Shown here: piece after piece, positions 1 to 42,351 of the stretch
Layout of the letters: each line of letters begins with the position of its first letter
How positions within the stretch are numbered: position 1 is the first letter of the stretch
Sequence record: NC_025430.1
From: Escherichia phage vB_EcoM-ep3
DNA: 42,351 nucleotides
Direction: 5' to 3' (one strand)
The notes under the pieces: model-generated
Told to the model about the DNA's origin: nothing
Database searches by the model: none
Seen by the model: only the letters and a program-made list of their open reading frames with translations
Position numbers and translations under genes: made by a program

Positions 1-27
1 AAAAAAAAACCCCGCCATAACGGCGGG
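1..27 (-). terminator. Rho-independent terminator ending the leftward early operon (downstream of ssb)
   Basis: Minus strand reads CCCGCC-GTTAT-GGCGGG (plus 11-27), followed by nine T (plus A1-A9). It lies 24 nt after the ssb stop. Confidence 0.8.
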
Positions 28-51
28 TTGATTACTTAGAATGATTTGGAA

Positions 52-537
52 TTAAAACGGGATGTCATCGTCAAAATCCATCGGCGGTTCGTTCGCTGGT
101 GGTTTCTGTTGGCCGCTGTGGGTTGGCTGCTGCGGCTTACCCCATCCGCCTTGCTGGCCGCCCTGGCTTTGCCCACCGGCCTGGTTATCGTTGGCCGCTG
201 ACAGCATCAACAACCGGCCATTCATGCCCACCACGATTTCAGTTGTGTAGCGATCAACGCCAGCCTGGTCCTGCCACTTGCGCGTTTGCAGCGCGCCTTC
301 AATGAACACCTTGCTGCCTTTGCGCAGGTACTGGCTGGCGATTTCTGCCAGCTTTCCGAAGATGACCACGCGGTGCCATTCCGTTTTTTCTTTCTTCTCC
401 CCTGTCTGCTTATCCTTCCAGGTTTCAGACGTGGCAATTGATAACTGCGCCACGCCGTTGCCGTTCGGCAGCGTGCGGAATTCTGGATCGTTGCCTAAGT
501 TGCCAATGATTTCTACTTTGTTCAGTGAACCGGCCAT
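52..537 (-). CDS. ssb: Single-stranded DNA-binding protein
   Basis: 161 aa. OB-fold N-terminal half ([12 protein letters not shown]...[14 protein letters not shown]), Gly/Gln-rich linker and canonical acidic tip DDDIPF. Confidence 0.95.
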
Positions 538-545
538 AATTGCCC

Positions 546-755
546 CTATTTACGTTTTAAGTGTGCGGCGTGGTCGTTGGCACAATCCGCATCGCAATAA
601 ATTTTCTTGCTGCCTTCCGGGAAATCTTCACCACAGTTCAGGCAGTAACCACGCGCAACAGCTTTAACCGCTGGTGCCTTCTGGAGATGCGCGGCAATCA
701 TCGCCGCGCGTTCCTGTTCTTCACGCTCGCAAGCGCGGTCAATATCATCAGCCAT
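546..755 (-). CDS. Small four-Cys zinc-ribbon protein (TraR/DksA-like)
   Basis: 69 aa with a CLNCG...CDADC pattern. It overlaps the upstream gene by 8 nt, consistent with translational coupling. Confidence 0.5.
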
Positions 756-1143
756 GTTCTGCCACCGTGCATTTTGGATGGTGGAAGCCGTCCTGGTGCT
801 GGCACACAGGGCAGCAATCGCGCGGCTGTTCGTTGTCGTTACCAGCTACCGGATGGCGGCCACGTTCCAGCGCGATGACCGCGCCAGCCAGGTAGTTGAT
901 TGCGCCTAACAGTTCCGCCACATCGCGGCCCGCTGGAAGGCGCTGTGATTCCTGCGCTTTCTTCGCTGCCTGGCCGAGTGCGAACCCTGGCCCGTACAGG
1001 TCAATCAGTTTTTGCATGGGCTGCTGGTCAAACGGCTTGTTTACCGCGTGACGTTCGTGGCCTTTGCCACTGGCAGCCTGCGCAAATGCCCGGTCAAGTA
1101 CATCGCGCAGTGATTCATATCCGTTAGCGGGTGGTCGTGTCAT
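748..1143 (-). CDS. Hypothetical early protein
   Basis: 131 aa with a conserved-looking GKGHERH segment and a C-terminal CCPVC...H..C cluster. It is operon-packed with its neighbours. No function can be assigned from sequence alone. Confidence 0.6.
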   Translation of the reverse strand: MTRPPANGYESLRDVLDRAFAQAASGKGHERHAVNKPFDQQPMQKLIDLYGPGFALGQAAKKAQESQRLPAGRDVAELLGAINYLAGAVIALERGRHPVAGNDNEQPRDCCPVCQHQDGFHHPKCTVAEHG

Positions 1144-1351
1144 TGTCGTTTGCTCCGATCATGTGTTTTGCTTCATACGCTTCCACGCTGGTGATGGAGT
1201 AGCGAACGCGTGAGCCAAATTTTGTATAGGCTGGCCCTTTACCTTTGTTGCGCCAGTTCGCCAGGGTTCCGGTGGTAACTGCGCCATTCCAGCGCAGCAC
1301 CAGTTCCTGTGGCGTCAGATACGTGCTTTGTTTCTGTGCCGGTTGTGCCAT
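1124..1351 (-). CDS. Excisionase/AlpA-family helix-turn-helix DNA-binding protein
   Basis: 75 aa. YLTPQELVLRWNGAVTTGTLANWRNKGKGPAYTKFGSRVRY matches the excisionase-type HTH pattern (lt..El...tl..wr..g.gP...G.rvrY). Confidence 0.6.
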   Translation of the reverse strand: MAQPAQKQSTYLTPQELVLRWNGAVTTGTLANWRNKGKGPAYTKFGSRVRYSITSVEAYEAKHMIGANDNDTTTR

Positions 1352-1364
1352 TTTTTACCCTTTC

Positions 1365-2354
1365 TTACTGTGCGCCGGTGCCCATCACCTGGCTGTTTAA
1401 ATCATCAACGTCCTGCGCATCGCCGTTTGCGTTGGCGCGCTGTTCGTCATATGCGCGGGCGGCTTGCAACAATGATTGTTTGAATTCATCGCCCAGCTTT
1501 TTGCGAATTGCTGGTGGGGTTTTGTCCCAGCATTCCTGCGTGTACTGCTCACCCTGTTCGGTAACGCCGCGCAGCTTGTTGCGGTAGGCTTCCACCTTCG
1601 GATCTAACTTGTTGCCACCCTGAACCCACTGACGCAGCGCCAAACCGTCCTGTGCGCTGATGTAGCCAGTTTCACGTCCTAAGATGCCGCGCAATTCTTC
1701 CGGGCACTTCATGACCTGCTGCGCGCTGCCAGAATCCCACATCATCAGGCTGGCGGTCATTTCAAACATCACGTTCTTTTCCGTCACCGGCATGATGCCT
1801 TGCGGTTCATATTCCGTTTTACCGTTGACCTTCACCAGTTTCACTTTTTCACGTGCGCGGATGCAGCAGATGATGTGCATGTTGGATTGCAGCAACGCGT
1901 TCATGAATCGCTTGTGTTCAGCCTTCGCACGGTTCCACTGTGGCTTCATCGGGTTGGCCAGGGTGGCGATTTCTTCGCAGCCGCCTGTTCCTTCCCATTC
2001 GTGCGAAATGCTATCAATCACCAGCACTTCAACGCCTGCCTGTTCAAATTCGCGGATGGCGTCAATGTATCGCTGCGGGCTGAAAGGCGGTTCTAAATCG
2101 CCAATCCAAAACGCGTCCGGGCGTTCTTTCAGTCCAAGTGATTCCTGGATTTTTTCATAAGTGTCATCACTGGCATACAGTGAGCCACGGCGGTTTTCAG
2201 TATCGAGAAAGCCAACCTTTGTGCCGTCACCGTTAGCCAGGCCATATGCCAGCATAAGTGCTGACAGGGTTTTGCCGCTGCCGCTGATACCTGCCAGGCC
2301 GATTACCAGGCGCGCGCCTTCACGTTCTGCCTTACGAATATTAATTACTGCCAT
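1365..2354 (-). CDS. RecA-like AAA ATPase, Sak4-type recombination/annealing protein
   Basis: 329 aa. Walker A GISGSGKT and Walker B-like VLVIDSISHEW. It lies between a nuclease and SSB, as in phage recombination modules. Confidence 0.7.
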   Translation of the reverse strand: MAVINIRKAEREGARLVIGLAGISGSGKTLSALMLAYGLANGDGTKVGFLDTENRRGSLYASDDTYEKIQESLGLKERPDAFWIGDLEPPFSPQRYIDAIREFEQAGVEVLVIDSISHEWEGTGGCEEIATLANPMKPQWNRAKAEHKRFMNALLQSNMHIICCIRAREKVKLVKVNGKTEYEPQGIMPVTEKNVMFEMTASLMMWDSGSAQQVMKCPEELRGILGRETGYISAQDGLALRQWVQGGNKLDPKVEAYRNKLRGVTEQGEQYTQECWDKTPPAIRKKLGDEFKQSLLQAARAYDEQRANANGDAQDVDDLNSQVMGTGAQ

Positions 2355-2381
2355 TGTTTTTAGTCTCTTAGGTGATGAAAA

Positions 2382-3524
2382 TTAAGCCGCACCAACCAGG
2401 TGGGCGTTTTTGTTGGCGTGCCACGCTGGCAGGCTGATGGTCTGGATTTTATCGCCGTATCCAGGCCAAACACCTGTGCGCACGCATTCAGCGTAGACAC
2501 GCAAATCATGCTGGTATTGTGCGCGGCCAATTTCTACGCCTTCGCTATCCAGTACATAAACACCAACTGCGTAAGGCGGTTTTTTCTCAACGGCGATAAA
2601 CGCAAAGTGTTTAGGATAACCACGCCAGAAATCAGGGCGGCAGCGGCACAGAACACCGGTCACCGGATCAGTCCAGTAAACTGATAATTCTGCTTTGCCT
2701 TCGTGCGGAGGCGTGCACTTGCCCTGTTCCAGAGCCAGACGCGTGCCGTCCATGTAGTATGCGTGTTGCACGTCATAGCGCCAGTTGGCGATTGATTTTG
2801 CGAACCCTTCCGGGCTGGCATCTTCGGTGGTTTTCAAGTCACCAATGATGTCTTTGACGTGGTGCAGGATAGCGAACGCTGCCGGATGATTCATTACCGC
2901 GTCACGCATGGCAAAAATTTGTTCAAACGCTTCCGGTGATAGCACTTTGCGTTCGCTGTTATTGCGCTGCCATTCTTCCAGCACATCTGACCACAGTGTG
3001 ACTTCAACGCCGTTGGCGCGCAGCAGGTTGGCCAGCTCATGACGGCTGCCGCTGGTGGATAGTTTGCCAGGACGGTCAATATTCAACTGGTTGATGATTT
3101 CTTTCAGGTCTGGCGCTTTCATCGCGTTAAGCTGTTCAGTAGTCCAGGTTTCAACAGGCTGGTTTTCCAGGATGCGTTCAACCAGTTCGCCTTTGTTGCC
3201 ACCAGTCAGCAGCTTAGGCAGGCGGCCTTCGTTCAGCTTGTTGACCATTTCCACCAGCACTTCACGGTCATCAATAGCATCAGGCACATCAGGACGGCGC
3301 AGCGCCAGGCAATAGGTTTTTGCGAATTCTTCCGGTTCAAGAATTGCCATATGCACAGCCGTGCCGATTTCCTGCGCTGGTGTTGGCGTGCGGTCATTAG
3401 CAGCAGTCACAACAGCGTTGTAGTGCATCGGGCTGCGGTGCACCAAATCCAGGCCAGATTTACTGATGCCTGGTCCGCCGTGGTATTCAGCGTTGGGAAT
3501 ACCTTCGTAAACTCCTGGTTTCAT
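2382..3524 (-). CDS. PD-(D/E)XK (Cas4/RecB-like) exonuclease
   Basis: Motifs IIGDLKTTED and QHAYY, with N-terminus MKPGVYEGIPNAEYHG. The start is placed at ATG 3524, 7 nt after a GAGG RBS. The ORF-track start at 3539 lacks an RBS. Confidence 0.7.
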   Translation of the reverse strand: MKPGVYEGIPNAEYHGGPGISKSGLDLVHRSPMHYNAVVTAANDRTPTPAQEIGTAVHMAILEPEEFAKTYCLALRRPDVPDAIDDREVLVEMVNKLNEGRLPKLLTGGNKGELVERILENQPVETWTTEQLNAMKAPDLKEIINQLNIDRPGKLSTSGSRHELANLLRANGVEVTLWSDVLEEWQRNNSERKVLSPEAFEQIFAMRDAVMNHPAAFAILHHVKDIIGDLKTTEDASPEGFAKSIANWRYDVQHAYYMDGTRLALEQGKCTPPHEGKAELSVYWTDPVTGVLCRCRPDFWRGYPKHFAFIAVEKKPPYAVGVYVLDSEGVEIGRAQYQHDLRVYAECVRTGVWPGYGDKIQTISLPAWHANKNAHLVGAA

Positions 3525-3575
3525 TATGTTACCTCGCAATTATTATTTAACATGAATTCGGATTAACTGCGGTGA

Positions 3576-3605
3576 ATTATGGCTGACGTGTTGTTATACT
3601 GTCAA
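3576..3605 (-). promoter_or_regulatory. Candidate leftward early promoter
   Basis: Minus strand TTGACA (3605-3600), 18-nt spacer, CATAAT (3581-3576). It lies about 50 nt upstream of the exonuclease start. Confidence 0.55.
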
Positions 3606-3703
3606 CTTATTTGTAACTAACATTGTTTAGATCAGCGTCACGCTCGCTAATCAACAAACCTTAGCTGTACATCAGCTATGCGTTTTTTGCACATCGCGGC
3701 TTG

Positions 3704-3715
3704 ATTGACGTCAAT
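3704..3715. promoter_or_regulatory. Perfect 12-bp palindrome ATTGACGTCAAT (possible operator)
   Basis: Self-complementary 12-mer 16 nt upstream of the -35 of the rightward promoter, in the divergent control region. Confidence 0.3.
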
Positions 3716-3730
3716 GAACATTACTACTGG

Positions 3731-3760
3731 TTGCAACGTCGCCATGTAGTAACATACAAT
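3731..3760 (+). promoter_or_regulatory. Candidate rightward early promoter
   Basis: TTGCAA (3731-3736), 18-nt spacer, TACAAT (3755-3760). It lies 38 nt upstream of the helicase ATG. Confidence 0.55.
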
Positions 3761-3797
3761 TGCGAATACTTTAAATGATGGCGAATGAACGATAATT

Positions 3798-5216
3798 ATG
3801 GGCGTAATACTTAGGGACTATCAATCCGACATTATCAATAAGGCGCGCCTTTCTATGCGGCGCAACCGCCGCGTGTTATTGCAGGCACCAACAGGCGCGG
3901 GCAAAACTGCGCTGGCGTCATACATGGCTGGGGAAACATCGGCCAAAGGCCAGCAGGTGTGGTTTATTTGCCACCGCGCTGAACTGGTATTACAGACCAG
4001 TTTGACATTCAGGAAGTTCGGCATTGACCACGGCTTTATTGCCGCAGGCTATCCCATGAACCTGCGCGCCGGGGTGCAGGTGTGCAGCATCGACACCCTG
4101 AAAAACCGCCTGCACACCCTGCCAGCTCCTAAGCTGGCCATCATGGACGAAGCGCACCACTGTGGCGCGGCTGGATGGGCGCGCGTCAACGCCTGGCTGT
4201 TCGAGAATGGCGCGTATGTAATCGGCCTGTCAGCCACGCCAAAGCGCCTGGACGGCACCGGCCTGGATGACCACTTTGATGACATCGTGTTGGGGCCATC
4301 GGTGCGCTGGCTGATGGATAACGGCCACCTGTCTGATTATCGCATGTTCTGCCCGGACATCCCTGACATGAAGGGTGTACGCAAACAGATGGGCGATTTC
4401 TCAAAAGGAGAAACCGCCGAGAAGATGGATAAGCCGAAACTAACCGGCAACATCATCAGCCACTGGCTGAAATACGCCAGGGGCATGAAAACGGTTGGCT
4501 TTGCGGTCAACATCGCGCACAGCCGCCACTTAACGCAGGCATTCATTGATTCAGGCATCCGCGCCGCGCACCTGGATGGCGGCACCGATAAGGCGGAACG
4601 CAAGCGCATCATTCAGGACTATGCCAACGACAACCTGGATGTGATTTTCAACGTGTCGCTGTTCGGTGAAGGTTTCGACCTGTCAGCTATCGCACAGACT
4701 GACGTGACGATTGACTGCCTGATTGACGCGCAGCCCACACAATCATTGTCGCTGGTTTTGCAGAAAGATGGCCGCGTGTTGCGACCGTCCAAAGGCAAAA
4801 CCGCCATCATCCTGGACCACGCAGGCAATGCGCTGCGTCATGGCTTCCCTGACGATGAACGGGAATGGTCACTGGCTGGCGATGATAGCGGCAGCAAATC
4901 CAGCAGTGCTGGTGGTCCACCGCCGCCAGTCATCTGCAAAGGCTGTTTCAACGCCATCCGCCGACCACTGCCGCCGAAGTGCCCGCACTGCCAGAAGGAA
5001 CTACAGGCCGAAGCCAAAGAAATTGAAGTGGCAGAAGGAGAACTGCGCGAAATGGACGAACGCGCCAAAGAAAGCCTGCGCGCCAAGATGAGGCGCGAGG
5101 AGGACGCTTGCAAGGATATTGGCGCACTTACTGCCCTGGCGATGAAACGCGGGCTGCCGAACCCATCAGGGTGGGCCATAGCGAAGATGGGTGGAAGAAG
5201 ATTTAAGCGCAAATAG
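3798..5216 (+). CDS. Superfamily-2 DEAD/DEAH-box DNA helicase with C-terminal zinc ribbon
   Basis: 472 aa. Motif I APTGAGKT, motif II MDEAHH, motif III SATP, motif VI QKDGRVLR, and C-terminal CKGC...CPHC. Confidence 0.85.
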   Translation: MGVILRDYQSDIINKARLSMRRNRRVLLQAPTGAGKTALASYMAGETSAKGQQVWFICHRAELVLQTSLTFRKFGIDHGFIAAGYPMNLRAGVQVCSIDTLKNRLHTLPAPKLAIMDEAHHCGAAGWARVNAWLFENGAYVIGLSATPKRLDGTGLDDHFDDIVLGPSVRWLMDNGHLSDYRMFCPDIPDMKGVRKQMGDFSKGETAEKMDKPKLTGNIISHWLKYARGMKTVGFAVNIAHSRHLTQAFIDSGIRAAHLDGGTDKAERKRIIQDYANDNLDVIFNVSLFGEGFDLSAIAQTDVTIDCLIDAQPTQSLSLVLQKDGRVLRPSKGKTAIILDHAGNALRHGFPDDEREWSLAGDDSGSKSSSAGGPPPPVICKGCFNAIRRPLPPKCPHCQKELQAEAKEIEVAEGELREMDERAKESLRAKMRREEDACKDIGALTALAMKRGLPNPSGWAIAKMGGRRFKRK

Positions 5217-5227
5217 TAGAGTAATTA

Positions 5228-5272
5228 ATAGGTATAACCGATTGGCGATATTTACCAAAGGAAATGTATAGT
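5228..5272 (+). promoter_or_regulatory. Conserved upstream element, copy A (ATAGGTATAACCGATT ... ATTTAC ... AAATGTATAG)
   Basis: 15/16 identity over the first 16 nt to 10480-10495, with further shared blocks downstream. It is intergenic, just 5' of gene 5321-5989. Confidence 0.4.
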
Positions 5273-5320
5273 TATTTCACCGGCACACAGGTGCCCAACA
5301 ACAAAAGAGGAAACACCCAA

Positions 5321-5989
5321 ATGGCACGTTTAACCGCTGCAATCCGTGATGGCATCATTGCCAACGCAATCAAAACCAAAGACTTTGCAGGCCGTGACAT
5401 GGCTATTGTTCAGAAGCGCGCTGATTTTGCTGAACGTCTGCGCAAGTATGCGCTTGCACAATATGGCCTTACTGATGCGCGCCTTATTGAAATTAAAAAG
5501 CAGATTGAAGAACTGCAAAACGAAGTTAAGCACGAAGGAGCAAGGTTCGTTCGAATTACTTTTGACTCAACTAACCGTGCTTGGGATGTGAACCTGGCAG
5601 GACAGGCGCGCAGGCTTTATCTTGATGGTACTTGTTCAGGGGAAAGCGTAAAACCGCTTTATAGTGATTCACGCGTAGAATACAGCGACGATAAAATTAC
5701 TCCACATTTCCATGAATCTGATTTCACAGTGCGCGATCCTAAATGGCGCGAAGAACTGGACGCCATTGACCTGGAAGCGGCGCAACTGCGTGAAGAATAC
5801 AACACGCTTAAATCAACACTGGCAGCGACAATTTCAGGATTCACGACGGTGGAAAAACTTCTGGAAGCCTGGCCAGACGCGAAAGAACTGATTCCAGAAA
5901 CAACGCCGATTGCTAAACATCCAGGAACAGGCATTGCGCTGTCGGTAGCTGAACTTAACGCGCTGTGTGGAATTCCTACCGGAAAATAA
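5321..5989 (+). CDS. Hypothetical protein, possibly Nmad5-like (nucleotide-modification-associated)
   Basis: The start is moved to ATG 5321 (MARLTAAIRDGIIANAI...), behind an AGAGGA RBS. The N-terminal pattern M.LT..IRD.I recalls Nmad5-family proteins; this is from memory and unverified. Confidence 0.45.
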   Translation: MARLTAAIRDGIIANAIKTKDFAGRDMAIVQKRADFAERLRKYALAQYGLTDARLIEIKKQIEELQNEVKHEGARFVRITFDSTNRAWDVNLAGQARRLYLDGTCSGESVKPLYSDSRVEYSDDKITPHFHESDFTVRDPKWREELDAIDLEAAQLREEYNTLKSTLAATISGFTTVEKLLEAWPDAKELIPETTPIAKHPGTGIALSVAELNALCGIPTGK

Positions 5990-6032
5990 CAAACAATGCC
6001 CGGTGCGCCGGGCAGTTCTCACAGGTGACACC

Positions 6033-6425
6033 ATGAAAAAACTTATCATCGCCGCTTTCATCCTGGCGGCCACCAGCGTCACTGCACAGGCGCGCGAATG
6101 TCTGCCAGGCATGGACCCGGCAAAAGACAACTGCCAGGTGACGGAAGAACAGGAACCGGCACCACAGCCGGAATTACAGGACGTTGACCAGGTTTACTAC
6201 TGCCTGGAACTGCAAAAAATCGCCGTCAAAATCGCTGAACTGCGCGACAAAGGCGCAGGCGAACAGGGCGTGGTCACACTGCTGGCTAACAACAACCAGA
6301 ACCGCATCATTTGGGTGGCGCGCCAGGTGTTCTGGCCGCAATCGGCAAGCCTTCGTCCTGAACAAATCGGCCTGCGTGTGTGGATGCGCTGCAATTCTGG
6401 TGAATATCCGGGAGCCGTCAAATGA
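6033..6425 (+). CDS. Secreted (periplasmic) small protein
   Basis: The start is moved to ATG 6033. Signal peptide MKKLIIAAFILAATSVTAQA|RE with an AXA cleavage motif. The mature part has four Cys. Confidence 0.6.
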   Translation: MKKLIIAAFILAATSVTAQARECLPGMDPAKDNCQVTEEQEPAPQPELQDVDQVYYCLELQKIAVKIAELRDKGAGEQGVVTLLANNNQNRIIWVARQVFWPQSASLRPEQIGLRVWMRCNSGEYPGAVK

Positions 6426-6529
6426 AACTGTTCCTGCGTGGCGTCCTGGCGATGCTGCATGATGAATTATTCTGGCTGCTGGTGGTGCTGGCCGCCTGTG
6501 CTTACCTGGTGGGGGTTATCTATGGCTAA
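6422..6529 (+). CDS. 35-aa hydrophobic membrane peptide (below the ORF-track cutoff)
   Basis: MKLFLRGVLAMLHDELFWLLVVLAACAYLVGVIYG. Its ATG overlaps the upstream stop (ATGA) and its TAA overlaps the next ATG (ATGGCTAA). Confidence 0.5.
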   Translation: MKLFLRGVLAMLHDELFWLLVVLAACAYLVGVIYG

Positions 6530-6932
6530 CAAAGAACACGCGTTGCAGAACGCAATCCGCAACGCACTGGCGGGTCGCTGCCTGCTGTTTCGCGCCAACG
6601 TGGGCAAGGCGTACACCAGCAATGACGTGGTGAAGGTGCCGCGCCAGATGCCGGTTGTGATGGGGCCGCGTGACGTGCTGCTGAAAAACGCCAGGCCGTT
6701 TGACACCGGGCTGCCGCCAGGGTTTTCCGACCTGTTCGGCCTGGTCAGTGTAGAAATCACACCTGACATGGTGGGGCAGAAAGTGGCCATCTTCACCGGC
6801 CTGGAAGTCAAAGACGGTGCCCGCGTGTCACCATTGCAGCGAAACTTCATCAACGCGGTGAACGACAACGGGGGCCGCGCCGGTGTTGTGCGGTCAGTGG
6901 ATGACGCTGAAAAACTGGTGTTCGGAAAATGA
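6522..6932 (+). CDS. VRR-NUC domain nuclease (PD-(D/E)XK, resolvase-like)
   Basis: The start is moved to ATG 6522 (MANKEHALQNAIRNAL...). Motifs GFSDLFGL and GLEVK fit the VRR-NUC D...E.K signature. Confidence 0.65.
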   Translation: MANKEHALQNAIRNALAGRCLLFRANVGKAYTSNDVVKVPRQMPVVMGPRDVLLKNARPFDTGLPPGFSDLFGLVSVEITPDMVGQKVAIFTGLEVKDGARVSPLQRNFINAVNDNGGRAGVVRSVDDAEKLVFGK

Positions 6933-7135
6933 GCATAAAACACATAGCAGCCGACGCACTGCGCTACAGCGTCGAAACCGGACAATCAATGATGGAGCGG
7001 CTAAACCATGATGACAATAGAAAGCATTCGCAGACTGTTTGCAGAAGCACTGGTGACCAGGAACCACATCACGTTCCTGGCGGCCAAAACGGCAATGTGG
7101 AATCTGAACCGTTACGGCATGTTGACGGCGATTGA
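6929..7135 (+). CDS. Doubtful ORF (alternative to 7008-7172)
   Basis: It has an ATGA overlap with the VRR-NUC stop, and the first ~26 codons look coding. After ~7008 the third-position G+C drops (about 43% by hand count) and the product becomes low-complexity. Confidence 0.3.
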   Translation: MSIKHIAADALRYSVETGQSMMERLNHDDNRKHSQTVCRSTGDQEPHHVPGGQNGNVESEPLRHVDGD

Positions 7136-7172
7136 CGTGGAAAACCTGAAAAAAACGTGGGGTGTTGAATGA
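7008..7172 (+). CDS. Small hypothetical protein (54 aa, below the ORF-track cutoff)
   Basis: MMTIESIRRLFAEALVTRNHITFLAAKTAMWNLNRYGMLTAIDVENLKKTWGVE. It is CTG-rich with about 63% G+C at third positions (hand count). Its stop overlaps the next ATG (ATGA at 7169). Confidence 0.5.
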   Translation: MMTIESIRRLFAEALVTRNHITFLAAKTAMWNLNRYGMLTAIDVENLKKTWGVE

Positions 7173-7405
7173 ATATTTTCAAAGTAGCAATGCAGCGGCT
7201 GGTTGACGCCTGGAAGTTATCAGCCAGGGAAATCAGCCTGGGTTTTCAAATGGCGCTGGTGCGCGCTGGCTGGCGTCCAAAGGTGCGGTCAATGCAAGTG
7301 GTGCTGGACTATCCGAAGCCAGGGCCACGCCGTTCACGCTTCACCGGCATTGCAGCCATGCGCCGTGAAGCACGCCGCAAACGTAACCGGAGGCACGCAG
7401 CATGA
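7169..7405 (+). CDS. Hypothetical protein with a strongly basic C-terminus
   Basis: 78 aa with translationally coupled overlaps at both ends. The C-terminus is RREARRKRNRRHAA. Confidence 0.6.
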   Translation: MNIFKVAMQRLVDAWKLSAREISLGFQMALVRAGWRPKVRSMQVVLDYPKPGPRRSRFTGIAAMRREARRKRNRRHAA

Positions 7406-7626
7406 ACCCGGTAGACTTCATCAAAAAACAAGTCATGGCCGAACTGGTGAAGCAAGGCGCATCACCTGGCACAGCGCAGCACGCGGCTGACTACGCGGCG
7501 CAACAGTACCGCACCACGTCAGCCATCGGCAAAGACCCGTTCGCTGAACTGATACGCCTGGCAGGCGCAATGGCCATGAAGCACCAGGCCGGTTTCCGCT
7601 TCGTGATGCCGCGCGCATCAAAATGA
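7402..7626 (+). CDS. Hypothetical protein
   Basis: 74 aa. It has an ATGA overlap with the upstream gene and genome-typical codon usage. Confidence 0.6.
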   Translation: MNPVDFIKKQVMAELVKQGASPGTAQHAADYAAQQYRTTSAIGKDPFAELIRLAGAMAMKHQAGFRFVMPRASK

Positions 7627-7648
7627 CGTAAGATTATTTCAAAAGGTA

Positions 7649-7677
7649 TTTACTTTCGGAAATGCGCCCTGTACTAT
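7649..7677 (+). promoter_or_regulatory. Candidate sigma70-type promoter
   Basis: TTTACT (7649-7654), 17-nt spacer, TACTAT (7672-7677). It lies 30 nt upstream of the HTH gene start. Confidence 0.5.
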
Positions 7678-7706
7678 GGGCGCATTGTTATTACGAGGCT
7701 ATTACT

Positions 7707-7895
7707 ATGGACGAAAGGACCGAACGACTTCACAACATTATGGCTGAACATGGCTTAACCTGCCGCGACGTTGGCCGTTTACTTGGGCGCACTGAACAAA
7801 CGGTGCTTATCTGGCGCTGTAAGGGCGGGAAAGTCATTCCGACCCACCAGCTTGAATTGCTTGAACTGAAACTGAACGCGCAGGCGGAAAAATGA
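7707..7895 (+). CDS. Small Cro/Xre-like helix-turn-helix regulator
   Basis: The start is moved to ATG 7707, 8 nt after a GAGG RBS. The HTH segment is LTCRDVGRLLGRTEQTVLIWRCKG. Confidence 0.55.
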   Translation: MDERTERLHNIMAEHGLTCRDVGRLLGRTEQTVLIWRCKGGKVIPTHQLELLELKLNAQAEK

Positions 7896-8122
7896 ACGCC
7901 TGTACCTGGCAGCCAACCACAGTGACGCTGCAAGATGGGCGCGAAGTGTTGAGCGATAGCCGGGAATGGTTGCTGGAATGCGAAGCCAAATACGTTCTGA
8001 ATCAGCCAACCATTGAAGCACGGCGCACCCTGCTGGCAGCGATAGAAAAACGGCGCGGCGCAACAGCCCGCGAAGAACTAGAACAACGCGCACTGGCCAT
8101 ATGGCGCGCTAACAGGCCATAA
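7892..8122 (+). CDS. Hypothetical protein
   Basis: 76 aa with an ATGA overlap to the upstream gene. It immediately precedes the primase-helicase. Confidence 0.6.
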   Translation: MNACTWQPTTVTLQDGREVLSDSREWLLECEAKYVLNQPTIEARRTLLAAIEKRRGATAREELEQRALAIWRANRP

Positions 8123-8134
8123 AATCGGGGTTCT

Positions 8135-10444
8135 ATGAGTGCACAACAAAACTATAAGGATTTGACCGAACAGGAAATTGCAGAAGCACTTTCCTACATC
8201 GACGCCGGTTGCGACCGTGAAACATGGGTGCGCATGGCGATGGCGGTTAAATCGGAACTAGGCGACGGCGGTTTCACCGTCTGGAATGACTGGTCACGCC
8301 AGTCTGACAAGTACAACAGCAAAGACGCGCGCGACACCTGGAAATCAGTGAAGCGTCACGGCGGCATTGGCATTGGCACCCTGATTGGTGAGGCGCAGCA
8401 GTTCGGCTTTTCCCTGAACGATGCAGAACGCACGCCGCTGACAGCGGAAGAAATCGACGCACGCAAGCGCAAGCGCGAAGCCGAAGAAAAGGCAGAGCAG
8501 CAGCGCCGCGCCGAACGTATGGCGCAGGCAGCCGAACAGGCGCGCAACATATGGGAATCAGCCACCGAACTGGAAGGCGATGAACACCCCTATTTGCAGC
8601 GCAAGCAGGTGCAGGCGTTCGGCCTGCGCGTTGGGCGGTTCTGGACCGAAAAGCGCAGCATTGATGGTGCGCTACTGGTTCCTGTGCGTAACATTGACGG
8701 GCAGATCACCAGCTTGCAGGCCATCTTCCCGAACGAAAACCCACAGCTAGGGCGTGACCGTGATTATTTGCCTGGCGGCCAGAAGCGCGGATGCTTCCAC
8801 GTCATAGGCGGCAAGCCGACTGGCGGAAGCCCGGTTATTGTCATCTGTGAGGGCTATTCAACCGGCGCGTCAATCCACCAGGCAACCGGCTACTGCGTTG
8901 TAGTGGCGTTTGATGCCGGTAACGTTCCGACCGTGGCCAAGTTGATGCGCCAGCAGTTCGGACGCGCAACAATTGTTGTGGCAGCCGATAACGACCAGTG
9001 GCACGAAGATGGCAAGCAAAATGATGGCGTTCACTACGCGCGCCAGGCCGCAACCACATGCGGTGGCCTGCTGGTGGTTCCGAAGTTCGCCGCATTAAGC
9101 GACAAGCCGACCGACTTTAACGACCTGCACAACCTGCAAGGGCTGGCAGAAGTTAAGCGGCAGATTAACGCCGCAATACCTGAACCGGCAAATGACAACT
9201 TTCTGCCGCTGGATGCAACGGTCAACCCGTTCATGTACCCGCACATGAGCCACCAGCAAAAGCCATTAAGCACCTGGGAAAACCTGGAATGGCTGCTGGA
9301 ACAGTACGGCATCACGGCGCGATATAACGAAATCAGCAAAGATGTGGTGGTGACCATTCCAGGGCGTGACTACGGCGTTGACGCTGCGGCCAACTGTTCC
9401 CTGGCGGAAGTTTCCAGCCTGTGTGCCCGCAACGGTATGCCAAAAGGTGATGTGGGCGACTACATCAAGCTGATTGGCGTGGCCAACCGTTACAACCCGG
9501 CTGCTGATTTCATCACGTCACGGCCATGGGATGGCGTCAGCCGCATTTATGACCTGGTTGACACCCTGACCACGCCGGAAGGCTTTGACCGCAGCCTGGT
9601 GCTGATGATGGTGCGCCGCTGGCTGATTTCTGCCGTGGCTGCCGTCATGAAGCCAACCGGGTTCTGGTCCAAAGGCGTCCTGGTGTTACAGGGTGACCAG
9701 TCATTGGGGAAAACGTCCTGGTTTAAAGCACTGCTGCCGCCGACCATGCGCGACCTGGTGAAAGATGGCGCGACCATCGACCCTAGCAACAAAGACAGCG
9801 TGACCACCGCGATTGGCCACTGGATGGTTGAGCTGGGCGAACTAGATGCAACGTTCCGCAAGGCTGACATTGCCAGGCTGAAATCCTTCATCAGTTCTGA
9901 CGTGGACATGCTGCGCCGCCCTTATGACCGGCTTGAATCGAAGTACCAGCGCCGAACGGTGTTTTTTGCGTCAGTGAACCCCAAACACTTCCTGGCCGAT
10001 GACACCGGGAACGTTCGCTGGTGGACCATTCCGGTGACCGGCGTGAACTACGCCCACGACATCGACACGCAACAGTTATGGGCAGAAGTGGCGCAACTGT
10101 ACCGTGACGGCGAACGCTGGTGGCTGGATCGTGATGAAGAAGCCATGCTGGAAGGCGTCAACAAGGAACACGAATCCATTGACCCGGTAGAGGAAATGAT
10201 ACTGGCGCGCTTTGAGTGGGGCAGCGAACGCATCAGCGCCTACCGCGAACATACCGCCAGCCAGGTGTTGCAGGAAATCGGATTTGATAAGCCGAACAAG
10301 TCACAGGCCACGCATTGCAGTAACGTGCTGCGCAAGCTGACCGGGCAGGAACCGCGCAAGACGAAAAACGGGCGGTTCTTCAACCTGCCGCCGAAGGTGT
10401 TGCAGCCGGATTACCGGCGACCAGATGACAATTCACCGTTTTGA
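8135..10444 (+). CDS. Bifunctional DNA primase-helicase (PriCT-2 / Toprim / VirE-D5-like P-loop)
   Basis: 769 aa. N-terminal PriCT-2-like segment (ETWVRMAMAVKSELGDGGFTVWNDWS), Toprim (VIVICEGYSTGASI...VVAADND) and C-terminal Walker A GDQSLGKT. Confidence 0.9.
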   Translation: MSAQQNYKDLTEQEIAEALSYIDAGCDRETWVRMAMAVKSELGDGGFTVWNDWSRQSDKYNSKDARDTWKSVKRHGGIGIGTLIGEAQQFGFSLNDAERTPLTAEEIDARKRKREAEEKAEQQRRAERMAQAAEQARNIWESATELEGDEHPYLQRKQVQAFGLRVGRFWTEKRSIDGALLVPVRNIDGQITSLQAIFPNENPQLGRDRDYLPGGQKRGCFHVIGGKPTGGSPVIVICEGYSTGASIHQATGYCVVVAFDAGNVPTVAKLMRQQFGRATIVVAADNDQWHEDGKQNDGVHYARQAATTCGGLLVVPKFAALSDKPTDFNDLHNLQGLAEVKRQINAAIPEPANDNFLPLDATVNPFMYPHMSHQQKPLSTWENLEWLLEQYGITARYNEISKDVVVTIPGRDYGVDAAANCSLAEVSSLCARNGMPKGDVGDYIKLIGVANRYNPAADFITSRPWDGVSRIYDLVDTLTTPEGFDRSLVLMMVRRWLISAVAAVMKPTGFWSKGVLVLQGDQSLGKTSWFKALLPPTMRDLVKDGATIDPSNKDSVTTAIGHWMVELGELDATFRKADIARLKSFISSDVDMLRRPYDRLESKYQRRTVFFASVNPKHFLADDTGNVRWWTIPVTGVNYAHDIDTQQLWAEVAQLYRDGERWWLDRDEEAMLEGVNKEHESIDPVEEMILARFEWGSERISAYREHTASQVLQEIGFDKPNKSQATHCSNVLRKLTGQEPRKTKNGRFFNLPPKVLQPDYRRPDDNSPF

Positions 10445-10450
10445 ATAATA

Positions 10451-10476
10451 ACCCGCTTCGGCGGGTTTTGTTTTTA
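10451..10476 (+). terminator. Rho-independent terminator after the primase-helicase
   Basis: ACCCGC-TTCG-GCGGGT followed by TTTTGTTTTT. Confidence 0.8.
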
Positions 10477-10479
10477 TTG

Positions 10480-10521
10480 ATAGGTATAAACGATTATATC
10501 ATTTACATAAGTAAATATAGA
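10480..10521 (+). promoter_or_regulatory. Conserved upstream element, copy B (ATAGGTATAAACGATT ... ATTTAC ... AAATATAG)
   Basis: Partner of 5228-5272. It lies directly after a terminator and upstream of the methyltransferase gene. Confidence 0.4.
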
Positions 10522-10541
10522 ATTCATCTATCGAAAACGAG

Positions 10542-10565
10542 ACAAACCAAACAAACCAAACAAAG
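10542..10565 (+). repeat. C/A-rich tandem repeat (ACAAACCAA x2 + ACAAAG) forming the methyltransferase leader
   Basis: The sequence is GACAAACCAAACAAACCAAACAAAG, ending 2 nt before ATG 10568. There is no Shine-Dalgarno sequence in this leader. Confidence 0.7.
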
Positions 10566-10567
10566 TA

Positions 10568-11545
10568 ATGGGTAGCATTGTGAATAAATACGAATTGCAT
10601 TTAGGTGATTGCCTGGAAGTTATGAAGTCTATTCCAGCCGGTAGCGTTGATTTGGTTCTGTGTGATCCGCCGTATGGCACCGCTGGCGGAATGGGAAAGG
10701 GTGAAGAACGCTATTCACGAATTGCGAACGCTGAATGGGATAACGCTATTTCTCCGCAGGCCATTTTTGAAGAATGCAACCGCGTTTTGCGAACTAACGG
10801 CGCTCTTATTCTGTTCAGCCAGGAACCTTACACCAGCAAGTTAATCACAGCGGCGCATGGAAATCTGCCTTTCAGTTATCGACTAATGTGGCTGAAAGAC
10901 CATTTCTCTAACTCGCTGTTGGTAAATAAAGCGCCTGTTTCATACTTTGAAGATTTAGTGGTGTTCTTCAAGAAATATGACACGCTGGCACAGCATCCGC
11001 TAAGGGATTATGCCAAAAAAATCATGGAATACATTGGCAGAAATATAAAGCAGATAAACACTGATTTAGGTCACAGGCGCGCGGAACACTTTTTTTATGT
11101 TGAATCAACGCAGTTCGGGCTGTGTACTGAAAAGACATACAACCAGATTATTGCGCACTATGGGCTTAGTGTGTGTGACTGGCTTATGACTTATGCTGAA
11201 ATGTTAGAAATTGACCGCAGGTTTGCCCGCAGGTTTAACCTGGCGGATGGTGCAAAATACAAATCTAACGTTCTTCAGTACAAAAAGGATTATACCGGCC
11301 TTCACCCAACACAGAAGCCGGTAGCACTGCTGGCTGACATCATCAGGACATATTCAAACCCTGGCGAAACGGTTCTAGATTTCACTATGGGGAGCGGGTC
11401 AACAGGAGTCGCCTGCATCAATGAAGGCCGTAACTTCATAGGAATTGAACTTGATGAAACCTATTTCCAGACAGCGCAGGGGCGCATAATGGAAGCAGCA
11501 GCCGCAAACGATAACCAGGCAAGTAGCAATTCTGTTGTAGCATAA
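10568..11545 (+). CDS. DNA methyltransferase (N6_N4 family, beta class; DPPY motif suggests N6-adenine)
   Basis: 325 aa. Motif IV LCDPPYGT lies near the N-terminus and motif I DFTMGSGSTGVAC near the C-terminus. The region is visibly more A+T-rich than its neighbours. Confidence 0.85.
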   Translation: MGSIVNKYELHLGDCLEVMKSIPAGSVDLVLCDPPYGTAGGMGKGEERYSRIANAEWDNAISPQAIFEECNRVLRTNGALILFSQEPYTSKLITAAHGNLPFSYRLMWLKDHFSNSLLVNKAPVSYFEDLVVFFKKYDTLAQHPLRDYAKKIMEYIGRNIKQINTDLGHRRAEHFFYVESTQFGLCTEKTYNQIIAHYGLSVCDWLMTYAEMLEIDRRFARRFNLADGAKYKSNVLQYKKDYTGLHPTQKPVALLADIIRTYSNPGETVLDFTMGSGSTGVACINEGRNFIGIELDETYFQTAQGRIMEAAAANDNQASSNSVVA

Positions 11546-11592
11546 CCACCATTCCCCACCAGTGTGGGCCAATAAAAACGAGGTAACACCCG

Positions 11593-12420
11593 ATGAAACA
11601 AGTAACGATTGACAACGTGCGCGAGCGCATAGCGGAACTGGAAATGGTCAACAGCCACGGTGAACTGTCACTGCGCGGCGAATTTGAACTGGCGTGTTTG
11701 CGGATGCTGGCCGATTCAATGGGCGGCGTTGATGATGACGTGCGCAACGTGGTGGCCCTGCTGGAAAACAACGAATGGGCCGAGCACTGCACTAAAACAG
11801 AGCTTGGCCAGCGCCTGGAAAGCGAAATAACCCGCCTGGTTGGGGACGTGCAGCCAGTGCCGGTGGTAAGCGATGCTGACCCATCACTAAACGCCATGAT
11901 GCGTGCGCTTGATGCGTTCTATGCTGATGACTATGTGCCGGAACGTGCCATGCTGGCAGCTTTCAGAATCCTGCTGGCGGATGTGCGTGAAAAGCCAGCG
12001 CCGGTGGTAACTGATGATAGGCTGCTGGAAAACCTTGAAACGCGCATCAAAAGCCTGGAAATCGGTGAACGCAAAGGCGCATTGAGCACGCATCAGGAAA
12101 TCAGCCTTAAGGCGTATCGCCTGACTGTCCAGTGTCTGCGTTCGTCTGCCATCAGTGATGAAACAGACAACACCGCGCAGCAGTTCGAATCGTTGGCTGG
12201 CATCAATGCGAACAAACATCATGACCAGTGGGTGAATTGCAGCGAAAGGCTTCCAGATCGCTTCCGTGACGTTCCTGTGATGCTTTCTGATGGTTCCCAG
12301 CGAGTTGGGCGCATCAATCATAAAGATACCTGGCTGATTGCCAGTTACCACCATACAAAGCACCAATATACAGGCGACGTTGTTATGTGGTTCGACACGC
12401 CTAATCCCACCAGCGAGTGA
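11593..12420 (+). CDS. Hypothetical protein with C-terminal DUF551-like domain
   Basis: 275 aa with a GAGGT RBS. The C-terminus WVNCSERLPD...VMWFDTPNP fits the DUF551 pattern (W....RLP......W.P.P). Confidence 0.6.
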   Translation: MKQVTIDNVRERIAELEMVNSHGELSLRGEFELACLRMLADSMGGVDDDVRNVVALLENNEWAEHCTKTELGQRLESEITRLVGDVQPVPVVSDADPSLNAMMRALDAFYADDYVPERAMLAAFRILLADVREKPAPVVTDDRLLENLETRIKSLEIGERKGALSTHQEISLKAYRLTVQCLRSSAISDETDNTAQQFESLAGINANKHHDQWVNCSERLPDRFRDVPVMLSDGSQRVGRINHKDTWLIASYHHTKHQYTGDVVMWFDTPNPTSE

Positions 12421-12749
12421 AGCGGCAAGCCATGAGCCTGGCAACCGATATTCTGTGGCGCGCTTTTGTTAAGCAGGCGAAACAGAAGCCAACGCCAAAA
12501 TCCGCACCAGTGGAGGCAAAACCAAAACCGGAAGTCACGGCAATCAGCAACCGCAACCTGCACCTGGCGCGCGTCCCTGGCTGTCAGCGTCTGGCTTGGG
12601 GTTGGCAGGTTACGTGCATTGATGGCAAGCAGAAACACAAACTGGGAACCTTCAAAACAATGCCACGCGCACGCATAGCATGGCGACTTTGGCACCTGTG
12701 GAAGCGCCGGGGTTTTGCCGACATCCCAACCGGACCAAACCACGCCTAA
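12417..12749 (+). CDS. Hypothetical protein (possible AP2-like DNA-binding motif)
   Basis: GTG start overlapping the upstream stop (GTGA); an alternative ATG is at 12432. The N-terminus is Lys/Pro-rich. WGWQVTCIDGKQKHKLGTFKT resembles an AP2-type strand-turn motif, but weakly. Confidence 0.45.
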   Translation: MKRQAMSLATDILWRAFVKQAKQKPTPKSAPVEAKPKPEVTAISNRNLHLARVPGCQRLAWGWQVTCIDGKQKHKLGTFKTMPRARIAWRLWHLWKRRGFADIPTGPNHA

Positions 12750-12755
12750 ACACTA

Positions 12756-12778
12756 ACCGCCTTCGGGCGGTTTTTTAT
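12756..12778 (+). terminator. Rho-independent terminator
   Basis: ACCGCC-TTCG-GGCGGT followed by TTTTTTATT. Confidence 0.8.
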
Positions 12779-12838
12779 TGCGCAAAAGATGACAAGTATG
12801 ACAAAATAACAACGTCACCAATAACAGAGGAATTCATC

Positions 12839-13120
12839 ATGATTGAACAAAAGCTAGACCGCATCATTGAACTGCTGGAAATCATCGCGGAAGCACAACC
12901 GAAACCGCGCGTTAGTCGTAGTCAAATCAGTGATGCAAAGAGCATTATCGTTTCGCACCGAGAACAACTGAGAGGAAAGCGCATCACGTTTGGTGAATTC
13001 TGTGAAATCATTGGCGTGGAGAATTCAAAGCAAAACCGATTAAAGTTTGGTGCTGCAATGACTGAGGCTGGAGTCAAACAATACAGAACAAAAAACGCAC
13101 GTTATTATTTATTTGCATGA
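12839..13120 (+). CDS. Hypothetical protein (93 aa)
   Basis: The start is moved to ATG 12839, behind an AGAGGA RBS. The ORF-track start at 12680 would read through the terminator at 12756-12778. A GTCACC core (12814-12819) sits just upstream. Confidence 0.6.
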   Translation: MIEQKLDRIIELLEIIAEAQPKPRVSRSQISDAKSIIVSHREQLRGKRITFGEFCEIIGVENSKQNRLKFGAAMTEAGVKQYRTKNARYYLFA

Positions 13121-13140
13121 TTACTTTTATCTATTGATAC

Positions 13141-13164
13141 AGCGCCTTAATGGCGCTTTTTTTG
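13141..13164 (+). terminator. Rho-independent terminator ending the early rightward region
   Basis: AGCGCC-TTAAT-GGCGCT followed by TTTTTTGTTT. Confidence 0.75.
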
Positions 13165-13188
13165 TTTATGAGCGACTCAATAAAAAAG

Positions 13189-13448
13189 TTGGTCACCGTA
13201 GTCACCTGGTAGTCACCGCTTAAACCAATGATATATATACGAAATGACCAAGTGACCAAGGGAGACAAGGAAATAAAAGATTTTAAAAGGTGACAAAAGC
13301 ATTGAGCGCATTAGTACCTAACAGCAACTTTATGAAAACATGGTCGAGTTGGTCACCAAGCCCATAAAAACGGCGCTTTTTCCTTAAAAATCAAGGTGAC
13401 CGAGAAAAACACCGCTTGTCTCCCTGTAGTCACCTATTTCTGGTCACC
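13189..13448. repeat. Iteron-like cluster of GGTNACC / GTCACC cores with A/T tracts
   Basis: GGTNACC at 13191, 13351, 13395 and 13442. GTAGTCACC at 13198, 13209 and 13426. Tandem TGACCAAG at 13245 and 13253. GGTGAC at 13289. Flanking inverted repeat GGGAGACAAG (13260-13269) / CTTGTCTCCC (13415-13424). Confidence 0.8.
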
Positions 13449-13469
13449 GTTCATCTTTTCGGCTACAAT
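13441..13469 (+). promoter_or_regulatory. Candidate promoter reading into the Mor-like/lysis genes
   Basis: TGGTCA (13441-13446, overlapping the last iteron), 17-nt spacer, TACAAT (13464-13469). Confidence 0.5.
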
Positions 13470-13507
13470 CCCTATATTGACTTTTATTTATAATTATTGG
13501 GGGTTAC

Positions 13508-13942
13508 ATGGAATTACCGCGCACTGTGCAGGAAATAGCTGACGTTATTGGCCGTGAACGTGCGCTATATCTTATCGGACAACTACCAAAATTGTGGGTG
13601 CCATCGCAGCAGTACCACAAAGTAATTTTGTATGTGCCAAAGCGGATTCGGCCCAATGACCCCCTGGTGAAAATTCTTGGATGGAGTGACGCCAGCAAGA
13701 TGGTGCAGCACTTCGGTGGTGAAATGCTTCACCCGGCTAATTGCGAATACATTTACCGCCGTTTCATCCACAGCAGCATCAAGCGGATGCACAGCGAAGG
13801 AATGGACGCAAAAGCCATTGCGGAACTGCTGGACGTTTCAGAACGCACCGTGAAGCGGCACTGCACTGACAAACCCCACAAAGACACATCACCTGCAAAT
13901 GACAACACTCCCGAACGACTACTAACCGCTATGGGGCAATGA
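13508..13942 (+). CDS. Mor/C-family-like transcriptional activator (C-terminal HTH)
   Basis: 144 aa. HFGGEMLHPANCEYIYRRFIHSSIKRMHSEGMDAKAIAELLDVSERTVKRH parallels the Mu Mor core (LGGGQVYIP...RD..I...F.G.N..EL....GV....VY). It sits at the early/late boundary. Confidence 0.55.
   Translation: MELPRTVQEIADVIGRERALYLIGQLPKLWVPSQQYHKVILYVPKRIRPNDPLVKILGWSDASKMVQHFGGEMLHPANCEYIYRRFIHSSIKRMHSEGMDAKAIAELLDVSERTVKRHCTDKPHKDTSPANDNTPERLLTAMGQ
13868..13884 (+). promoter_or_regulatory. Late-motif copy 1 (15/17: GACAAACCCCACAAAGA)
   Basis: Inside the 3' end of the Mor-like gene. AACACT follows 19 nt downstream (13904-13909). It ends 62 nt before the holin ATG. Confidence 0.5.
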
Positions 13943-13946
13943 CGAA

Positions 13947-14267
13947 ATGGAGTTTTTCCAGAAATTTCTAGATAACATTGGGTGGGGCATCGCTGGCATA
14001 ATGGGTGCGCTGGTTTCGCTCCCGTTCCACGATGACATCAAATCTGTAAAGGCGCGCATCTGGTTCGTGTGTACCGGTGCAATCTGCGCTTACTTCCTGA
14101 CAGACCTGGTTTCTTTGTATTTCAAAATTGATCGCGGGCTGGCTGGTAGTGTTGGCTTTCTTATGGGGGCATTTGGCGGTTCGCTGCTTGCTGCTGTCAT
14201 CCGGGCCATCAAAGCAGCAGACATTTGGCAACTCCTGAAAAACCGCTTCGGTGGGGGTAACGTATGA
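13947..14267 (+). CDS. Holin-like membrane protein (three predicted TM segments)
   Basis: 106 aa. Hydrophobic stretches GWGIAGIMGALVSLPF, IWFVCTGAICAYFLTDLVSLYF and GLAGSVGFLMGAFGGSLLAAVI. It is the first gene of the lysis cassette. Confidence 0.65.
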   Translation: MEFFQKFLDNIGWGIAGIMGALVSLPFHDDIKSVKARIWFVCTGAICAYFLTDLVSLYFKIDRGLAGSVGFLMGAFGGSLLAAVIRAIKAADIWQLLKNRFGGGNV

Positions 14268-14545
14268 TGCTGTTTACGGTCATCAACTTCATTTCAGTCG
14301 TCATTCTATTCCTTTGGGCCACCTGGTGCGTTTTGTATCAGGGCGTGCGTGATGGCATCGTGGGGAAAATATTGTTTTCCTGCGTTGCCATTTCTGCCCT
14401 GGCAATCATCCTGCATGACATCCAGGGCACCTACACAGCCAAACCGGCAGTCACACTTCACGCCTGCATGGCGGCGGTGGCTGTTCGTCATTTCATCGTC
14501 AACACGGTTTGGAAGCCATTTTTCTCAAAGCTGTTTCATAAGTGA
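14264..14545 (+). CDS. Second lysis-cassette membrane protein (holin/antiholin-like)
   Basis: 93 aa with three hydrophobic segments. It has an ATGA overlap with the upstream gene and lies directly upstream of the endolysin. Confidence 0.55.
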   Translation: MMLFTVINFISVVILFLWATWCVLYQGVRDGIVGKILFSCVAISALAIILHDIQGTYTAKPAVTLHACMAAVAVRHFIVNTVWKPFFSKLFHK

Positions 14546-14553
14546 GGATTGAT

Positions 14554-15033
14554 ATGAAAATTTCATCCAATGGCCTGGCTGTTCTTAAATACTTCGAGAA
14601 TTGCCACCTTAAGGCATATCCAGATCCTGCCACCGGTGGTGCGCCGTGGACGATTGGATGGGGCCACACAGGGCCAGAAGTTAAACGCGGGCTAGTGTGG
14701 ACACAAAAGCAGGCTGATGATGCACTGGTGGCCGACCTGGCACGATTTGAACGCGCAGTTAGTGCCGCCGTTCGTGTTCCGCTGAACCAGGGCCAGTTTG
14801 ATGCGCTGGTTTCGTTCACTTACAACTTGGGTGAAGGCAATCTGAAATCCAGCACGCTGCTGAAAATGGTCAACGCTGGCAACTTTGCCGGTGCTGCTGA
14901 ACAGTTCAAACGCTGGAACAAGGCGAACGGCAAGACGATGCGCGGCCTGACCCGACGCCGTGCCGCTGAACAATGCTTGTTCCTGGGCATGGGTGGTGCG
15001 TCAGCTATTGAACGCGGTGTGGCGGCAGCATGA
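14554..15033 (+). CDS. Endolysin, GH24 (T4/lambda-type) lysozyme
   Basis: The start is moved to ATG 14554, 5 nt after a GAGGA RBS. YFENCHLKAYPD...WTIGWGHT...QFDALVSFTYNLG is the phage lysozyme signature. Confidence 0.9.
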   Translation: MKISSNGLAVLKYFENCHLKAYPDPATGGAPWTIGWGHTGPEVKRGLVWTQKQADDALVADLARFERAVSAAVRVPLNQGQFDALVSFTYNLGEGNLKSSTLLKMVNAGNFAGAAEQFKRWNKANGKTMRGLTRRRAAEQCLFLGMGGASAIERGVAAA

Positions 15034-15551
15034 TGGATAAATACGCTACTCCTGTGAAACTCATTGTGGCGATAATCATCGCCTTTGCGCTGGTATCCTT
15101 CGGGTATGTATCAGGGTTCAGCAAATCAGATCGTGAATGGCAGGCCAAATGGTCTGCCCGCGATGCTGCTGACGCACAGGCACGCCAGCAATTTACCGAA
15201 CAACAACGCCGCATTGAAATACAGCGGCAGGGGGCTATTGATGCTATTCAGGAACAAGCACAGCAGGACATTGCTACAGCACAGCGTAATGCTGCCATTG
15301 CTGCTGCTGAGTCTAAGCGCCTGCAAGACGGTATCGCAGACGCCATCACCAGACTACAGGCAGATAGCGGCAATCCCGGCGCTACCATCAGCAGCAAGAC
15401 AAGGGCCAGCACCAGCAGCCTGCTTGCCGAGTTGTTCAGAGAGATTGACGCAGCAGCGGGCATCTATGCAGCAGAGGCTGACAGGGCAAGAGCCGCAGGG
15501 CTGACCTGTGAACGGGCTTACGACGCAGTGAGAGCGACATCACAACAATGA
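15030..15551 (+). CDS. i-spanin (Rz-like)
   Basis: 173 aa. N-terminal TM segment (LIVAIIIAFALVSFGYV), then an Ala/Gln/Arg-rich coiled-coil periplasmic domain. It overlaps the endolysin stop. Confidence 0.75.
   Translation: MMDKYATPVKLIVAIIIAFALVSFGYVSGFSKSDREWQAKWSARDAADAQARQQFTEQQRRIEIQRQGAIDAIQEQAQQDIATAQRNAAIAAAESKRLQDGIADAITRLQADSGNPGATISSKTRASTSSLLAELFREIDAAAGIYAAEADRARAAGLTCERAYDAVRATSQQ
15241..15504 (+). CDS. o-spanin (Rz1-like lipoprotein), fully embedded in the +1 frame of the i-spanin gene
   Basis: ATG 15241 lies 6 nt after AGGGGG. The signal is MLFRNKHSRTLLQHSVMLPLLLLSLSAC with lipobox LSAC. The mature part is Pro-rich. A shorter alternative start is ATG 15289. Confidence 0.7.
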   Translation: MLFRNKHSRTLLQHSVMLPLLLLSLSACKTVSQTPSPDYRQIAAIPALPSAARQGPAPAACLPSCSERLTQQRASMQQRLTGQEPQG

Positions 15552-15715
15552 AAATATTTTCACGCACGACGCAAATAATGCTTGACATCAGCCGAAGTCG
15601 AAAAAGTCAAGGTACTTCCGAGGGGGGTACAGCCTGCGGGGGCATTGGTCCCGCCTAATTCGCGTTGTGCGTGGATAATCAAAATCGATTTTAGCATTAG
15701 ATAAGGCGGCATTAA

Positions 15716-16240
15716 TTGGCTAAAACAATAAAAGGCCGAACAGTAAACCGCAGCGGCCTGGCGGAAGTTTTCGGGGTAGCACCGCCAACAGTTGACCAGT
15801 GGCGAAAAGACGGCGCGCCCTACGTAACACTTGGCGGGCGTGGTAAAGAATGGGAGTACGACACCGCGCAGGTGGCGGCCTGGTTGCGTGAACGCGATGT
15901 GAAGGCGGCCACCGGCGACGTGATGGCGGATGAAACGGAATTGAAGCGCCGCAAGCTGGCAGCCGAAACCGAAAAAGCAGAACTGGAACTGGCCAAAGCC
16001 AAAGGCGAAGTGGCACCACTGGACCAGGTTGAACGCGCCGTTGCCCGCGCCTTCGCGGAAGTGCGCGCCGGGATGCGCAACCTGCCACAGCGCACCGTTT
16101 CAATGCTTATCGGTGAAACCGATGAACGCCGGTTCAAATCGGTGATGATGGGCGAAATTGACGAAGTGCTGAAATCACTGGTGACCGCTTCCCTGCTGGA
16201 TGGCTATGACGAAGGGGGCGACGGTGACAGCGAAGAATAA
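15716..16240 (+). CDS. Terminase small subunit (lambda Nu1-like)
   Basis: TTG start. VNRSGLAEVFGVAPPTVDQWRKDGAPYVTLGGRGKEWEYDTAQVAAWLRERD aligns closely with the lambda Nu1 N-terminal winged HTH (VNKKQLADIFGASIRTIQNWQEQGMPV..GGGKGNEVLYDSAAVIKWYAERD). Confidence 0.85.
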   Translation: MAKTIKGRTVNRSGLAEVFGVAPPTVDQWRKDGAPYVTLGGRGKEWEYDTAQVAAWLRERDVKAATGDVMADETELKRRKLAAETEKAELELAKAKGEVAPLDQVERAVARAFAEVRAGMRNLPQRTVSMLIGETDERRFKSVMMGEIDEVLKSLVTASLLDGYDEGGDGDSEE

Positions 16241-18248
16241 CCCGTTTGCCAACATTGAAGGCATTGACCAGGCTATCCGGCGCGCACAACAACAATTGTT
16301 GCCGCCGCCAGACATGAAGCCGTCAGAGTGGGCGCAGGCTAATATCCGCATTCCGTCTGGCAACGCCGTGCCAGGACCGCTGCGCCTGGATAACGCGCCA
16401 TACCAGCGCGAACCAATGGACATGCTGGTTGACCCTGATTGCTACCGTGTAACGCTGATGTGGGGCGCGCAGGTGGGCAAAACCATGCTGGCACTGTGCG
16501 TGCAGGCGTACAGCGTAGCCGCTGAACCGCGCAGCCAGATGATGATGCAGCCAAGCCAGGATGACTTGCGCACCTGGCTGGAAACGAAATTCAACCCTCT
16601 GGCGGAAGAATGCGCGCCGGTAAACAACGCCATTGCCAAACCGCGTGGCCGCGACGGGGTGAACAACCAGAAAATGAAATCATACCCTGGCGGGTTCTTG
16701 ATGTTCGCCTGGTCCGGTTCGCCAAAGACCATGCGCGGGCGTTCAGCGCCGCTGATTGTATGTGACGAGGTAGACGGATATGAACGAACCAGCGAAGGGC
16801 ACCCGGTTGGCCTGCTGTGGCAGCGTTCTGCCACCTTCGGTGACCAGCGGTTTTTGCTGGAAATCAGCACCCCTACCCTTAAAGGTGAATCGTACATCGA
16901 AAAAGCGTATGAAATGGGCGACCAGCGGCACTTCTTTGTTTGCTGCCCGCACTGTGACGATCACGTTACGCTTGAATGGGAAAACGTCAAATGGGATGGC
17001 CAGCGGGAAACTGACGCGGAAACGCTGGCGGCCATCGAAGAACAGAAGCCGGAAACAGCGCACCTGTATTGCCCATCGTGCGGCGCGCAGTGGAATGACG
17101 GCGAACGGATAGCGGCTATCCGTCAGGCCGAAGAAAAGGGCGCAGGCTGGAAGGCGTCCAGGCCGTTTGAAGGGCACGCAAGCTACCACCTGAACGAACT
17201 ATACAGCACATTCCGCAAAGTACCGGCCATCGTGCGTGACTACCTGGACAAGCTGAAAACGGACGACCTGCAAACCTTCACCAACGTCAGCCTGGCGCGC
17301 ACCTGGGAAGAAGAAGGCGACAAGGTTGACCCGGATTCACTGATGGCACGCCGCGAGGAATACGCCGCGCAGGTGCCTGCTGGTGGGCTGTATATCACCG
17401 CAGGCATAGACATGCAGGTTGACCGCCTGGAATGTGAGGTGGTGGCCTGGGGCGTTGGTGAAGAATCCTGGTCATTGGGTTACCACGTCCTGTGGGGCGA
17501 CCCTCTGACGCCAGATCCGTGGGATGCGCTTGATGACCTGCTGGCGGAAACCTACCAGCACGAAACCGGCGCAGTGCTGCCGATCATGGCCGCCTGCCTG
17601 GATACCGGCGGCACCAGCGGTTACACGCAGGCCGCCTATGACTACGCCAGAGGGCGCACAGGCCGCCGCCTGTTTGCCATCAAAGGAGTGGGCGGTTGGG
17701 GTCGTCCTATCGTGGAGAAGCCGCAGCGCAAGCAATCCGGGAAGGATGCCCGCAAAGTGGATTTATTCCTGGTGGGCACCGATGAAGCCAAGCTGATAAC
17801 TGCACGCCGTTTAAACAAGACGGCACCGGGGCCAGGTTATTGCCACTTCCCTGCTGACCGCGATGAAGAATGGTTTAAGCAAATCACCGCTGAAAAGCTG
17901 ACCATGCGTTACGTGAAGGGCCAGCCAATCCGCGAGTGGAAGAAACCCGACCGGGCGCGCAACGAAGCACTGGACTGCCGCAACTATGCGCTGGCCGCGC
18001 TTAAAATCATGCAGCCGTCATTCCGCCGCCTGGCTGAAAAGTTTGGCGTAGCGAACGACAACGCGCCACCGGAACGCCGCAAGCGGCTTCCGAACGTCAA
18101 ACCCATCGTGAAACCGGTGGAAGTGCCGCAACCGGCCAATGACAAACCCCAAGAAGAAGAAAAACAGCAAGTCACAGAGACTAAGCCCATTAAACGTTCC
18201 GCCAGGGCATCCAAACGCCGTGGCGGTGGATGGGTTAGCCGCTGGTGA
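16200..18248 (+). CDS. Terminase large subunit (lambda gpA family)
   Basis: 682 aa with a gpA-like N-terminus (PSEWAQANIRIPSGNAVPGPLRLDNAPYQREPMD). An alternative in-frame GTG start at 16224 lies behind AAGGGGG. Confidence 0.9.
   Translation: MAMTKGATVTAKNNPFANIEGIDQAIRRAQQQLLPPPDMKPSEWAQANIRIPSGNAVPGPLRLDNAPYQREPMDMLVDPDCYRVTLMWGAQVGKTMLALCVQAYSVAAEPRSQMMMQPSQDDLRTWLETKFNPLAEECAPVNNAIAKPRGRDGVNNQKMKSYPGGFLMFAWSGSPKTMRGRSAPLIVCDEVDGYERTSEGHPVGLLWQRSATFGDQRFLLEISTPTLKGESYIEKAYEMGDQRHFFVCCPHCDDHVTLEWENVKWDGQRETDAETLAAIEEQKPETAHLYCPSCGAQWNDGERIAAIRQAEEKGAGWKASRPFEGHASYHLNELYSTFRKVPAIVRDYLDKLKTDDLQTFTNVSLARTWEEEGDKVDPDSLMARREEYAAQVPAGGLYITAGIDMQVDRLECEVVAWGVGEESWSLGYHVLWGDPLTPDPWDALDDLLAETYQHETGAVLPIMAACLDTGGTSGYTQAAYDYARGRTGRRLFAIKGVGGWGRPIVEKPQRKQSGKDARKVDLFLVGTDEAKLITARRLNKTAPGPGYCHFPADRDEEWFKQITAEKLTMRYVKGQPIREWKKPDRARNEALDCRNYALAALKIMQPSFRRLAEKFGVANDNAPPERRKRLPNVKPIVKPVEVPQPANDKPQEEEKQQVTETKPIKRSARASKRRGGGWVSRW
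18141..18157 (+). promoter_or_regulatory. Late-motif copy 2 (exact GACAAACCCCAAGAAGA)
   Basis: Inside the terL 3' end, where it encodes DKPQEE. GAGACT follows 19 nt downstream (18177-18182). It ends 97 nt before the next gene start at 18255. Confidence 0.5.
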
Positions 18249-18254
18249 TAAATA

Positions 18255-18794
18255 GTGAAAAACTGCCAAGTACCGCAGAAAATTACTGCTGGATTGACAT
18301 TTGAGACGCGCCTGACGCTTCCCGGCTATCCTGCAACTGAATGGGCTGTTCAGCTACTGCTGCGCGGCCCGCAGTCAATTAACATCAACGCCGTCGCTGA
18401 TGGTAACGATCACGTCATCCGCGCAGCCGCTGGCGTCACTGCAACGTGGCCAGCAGGCGATTACTGGTATTCGCTGCGCGCGACCAAAGGCGATGACGTT
18501 ATGGAGGCCGGAAACGGCCAGATTACCATCCTGCCAGACCTGGCCAGCGCCAGTGATGGATTTAACGGGAAAACTCACGCGCAACGCACCCTGGAAGCCA
18601 TTGAAGCGGTCATAGAGAAGCGCGCGACAATGGACCAGGAACGCTACCGCATCAATAACCGCGAGTTATATCGCACCCCGATTGCGGATTTGCTGAAACT
18701 GCGCGACTTGTACCGCCTGGAAGTAGCACGCGAAAAACAGGCGCAGTGCGGCAAAAACCCGTTCGGGCGTAAAGTTCGGGTGAGCCTTCGCTGA
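18255..18794 (+). CDS. Head-tail joining protein, gpW-like C-terminal domain with N-terminal extension
   Basis: GTG start after a GGTGA RBS. The C-terminus TLEAIEAVIEKRATMDQERYRINNRELYRTPIADLLKLRDLYRLEV resembles lambda gpW. Its position between terL and the portal gene matches lambda. Confidence 0.5.
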   Translation: MKNCQVPQKITAGLTFETRLTLPGYPATEWAVQLLLRGPQSININAVADGNDHVIRAAAGVTATWPAGDYWYSLRATKGDDVMEAGNGQITILPDLASASDGFNGKTHAQRTLEAIEAVIEKRATMDQERYRINNRELYRTPIADLLKLRDLYRLEVAREKQAQCGKNPFGRKVRVSLR

Positions 18795-20350
18795 TGAAAC
18801 TGTGGCCATTTACCAGAAACAAGCCTGCCGAACAGGCACAACAGCCGCGCACGCGGCGTTTACCGCTTAACCGCCTGGCGTCCCGTATGTTTACCGGTGC
18901 CAGTGTTGACCGTTTTGGCACCGCGTGGGGTACACAGCCGCTGACGGCTGATGAAGTCATTACCAAAAATCAACGCATCCTGGTGGCCCGTTCCCGCGAA
19001 CAGGCCGCCAACAATGATTATGCCAAAAAGTTCCTGCGTCTGTGCCGCACAAACATTGTGGGGCCAAAAGGCGTTCTGTTGCAGGCAAAAAGCCAGGATA
19101 ACACCGGAAAACTGGACACCCTGGCGAATGAAGCCATTGAACTGGCGTTTGACGCATGGGGCAAAAAGACCAACTGTGACGTGACCGGTAAGTTGTCCTG
19201 GCGCGCCATCCAGGCCGCCTGCGTCAACAGCGTGGCCAAAGACGGTGAATTCTTCGTGCGCCTGGTGTTTGGGGCTGACGCAGGGCCGTGGGGCTTCTCG
19301 CTGCAACTGCTGGACCCGCAACGCTGTCCTGTGGACATGGTTGAAGATCGACTGCCAAACGGAAATTTCATCCGCCAGGGAATCGAGTTTAACCGATACG
19401 GGCGGCCTATCGCGTATTATTTCAGCACAGTTGATGAATCGGATGAAAACTACCGTTGGGCTGGGCGTGACTTCGTGCGCGTGCCTGCGGATGAAATCCT
19501 GCACGGTTTCTTTGATGACATGGTGGGCCAGAAACGCGGCCTGCCCTGGATGGCCACCAGCCTGTTTCGTATGCGCCACCTGGGCGGCATGGAAGAAGCC
19601 GCACTGGTCAACGCGCGAGCAGGTGCCAACAAAATGGGGTTCATCGAATGGGATGAAAACGGCGCTGGACCTGAATTCGACGATGAAGACGAACTGATCA
19701 TTGACAGTGAACCGGGTGAATTCCAGGTGCTGCCACAGGGCGCACGCATCAAAGACTGGTCACCGCAATACCCCAACGGCGAATTTGCCGTGTTCACCAA
19801 ACAGATGCTGCGCGGCATGGCTTCTGGCATGGGCGTGGCTTACAACAACCTGGCCAACGACCTGGAAGGCGTCAATTTCAGTTCCATCCGACAGGGCACG
19901 CTTGACGAGCGCGAAAGCTGGAAGGAATTGCAGGAATGGCTAATCGAAAACCTGCACCAGCCTGTTTTTGACGCCTGGCTGCCGCGCGCCCTGCTGTCTG
20001 GACGCATCACGGTGAAAGGCCGCAGCCTGAAACCGGAACGCATAGACCGTTACAGCAATATTGAATGGCAGCCACGCCGTTGGGCCTGGATTGACCCGTC
20101 ATCTGACGTGGAAGCGGCTGAAAAATCAAAAAACAACATGCTGCAATCGCCTGGCCGCATCATCCGTGAAGGTGGCAGCGACCCTGACACCGTTTGGAAG
20201 GAAACCGCTAGCGACGTGGCACGCATGATTGAGGCGTACACGCAGCACGGTATCAGCCGAGAAATGGCGGAAAAACTGGTCATGCAAAGCATGGGCATGG
20301 ACAAAACACTGTTAATGGGGCAGCAAAATGCAGAAAAACCTGCTGAATAG
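18794..20350 (+). CDS. Portal protein (lambda gpB family)
   Basis: 518 aa with a TGATG overlap to the upstream gene. The size, position and overall sequence pattern are typical of lambda-family portals. Confidence 0.85.
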   Translation: MKLWPFTRNKPAEQAQQPRTRRLPLNRLASRMFTGASVDRFGTAWGTQPLTADEVITKNQRILVARSREQAANNDYAKKFLRLCRTNIVGPKGVLLQAKSQDNTGKLDTLANEAIELAFDAWGKKTNCDVTGKLSWRAIQAACVNSVAKDGEFFVRLVFGADAGPWGFSLQLLDPQRCPVDMVEDRLPNGNFIRQGIEFNRYGRPIAYYFSTVDESDENYRWAGRDFVRVPADEILHGFFDDMVGQKRGLPWMATSLFRMRHLGGMEEAALVNARAGANKMGFIEWDENGAGPEFDDEDELIIDSEPGEFQVLPQGARIKDWSPQYPNGEFAVFTKQMLRGMASGMGVAYNNLANDLEGVNFSSIRQGTLDERESWKELQEWLIENLHQPVFDAWLPRALLSGRITVKGRSLKPERIDRYSNIEWQPRRWAWIDPSSDVEAAEKSKNNMLQSPGRIIREGGSDPDTVWKETASDVARMIEAYTQHGISREMAEKLVMQSMGMDKTLLMGQQNAEKPAE

Positions 20351-22376
20351 CATCATTGGGGCCGAATTTACCCGCAAATCAGACAGCAAAACGCTGCCTG
20401 ATTTCAACAAAGGCGGGCTGGTGCGCACTATGGAAGTGCGCAAGTTTGACACCGAAAAACGCACCGTAGAACTGGCGTTTTCCTCCGAAATCGAGGTTGA
20501 ACGCTGGTACGGTATCGAAATTCTGGACCATTCGCCGGAAAGCGTGCGCCTGGACCGTCTGCGTGACGGTGGGGCGCTGCTGGTTGACCACGATTGGACT
20601 GACCAGGTGGGCGTTGTTGAATCCGTCAGCATTGACGCTGACCGCCGGGGGCGGGCTGTGGTGCGCTTTGGCCGAAGTGCACGCGCTGACGAGATTTTCC
20701 AGGACATCGTTGACGGCATTCGCAAGCATGTTTCCGTTGGCTACCGCGTGTTAGCGGCCAAGCTACAGGAAACGCGTGACGAGTGGCAGGATGTCTACCG
20801 CATCACTGAATGGGAACCGTTCGAAATTTCAATTGTGAGCGTTCCCGCTGACACCAGCGTTGGCATTGGGCGTGCGTTTGACAAACCCCAAGAAGAACAA
20901 CGCGGCATCAAATCCGATACTGCGGGCACCGTAGAGGTTCCAGCACCAAAAAAATCATTTGAGGATTCACGAATGTTAGAAAAAATTCTGCGCGACGCTG
21001 CCGGTAACCTGGTGCGCGCGATGGTAGACGAGAAAGGCAACATCACGCAGGTTCTGGAAATGCTGGAACGTGCTGGCGATGATGCGCGCAACGCTGAACA
21101 GCGTGGCCGTGAAGCGGAAAAGGCGCGCGTGCGTTCCATCACTGAAATGGGCGAGAAGTACAACGCACGTGACCTGGCTTTGAAAGCTATTGGCGAAGGC
21201 ACCACCGCCGAAGATTTCCAGCGTTCCTTGCTGGACCACCTGAACAAGCCGAAAGACCCGGCACAACCGGCTGATGACACCCGTTCCGGCAGCAAGCCGC
21301 TGTCAGAAATGCCGTCCAGCGTGATTGGTATGTCTGACAAAGACATCCGCCGCTATAGCATTTTCAACGTGGTTCGCGCGCTGGCTAACCCGAACGATGC
21401 AGCCGCACAGCGTGCCGCAGCGTTTGAAATCGAATGCAGCCACGCAGCGCAACAGCAGTATGGCCGCAGTGCAAAAGGCATCCTGATCCCTGACGATGTT
21501 CTGCGCGCATTCAACGCTGGTGGCGCACCGAACACCCCGACAGGTGCACAGACCGGTTCCAACCTGGTTGGCACTGACTTTATGGCCAGTTCGTTCATCG
21601 ACCTGCTGCGCCCGCGTACCACCATCATGCGCCTGGCGCGTACTATGGGCGGCCTGGTTGGCAACGTTGAAATTCCGAAACAGACTGGCGGCGCTACTGC
21701 CTACTGGATTGGTGAAGGTGATGACGCAACCGAAACCACGCCGACCATCGGCCAGCTTAGTTTGTCACCGAAAACCGTTGCGGCTTACACCGACATTACC
21801 CGCCGCCTGCTGATGCAATCCACCCCGGATGCGGAAGCTATCGTGCGCGGTGACCTGGTGGCAGCTATCGCGCAGGCGATTGATTACGCTGGCTACTACG
21901 GCACCGGCACCAGCAACCAGCCGCTGGGTCTGGCGAACTACACCGGCATTAATGCGGTAGACTTCGCAGCAGCCAACCCGACTTATGCGGAACTGGTGCA
22001 GATGGAAACCGAAATCGCGGCTGACAACGCTGACGTGAACAACATGGCATATGTGCTGAACGCGCGTGGCCGTGGTGCAGCGAAAACCACGCCGAAGTTT
22101 GCCAGTGGTTCTTCCGTGGCTGACGCTGGCGTGATTTGGGAACCGGGCAACACCCTGAACGGTTACCGCGCCGAAGTTACCAACCAGGTTCAGGATGGTG
22201 ACGTGTTCTTTGGCAACTTCGCTGACTTGGTTGTTGGTATGTGGGGCGGCCTGGACATGACGGTTGACCCGTATAGCCTGAGCAAATCCGGTGGCCTGCG
22301 CATCGTGGTATTCCAGGACGTGGATTTTGCGGTGCGCCGCGTTGAATCCTTCTGCCTGGGCCGCAACGCAGCATAA
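20328..22376 (+). CDS. Prohead serine protease (HK97 S78 type) fused in frame to scaffold-like linker and HK97-fold major capsid protein
   Basis: 682 aa. The N-terminal ~185 aa is protease-like (RTVELAFSSEIEVERWYG...HDWTDQVGVVES...ISIVSVPAD). A coiled-coil region follows, then a C-terminal MCP pattern (GSNLVGTDFMASSFIDLLRPRTTIMRLA...AYWIGEGD). Confidence 0.8.
   Translation: MQKNLLNSIIGAEFTRKSDSKTLPDFNKGGLVRTMEVRKFDTEKRTVELAFSSEIEVERWYGIEILDHSPESVRLDRLRDGGALLVDHDWTDQVGVVESVSIDADRRGRAVVRFGRSARADEIFQDIVDGIRKHVSVGYRVLAAKLQETRDEWQDVYRITEWEPFEISIVSVPADTSVGIGRAFDKPQEEQRGIKSDTAGTVEVPAPKKSFEDSRMLEKILRDAAGNLVRAMVDEKGNITQVLEMLERAGDDARNAEQRGREAEKARVRSITEMGEKYNARDLALKAIGEGTTAEDFQRSLLDHLNKPKDPAQPADDTRSGSKPLSEMPSSVIGMSDKDIRRYSIFNVVRALANPNDAAAQRAAAFEIECSHAAQQQYGRSAKGILIPDDVLRAFNAGGAPNTPTGAQTGSNLVGTDFMASSFIDLLRPRTTIMRLARTMGGLVGNVEIPKQTGGATAYWIGEGDDATETTPTIGQLSLSPKTVAAYTDITRRLLMQSTPDAEAIVRGDLVAAIAQAIDYAGYYGTGTSNQPLGLANYTGINAVDFAAANPTYAELVQMETEIAADNADVNNMAYVLNARGRGAAKTTPKFASGSSVADAGVIWEPGNTLNGYRAEVTNQVQDGDVFFGNFADLVVGMWGGLDMTVDPYSLSKSGGLRIVVFQDVDFAVRRVESFCLGRNAA
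20880..20896 (+). promoter_or_regulatory. Late-motif copy 3 (exact GACAAACCCCAAGAAGA)
   Basis: At the protease/linker junction, where it encodes DKPQEE. GATACT follows 19 nt downstream (20916-20921). It ends 76 nt before the internal ATG at 20973. Confidence 0.5.
20973..22376 (+). CDS. Possible nested in-frame product: scaffold(delta)-major capsid protein from an internal start
   Basis: ATG 20973 lies 7 nt after a GAGGA RBS inside the fusion ORF. The product would begin MLEKILRDAAGNLVRAMVDEKGN..., a coiled-coil delta-domain-like N-terminus. Confidence 0.45.
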   Translation: MLEKILRDAAGNLVRAMVDEKGNITQVLEMLERAGDDARNAEQRGREAEKARVRSITEMGEKYNARDLALKAIGEGTTAEDFQRSLLDHLNKPKDPAQPADDTRSGSKPLSEMPSSVIGMSDKDIRRYSIFNVVRALANPNDAAAQRAAAFEIECSHAAQQQYGRSAKGILIPDDVLRAFNAGGAPNTPTGAQTGSNLVGTDFMASSFIDLLRPRTTIMRLARTMGGLVGNVEIPKQTGGATAYWIGEGDDATETTPTIGQLSLSPKTVAAYTDITRRLLMQSTPDAEAIVRGDLVAAIAQAIDYAGYYGTGTSNQPLGLANYTGINAVDFAAANPTYAELVQMETEIAADNADVNNMAYVLNARGRGAAKTTPKFASGSSVADAGVIWEPGNTLNGYRAEVTNQVQDGDVFFGNFADLVVGMWGGLDMTVDPYSLSKSGGLRIVVFQDVDFAVRRVESFCLGRNAA

Positions 22377-22381
22377 TGAAC

Positions 22382-22401
22382 ATGGCCGCTTCGGCGGCCA
22401 T
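22382..22401 (+). terminator. GC-rich hairpin after the capsid gene (attenuator or mRNA stabiliser; no T-run)
   Basis: ATGGCCGC-TTCG-GCGGCCAT, 5 nt after the capsid stop codon. Confidence 0.4.
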
Positions 22402-22427
22402 AGTCTTATCTGACAGGAGAAGTTTTT

Positions 22428-22730
22428 ATGTCTGGTACTTATGTACTGAAATTGACTTCCGCTATTGCTATCAGCGGCGAAGTCATGAAAGCGGGTTCAC
22501 TGGTTGAGGTTTCAGAGCTTGAGGCTAAAAACCTGTTGTCGCGCGGCAAGGCAGAGATGCACGACGAACAACCAGCACGTGATGACGATGTTGAAATCAC
22601 GAAAATGAACAAAGATCAGCTTATCGCTATTGCAGAGCAGATGGAAATTGAAGGCGCTGACAAGATGACCAAAGCGCAGTTGATTGAAGCCATCGAAGCC
22701 GCAGGCGAAATCAAAGAGGGTGACGAATAA
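22428..22730 (+). CDS. Hypothetical head-module protein with two Rho_N/SAP-like helical repeats
   Basis: 100 aa with an AGGAGA RBS. The repeats are MNKDQLIAIAEQMEIEG and MTKAQLIEAIEAAGEI. Confidence 0.55.
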   Translation: MSGTYVLKLTSAIAISGEVMKAGSLVEVSELEAKNLLSRGKAEMHDEQPARDDDVEITKMNKDQLIAIAEQMEIEGADKMTKAQLIEAIEAAGEIKEGDE

Positions 22731-23086
22731 TGCAACACGGCACATCTGTAACGGTTCTGGCCGCACCAGCAACAATCACAGCCAGCGGCAACGGTTCAGC
22801 CGTCAACGTTGGTGATTATCATGGCCTGTGCCTGCTTCACCTTAACGGCATCGGCACTGCTGGCACCACCACTGTAAGCCTGCAACACAGTGATGACGGT
22901 TCAACCAATTGGGCTGACGTACCCAACACCACTTTTGCGCAGATCAGCACCGCAGCTAAGGCTGACACGATCCTGTTTAATGCTGACCGATTCAAAAAAT
23001 TTGTCCGCGTGAAGGATGTTTCAGCCAGTTCCGGTTCGGCAATCCGCAGCGTTGTGCTGGTTGGCAATAAGCGGGAATCACAGTAA
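22730..23086 (+). CDS. Hypothetical head/connector-module protein
   Basis: 118 aa with a TAATG overlap to the upstream gene. It is Thr/Ser/Ala-rich and looks beta-rich. Confidence 0.55.
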   Translation: MQHGTSVTVLAAPATITASGNGSAVNVGDYHGLCLLHLNGIGTAGTTTVSLQHSDDGSTNWADVPNTTFAQISTAAKADTILFNADRFKKFVRVKDVSASSGSAIRSVVLVGNKRESQ

Positions 23087-23418
23087 TGCCCGCGCCGTCC
23101 TGGGAAAACCTGGACGACTTTTTTGACCTTGACACCAACGGCGGGTTTGCATTTCCCGCCGTTATTCATTCGCAAAAAGGTTGGACCAGAACAATTAACG
23201 CCATCTTTGATGACCCCTACTTCAACGCGCAAATAGGCGAGTATGAAGCGGACACCAGCAGCCCGCGAATCACGGCAAAGGAATCTGACCTGGCTGGCAT
23301 CCTGCGTGGTGACACAATCATTGTGGCCGGTGAAACCTTCGATGTGCTGGCATCCCCTGAACAGGATGGCACAGGCACTGCCGTTGTGAGGATGACGCGC
23401 CAAGATGCTGCATTTTGA
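23086..23418 (+). CDS. Head-tail joining protein (lambda gpFII-like)
   Basis: 110 aa. INAIFDDPYFNAQIGEYEADTSSPRITAKESDLAGILRGDTIIVAGETFDV...DGTG parallels lambda FII (IRGVFDDPENISYAG...SSPSLFVRTDEV..LRRGDTL...F.V...DDGG). Confidence 0.55.
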   Translation: MPAPSWENLDDFFDLDTNGGFAFPAVIHSQKGWTRTINAIFDDPYFNAQIGEYEADTSSPRITAKESDLAGILRGDTIIVAGETFDVLASPEQDGTGTAVVRMTRQDAAF

Positions 23419-23959
23419 CCTGGATTGGCAACAACTGCGCGGCGTGGCTACTGAACTGGAAGCCAGTGAAAAGCAGTTCAAAGCCGCATTAAGCCGCGCT
23501 TGCAACCGCACGGCGGCCACCCTGCGCAAAATGTCTGGCCGTGGCCTGAAAGATGAACTGCAACTGCGCACGATGGCGGCTATGCGCAAGCGCCTAAAAT
23601 CCATCAGGCTGCGCACGCGCCAACAGGGCGTTGTGTTGTGGTACGGCTTAAATGATTTGCCGGTGAGTAGCTTTAAGGGCCGCGCCAAGCAGACCAGCGA
23701 CGGTGCCACGTTCCGTGACCAGAAGTTTGACGGCGCATTTGTGGGCCGCAGCACGGTGAAAGGCAAACGTACAGTGTTTAAACGCGCTGGAAAAGCACGC
23801 CTGCCCATCACTGAACAGTTGATGCCCATTAAGGACAAAGCCGAAATTTTCATTGAAGATGAAATATTCACGCAGGTTGAAGAAATATTCTGGAAGCACT
23901 TCGAACGCGATATTAAAGCGCGCGTCAAATACTTTGAAACATCCGACAGGTGGGCATAA
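23405..23959 (+). CDS. Tail completion / minor tail protein Z-like
   Basis: 184 aa. The basic central region (LKSIRLRTRQQGVVLWYGLNDLPVSSFKGRAKQ...KRTVFKRAGKARLPI) resembles lambda gpZ-family proteins. Confidence 0.45.
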   Translation: MLHFDLDWQQLRGVATELEASEKQFKAALSRACNRTAATLRKMSGRGLKDELQLRTMAAMRKRLKSIRLRTRQQGVVLWYGLNDLPVSSFKGRAKQTSDGATFRDQKFDGAFVGRSTVKGKRTVFKRAGKARLPITEQLMPIKDKAEIFIEDEIFTQVEEIFWKHFERDIKARVKYFETSDRWA

Positions 23960-24528
23960 TGAACGCCGATACTCACATTGATTTAGAAGTGCTGCACAGC
24001 GCCATTGTGGCCGACATCAAAGCAGCATTCCCGCAACTGGTCACCGTGGAGTTTTACCAGGATGACCCGGAAGCGCGCAAAACGCTGCCAATTCCCGCCT
24101 GCCTGCTGACCATCAGCGAACTGGAGGCAGACAACGAGATTGACCCCGGCACGGAACAGTTGGCCGTTGTGGCGACGTTTGAGGCGCATTTCATCATTAA
24201 CAGCATCAGGACACCCCGCGCCGCCCTGGCCATCAGGACGCTGGCCGCTGCCTTCATGGCCTGGCTGCGCAAGCGCCGCTGGACCAACCCGGCAGACCCC
24301 GCCAGGAAGCTGCCCACAGGGACAGCCAACGTGGTTGGCGGCTTCCCTGACGACTTCACCCCGGAACTGGACAAATTCGAGGTGTGGCGCGTGGAGTGGC
24401 AGCAAGTCATCCACCTGGGCGAAAGCGTGTGGAACGATGAAGGCATAACCCCATCAGAGGTTTATTTCAGTTGGTTGCCTGAAATTGGCACCGGCAACGA
24501 AGAAGATTACGAGAAGGTGAACCCATGA
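23959..24528 (+). CDS. Hypothetical tail-completion-module protein
   Basis: The start is placed at ATG 23959 (TAATG overlap, AGGTGG RBS). The ORF-track GTG at 23950 is an alternative. Confidence 0.5.
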   Translation: MNADTHIDLEVLHSAIVADIKAAFPQLVTVEFYQDDPEARKTLPIPACLLTISELEADNEIDPGTEQLAVVATFEAHFIINSIRTPRAALAIRTLAAAFMAWLRKRRWTNPADPARKLPTGTANVVGGFPDDFTPELDKFEVWRVEWQQVIHLGESVWNDEGITPSEVYFSWLPEIGTGNEEDYEKVNP

Positions 24529-25178
24529 TCGCAGAAGTTAGCGAACTGAACCGCCAGCTAAACAACGTTGTGCGCATCGGCACCATCAAACAACTGGACC
24601 TGGCCAACGCGCGTGCTAAAGTTTCCGTTGCTGGCTGCACCACTGACTGGCTGCCCTGGGGAACCAACCGTGCCGGGAAGCGCCGCGACTGGTCACCGCC
24701 TGTCATCGGCGAACAGGTAGTTTTGTTTGCGCCTTACGGCGACTTAGGCCAGGCAGTCATTGGGCCGTCAATCTTCCAGGATGACCACGCGGCACCAGCG
24801 GCAAGCGCGGACCAGGAAACAACCGTTTACCCTGACGGCACAACGGTGGACTACAACAGCGCAAGCAACACGCTGACCATCACCGTGGCTGGTGCAGGTA
24901 ATGTCATCATTAACTGCAAACAGGCCAACGTGAACACTGAAACGGCCACCGTGACGGCATCAACAAGCGTCACTCTGGACACGCCTGACACGTTTTGCAC
25001 CGGCAACCTGACCGTGGCCAAAAGTTTCCAGATGGGAAGCGAAGGCGGAACGGCTACGATGACTGGTAACGTGGCGATTGAAGGCGGAAGCCTGACACAC
25101 AACGGCAAAAACATTGGCAGCAACCATGCTCACAGCGGCGTGCAGTCTGGTGGCAGCAACACCGGCGCACCGGTGTGA
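24525..25178 (+). CDS. Baseplate spike/assembly protein (P2 gpV-like)
   Basis: 217 aa. VVRIGTIKQLDLANARAKVSVAGCTTDWLPW...GEQVVLFAPYGDLGQAVI is the gpV OB-fold pattern. The C-terminus is a repetitive beta-helix-like segment. Confidence 0.8.
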   Translation: MIAEVSELNRQLNNVVRIGTIKQLDLANARAKVSVAGCTTDWLPWGTNRAGKRRDWSPPVIGEQVVLFAPYGDLGQAVIGPSIFQDDHAAPAASADQETTVYPDGTTVDYNSASNTLTITVAGAGNVIINCKQANVNTETATVTASTSVTLDTPDTFCTGNLTVAKSFQMGSEGGTATMTGNVAIEGGSLTHNGKNIGSNHAHSGVQSGGSNTGAPV

Positions 25179-25181
25179 CCT

Positions 25182-25198
25182 GACAAACCCCAAGAAGA
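25182..25198 (+). promoter_or_regulatory. Late-motif copy 4 (exact GACAAACCCCAAGAAGA)
   Basis: Intergenic, 3 nt after the gpV stop. CATCAT follows 20 nt downstream (25219-25224). It ends 33 nt before the gpW ATG. Confidence 0.5.
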
Positions 25199-25211
25199 TA
25201 AACCATCACCC

Positions 25212-25233
25212 ATGCGGGCATCATTGCCCGCAT
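25212..25233 (+). promoter_or_regulatory. Perfect 9-bp-stem hairpin that includes the first two bases of the gpW start codon
   Basis: ATGCGGGCA-TCAT-TGCCCGCAT. The 5' arm starts a 7-codon mini-ORF (MRASLPA, 25212-25235) whose TGA overlaps the gpW ATG at 25232. Confidence 0.6.
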
Positions 25234-25570
25234 GAAAGGAACAAACGCGGCCACAGGCGCGCCGCTGGATGGTTTAGACCATCTGCGCCAATCCATAAGA
25301 GACATACTCACGACGCCAATTGGCACGCGAGTGATGCGCCGCGACTACGGCAGCCGGTTGCCCTACCTGGTTGATGCACCGATGAACCGCAGCACGCTGC
25401 TGGACCTGTACGCAGCGACTGCGGAAGCACTGGAAGCCTGGGAACCACGCATCAGCGTGCAGCAGGTGACAGCAACATCAGCAGAACCAGGACGCGTGGA
25501 ATTGTCCATTACCGGCGAATACCTGCCAGACGGCAAACAAATAACAATTGACGGCATAGTGGTGACATAA
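25232..25570 (+). CDS. Baseplate wedge protein (P2 gpW / T4 gp25-like)
   Basis: 112 aa. LRQSIRDILTTPIGTRVMRRDYGSRLPYLVDAPMN is the GPW/gp25 signature. Confidence 0.85.
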   Translation: MKGTNAATGAPLDGLDHLRQSIRDILTTPIGTRVMRRDYGSRLPYLVDAPMNRSTLLDLYAATAEALEAWEPRISVQQVTATSAEPGRVELSITGEYLPDGKQITIDGIVVT

Positions 25571-26473
25571 ATGGCGGGTGCCTTCACAGTTGTAAACTTA
25601 TCTCAATTACCAGCGCCAAACGTTGTTGTGCCGCTGGACTTTGAAACGATTCTGGCGGCCATGATCGCCGATTTGCAGGATCGTGACCCCACATTCACCG
25701 CATTGGTGGAATCTGACCCCGCTTATAAAATCCTGGAGGTCTGCGCTTACCGGGAGTTACTGCTGCGTCAGCGAGTTAATGAAGCGGCCAAAGCAGTTAT
25801 GCTGGCTTACGCGTCTGGTGCAGATCTTGACCAGTTAGGCGCGAACGTTGGTGTTAAGCGCCAGGTGATTACGCCTGCTGATGACACAACTGTGCCGCCA
25901 ACACCTGCAGAAATGGAATCAGATGAAGATTTCCGCGCGCGTATTCAGTTGTCACCGGAAGGCTACACAACAGCGGGTTCAGAAGGCAGTTATGTGTTCC
26001 ACGGATTGGGTGCTGACGCTGACGTGAAAGACATCCAGGCCATAAGCCCGGAGCCAGGAAAAGTCACCGTTTACGTGCTGTCACGCACCGGCGACGGCAC
26101 CGCACCTGCTGAAACCATTACTGCGGTTGCCAACACCCTAAACGGCGAAACCATCAGGCCAATGACCGATGAAGTCACAGTGCTGTCAGCAAACATCGTG
26201 AGTTACACCATTAATGCTGAACTAACGCTGTTCCCTGGCCCTGACTCCACTGTGGTTCTCCAGTCTGCCATTGATGCCGTAACAGCGTTTGCAGAATCTC
26301 AGCGCCGCATTGGCTATGATGTCACGCTGTCTGGTCTGTATCACGCATTGCATCAGCCTGGCGTGCAGAACGTCAACCTGACCAGCCCAACAGCATCACT
26401 GGTGCTTGGCGATGGTCAGGCCAGCTATTGCACAGCAATCAATGTAACCGTGGCGGGTGATACTGATGTCTGA
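25571..26473 (+). CDS. Baseplate protein (P2 gpJ-like)
   Basis: 300 aa. Typical gpJ N-terminus (LSQLPAPNVVVPLDFETILAAMIADLQDRDP...ESDPAYKILEVCAYRELLLRQRVN). Confidence 0.85.
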   Translation: MAGAFTVVNLSQLPAPNVVVPLDFETILAAMIADLQDRDPTFTALVESDPAYKILEVCAYRELLLRQRVNEAAKAVMLAYASGADLDQLGANVGVKRQVITPADDTTVPPTPAEMESDEDFRARIQLSPEGYTTAGSEGSYVFHGLGADADVKDIQAISPEPGKVTVYVLSRTGDGTAPAETITAVANTLNGETIRPMTDEVTVLSANIVSYTINAELTLFPGPDSTVVLQSAIDAVTAFAESQRRIGYDVTLSGLYHALHQPGVQNVNLTSPTASLVLGDGQASYCTAINVTVAGDTDV

Positions 26474-27059
26474 CTTATTGCCATATAATTCAACAGAACA
26501 GGAACGCGCACTGGCTGAAACAATAGCCAGGATTAGTGACGTTCCGGTTGTCGTGCGTGAAGTCTGGAACCCTGACACATGCCCATCAAGCGTTCTGCCC
26601 TGGCTGGCTTGGGCGTTCAGCGTTGACGATTGGGATACTACCTGGTCAGACGAGCAGAAACGCAAGGTAATTAAAGAGTCGGTTTATTCGCAGCGCATAA
26701 AAGGCACTATCGGGGCTGTTACGCGTCAGCTTGTTGCTTTGGGCTACCAGATTCAGATCCTTGAGTGGTTTAAACAAAGCCCGATTGGCCAGCCGTACAC
26801 ATTTGATGTTTACATTACTGCTAATCAATATCCGTTAACTCAAGAAGATTTTAAAAAAATACTACAAGTGATTGACACTAACAAAAACCTGCGTTCGCAC
26901 CTGGATGAAACGCAGTTGATTGTTAAGTCAGAAAGTAAAACGACTGCTGCCATTGTCTGTGGCACAGGAAATGAAATTAGTCTGACGAACTACACCAGAT
27001 TTGTTGGTGCTTTGAATGACTATGTTATGGTGCAACCAAATATATCTATAGGTGCTTAA
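26466..27059 (+). CDS. Baseplate/tail protein (P2 gpI-like)
   Basis: The start is placed at ATG 26466 (ATGTCTGA overlap with the gpJ stop). LLPYNSTEQERALAE...VWNPDTCPSSVLPWLAWAFSVDDWD is the gpI signature. Confidence 0.8.
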   Translation: MSDLLPYNSTEQERALAETIARISDVPVVVREVWNPDTCPSSVLPWLAWAFSVDDWDTTWSDEQKRKVIKESVYSQRIKGTIGAVTRQLVALGYQIQILEWFKQSPIGQPYTFDVYITANQYPLTQEDFKKILQVIDTNKNLRSHLDETQLIVKSESKTTAAIVCGTGNEISLTNYTRFVGALNDYVMVQPNISIGA

Positions 27060-29303
27060 GTGGAACTGAAAACATACTTCGCCCAAGACAGAAACGGAAA
27101 CCTTATTCCATCTGCTACAGTGTCAATTTTTTTGTCTGGCACATCAACCTTAGCCACAGGATTAAAGACCGTTAGCGGCGCTAATCTTACCAATCCTTTC
27201 ACCGCAGGTTCTGACGGTAAAATACAGTTTTACGCTCCAGACGGAATTTATGACATGCAGGTATCACTAGGCAGCGTTGACGGAGTTAAAGTTACGTTTC
27301 AATGTATCGATGTTCAACAGCAACTTAGCGAAGCAAGCAGCGCCGCAGATCGCGCAGAGGCTGCGGCTGAATCCATAGAATCGCAGTCCGCTAACATCGA
27401 ATCAAACAGCCGTGAACAATGGCGCAGATCGCTGGCAGATGCAGGAATAACGCTTGTTAACGGTAGCTTTGAGGCGGGGGCGACAGTCAGTAACGCTTCT
27501 GAAGCTGTCTGGCATATTGCTGGTGGTCAGTGCTACACCTGGGGCGGAGTGATGCCGAAAGTAGTAACAGAAGGTTCAACACCTTCCGAAACAGGTGGCG
27601 TTTCCCCTGGAGCCTGGACTAGCGTTGGTAATAAATCCTTTAGCCAAATCCTGGCATCAAACAAGGGAATGAATCTAATCGGTGACGTTGATTCTGTAGC
27701 TCAGTTAGCATCTGTTTCTGGCGCATCTGTTGGCGATAAGATACTTGTCAGATCATACATCGCCGGTTCTAATAAAGGTGGTGGCACATTTGTTGCAGTT
27801 GAAAACACTGAAACGCCTGATGGCGTGGTAGTATTTGACGGCGTAGGTGTTAAATGGCGGAGACTTTTCTTTGCTGGTGAGGTAAATGTATTTGACGCCG
27901 GATATACGGGAAGCGGCGACATTGCTGTTTACATCAATAAAGTGAATTCCGCAGGATACGATTGTTTTATTCCATGTTCCGGTGCGTTTTCTTCCGCAAT
28001 AGAAATTGATTTCAGCAAAGGAAGTGTAAGAGGCGCAAACAAATGCACACTTACAGAAATTGAAGGAATTCCAGGTGATTATGCGTTGAAGCTTTTCAAC
28101 TCAAACACCGATTATGCTGACCGAGATTCAATTAACGCAAACGCCATATTGGATGGGGTCGCATTTCAGTTTTCTGGAACAAAAAAAATTGCGCTTGGCG
28201 GAGCGGGAACGGGTGAACTATCTGAATTGCGGATAAGTAACTTTGGTTTCATATCTTCTGCTGGATTAGAGTTTCTTGACAACTCTTACCGGATTATTTT
28301 CGATAAAGGCGCTATTTCACGCAGCTTTAATGACACACTCATATTTAATTCACCTGCGAACTCAGGAGAAGTGATTAACTTCAATCATTGCTGGATGGTA
28401 GACAATGGCGGGCCATTAAAATTCAAAAATGGGCAGTTTATATTTAATGGTTGCTCAATGCCTGCCGGGAAGAAGGCAGGATATTTTGACCCAAACATAA
28501 TATTGGAGGACAACGCAACAGTTGTTTACGCAAATGGCAACATTGAATTTCAACCAGGTCAAAGTTTTGTTGCATTTGTGGTTGGCGGCAGTTCCAGATT
28601 GAGTATTAAAGATTCAACGCTGCTAACTCCATCTGGATATTCAGCTATACCAATCGTTGCAAATGATGATGCGGTCGTCTCGCTAACAAACTGTTCGCTT
28701 CCTCTATATGAGCAAACAGAGATTGCCGCTGGTGCTGCTGCGCGTCAAATTATTGGTGGGAACAGTAAGAAAGTAATGTCTTATGGTTGTTATCCCAGGG
28801 CTGGTTTTATAACAGCAAATTGGGATAAAGGTAACATTGTTAGTGCTTACATAAACTCATTGTCGAATGGCAGTGGACAATTTTTAAACTATTCAAACTG
28901 GAGTTTAATGCAAACCGGAAGCGGTGTTGTTACGGCAGGTACTGATACTGACGTACCAAATACAATCATGTTTTCAAGATCGCTATACGTAACTGTCCCT
29001 TCCGTTGGTGCGACAGCAGATTTCTACCAAGACTGCCTTGACTGTTCACCTGGCCGCTATTTTCAACTTGGGTTTTGGGCAAAGAACGCTGTGACATCAC
29101 TGGCATCAATTGAATTCTTTGATAAAGAGGGCAACAGCGTTCAAGGGAAAATACCTTTTAATATACCTTCTGTGAATGCTTGGGGATTCTATGCGCTCGT
29201 AGACATTGTTCCGCCTGGTGCAAGTAAAGCAAGGGTTAACTTTGCAGTTTCTGGTGAAGTAGGTACACTGCATATTCATAACGCTATTTATGGCTTGATT
29301 TAA
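27060..29303 (+). CDS. Tailspike / tail fibre with predicted beta-helix polysaccharide depolymerase domain
   Basis: GTG start after an AGGTG RBS; 747 aa. The N-terminal anchor plus GSFEAGATVSNASEAVWHIAGGQCYTWGGVMPKVVTEGSTPSETGGVSPGAWTSVG is common in depolymerase tailspikes. A long Gly/Asn/Ser-rich repetitive core follows. The region is A+T-rich. Confidence 0.7.
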   Translation: MELKTYFAQDRNGNLIPSATVSIFLSGTSTLATGLKTVSGANLTNPFTAGSDGKIQFYAPDGIYDMQVSLGSVDGVKVTFQCIDVQQQLSEASSAADRAEAAAESIESQSANIESNSREQWRRSLADAGITLVNGSFEAGATVSNASEAVWHIAGGQCYTWGGVMPKVVTEGSTPSETGGVSPGAWTSVGNKSFSQILASNKGMNLIGDVDSVAQLASVSGASVGDKILVRSYIAGSNKGGGTFVAVENTETPDGVVVFDGVGVKWRRLFFAGEVNVFDAGYTGSGDIAVYINKVNSAGYDCFIPCSGAFSSAIEIDFSKGSVRGANKCTLTEIEGIPGDYALKLFNSNTDYADRDSINANAILDGVAFQFSGTKKIALGGAGTGELSELRISNFGFISSAGLEFLDNSYRIIFDKGAISRSFNDTLIFNSPANSGEVINFNHCWMVDNGGPLKFKNGQFIFNGCSMPAGKKAGYFDPNIILEDNATVVYANGNIEFQPGQSFVAFVVGGSSRLSIKDSTLLTPSGYSAIPIVANDDAVVSLTNCSLPLYEQTEIAAGAAARQIIGGNSKKVMSYGCYPRAGFITANWDKGNIVSAYINSLSNGSGQFLNYSNWSLMQTGSGVVTAGTDTDVPNTIMFSRSLYVTVPSVGATADFYQDCLDCSPGRYFQLGFWAKNAVTSLASIEFFDKEGNSVQGKIPFNIPSVNAWGFYALVDIVPPGASKARVNFAVSGEVGTLHIHNAIYGLI

Positions 29304-29310
29304 CAAACAA

Positions 29311-29326
29311 CCCCACTTCGGTGGGG
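29311..29326 (+). terminator. Hairpin after the tailspike gene (weak terminator)
   Basis: CCCCAC-TTCG-GTGGGG followed by TAGCAAATTTT. Confidence 0.45.
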
Positions 29327-29356
29327 TAGCAAATTTTAAAATTGAGGCCAAACACA

Positions 29357-30694
29357 ATGCCATTTCTTACAATTCATACTAACTATGGTCTGCAAAAGCT
29401 TGCGCAGGCTGAATCAACAGGAACGCAAATCCGGTTGACGCATATGGCAGTTGGCGACGGCAACGGAAATGCTGCGCCGCCTAATCCAAATCAGACGCAG
29501 TTGGTGCGTGAACGTTTCCGCGCAACCATCAACCGCGTTTATCAGGATGCAAATAACCCGCTGCGCTTCACTGCTGAATTGGTTATCCCGGCCAGCGTTG
29601 GTGGTTTTACTATGCGTGAGGTTGGTGTTTTTGACGCTGATGGTTCTCTGTTTGCTGTTGGCGATCTTCCATCTACTTACAAGCCGGTTGATACAGAAGG
29701 TGCCTACTCTGACACGGTTGTGCGGCTTGACTTCATGGTAAGCAACGCCAGCACTATCACCCTACAAGTTGACCCAAATGTTGTGGTTGTCACACAGCAG
29801 TGGATTTCTAACAACGTGACAGCAGGAACCATCATCCCTGGTGGCACAACCGGGCAGGTTCTTGCAAAGCAGTCAAACGCTGACGGTGACGTCCATTGGG
29901 TTGACCCTACACAAGCAAACGTTGTGGTTGATACCATCACCGAAAAACAAACATTGGCAGCCAACCAGACTGTAGTGATGCTGACAACAACCATAACACG
30001 CGGACTGGCGGTGTATATCGAAGGCATCAGGCTGCCGCAAGGTTCTGGTGTTGATGAGTGGCAGCCTGATGCAACTGACTCGTCGAAATTTACACTTGGG
30101 AAGCCTTACCCAGATGGGTCGATTTTGCAGGCTGTGAACAATGAACCAGCAGGAAGCGCACCTGCTCCACTGGAAAGAAGTAAAAACCTTTCAGATGTTG
30201 CAAGTAAATCCGAGTCACGGAGCAACCTTGAAGTTTACAGCAAAACGGAAACTGACCAAAAGATGCCGACAGGTGGAATTGTTTATTTTCCACGCTCTAC
30301 GGCACCGACAGGATGGTTGAAAGCCAATGGGGCTGCGATCAGTAGAACGGCTTATGCAAATCTTTTTTCTGTAATAGGAACAATGTTTGGCAATGGTGAC
30401 GGTGTTAACACGTTCAATTTGCCAGATCTGCGCGGAGAATTCATCAGAGGATATGATGACGGTAGAGGTGTAGACGCTTCACGGTCACTAGGTAGCTATC
30501 AGGCCGATGAAATAAAAACCCACTATCACAGATTGGGGAGTGAATTTGTAGCAAACGGAGCCGAAAACCTTATTGCTGACGCCTGGGACCAGGGCACTAG
30601 CGGCAATTATCCAGAAGGAATTGGCACTGGATACACAGGCGGTACAGAAACCAGACCGCGAAACATCGCTCTACTGGCGTGCATCAAATTTTGA
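29357..30694 (+). CDS. Tail fibre protein (P2 gpH-like N-terminus, C-terminal tail-collar domain)
   Basis: The start is moved to ATG 29357 (MPFLTIHTNYGLQKLAQAE...HMAVGDGNG). The C-terminal collar motif is WLKANGAAISRTAYANLFSVIGTMFGNGDGVNTFNLPDLRGEFIRG. Confidence 0.8.
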   Translation: MPFLTIHTNYGLQKLAQAESTGTQIRLTHMAVGDGNGNAAPPNPNQTQLVRERFRATINRVYQDANNPLRFTAELVIPASVGGFTMREVGVFDADGSLFAVGDLPSTYKPVDTEGAYSDTVVRLDFMVSNASTITLQVDPNVVVVTQQWISNNVTAGTIIPGGTTGQVLAKQSNADGDVHWVDPTQANVVVDTITEKQTLAANQTVVMLTTTITRGLAVYIEGIRLPQGSGVDEWQPDATDSSKFTLGKPYPDGSILQAVNNEPAGSAPAPLERSKNLSDVASKSESRSNLEVYSKTETDQKMPTGGIVYFPRSTAPTGWLKANGAAISRTAYANLFSVIGTMFGNGDGVNTFNLPDLRGEFIRGYDDGRGVDASRSLGSYQADEIKTHYHRLGSEFVANGAENLIADAWDQGTSGNYPEGIGTGYTGGTETRPRNIALLACIKF

Positions 30695-30702
30695 GGCGAA
30701 TC

Positions 30703-31008
30703 ATGAAGACAAAACCCGTTTATCAATATGACGTCGCTGGCCTTTTTGTTGGCCAGACAGATGCTGATGAATCACCTCTTGAACCTGGTGTTTTTCTAAT
30801 TCCTGCACGCTGCGTAGAGGTGGCACCCCCTGAATTTTCAGGTGACCAATGGCCACGCTGGAACGGCGCAAAGTGGGAACTGATTAGCGTATCGCCAGCT
30901 AACGATAACCAACCGGCAAGCCCGGTTGATAAACTGCGAGAATTCCTGAACGCAAACCCTGACGTGGCCGCGCTGATTGGCGCAACGAATGAGGCAACCA
31001 ATGTATGA
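30703..31008 (+). CDS. Tail fibre assembly chaperone (gpG/Tfa-like)
   Basis: The start is moved to ATG 30703 behind a GAGG RBS. YQYDVAGLFVGQTDADESPLEPGVFLIPARCVEVAPP...WPRWNGAKWEL is the Caudo_TAP pattern. Confidence 0.7.
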   Translation: MKTKPVYQYDVAGLFVGQTDADESPLEPGVFLIPARCVEVAPPEFSGDQWPRWNGAKWELISVSPANDNQPASPVDKLREFLNANPDVAALIGATNEATNV

Positions 31009-31367
31009 GCGAAGTCTTAAGGGGCATCACTAACAAAAACCTTGCAGCGCAAGGATACCAGGAATTACCTGGCGGCATGATTATTCAGTGGGGTAGTTTC
31101 ACCAGCACCGTTACATCTGGTGCAGGCACAACCGATACACGTATGTACCAGGGCACGCAGAGTGTCACGTTTCCAAAACCGTTCCCTACGGCTGTGGTAA
31201 GCATTCAGGCTACGCCAAGAGACAACGAAAACATTATTCTTGAATATGCCAATATCAGTGGTCGGACGCTAACCACATTTTCAAGCATTCTTGGCGGCGT
31301 CCAGAACGAAGGAACGGTGCCAGGAACCACAACACTAACCGTTGACTGGTTCGCTATCGGTTATTGA
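31005..31367 (+). CDS. Small fibre-associated protein (gp53-like C-terminal domain type)
   Basis: 120 aa with an ATGA overlap to the upstream gene. GYQELPGGMIIQWGSF...VTFPKPFPTAVVSIQATP is a pattern seen at the tips of many phage fibres. Confidence 0.5.
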   Translation: MSEVLRGITNKNLAAQGYQELPGGMIIQWGSFTSTVTSGAGTTDTRMYQGTQSVTFPKPFPTAVVSIQATPRDNENIILEYANISGRTLTTFSSILGGVQNEGTVPGTTTLTVDWFAIGY

Positions 31368-31379
31368 TTTGTCGCCTTT

Positions 31380-31401
31380 GCCCGCTTCGGCGGGCTTTTT
31401 T
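31380..31401 (+). terminator. Strong rho-independent terminator after the fibre cassette
   Basis: GCCCGC-TTCG-GCGGGC followed by TTTTTT. Confidence 0.85.
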
Positions 31402-31404
31402 ACG

Positions 31405-31421
31405 GACAAACCCCAAGAAGA
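31405..31421 (+). promoter_or_regulatory. Late-motif copy 5 (exact GACAAACCCCAAGAAGA)
   Basis: Intergenic, 3 nt after the terminator T-run. GACCAT follows 19 nt downstream (31441-31446). It ends 72 nt before the sheath ATG. Confidence 0.55.
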
Positions 31422-31493
31422 AGCCACGCACGGTTCCTGCGACCATCACACTGCGAATTTTCACTGTGTGCACAGTTAATAGGAAACCGAATA

Positions 31494-32921
31494 ATGGCAG
31501 GTACTGATTTTTTACATGGCGTGGAGGTGCTGGAAATTGATTCCGGTTCACGCGTCATTCAAACCGTTAAATCAAGCGTCATCGGTATTGTTGGCACCGC
31601 GCCAAATGCTGACCCTGACGCATTCCCGCTAAACACCCCAACCCTGATTGCAGGCAGCCAGCGCGAAGCGGCCAAACTGGACATGCTTGGCACCGGTGAA
31701 GGCACCCTTCCCAAAGCACTGGATGCCATCCTGGACCAGATCGGCGCTGTGGTCATCGTTGTGCGTGTTGAAGAAGGCGAAAACGAAGCCGCAACGCTGG
31801 CCAACATCATGGGTGGAGTTAACGCATCAACCGGCAAATATGAAGGCGTTCACGCACTGCTTGGCGCTGAATCCGTTGTGGGCTACTCGCCGCGCATTCT
31901 GTGCGTTCCCGGCTTCACGCATACCCGCGTTCAGGATGGCGTCACCGCTATCACCATCGGCAACGGCGGCAGCGGTTACACCGAAGCGCCTACGGTCACC
32001 CTGGCTGGTGGCGGCGGTGGTTCTGGCGCAACTGCGCAAGCAACCGTGGTTGGTGGCGTCATCACCAAAATCATCGTCACCAACGCTGGCATGGGTTACA
32101 CCAAAGCGCCAACCGTCACCATCACTGGCGGCAACGGCACCGGCGCAACTGCAACCGCATCCGTTGGTATCGCAGCCAATGCCGTGGTTTCTGAACTGCT
32201 TGGCATCGCCAACCGCCTGCGTGCTGTCATCATCGCTGACGGTCCAAACACCAACGACGCTGACGCCATCGCCTACCGCAAAGACTTTGGCAGCAAGCGC
32301 GTTTATGTGGTTGACCCAAAAGTGCTGGTGCTTGACGAGGATGGCACCACGATTACTGACTGGGCATCGCCGCGCGTGGCTGGACTGATTGCCCGCATCG
32401 ACAACGAGCGCGGTTTCTGGTGGTCACCATCAAACCAGGAAATCTATGGCATCCAGGGCACGGCCAGAACCATTGATTTCACCCTGGGTGACACGTCCAG
32501 CCGTGCAAACCTGCTGAACGAAAACGAAGTCACCACCATCATTCGCCAGGACGGTTTCCGCCTGTGGGGCAACCGCACCACTTCCAGCGATCCGAAATGG
32601 GCGTTTCTGTGCGTTGTTCGCACGGCTGACATCATCAATGACAGCCTGTTGCGTGCACACCTGTGGGCCGTAGACCGTGGCATCACCAAACAATACGTCA
32701 ATGACGTGATTGAAGGCGTGAACGCGTACCTGCGCAACCTGGTGAGCCTGGGCGCAATTCTTGGCGGCACGTGTTGGGCTGACCCTGACTTAAATACTGC
32801 TGACCAAATCGCTGACGGTAAGGTATACTTTGATTTTGATTTCACGCCTGTTTATCCGGCTGAACACATTATCTTCCGCAGCCAATTGACCAACGATTAT
32901 ATTAGTGAGGTATTCGAATAA
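31494..32921 (+). CDS. Tail sheath protein (P2 gpFI-like) with an internal duplicated insertion
   Basis: 475 aa with a sheath-type N-terminus ([32 protein letters not shown]) and C-terminus. Residues ~155-225 carry two copies of G.GYT.APTVT..GG.G.GATA.A.V. Confidence 0.85.
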
Positions 32922-33427
32922 TGGCCGCACGTGACGTTTTGAAAAACATCAACTTATTTGTTGATGGCCGTGGTTACGCGGGCCAGGTGGAGAGCGTCAC
33001 GCCGCCCACCTTAACCCTGCAAACCGAAGAATTCCGCGCAGGCGGCATGGATGCGCCCATTGATGTGACGTTGGGCATGGAAAAGCTGGAAGCCAGCTTT
33101 GCGCTGCGTGCTTATGATTCTGACGTGCTGGCGCTGTTTGGCCTGTCAGAAGGTGCAAGCGTTCCGCTGACGTTTCGCGGTGCGCTAGAATCCTATGACG
33201 GCAGCGTGAAAGCCGTTGTCATGAACATGCGCGGCAAAATCACCAGCATGGAGCCAGGCACCTGGACGCCTGGGGAACTGAGTTCCCTTAACGTCACTGT
33301 CAGCCTGAACTATTTCAAGCAGCAGCATAACGGAAAGACCATCCACGAAATCGACGTGGAAAACATGGTGCGCATCATCAACGGTGTAGACACCCTGGCA
33401 GCCATCCGTTCTGCGCTGGCGCTGTAA
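32921..33427 (+). CDS. Tail tube protein (P2 gpFII-like)
   Basis: 168 aa. VLKNINLFVDGRGYAGQVESVTPPTLTLQTEEFRAGGMDAPIDV is the tube-protein signature. Confidence 0.85.
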   Translation: MAARDVLKNINLFVDGRGYAGQVESVTPPTLTLQTEEFRAGGMDAPIDVTLGMEKLEASFALRAYDSDVLALFGLSEGASVPLTFRGALESYDGSVKAVVMNMRGKITSMEPGTWTPGELSSLNVTVSLNYFKQQHNGKTIHEIDVENMVRIINGVDTLAAIRSALAL

Positions 33428-33434
33428 TTTTTAC

Positions 33435-33460
33435 GGCCAGTCATTTGGCTGGCCATTTTC
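33435..33460 (+). terminator. Hairpin with short T-run after the tube gene (attenuator-type terminator)
   Basis: GGCCAG-N8-CTGGCC followed by ATTTTC. Confidence 0.4.
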
Positions 33461-33487
33461 AACAATCATTGTTTGAGGCGATAAGAA

Positions 33488-33772
33488 ATGGCTAAATTAC
33501 CTGATTATCTGAAATTCAACCACGAAACCGGCCACTGTGACATCACCCTGTCACGACCGCTGAAAATCGCAGGCGTTGACGTTTCCGTGCTGCGTATGCG
33601 CGAACCAACCGTGGCTGACCAGGAAATTGCAAGCGACATGGGCGGCAGCGATGCTGCGCGCGAAATACAGACGTTTGCCAACCTGTGTGAACAGGCACCT
33701 GATGACATCCGCCGCCTGCCGCTGAAAGATTACAAGCGTTTGCAATCCGCTTACATCAGTTTTTTAGATTAA
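33488..33772 (+). CDS. Tail assembly chaperone (P2 gpE-like)
   Basis: 94 aa. It lies between the tube and tape measure genes and ends at the slippery site. Confidence 0.8.
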   Translation: MAKLPDYLKFNHETGHCDITLSRPLKIAGVDVSVLRMREPTVADQEIASDMGGSDAAREIQTFANLCEQAPDDIRRLPLKDYKRLQSAYISFLD

Positions 33773-33903
33773 GCCCGGAATACATACGTGCGGGCGCTTT
33801 GGCGCTCGCAAGTCATACGGGCTGGCAGTTATCGGAAATTCAAAGGTTGCGGGTTTCCCGTTTTGTGTGGTGGTTGGAAGGATTGCCGAAGGCTAACAGC
33901 TAA
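33488..33903 (+). CDS. Tail assembly chaperone frameshift product (gpE+E'-like), made by -1 slip at 33760-33766
   Basis: After T_TTT_TTA, the -1 frame stays open for 45 more codons (RLSPEYIRAGALALASHTGWQLSEIQRLRVSRFVWWLEGLPKANS), ending at TAA 33901-33903. Confidence 0.7.
33760..33766 (+). promoter_or_regulatory. Programmed -1 ribosomal frameshift heptamer T_TTT_TTA
   Basis: An X_XXY_YYZ heptamer in the correct zero-frame phase (AGT TTT TTA), three codons before the gpE stop. Confidence 0.7.
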
Positions 33904-33908
33904 AACAA

Positions 33909-33938
33909 TTGAAGGTAAAGTAAATATGCGTGTATCAT
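33909..33938 (+). promoter_or_regulatory. Candidate promoter of the HNH gene
   Basis: TTGAAG (33909-33914), 18-nt spacer, TATCAT (33933-33938), in an A+T-rich spacer. Confidence 0.35.
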
Positions 33939-33974
33939 TATAAATAACTTTAAGTAATTTAGTGGTGGTGCACG

Positions 33975-34658
33975 ATGAAGAAAGTAACCAAGAGTGAGGC
34001 GATAGAGCAAGGGCTTAATTATTACTTTACTGGTAAGCCATGTAAGCATGGGCACGTCAGCGAAAGGTATATAAAAGGCGGAGCTTGCGTGGCTTGCCAG
34101 AGAATTAAAAGCAAAGAGTTCAGTAAAAACAATGTTGAATCAGAAAGGATTAGGAAGCATCTAGATTATCTTGCGCACAAGGAAGAAAGGAACGAGAGAA
34201 ATAAATCTTGGCAAAAAAGAAACAGGGCAAAAGTCTCAGAGTATGTTGCAAAATGGAGGAAAAAAAACAGGGAGAAGGTGAACGAAATGGCCGCTGAGTT
34301 AAGGCGCAAAAACCCAGAAAAGCAAAAAGAGGCTGACAGGAGATGGAGAGCAAAAAACAAACACAAGGTGGCCAAGAAAGACGGTCTTAAAAGGGCAGCA
34401 AAACTGGCAAGAATTCCAGTTTGGTTTGGTGAATTTGATGATTTTGTGATTCAGGAAGCGCACACGCTGGCAGCGTTAAGAGGTGATGAAACCGGAATAC
34501 CCTGGCACGTTGACCACATGTTGCCAATGAGGGGGAGAAAAATTTCCGGGTTACACTGCGCGCATAATATCCAGGTGATTCCGGCAGCCATGAATGTGAG
34601 AAAAATCAACAAAATGGTTTTGACCAACCCACTAGAGTGGTTACGCGATGGCGTCTAA
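33975..34658 (+). CDS. Free-standing HNH homing endonuclease
   Basis: 227 aa. N-terminal YFTGKPCKHGH...GACVACQR zinc motif. Four tandem ~13-aa basic repeats (W.K.N.EK type). C-terminal HNH core WHVDHMLPMRGRKISGLHCAHNIQVIPAAMNVRK. The region is markedly A-rich. Confidence 0.8.
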   Translation: MKKVTKSEAIEQGLNYYFTGKPCKHGHVSERYIKGGACVACQRIKSKEFSKNNVESERIRKHLDYLAHKEERNERNKSWQKRNRAKVSEYVAKWRKKNREKVNEMAAELRRKNPEKQKEADRRWRAKNKHKVAKKDGLKRAAKLARIPVWFGEFDDFVIQEAHTLAALRGDETGIPWHVDHMLPMRGRKISGLHCAHNIQVIPAAMNVRKINKMVLTNPLEWLRDGV

Positions 34659-37005
34659 CAAGAAATTATCTGCAACAATAGTAATTGGCGGTGCCGTATC
34701 CAGCAGCCTGAAAGGCGCATTCAGCACCGTCAAATCTTCCGTTGACCAGGTTGGCGCAGCAATGGCCAAACTGGAACGCGAGCAACGACAACTAACCAAC
34801 GCCATCCAGACGTTTGGCCGCCAGGGCAAAAACGTTGATTCACTGCGCGCCAAGTACGCCGCCAACGTTTCTGCGGTGGACAAACTGCGCGCAGCCACCG
34901 AACGCCTGAAACGCGTGGAGGATGCCCGCGAACGCAACCTGGCGAAGCGCGACCAATACAAAGATGGGATCATGGGCACCATTGCCCTGGGTGCCACTAT
35001 CGCCGCGCCAATCAAAGCCGCGATGGATTTTGAAAGCACCGTTGCCGACATCAAAAAGGTAGTGGATGCGCCGAAGGGTGCCGACGAAGATACTTTCTTC
35101 AAAGCCATCAGCAAACAGGTTTTGGATATGTCCAAAACCCTGCCGATGACGGCCAACGAAATTGGCCGCATCTTTGCGCTTGGCGGCCAGTCTGGCATCG
35201 CAGCCGAAGATTTGGGCAAGTTCACAGAATCAGCCGTAAAAATGGGCGTGGCGTTTGATGTCAGCGCGGAACAGGCTGGCCAGTCAATGGCGGAACTGCG
35301 TTCTGCTTTCGGCATGACGCAAGACCAGGTGAACACGCTGGCCGACCAGATGAACTACCTGGACAACAACGGCAGCGCCGCAGCAAAAGATATTCTGGAA
35401 ATCGTCCAGCGCGTTGGGCCGCTTGGCAAGGTTGCTGGCACTGCTGCCGGTCAGATCGCCGCGATGGCATCAACACTGCGCGGCATGGGTGTGCAGAATG
35501 AAGTTGCCGCAACCGGCATTCAAAACTTCATGCTGGCGCTCACTGCTGGTGATGCTGCCACGAAGTCACAGAGGGCGGCCCTTGCCGAATTAGGCTACGG
35601 TTCACGCGAAGTGGCGAAGTCAATGCAGTTGGATGCGCAAAAAACCATGACGGTGATTCTGAAACAAATCAGAAAACTACCGAAGTGGAAACAGGCGTCA
35701 GCACTAACTGATTTATTCGGCAAAGAGTCGATTAAGGCCATCGCACCACTGCTGGATCAGCTTGAACAGCTTGAAGATAACTTCGCAAAGGTAGCCGACA
35801 AATCGAAGTATGCCGGTTCCATGCAGAAAGAATTTGAAGCGCGCGCGGCCACCACAGCAAACCAGCTTATTTTGTTCCGTAACCAGATCACCGGCCTGGG
35901 CGTCACGATTGGTTCAGTCCTGCTTCCTGCGGTCAACAGCGTCCTGCAAACCGTTGGGCCGTGGATTGGCAAAATCACTGAACTGGCTGACGCGCACCCG
36001 GTTGTCACCAAAGCCATTGTGGCCACGGCTGGCGCACTAATTACCATGCGCATTGCCACGTTTGCGGCTGGCTTCGCTTTCACGTACCTGCGCGGCGGCG
36101 CGCTGCGTGTTGTGGGTGCCCTGGCTGGTGCCCGCGCACAGATGGCACTGACGGCGGTTTCCGCGCGTGCAGTGGGTGCCGCAGCTACCGTGGCCAACGG
36201 CGGCCTGGTGGGCATGGCATCACGTGGAATCCCTGCCGTTGTTACTGGCGTGCGCGCCATCGGTGCGGCGTTCATTTCCACCGGCATTGGTGCCCTGATT
36301 ACCGGCCTGGCGCTTGGCGGCCTGTGGATTTACCGCAATTGGGCTGGCGTCAAAGCGTTCATGACCGGCACTTTGCAGGGCATCCAGCAAGGGTTGCAGC
36401 CTGTTACGGAGAAATTCCAGGCGCTGTGGGATAAGTTAGGACCAGTCAAAACCGCTTTCCAGTGGGTTGCTGACGCTGCTGGCAAGGCGTGGGATTGGTT
36501 CACCAAACTGGCCGAACCGGTGAGCTACAGCGGCGAAGAACTGAAAAAGGCCGGTGACGCTGGCCAGCAGTTCGGCAAGGCGCTGGCGGCAGGTATTGAT
36601 TTTGTGTTGGGGCCGATTCAGTTCCTGATTGATAAGATCATTTGGGTTTCTGACAACATTGGCGCGCTGACGCAAAAAGCCGTTGAGTTCAAAAACAGCG
36701 TTTCTGACATGGCTGGTGGTGCCTGGCAGAAAACGAAAGACTTTTTCAGCAACCCGTTTGGCGATGACGCGCCGCAGGGCAACGCGCTGACGACGCCGCA
36801 GACACCGGCCAGCGCATTGCCAGCGCCTGCCCTGGCGAACCGTGGCGGCAGTACATACACCGACAGCAGCACAACCACCATTCAGGTGACGCAGCGCCCT
36901 GGTGAGAACAACGCAGACCTGGCCAAACGCATTGCCGACGAACAGGAGCGCCGACGCCAAGTGCGCCAGCGCAGCATGATGAATGACGGAGTGACGGCAC
37001 CATGA
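34648..37005 (+). CDS. Tail tape measure protein
   Basis: 785 aa. N-terminal coiled coil, a conserved TMP core (ANEIGRIFALGGQSGIAAEDLGKFTESAVKMGVAFD) and Gly/Ala-rich hydrophobic segments. Its position is typical for a tape measure gene. Confidence 0.9.
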   Translation: MASNKKLSATIVIGGAVSSSLKGAFSTVKSSVDQVGAAMAKLEREQRQLTNAIQTFGRQGKNVDSLRAKYAANVSAVDKLRAATERLKRVEDARERNLAKRDQYKDGIMGTIALGATIAAPIKAAMDFESTVADIKKVVDAPKGADEDTFFKAISKQVLDMSKTLPMTANEIGRIFALGGQSGIAAEDLGKFTESAVKMGVAFDVSAEQAGQSMAELRSAFGMTQDQVNTLADQMNYLDNNGSAAAKDILEIVQRVGPLGKVAGTAAGQIAAMASTLRGMGVQNEVAATGIQNFMLALTAGDAATKSQRAALAELGYGSREVAKSMQLDAQKTMTVILKQIRKLPKWKQASALTDLFGKESIKAIAPLLDQLEQLEDNFAKVADKSKYAGSMQKEFEARAATTANQLILFRNQITGLGVTIGSVLLPAVNSVLQTVGPWIGKITELADAHPVVTKAIVATAGALITMRIATFAAGFAFTYLRGGALRVVGALAGARAQMALTAVSARAVGAAATVANGGLVGMASRGIPAVVTGVRAIGAAFISTGIGALITGLALGGLWIYRNWAGVKAFMTGTLQGIQQGLQPVTEKFQALWDKLGPVKTAFQWVADAAGKAWDWFTKLAEPVSYSGEELKKAGDAGQQFGKALAAGIDFVLGPIQFLIDKIIWVSDNIGALTQKAVEFKNSVSDMAGGAWQKTKDFFSNPFGDDAPQGNALTTPQTPASALPAPALANRGGSTYTDSSTTTIQVTQRPGENNADLAKRIADEQERRRQVRQRSMMNDGVTAP

Positions 37006-37412
37006 CCAGTTTCACGATTTTAACCGGGCAGACCAACATCATGATGATGTTGGGCGGCTTCCAGTTCTGCATCCTTACTGCGGCATATCAGGAACTGAAC
37101 CGCCACAGCGAATATAAGTGGCCATCGCAGCACCGCTTTGGCCTGCGCCCATCATCGCAATTCGTGGGCATCGGAGAGGAAACCATCACCCTGGCTGGCA
37201 TCATTTACCCTGAATACCGTGGCGGGTTTCAGCAGGTGGAGCAAATGCGCAGCATGGCTGGCCGTGGTCAGCCGCTGTTGCTGGTTGATGGCCTGGGCAA
37301 ACTGTGGGGCCGTTGGGTGATTGAAGCTATTGACGAAAAACAATCATTGTTTGCGGCGTTCGGTGCGCCGCGCAAACAGGAATTCAATTTGCAACTGCGG
37401 CGGTTCAACTGA
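37002..37412 (+). CDS. Tail protein (P2 gpU-like)
   Basis: The MMMLGGFQFCILTAAYQELNRHSEYKWPSQHRFG pattern is gpU-like. It has an ATGA overlap with the tape measure stop. An alternative start is ATG 37041. Confidence 0.8.
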   Translation: MTSFTILTGQTNIMMMLGGFQFCILTAAYQELNRHSEYKWPSQHRFGLRPSSQFVGIGEETITLAGIIYPEYRGGFQQVEQMRSMAGRGQPLLLVDGLGKLWGRWVIEAIDEKQSLFAAFGAPRKQEFNLQLRRFN

Positions 37413-37621
37413 TGCAAACTTACATTACCAAAGACGGTGACACGGCGGATTACATCGCCTGGAAATACTACGGCAACCAGGATGCGGGCACCGTGGAAGC
37501 ACTGGTGGACGCCAACAAGGGGCTGGCCGACCGTGGGCCTGTGTTGCCTGCTGGCCTGGTCATCAACCTGCCGGAAATTACGACACCAGCGACCACGCAA
37601 GGTATCAAATTATGGGATTGA
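37412..37621 (+). CDS. Tail protein X (P2 gpX-like, LysM-type fold)
   Basis: 69 aa. YITKDGDTADYIAWKYYGNQDAGTVEALVDANKGLADRGPVLPAGLVINLP is the gpX signature. Confidence 0.8.
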   Translation: MQTYITKDGDTADYIAWKYYGNQDAGTVEALVDANKGLADRGPVLPAGLVINLPEITTPATTQGIKLWD

Positions 37622-38718
37622 CTGGAATTGCGCCAGCGTTTCGCGTGCTGGCCAACGGCGATGACATCACCGCCAAAATCAATGAACGACTGATAAGCCT
37701 TAGTCTGTCTGACGGCGTGGGGCTGGAATCTGACACGCTGGAAATCAGCCTGGCGGATGATGAACCGGCCAACCCAATCCAGATGCCGGAAACAGGCGCA
37801 GAACTGGAACTGTTCCTGGGCTATGACAACTGGACCCAACGCATGGGCCTGTTTATCTGTGACGAAGTGGAACTGGCTGGCTGGCCAGGCACCATGACCA
37901 TCAGGGCGCGCGCTGCCACCTATGACAAGTCAAAGGGCGGCAAAACCGACCTGCAAACGCAGAAATCACGAAGCTGGACCAAAGGCACGAAGTTTGGCGA
38001 CATGGTGAAGAAGATAGCCAGCGAACACGGCATGGAATCCGCCGTGTCAGAAAGCATGGCCAAAATCACCCTGCCCCACACCGACCAGGCCGATGAATCT
38101 GACCTGAACCTGTTGCTGCGCCTCGCCAAGAAATATGACGGCGTAGTGAAGCCAGCAGGCGGCAAAATCACGGTCACGAAGAAAGGCGAAGGCAAGACGG
38201 CCAGCGGCGAAGAACTGCCAACCATCACGCTGACGGCGCAGGATTGCACCGCATTCAGGCTGACCAGCCAGAAGCGCGAAAACGCAGGCACGGTGGTGGC
38301 TTACTACCAGGTGACGAAGAAGGCCGCGCGCAACGAAGTGAAGGTGGGCGAAGGTGAGCCGGTCAAACGGATTGGCAAATACTACCCGACGCAGGCAATG
38401 GCCCTGGACGCTGCCAAAGCCGAACTGGCCAAGCGCCAGCGCAACCAGGTGACCGTTGCCGTTACGCTGCCGGGTGACCCATCCATTGCCGCAGAATGCA
38501 AACTGGTGCTGGTTGGGTTCCGTGATGGCATTGATGGCGAATGGCTGATTACCCGCGCAGATCACCGGCTGGATGACAACGGCTATTCTTGCGACGTGGA
38601 AGCAACGAAGCCGAACAGCGAAGAAGAACCGAAGGTGGAAGTTATCGAGCGCAAGAAGCCGCAAGAAAGCGACCCGCCTGACGATGATGGCCCTGGGCAC
38701 GTCATCGAAGAAAAATAA
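37612..38718 (+). CDS. Tail/late control protein D (P2 gpD-like)
   Basis: 368 aa. APAFRVLANGDDITAKINERLISLSLSDGVGLESDTLEISLADD is the GPD signature. Confidence 0.85.
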   Translation: MGLTGIAPAFRVLANGDDITAKINERLISLSLSDGVGLESDTLEISLADDEPANPIQMPETGAELELFLGYDNWTQRMGLFICDEVELAGWPGTMTIRARAATYDKSKGGKTDLQTQKSRSWTKGTKFGDMVKKIASEHGMESAVSESMAKITLPHTDQADESDLNLLLRLAKKYDGVVKPAGGKITVTKKGEGKTASGEELPTITLTAQDCTAFRLTSQKRENAGTVVAYYQVTKKAARNEVKVGEGEPVKRIGKYYPTQAMALDAAKAELAKRQRNQVTVAVTLPGDPSIAAECKLVLVGFRDGIDGEWLITRADHRLDDNGYSCDVEATKPNSEEEPKVEVIERKKPQESDPPDDDGPGHVIEEK

Positions 38719-38730
38719 CAACAAACATTG

Positions 38731-38760
38731 TTGTAATCATTCTACATCATCGTATATCAT
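38731..38760 (+). promoter_or_regulatory. Candidate promoter of the post-tail accessory operon
   Basis: TTGTAA (38731-38736), 16-nt spacer, TATATC (38753-38758). It is preceded by hairpin ACAACAA-ACA-TTGTTGT (38718-38734) and followed by a 5'-UTR hairpin (38769-38789). Confidence 0.45.
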
Positions 38761-38810
38761 TACCTTAACCGGGCGGATAACCTGCCCGGATAAATAACGA
38801 GGTAATGCCC

Positions 38811-39284
38811 ATGTGTTTATTACTTTCCCACTCTATCGCCGGAACCGGCGGACCGTACCCACAACCTAAAAATAACGGCTGGATTGATTGGCATGGTGGT
38901 GAATGTCCGGTGGATAGTGACGAAATTGTTGAGGTCAAATTCCGTGAACCTTGCCCGATTCATTTCAGTAATGACAGAGCAGGAGATTTTACATGGCTTC
39001 ATTATGGACATACCGCCGACATCATTGCTTACAGACTGGTGAACAAGCATGAATTAGAAACCGCTTGCATTGATGTGAAGCGCGATGCTGTCAAATCCAA
39101 TGATGCGCAGTTAGAAGCCGACCTGAATGACTGCATTGGCCAGCCGCAAAGCGATGACGATGCGCGTGATGAAATACTTTACGAACTGGCTAACTTTGCG
39201 GCCACTACAAAAACCAGTCTTGACATTGGTGTTGCCACAGAAATTGCAATTTGGCTTTCTGGCAAAGGTTATCGTAAACAATGA
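38811..39284 (+). CDS. Hypothetical accessory protein
   Basis: The start is placed at ATG 38811, 8 nt after GAGG; ATG 38805 is only 2 nt from the RBS. It contains GWIDWHGGECPVDSDEIVEVKFR...WLHYGHTADIIAYRLV and an acidic C-terminal half. Confidence 0.55.
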   Translation: MCLLLSHSIAGTGGPYPQPKNNGWIDWHGGECPVDSDEIVEVKFREPCPIHFSNDRAGDFTWLHYGHTADIIAYRLVNKHELETACIDVKRDAVKSNDAQLEADLNDCIGQPQSDDDARDEILYELANFAATTKTSLDIGVATEIAIWLSGKGYRKQ

Positions 39285-39364
39285 TTGTTAAAAAACGCGA
39301 TCTGCCCATCATTATTGTATGGGCTTCATTTCTAATCACTTCATTTGTATTGGGATTTATGTAA
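39281..39364 (+). CDS. 27-aa membrane peptide (below the ORF-track cutoff)
   Basis: MIVKKRDLPIIIVWASFLITSFVLGFM. Its ATG overlaps the upstream stop (ATGA) and its TAA abuts the ParB-like ATG at 39365. Confidence 0.45.
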   Translation: MIVKKRDLPIIIVWASFLITSFVLGFM

Positions 39365-40240
39365 ATGGCTACTATCGGGCAACTGTATAAATCAAAACAA
39401 ACCGCAGCAACGCCGCGCAAGGTGTTTTGGGTGCCGCTGGCTGAACTGTATGTGGAAGATGGCTACAACATCCGCGACGTGGACCAGGCGCACGTTGAAG
39501 AATTCCGCGATGCGTACCTGGCCGGTGAATATGTGCCGCCGCTGACCGTGGAAGTGACGCAGCAGGGCATCAAGGTGATTGATGGCCACCACCGCTTTGC
39601 CGGTGCAAAGATGGCCGCAGAAACCGGCCTGGAACTGCGCCTGGAAGTGAACGACATCACCGGCACCAGTGAGGCTGACAAAATCGCGCTGATGGTCACC
39701 AGCAGCCAGGGCAAGCCGCTGGAACCGCTGGAACGCGCCAAAGCCTATTCGCGCCTGAAAGCGCAGGGCTGGACCAATGACGAGATAGCCAAGAAGGTGA
39801 AGCGCAGCCCGTCAGACGTGGCCAACATGCTGGCCCTGGCTGAATGCCCGGAACCCATCAAAGACATGGTGCGCGGTGGCCAGATGTCCTACGTGACCGC
39901 CACCGAACTGACCCGCCAGCACGGCACCGAAGCCGAAGCCGTGGCCGCACAGGCGCTGGAAGAAGCCAAAGCCGCTGGCAAGGATAAAGTAACAAAGAAA
40001 TTCACCGAACCGAAGGCACCAAAAGCGCCGAAGGCCAAGCCGGAAGCAATCCAGCCACCGTTCGGCAAAGACAAGCTGACGCGCCTGGCTGACCTGGCCG
40101 TGCAAATCGAACTGGTCCACAGCGATGAACGCCTGGAAGATGCCGAGCCTGACGAATCCATGACCCTGCGCGCACCTGCTGGCGTGGTGCGTGAATTCAT
40201 GGCGCTGGTGGCTGACTACGTGGGCGGGGTGCCGGAATGA
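39365..40240 (+). CDS. ParB N-terminal (ParB/sulfiredoxin-like nuclease) domain protein
   Basis: 291 aa. VPLAELYVEDGYNIRD...VIDGHHRFAGAKMA is the ParB-N motif. A central HTH-like region (TNDEIAKKVKRSPSDVANMLAL) is followed by a Lys/Pro/Ala-rich linker. Confidence 0.75.
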   Translation: MATIGQLYKSKQTAATPRKVFWVPLAELYVEDGYNIRDVDQAHVEEFRDAYLAGEYVPPLTVEVTQQGIKVIDGHHRFAGAKMAAETGLELRLEVNDITGTSEADKIALMVTSSQGKPLEPLERAKAYSRLKAQGWTNDEIAKKVKRSPSDVANMLALAECPEPIKDMVRGGQMSYVTATELTRQHGTEAEAVAAQALEEAKAAGKDKVTKKFTEPKAPKAPKAKPEAIQPPFGKDKLTRLADLAVQIELVHSDERLEDAEPDESMTLRAPAGVVREFMALVADYVGGVPE

Positions 40241-40548
40241 AAGGCGAACTGAAAGCCGGTGGCCTGGCGCTGGTGATTGGTAACAACCCGCACGCTGGGA
40301 AGTGTGTAACGCTGGTTCGTTTTGTAACCCCTGGCCAGATGTTTAACATTCCTACAGGCGGAGAGACTTTCTTATCTCTGAAAGCCGATGCCTCATGGTT
40401 GGTGACCGGAAATGTTTATCCAAAAGGATGTGAACATGATCAAGGCTGGTCGCTTTTTGCGCCAAGATGCCTGCTGCCAATCGACGGCGACGACCACCAG
40501 GAACAGGAACAACTAACCAAAGACAAACCAGCCGAACTGACGGCGTAA
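40237..40548 (+). CDS. Hypothetical accessory protein
   Basis: 103 aa with an ATGA overlap to the ParB-like gene. Confidence 0.55.
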   Translation: MKGELKAGGLALVIGNNPHAGKCVTLVRFVTPGQMFNIPTGGETFLSLKADASWLVTGNVYPKGCEHDQGWSLFAPRCLLPIDGDDHQEQEQLTKDKPAELTA

Positions 40549-40557
40549 GGGGCATAT

Positions 40558-40779
40558 GTGAAACTGCGAAAAGTGGATGTGAAAGGAACCTATAACATCA
40601 GGTTCATCATTTCGATGACGGCAAGTGATGGCCGTGAGGCGTGCTGGTATCTTGAAACAGTAGAACGTTCTCTGAATAAAGCAGATAAGGGGAACTGGCG
40701 TAATGCAATAGCAGCCGATCTGCTACGAGGACGCCAGGCGCTGCGTGACATTATAAACAACCTAGCCGGTGAGGCGTAA
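40558..40779 (+). CDS. Hypothetical accessory protein
   Basis: GTG start 5 nt after AAGGGG; 73 aa. Confidence 0.5.
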   Translation: MKLRKVDVKGTYNIRFIISMTASDGREACWYLETVERSLNKADKGNWRNAIAADLLRGRQALRDIINNLAGEA

Positions 40780-40788
40780 GGGGATAGT

Positions 40789-40968
40789 GTGGAAGAAATA
40801 GAATACGTTGTAACACTGAAAATGGAAGATGGCGCGATGTATGAGGCTTTACGCGCCACCGCAACCAAAGATGGTGATCTATCTGTGCAGGCACCAGACC
40901 AGGAAGCCCTACTGGCAGTCCTGGATAAGATGCAGGAAATGATAGATTATATCCGTGAAAACATGTAA
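40789..40968 (+). CDS. Hypothetical accessory protein (59 aa, below the ORF-track cutoff)
   Basis: GTG start 5 nt after AAGGGG, in a junction nearly identical to the previous one. The product is VEEIEYVVTLKMEDGAMYEALRATATKDGDLSVQAPDQEALLAVLDKMQEMIDYIRENM. Confidence 0.5.
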   Translation: MEEIEYVVTLKMEDGAMYEALRATATKDGDLSVQAPDQEALLAVLDKMQEMIDYIRENM

Positions 40969-40974
40969 CACACA

Positions 40975-41000
40975 GCCCGCCTCTTCGGCGGGCTTTTTGT
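40975..41000 (+). terminator. Rho-independent terminator ending the rightward late/accessory genes
   Basis: GCCCGCC-TCTTC-GGCGGGC followed by TTTTTGTT. Confidence 0.8.
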
Positions 41001-41031
41001 TGGTGGCGACCCAGGAAGGAATCGAACCTGT
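41001..41031 (-). other. tRNA 3'-end fragment (T-loop, acceptor strand, CCA); not an intact tRNA
   Basis: Minus strand reads CAGGTTCGATTCCTTCCTGGGTCGCCACCA. The T-loop GGTTCGATTCC and the terminal CCA are present, but no matching 5' acceptor strand, D arm or anticodon arm lies upstream. Confidence 0.6.
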
Positions 41032-41563
41032 AACATACAGCTTATACTACCTGCCGCAGACGCGCGAGGCGATGAATAAATGGGAAATATTGTTGCGAAA
41101 TGCACTTGCGTGATATAGGATTAAATTGTCAGTTGTAGAGATTCACGCTGTCGAGAGATACACGATGACCGCCGTGAAAGGACGGCACACAACAGGTAAG
41201 AGCATTGAACCCGTAGACCTCGCGGATTTGGTGAAAGGTGCCGCGCATTGCTCTTTCCGTTGTGGTGAATGCGCAGGCTGATGCGCGACCAATGTATAAA
41301 CAGCGCTCATGGCAAGCAGTAACCAATCTGCGCCTCAAGACAGCGTCACTGGTAGTGCGGGCGCTCTAACCAGTAAGCCGGAGTTCAGCACCGGCCACCA
41401 CAACACGCGCCGTGATGCGCTTTTGCGAACACTTCCAACCACCAGGGTGTTACCTCGCAACGTGAAAGCGCATCGCAGTGCGACATTCGCACAGACTGGA
41501 ACTTACCAGACTAGTGATTCCAATAAGGCAGGTGATCTGTATCTCGCATCACAGCGTCACGTG

Positions 41564-41595
41564 ACACAAAACCCCGCTTAGGCGGGGTTTTTCTT
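41564..41595. terminator. Bidirectional rho-independent terminator (ends sprT-like gene on the - strand)
   Basis: A-rich run, then ACCCCGC-TTAG-GCGGGGT, then TTTTTC. The hairpin is flanked by an A-tract and a T-tract. Confidence 0.75.
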
Positions 41596-41598
41596 TGG

Positions 41599-42270
41599 TC
41601 ATTCGTCATCGCCTTCCGGAGTCATCGCGCCATGTTCCGGGCAGTGAGGCGGCCCGACCTCCAACCATTTTTGCGTTACCCGAACCGTGTAGCCGCATTC
41701 CTGGCATTCGCATTTTTTCAGCCTGGTGGTTTGCTTAGGCTTCGCCGTGGACGCACCGCCGACCGGTGCCACTTCGATTTCCTCCCCTTCATCATCGTCA
41801 CCGCCTTCATCCAGGCCGATGCGCAGGCGTGGCACTTTTATGGATATGCCACGGTCAAACGTCAGCTTGGCGTGCGGCATGGGGCCAAGTTCGTCCAGGA
41901 ACGGTTTGACGTACTCTTTGAATTTCTCGCCAGGCGTGGTGGCGGTCATCGGTCCATTCAGGCCAACAGCCTTGCACACAGTGGCAAACGCGCCCTTGTG
42001 GCCACAGTCAAAACCAACGGTGGCGTGCGTCAGTTCGTGCCACAGGTGGTTTGCGACCAGGTACGGTTCCACCTGGTCTGGCATGATGAATATTTCAAAG
42101 GTGTTGTCTGCACTGCACTTGCTGTGCCAGCACTGTGCCGCCGTACTGGACCGCGCGCCGCTGCTGCAAAAGCCAACTGACACCCGGAATTTTGGCATTT
42201 CATAGCCGAATTCTTTAAAACGCGGCGCAAACTTCGCCGCCAAAGCATTTAACCAACCTTCACGGTCCAT
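41599..42270 (-). CDS. SprT-like zinc metalloprotease-domain protein with C-terminal zinc ribbon
   Basis: 223 aa. HExxH motif (LWHELTHATV), an acidic linker (GGDDDEGEE) and C-terminal CECQECGYTVRV...HCPEHG. The RBS is GAGAGGA. Confidence 0.7.
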   Translation of the reverse strand: MDREGWLNALAAKFAPRFKEFGYEMPKFRVSVGFCSSGARSSTAAQCWHSKCSADNTFEIFIMPDQVEPYLVANHLWHELTHATVGFDCGHKGAFATVCKAVGLNGPMTATTPGEKFKEYVKPFLDELGPMPHAKLTFDRGISIKVPRLRIGLDEGGDDDEGEEIEVAPVGGASTAKPKQTTRLKKCECQECGYTVRVTQKWLEVGPPHCPEHGAMTPEGDDE

Positions 42271-42305
42271 ATATATTTCCTCTCAATGCGTTTAAACGTG
42301 TTTAG

Positions 42306-42311
42306 ATTATA
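42306..42311 (-). promoter_or_regulatory. Consensus -10 element (TATAAT) for the sprT-like gene
   Basis: Minus strand reads TTGTATAAT about 35 nt upstream of the start codon. There is no good -35 element. Confidence 0.4.
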
Positions 42312-42320
42312 CAAAGGCAA

Positions 42321-42345
42321 AGAAAAACCCGCCATAACGGCGGGG
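42321..42345 (-). terminator. Rho-independent terminator, near-duplicate of the one at 1-27
   Basis: Minus strand reads CCCGCC-GTTAT-GGCGGG followed by TTTTTCTTT. The 17-mer CCCGCCATAACGGCGGG (42328-42344) is identical to 11-27. Confidence 0.7.
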
Positions 42346-42351
42346 TGGTTA

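Follow-up and report, generated by a model that had tools for sequence, protein, structure and literature searches.

The gap that lies between the terminators at 40974–41002 and 41568–41595 in Escherichia phage vB_EcoM-ep3 is composite, with a decayed integration module followed, just 3′ of it, by an inserted structured RNA. The DNA analysed is the whole 42,351-nucleotide stretch of record NC_025430.1 (the window), which belongs to a Jilinvirus and has 96% identity with ECOO78. A first-pass annotation, made from the sequence alone, had proposed "structured ncRNA or decayed integration module" for this gap; both are true, each for its own adjacent part. Positions 41004–41113 carry the 3′ part of a tRNA-Arg and the last 21 codons of an integrase, as identified by tblastn and synteny, and 41187–41404 is supported by covariation, with four of the hairpins noticed earlier corresponding to helices of an RNA family. 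Comparison between genomes shows the latter segment to be a 218-nt member of a horizontally mobile family of structured RNAs in Enterobacterales phages. There is little doubt that it is a functional structured RNA of some kind. The features of the gap are as follows.

40974–41002, plus strand: intrinsic terminator ending the upstream operon on the ParB side, an 8-pair stem followed by TTTTTGTT.
41004–41045, minus strand: tRNA-Arg remnant, the 3′ ~41 nt, aligning with the 3′ half of the HeidiAbel and Arya tRNA-Arg.
41046–41113, plus strand: tyrosine integrase pseudogene remnant, the last 21 codons and stop (tblastn).
41114–41170, plus strand: spacer that may hold a weak candidate promoter, with a match in ECOO78 only.
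41171–41186, plus strand: hairpin P0, GCCGU-GAAAGG-ACGGC, directly 5′ of the RNA element.
41187–41404, plus strand: structured RNA element, the entire match to covariance model R1 (96.8 bits, E ~1e-18).
41188–41193, plus strand: CACAAC, alternative partner of GUUGUG (41259–41264), the pairing being kept through G·U.
41195–41258, plus strand: domain 1, in which helix Pa (41195–41207/41246–41258) closes insert V1 (41208–41245); covariation.
41259–41267, plus strand: 5′ strand of closing helix Pc, GUUGUGGUG, pairing with 41396–41404; covariation.
41271–41286, plus strand: hairpin Pd ('D-like'), GCGCA-GGCUGA-UGCGC, with compensatory changes in 5/5 pairs.
41287–41376, plus strand: variable region V2, including the hairpin ACUGGU...ACCAGU at 41348–41374.
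41377–41395, plus strand: hairpin Pt ('T-like'), GCCGG-AGUUCAGCA-CCGGC, in which 3 stem pairs covary.
41396–41404, plus strand: 3′ strand of closing helix Pc, CACCACAAC; covariation.
41405–41567, plus strand: Jilinvirus backbone, found 3′ of the integrase gene in intact relatives.
41407–41424: small hairpin followed by U4, within the backbone.
About 41412–41478: long imperfect hairpin, within the backbone.
41568–41595, both strands: bidirectional intrinsic terminator, common to the convergent gene 41599–42270 (minus strand), a 10-pair stem with T-runs on both sides.

The description of the gap as bounded by terminators stands as far as the hairpins are concerned, the first occupying 40974–40994 and followed by a T-run, and the second, at 41568–41591, being readable from both strands. 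The upstream terminator is conserved in HeidiAbel, ECOO78, Arya and ECO1230-10. The two long open reading frames reported in the gap, 41129–41338 (minus strand) and 41309–41581 (plus strand), are present; a Pfam search gave no match for either of them or for their neighbours, and both are chimeras in which the RNA insert is joined to phage backbone. That backbone, 41405–41567, is nearly invariant across six Jilinviruses, and a minus-strand reading frame that HeidiAbel has at the equivalent place is interrupted by an in-frame stop in the window. Jilinvirus sequences are too invariant for 41405–41600 to provide a test of covariation. No promoter in the spacer 41114–41170 passed the threshold of our scan; the sequence TTGCGA-N17-TAGGAT, suggested earlier as a weak promoter, is there as a candidate and was not listed because only 8/12 consensus positions match. 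The structured RNA is ~218 nt long, in place of the transcript of about 450 nt that this promoter had been supposed to drive. Repeats of GTGAAAG do occur at 41174, 41231 and 41462, and the palindrome GTCACGTGAC at 41556–41565, but nothing supports a function for the former or, for the latter, a functional link with the GTCACC-type repeats that exist at 13187–13450.

The integration module can be recognised from its intact counterparts. HeidiAbel and PT1 both have a complete tRNA-Arg and a tyrosine integrase in the corresponding place, with the ParB-side operon on one side and the convergent gene on the other. Of this module the window keeps the 3′ half of the tRNA-Arg and the C-terminus of the integrase, whereas the tRNA 5′ half and 382/403 integrase codons are gone. 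Alignment of 41004–41045 to the annotated HeidiAbel tRNA-Arg (L001, 1479–1552) and to that of Arya identifies the end of the anticodon loop, the variable loop, the T-arm, the 3′ strand of the acceptor and CCA, and this fragment is what remains of the attP-bearing tRNA copy. ARAGORN finds no complete tRNA and no tmRNA in the whole window. The HeidiAbel integrase, which has Phage_integrase and Arm-DNA-bind_3 domains in Pfam, matches 41048–41110 through its residues 383–403 with 86% identity in tblastn and has no second match in the whole window; in place of an intact reading frame with a catalytic domain, these residues alone remain. Synteny with HeidiAbel and Arya places the tRNA-derived attP core beside int at the position it has in these relatives.

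In local alignments what is left of the tRNA (its 3′ half) and of the integrase gene (its 3′ end) lies 1 nt apart in the window, and the deletion junction is common to the window, ECOO78 and ECO1230-10. Comparison with the intact modules shows a 1.48-kb deletion, which starts in the anticodon loop of the tRNA and extends to integrase codon ~382, and shows the module to be dead; an ancestor had both a tyrosine integrase and, as attP, a copy of tRNA-Arg here. Because the tRNA 5′ half and 382 integrase codons are deleted, the module in the window cannot function, and the vB_EcoM-ep3 lineage has lost its integrase.

For the RNA element, hairpins alone are poor evidence. Those described at first are largely confirmed: GCCGT-GAAAGG-ACGGC (41171–41186), CGCGG...CCGCG (41221–41245), ACTGGT-N15-ACCAGT (41348–41374) and GCCGG-N9-CCGGC (41377–41395) are as given, and the stem of GAGCATTG (41200–41207) with CATTGCTC (41246–41253) is present with one mismatch in its pairing. 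Their abundance, offered as an argument in itself, is not beyond chance, single-sequence folding of the region giving z = −0.83 (plus strand) and −1.01 (minus strand) against shuffles. These scores, and the fact that part of the gap truly is gene debris, would suit the view that the region is a spacer or a decayed gene whose hairpins arose by chance and that it encodes no functional RNA. The signal rises above chance because it is comparative, residing in the covariation of four hairpins and in highly significant matches in unrelated phages. With covariation far above shuffled and slid controls, and hundreds of homologues of conserved architecture in unrelated phages, chance is refuted for 41187–41404 and we give it a negligible probability.

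The order of parts is the covarying hairpin P0, CACAAC, domain 1 (a 13-bp helix with the swappable V1) and domain 2, whose junction has GUUGUGGUG:CACCACAAC as its closing helix and holds Pd, the hypervariable V2 arm and Pt. In our model Pt is predicted to stack directly on closing helix Pc. The Pt loop sequence UCAGC (41385–41389) is complementary to GCUGA in the Pd loop (41277–41281), an arrangement that, as modelled, would resemble a tRNA in which a kissing loop takes the place of the elbow. The P0 position in other members has a 5-bp hairpin with a purine-rich loop and many different stem sequences, or is taken instead by a terminator or a tRNA 3′ end.

Apparent pairing and conservation are both inflated by the use of sequence patterns to collect family members and by the fitting of one alignment to the model. 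In a set of 52 distinct sequences the paired fraction is 93.9% of cells, and 14 pairs show double changes, compared with 4.7±1.5 in shuffles (0/500 reach 14) and 4–7 in slid controls. A set of 43 sequences, sampled without constraint on domain 1, has double changes in 20/32 pairs against 8.8±1.9 when shuffled (0/500), with compensatory changes in 11 of the 13 pairs of helix Pa. Slid controls are 2–4 times lower than the observed compensatory changes. For 41187–41404, compensatory changes exceed shuffled and slid controls alike. Helix Pc has 93–95% of its cells paired, with G–C to A–U and other double changes, among them the compensated pair GUGGUU/AACCAC in ECO1230-10. The Pd and Pt loops change together in L073 and L048 (GUCGA with UCGAC), and these two related double-change sequences, together with conservation, suggest the kissing loop; locus L041 has a canonical T-arm at the Pt position. 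The 5′ CACAAC keeps its pairing with GUUGUG through G·U in 24/24 variant cells of the 52 sequences, and the fold in which it is paired is isoenergetic with the comparative fold. The mature fold is therefore ambiguous, since CACAAC and the 3′ strand can each pair with this one partner. G·U pairs are frequent throughout, and at one position of Pa no pair is commoner than U·G; as these would be mismatches on the other strand, they point to a plus-strand transcript.

Comparisons with other Jilinviruses show that the element is a horizontally acquired insert after the integrase remnant and no product of local decay. It is missing from the equivalent site in HeidiAbel, Arya and PT1, and the same site is filled by three different variants in the window, ECOO78 and ECO1230-10. 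Between filled and empty sites the exact junction is uncertain by 2 nt (AC). Family members occur in at least 120 IMG/VR contigs, in genomes of ~30 Enterobacterales species and, with the V2/core type of the window, in 190/5426 E. coli genomes; among the carriers are HK620, CUS-3, HK629, T1-like phages and Ackermannviridae. Core segments are 92–100% identical between phages of unrelated families, V2 varies in length from about 20 to 150 nt, and arrays of 3–4 co-oriented copies with different arms occur. In the window, V1 has 96.7% identity with the copy in Salmonella phage SeSz-2, and V2 with flanking core (41266–41397) has 97.7% identity with IME10 copies, a type also found in Stx2c phages; this copy is a SeSz-2-type/IME10-type recombinant. 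Copies may spread and be reshuffled by recombination inside the ultra-conserved core, and it is plausible that this core is a recombination hotspot behind phage genome mosaicism.

The same observations could be read as those of a selfish mobile element acting at the DNA level, or of a recombination linker (MITE-like, an IS200/IS605-type derivative or a 'boundary sequence'), whose hairpins would matter as single-stranded DNA or homology patches and not as RNA. Core identity across unrelated families, clean presence or absence at one site, modular exchange of V1 and V2, direct CACAAC repeats at both ends and the tandem copies seen are all in keeping with this, as is the CUS-3 copy, which is directly flanked by the annotated boundary sequences bsq4 and bsq3. 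However, the element lacks the terminal inverted repeats and the associated transposase that a MITE or IS200/IS605 assignment would call for, G·U-tolerant covariation on one strand only points to RNA, the compensatory loop–loop change points to a tertiary RNA contact, and the orientation relative to tRNA genes is strict (see below). We consider both forms of this reading quite unlikely, and recombination in the core can explain the spread without RNA function being denied. The lambdoid boundary sequences are, like the element, short conserved non-coding DNA at module junctions and common to mosaic phages, but the annotated bsq features leave the element itself uncovered, and it shows RNA-type covariation, for which a recombination linker has no use. 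The CUS-3 label 'bsq4; boundary sequence' was rejected as a name for the element, the annotation only abutting it.

The surroundings of the family bear on what the RNA does. All tRNA genes within 1.5 kb of element copies (64/64) are on the strand of the element, the family thus lying within and co-oriented with phage tRNA clusters; a tRNA is found within 300 nt in 31/134 elements, and one copy is 5 nt from the CCA of a tRNA-Thr. Lambdoid phages have the element 3′ of pR′ and before the lysis genes, in HK620 between qut and the late terminator, and at many of these loci a TTGACA-17-CATAAT promoter and a short terminator precede it. Terminator-like hairpins lie ≤100 nt downstream of 22/71 copies. 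The promoter and terminator statistics are suggestive only. The window copy is itself outside any tRNA cluster and sits between terminators, behind a strong one and with its weak candidate promoter, and has no downstream gene on the plus strand; the ECOO78 and ECO1230-10 copies likewise have none on their own strand.

We favour a function as a stable trans-acting RNA, either a tRNA mimic or a scaffold, and it is the lack of a downstream same-strand gene in the window that argues for action in trans rather than in cis. Our account of the gap as a whole is, in our judgement, more likely than not; the specific mechanism that we propose has, in our estimate, somewhat less than an even chance of being correct. 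The element would be transcribed on the plus strand, along with tRNAs or from a late promoter, and released as a stable RNA by tRNA-type processing. It would then act in trans, its near-invariant core docking a conserved host factor as tRNA does and its variable arms V1 and V2 giving each copy its specificity.

A cis role is a rather unlikely alternative. The element would be a punctuation or stability signal whose tRNA-like fold is cut by RNase P or RNase E, with the Jilinvirus copy a functionless hitchhiker; cleavage would separate tRNAs or mRNAs in long phage transcripts or protect neighbouring RNA ends. Such a role would fit the copies directly 3′ of tRNAs, those between pR′ and the lysis genes, the downstream hairpins, and the hairpin, terminator or tRNA 3′ end that always abuts the 5′ end of the element. 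It leaves the three Jilinvirus copies without a same-strand gene to serve and accounts poorly for arrays of 3–4 copies with different arms, and a processing signal has no need of ~40 near-invariant nucleotides and two elaborate domains. A bolder version of the trans-acting mimic, to which we attach a low probability, is an undescribed class of horizontally mobile, two-domain, tRNA-shaped RNAs that reside in late leaders and tRNA arrays of phages, toggle between folds and serve, through swappable arms, as programmable tRNA mimics. Either 5′ CACAAC or 3′ CACCACAAC would pair with the same GUUGUGGUG strand in nearly isoenergetic folds. If true, such mimics might be decoys or inhibitors of host tRNA-targeting defences or of tRNA-processing enzymes; toggling RNAs might alternatively be self-processing, ribozyme-like cassettes.

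The element appears to be a strongly covarying phage RNA of ~150–300 nt that has so far gone unannotated. Model phages have it (HK620, CUS-3, HK629 and, in their late leaders, Sf6-like phages), as do Klebsiella and Salmonella phages of therapeutic type and enterobacterial prophages by the hundred. The RNAs that accompany tRNAs in phages (T4 rnaC/rnaD, STnc100/PasD) are poorly understood, and the element is a new module among them; HK620 and Sf6, with their genetics and defined pR′ transcript, offer a tractable system for the function of tRNA-like phage RNAs. Current annotations leave the element blank or place spurious tiny ORFs over it, as in the Magnus tRNA region.

The Rfam scan proposed earlier (Rfam 15) yields no family that recognises the element. 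The whole window has no match at gathering score, known ribozymes, introns and riboswitches included, and a search of 40900–41700 at E≤10 returns only terminator look-alikes and noise, at chance level within 41187–41404. A hammerhead ribozyme, suggested by CUGAUG, was rejected because this motif is a hairpin loop taking part in the kiss; integron attC sites, IS200/IS605 ends, group I introns and HDV-like or theta ribozymes do not fit the helices and have no support from Rfam. Full-text literature searches on the exact core sequences and on tRNA-like phage RNAs brought up no description.

The closest known family is STnc100 (RF02076)/PasD1/PasD2, phage or prophage RNAs of ~200 nt that sit beside tRNAs, between the Q and lysis genes. 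Inspection against the Rfam consensus and PasD2 finds the same junction layout in domain 2, including UGGUGAAU: a closing helix containing UGGUG, then AAU, a hairpin of 5 bp and finally another hairpin that adjoins CACCA, the 3′ strand. In phage Magnus, one RNA array has both an STnc100 match and copies of the element. PasD and STnc100 lie between Q and the holin gene (bioRxiv 10.64898/2026.05.13.724894; PMC12370729), a niche the element shares, and PasD is Hfq-dependent on Northern blots (PMC8550237). The element might on these grounds be a divergent member, an Hfq-dependent base-pairing sRNA, whose seed would lie in the unpaired sequence that separates the structured domain from the terminator at 41568–41591. 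We think this improbable. Even with the threshold relaxed to E≤10, RF02076 has no match to the window element, other family members are unmatched at gathering score, no STnc100 match overlaps elements in 26 other loci, and the R1 scores are only 11.6 bits for PasD2 and 3.2 bits for the STnc100 of Magnus. Membership was accordingly rejected, neither direction of search giving a significant score and the likeness being one of layout only. The element adds a 5′ domain (Pa and V1), complementary GCUGA/UCAGC loops and a hypervariable arm, and seems to have no built-in seed-plus-terminator tail and usually has no terminator of its own; in the window the terminator is 165 nt 3′ of the element, and it and the 165 nt before it are phage backbone, also present in relatives without the element.

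The T4 RNAs rnaC and rnaD (species 1 and 2) are, like the element, stable non-tRNA RNAs co-oriented within a phage tRNA cluster, rnaC ends in a T-arm-like hairpin, and that cluster adjoins a homing endonuclease gene, as does the element in HK629 (PMC2330249). They differ in size and in host–phage group, and homology of sequence or structure was rejected, since R1 with filters off reaches at most 6 bits in the T4 tRNA region.

The comparison with tRNA itself is one of shape. Neither ARAGORN nor RF00005 recognises the window element as a tRNA; it ends in CACCACAAC and has no CCA, and no arm of constant size corresponds to the anticodon arm. Its closing helix is of 9 bp, a Watson–Crick kissing loop stands in for the D/T elbow, and there is an additional domain at the 5′ side. 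The likeness, with a 'T' loop of 9 nt, is topological only. Within that limit, the element shares with tRNA a four-way-junction topology, an 'acceptor' closing helix stacked on a 5-bp 'T' hairpin and a loop–loop contact, some copies carry true UUCGAAU T-arms, and the family occupies the same genomic niches and strand as the late-leader tRNA genes of Sf6 and phage L (PMC8022706).

The gap under study (about 41004-41595) separates a plus-strand operon, made up of a ParB-like gene (39365-40240) and three small genes, from a minus-strand gene that converges on it (41599-42270). The 223-aa product of the latter has an HExxH-like motif (WHELTH) and is without a Pfam match. The phage is a Jilinvirus (Iiscvirinae), with 96% identity to vB_EcoM_ECOO78 across 87% of the right half. 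The first-pass annotation read the gap as a structured ncRNA or a decayed integration module, and the finding is real and this reading supported, since one part of the gap holds gene decay and another an intact structured RNA. All the sequence features it reported are present where it placed them, including both terminators, the hairpins, three copies of GTGAAAG and the palindrome at 41556-41565:

40974-40994, bounding terminator
41171-41186, hairpin
41200-41253, hairpin
41221-41245, hairpin
41348-41374, hairpin
41377-41395, hairpin
41556-41565, palindrome GTCACGTGAC, in segment 41405-41567
41568-41591, bounding terminator

Pfam gave no match for either of the two gap ORFs that exceed 60 codons. 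The proposed promoter agrees with the consensus at only 8 of 12 positions and was rejected by a promoter scan. Folding-energy z-scores are unremarkable (-0.83 on the plus strand, -1.01 on the minus strand), so that hairpin richness alone is not beyond chance and the case is a comparative one.

The related phage HeidiAbel_Bas97 has at this position a minus-strand tRNA-Arg and a 403-aa tyrosine integrase with Phage_integrase and Arm-DNA-bind_3 domains (Pfam); PT1 has an integrase ORF of identical size (1212 nt). Local alignments match window 40965-41044 to the terminator and tRNA-Arg 3' half of HeidiAbel, and 41046-41118 to the final 68 nt of its integrase gene, indicating that 1484 bp are absent from the window. 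The suspected gene decay is borne out by tblastn with the HeidiAbel integrase, which finds residues 383-403 at 41048-41110 (86% identity) and no further match in the window. The deletion breaks the tRNA within its anticodon loop (41040-41050), at a short TT(A/T)GA microhomology, and the same junction occurs in the window, ECOO78 and ECO1230-10 (loci L002, L176); we therefore place the deletion in an ancestor of this sub-lineage. In Arya the deletion is a different and smaller one. An aberrant integrase-mediated event could be the origin of the tRNA/integrase deletion. This part of the gap is ordinary.

The structured RNA, hereafter the element, occupies 41187-41404 on the plus strand. Directly after the integrase stop codon HeidiAbel, Arya and PT1 have an element-free site, in which GCCGGAGACGUAACCGGCAC runs straight into GCACCGUGAUGCGC. 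At that point the window, ECOO78 and ECO1230-10 carry inserts of about 160-220 nt, different in each phage and all followed by the same ACGC(A/G)CCGUGAUGCGC. Across window 41183-41272 the identity to an intergenic region of Salmonella phage SeSz-2 is 96.7%, and across 41266-41397 the identity to IME10 is 97.7%; the latter segment is also found in Stx2c phages and, out of 5426 complete E. coli genomes, has matches in 190, unannotated in every one. The window copy therefore combines two types by recombination, SeSz-2-like in its 5' part and IME10-like in its 3' part, with the crossover inside a conserved core. Some 40 nt long (41249-41287), this core is found again at 95-100% identity in over 100 phage records, which range from Drexler-like siphoviruses to 157-kb Ackermannviridae. 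The element is mobile and reshuffled, and a selfish DNA element is one of the rival readings. Hairpins of the type GCCGG-AnnCGUAA-CCGGC-AC stand upstream both of elements and of true tRNA genes (L160 6265-6285; HeidiAbel, L001, about 3095-3115; L176 about 1296-1316), and one is retained at the 'empty' HeidiAbel site; they may mark the edge of a cassette or act as a processing signal.

Segment 41405-41567 is phage backbone, which in intact relatives sits downstream of the integrase gene. It contains the palindrome and a long imperfect hairpin (about 41412-41478). It hardly varies among six Jilinviruses, one of them Arya, whose matched regions have only 78.5% identity to the window; a role as regulatory site or second RNA is possible. 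Its palindrome had been connected with the iterons near 13 kb; (T/A)GTCACC repeats at 13187-13450 confirm the iteron region, and a functional tie between the two was not found. An 86-aa 'hypothetical protein' ORF of HeidiAbel (L001 3081-3341, minus strand) has a window counterpart at 41403-41621 that contains an in-frame stop and is truncated by the insert, and is unlikely to be a genuine gene.

In IMG/VR, a two-block pattern scan sampled the family at no fewer than 120 loci, with 93 distinct elements of 145-303 nt among the matches listed. Aligned members share a plan that begins with a hairpin, P0, then CACAAC and a first domain (helix Pa and variable insert V1) running AGGUAAGAGCAUUG, V1, CAGUGCUCUUUCC. 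It continues into a second domain, a junction with closing helix Pc, as GUUGUGGUG, AAU, the hairpin GCGCA-GGCUGA-UGCGC, a variable arm V2 of about 20-150 nt, AA, the hairpin GCCGG-AGAUCAGCA-CCGGC and CACCACAAC. The architecture is conserved and covarying: in 52 distinct sequences 93.9% of cells are paired, with double changes in 14 pairs against 4.7±1.5 after shuffling (reached in 0 of 500) and 4-7 in slid controls. When R1, the covariance model of the family, was run on loci from a pattern without constraint on domain 1 (43 sequences), 20 of 32 pairs showed double changes, against 8.8±1.9 shuffled (0/500), including 11 of the 13 pairs of Pa. P0 keeps a fixed position with many different 5-bp stems. 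The loops of the two domain 2 hairpins are mutually complementary and change jointly (GUCGA with UCGAC) at two loci, L073 and L048. At one position of Pa, U.G is the most frequent pair, and G.U is common throughout; on the minus strand these would be mismatches, which points to a plus-strand RNA. The 5' CACAAC can pair alternatively with GUUGUG, a pairing kept through G.U in 24/24 variant cells; in the window copy this fold and the comparative one are isoenergetic (-93.9 and -93.7 kcal/mol). The window copy scores 96.8 bits with R1, near the top of all copies scored, and is therefore intact.

ARAGORN, run over all loci (134 elements), places tRNA genes within 1.5 kb of 32 elements and within 300 nt of 31; all 64 of these tRNAs share the strand of the element, and at least 10 different arrangements occur. 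The most frequent one, tRNA-Asn, tRNA-Thr, 5 nt and the element, occupies the tRNA site in the P22-like late operon of Sf6 and phage L (PMC8022706). Elements are also co-oriented with late promoters: many lambdoid loci have TTGACA-17-CATAAT, a short terminator and then the element, which in HK620 is flanked by qut and the annotated late terminator. In Ackermannviridae it falls within the tRNA region, a region filled in annotations with 30-50-aa ORFs. About 17 of 100 IMG/VR loci and one Escherichia genome hold arrays of three to four co-oriented, differently armed copies, and a terminator-like hairpin follows within 100 nt in 22 of 71 copies. In GTDB, confirmed copies come from species genomes that are nearly all Enterobacterales, among them Klebsiella, Citrobacter, Kosakonia, Erwinia, Pantoea, Rahnella and Rouxiella. 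A few hits in MAGs with other labels look like contamination; matches of 64-74 bits on contigs labelled Martelella, Geobacteraceae, Acidobacteriota and 'uncultured bacterium' (L145, L146, L149, L156) are likely contamination or mis-binned enterobacterial phage DNA.

In Klebsiella phage Magnus (L134 1660-4880; cf. L012, UPM 2146), some 3 kb upstream of tRNA-Met/tRNA-Arg are left blank or filled with a dozen annotated ORFs of 30-70 aa. This region looks like a structured-RNA array, with element copies (2393-2747, 3886-4004), a match to Rfam STnc100 (4069-4283) and a domain-1-like hairpin (4283-4366). Immediately upstream of the element at L056, a 130-nt stretch (2236-2365, minus strand) matches the Rfam tRNA model end to end (44 bits) and may represent a tRNA that carries a large insertion. 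Homing endonuclease genes adjoin the element in HK629 (L010 933-1445, HNH) and the tRNA/stable-RNA cluster in T4 (L174 1754-2419, GIY-YIG SegB), which suggests endonuclease-driven spread of such regions.

The element RNA may be released through tRNA-type processing and work in trans as a tRNA-shaped scaffold, whose near-invariant core would dock a conserved host factor while the variable arms would give specificity. We hold this joint proposal tentatively, as falling a little short of an even chance. A cis-acting processing or stability element would also suit a position among tRNAs, but action in trans is favoured because Jilinvirus copies are without a downstream gene, arrays hold several versions with different arms, and the primary sequence is extremely conserved.

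The Rfam scan proposed in the first-pass annotation gave no match to the element in Rfam 15, whether at the gathering score or with the cut-off relaxed to E≤10, ARAGORN called nothing for it, and a full-text literature search found no occurrence of its core sequences. The element is an intact member of a widespread, apparently undescribed family of structured RNAs of enterobacterial phages. The nearest known family is STnc100 (RF02076), a genuine match to which shares the Magnus array with element copies. The STnc100 consensus and PasD2 (EPEC E2348/69) have the domain 2 layout, in which the closing helix is followed by UGGUGAAU and a hairpin of 5 bp, and the final hairpin directly adjoins CACCA. 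As prophage sRNAs, PasD and STnc100 are sited between Q and the holin gene, and Hfq dependence is reported for PasD (PMC8550237; bioRxiv 10.64898/2026.05.13.724894; PMC12370729). The element could on this likeness be a divergent Hfq sRNA of STnc100 type; model scores against STnc100/PasD are not significant in either direction, so a distant relationship is possible and membership is not claimed. T4 rnaC and rnaD, which are not homologous to the element, provide the classical analogue, being stable RNAs in a tRNA cluster with a T-arm-like end.
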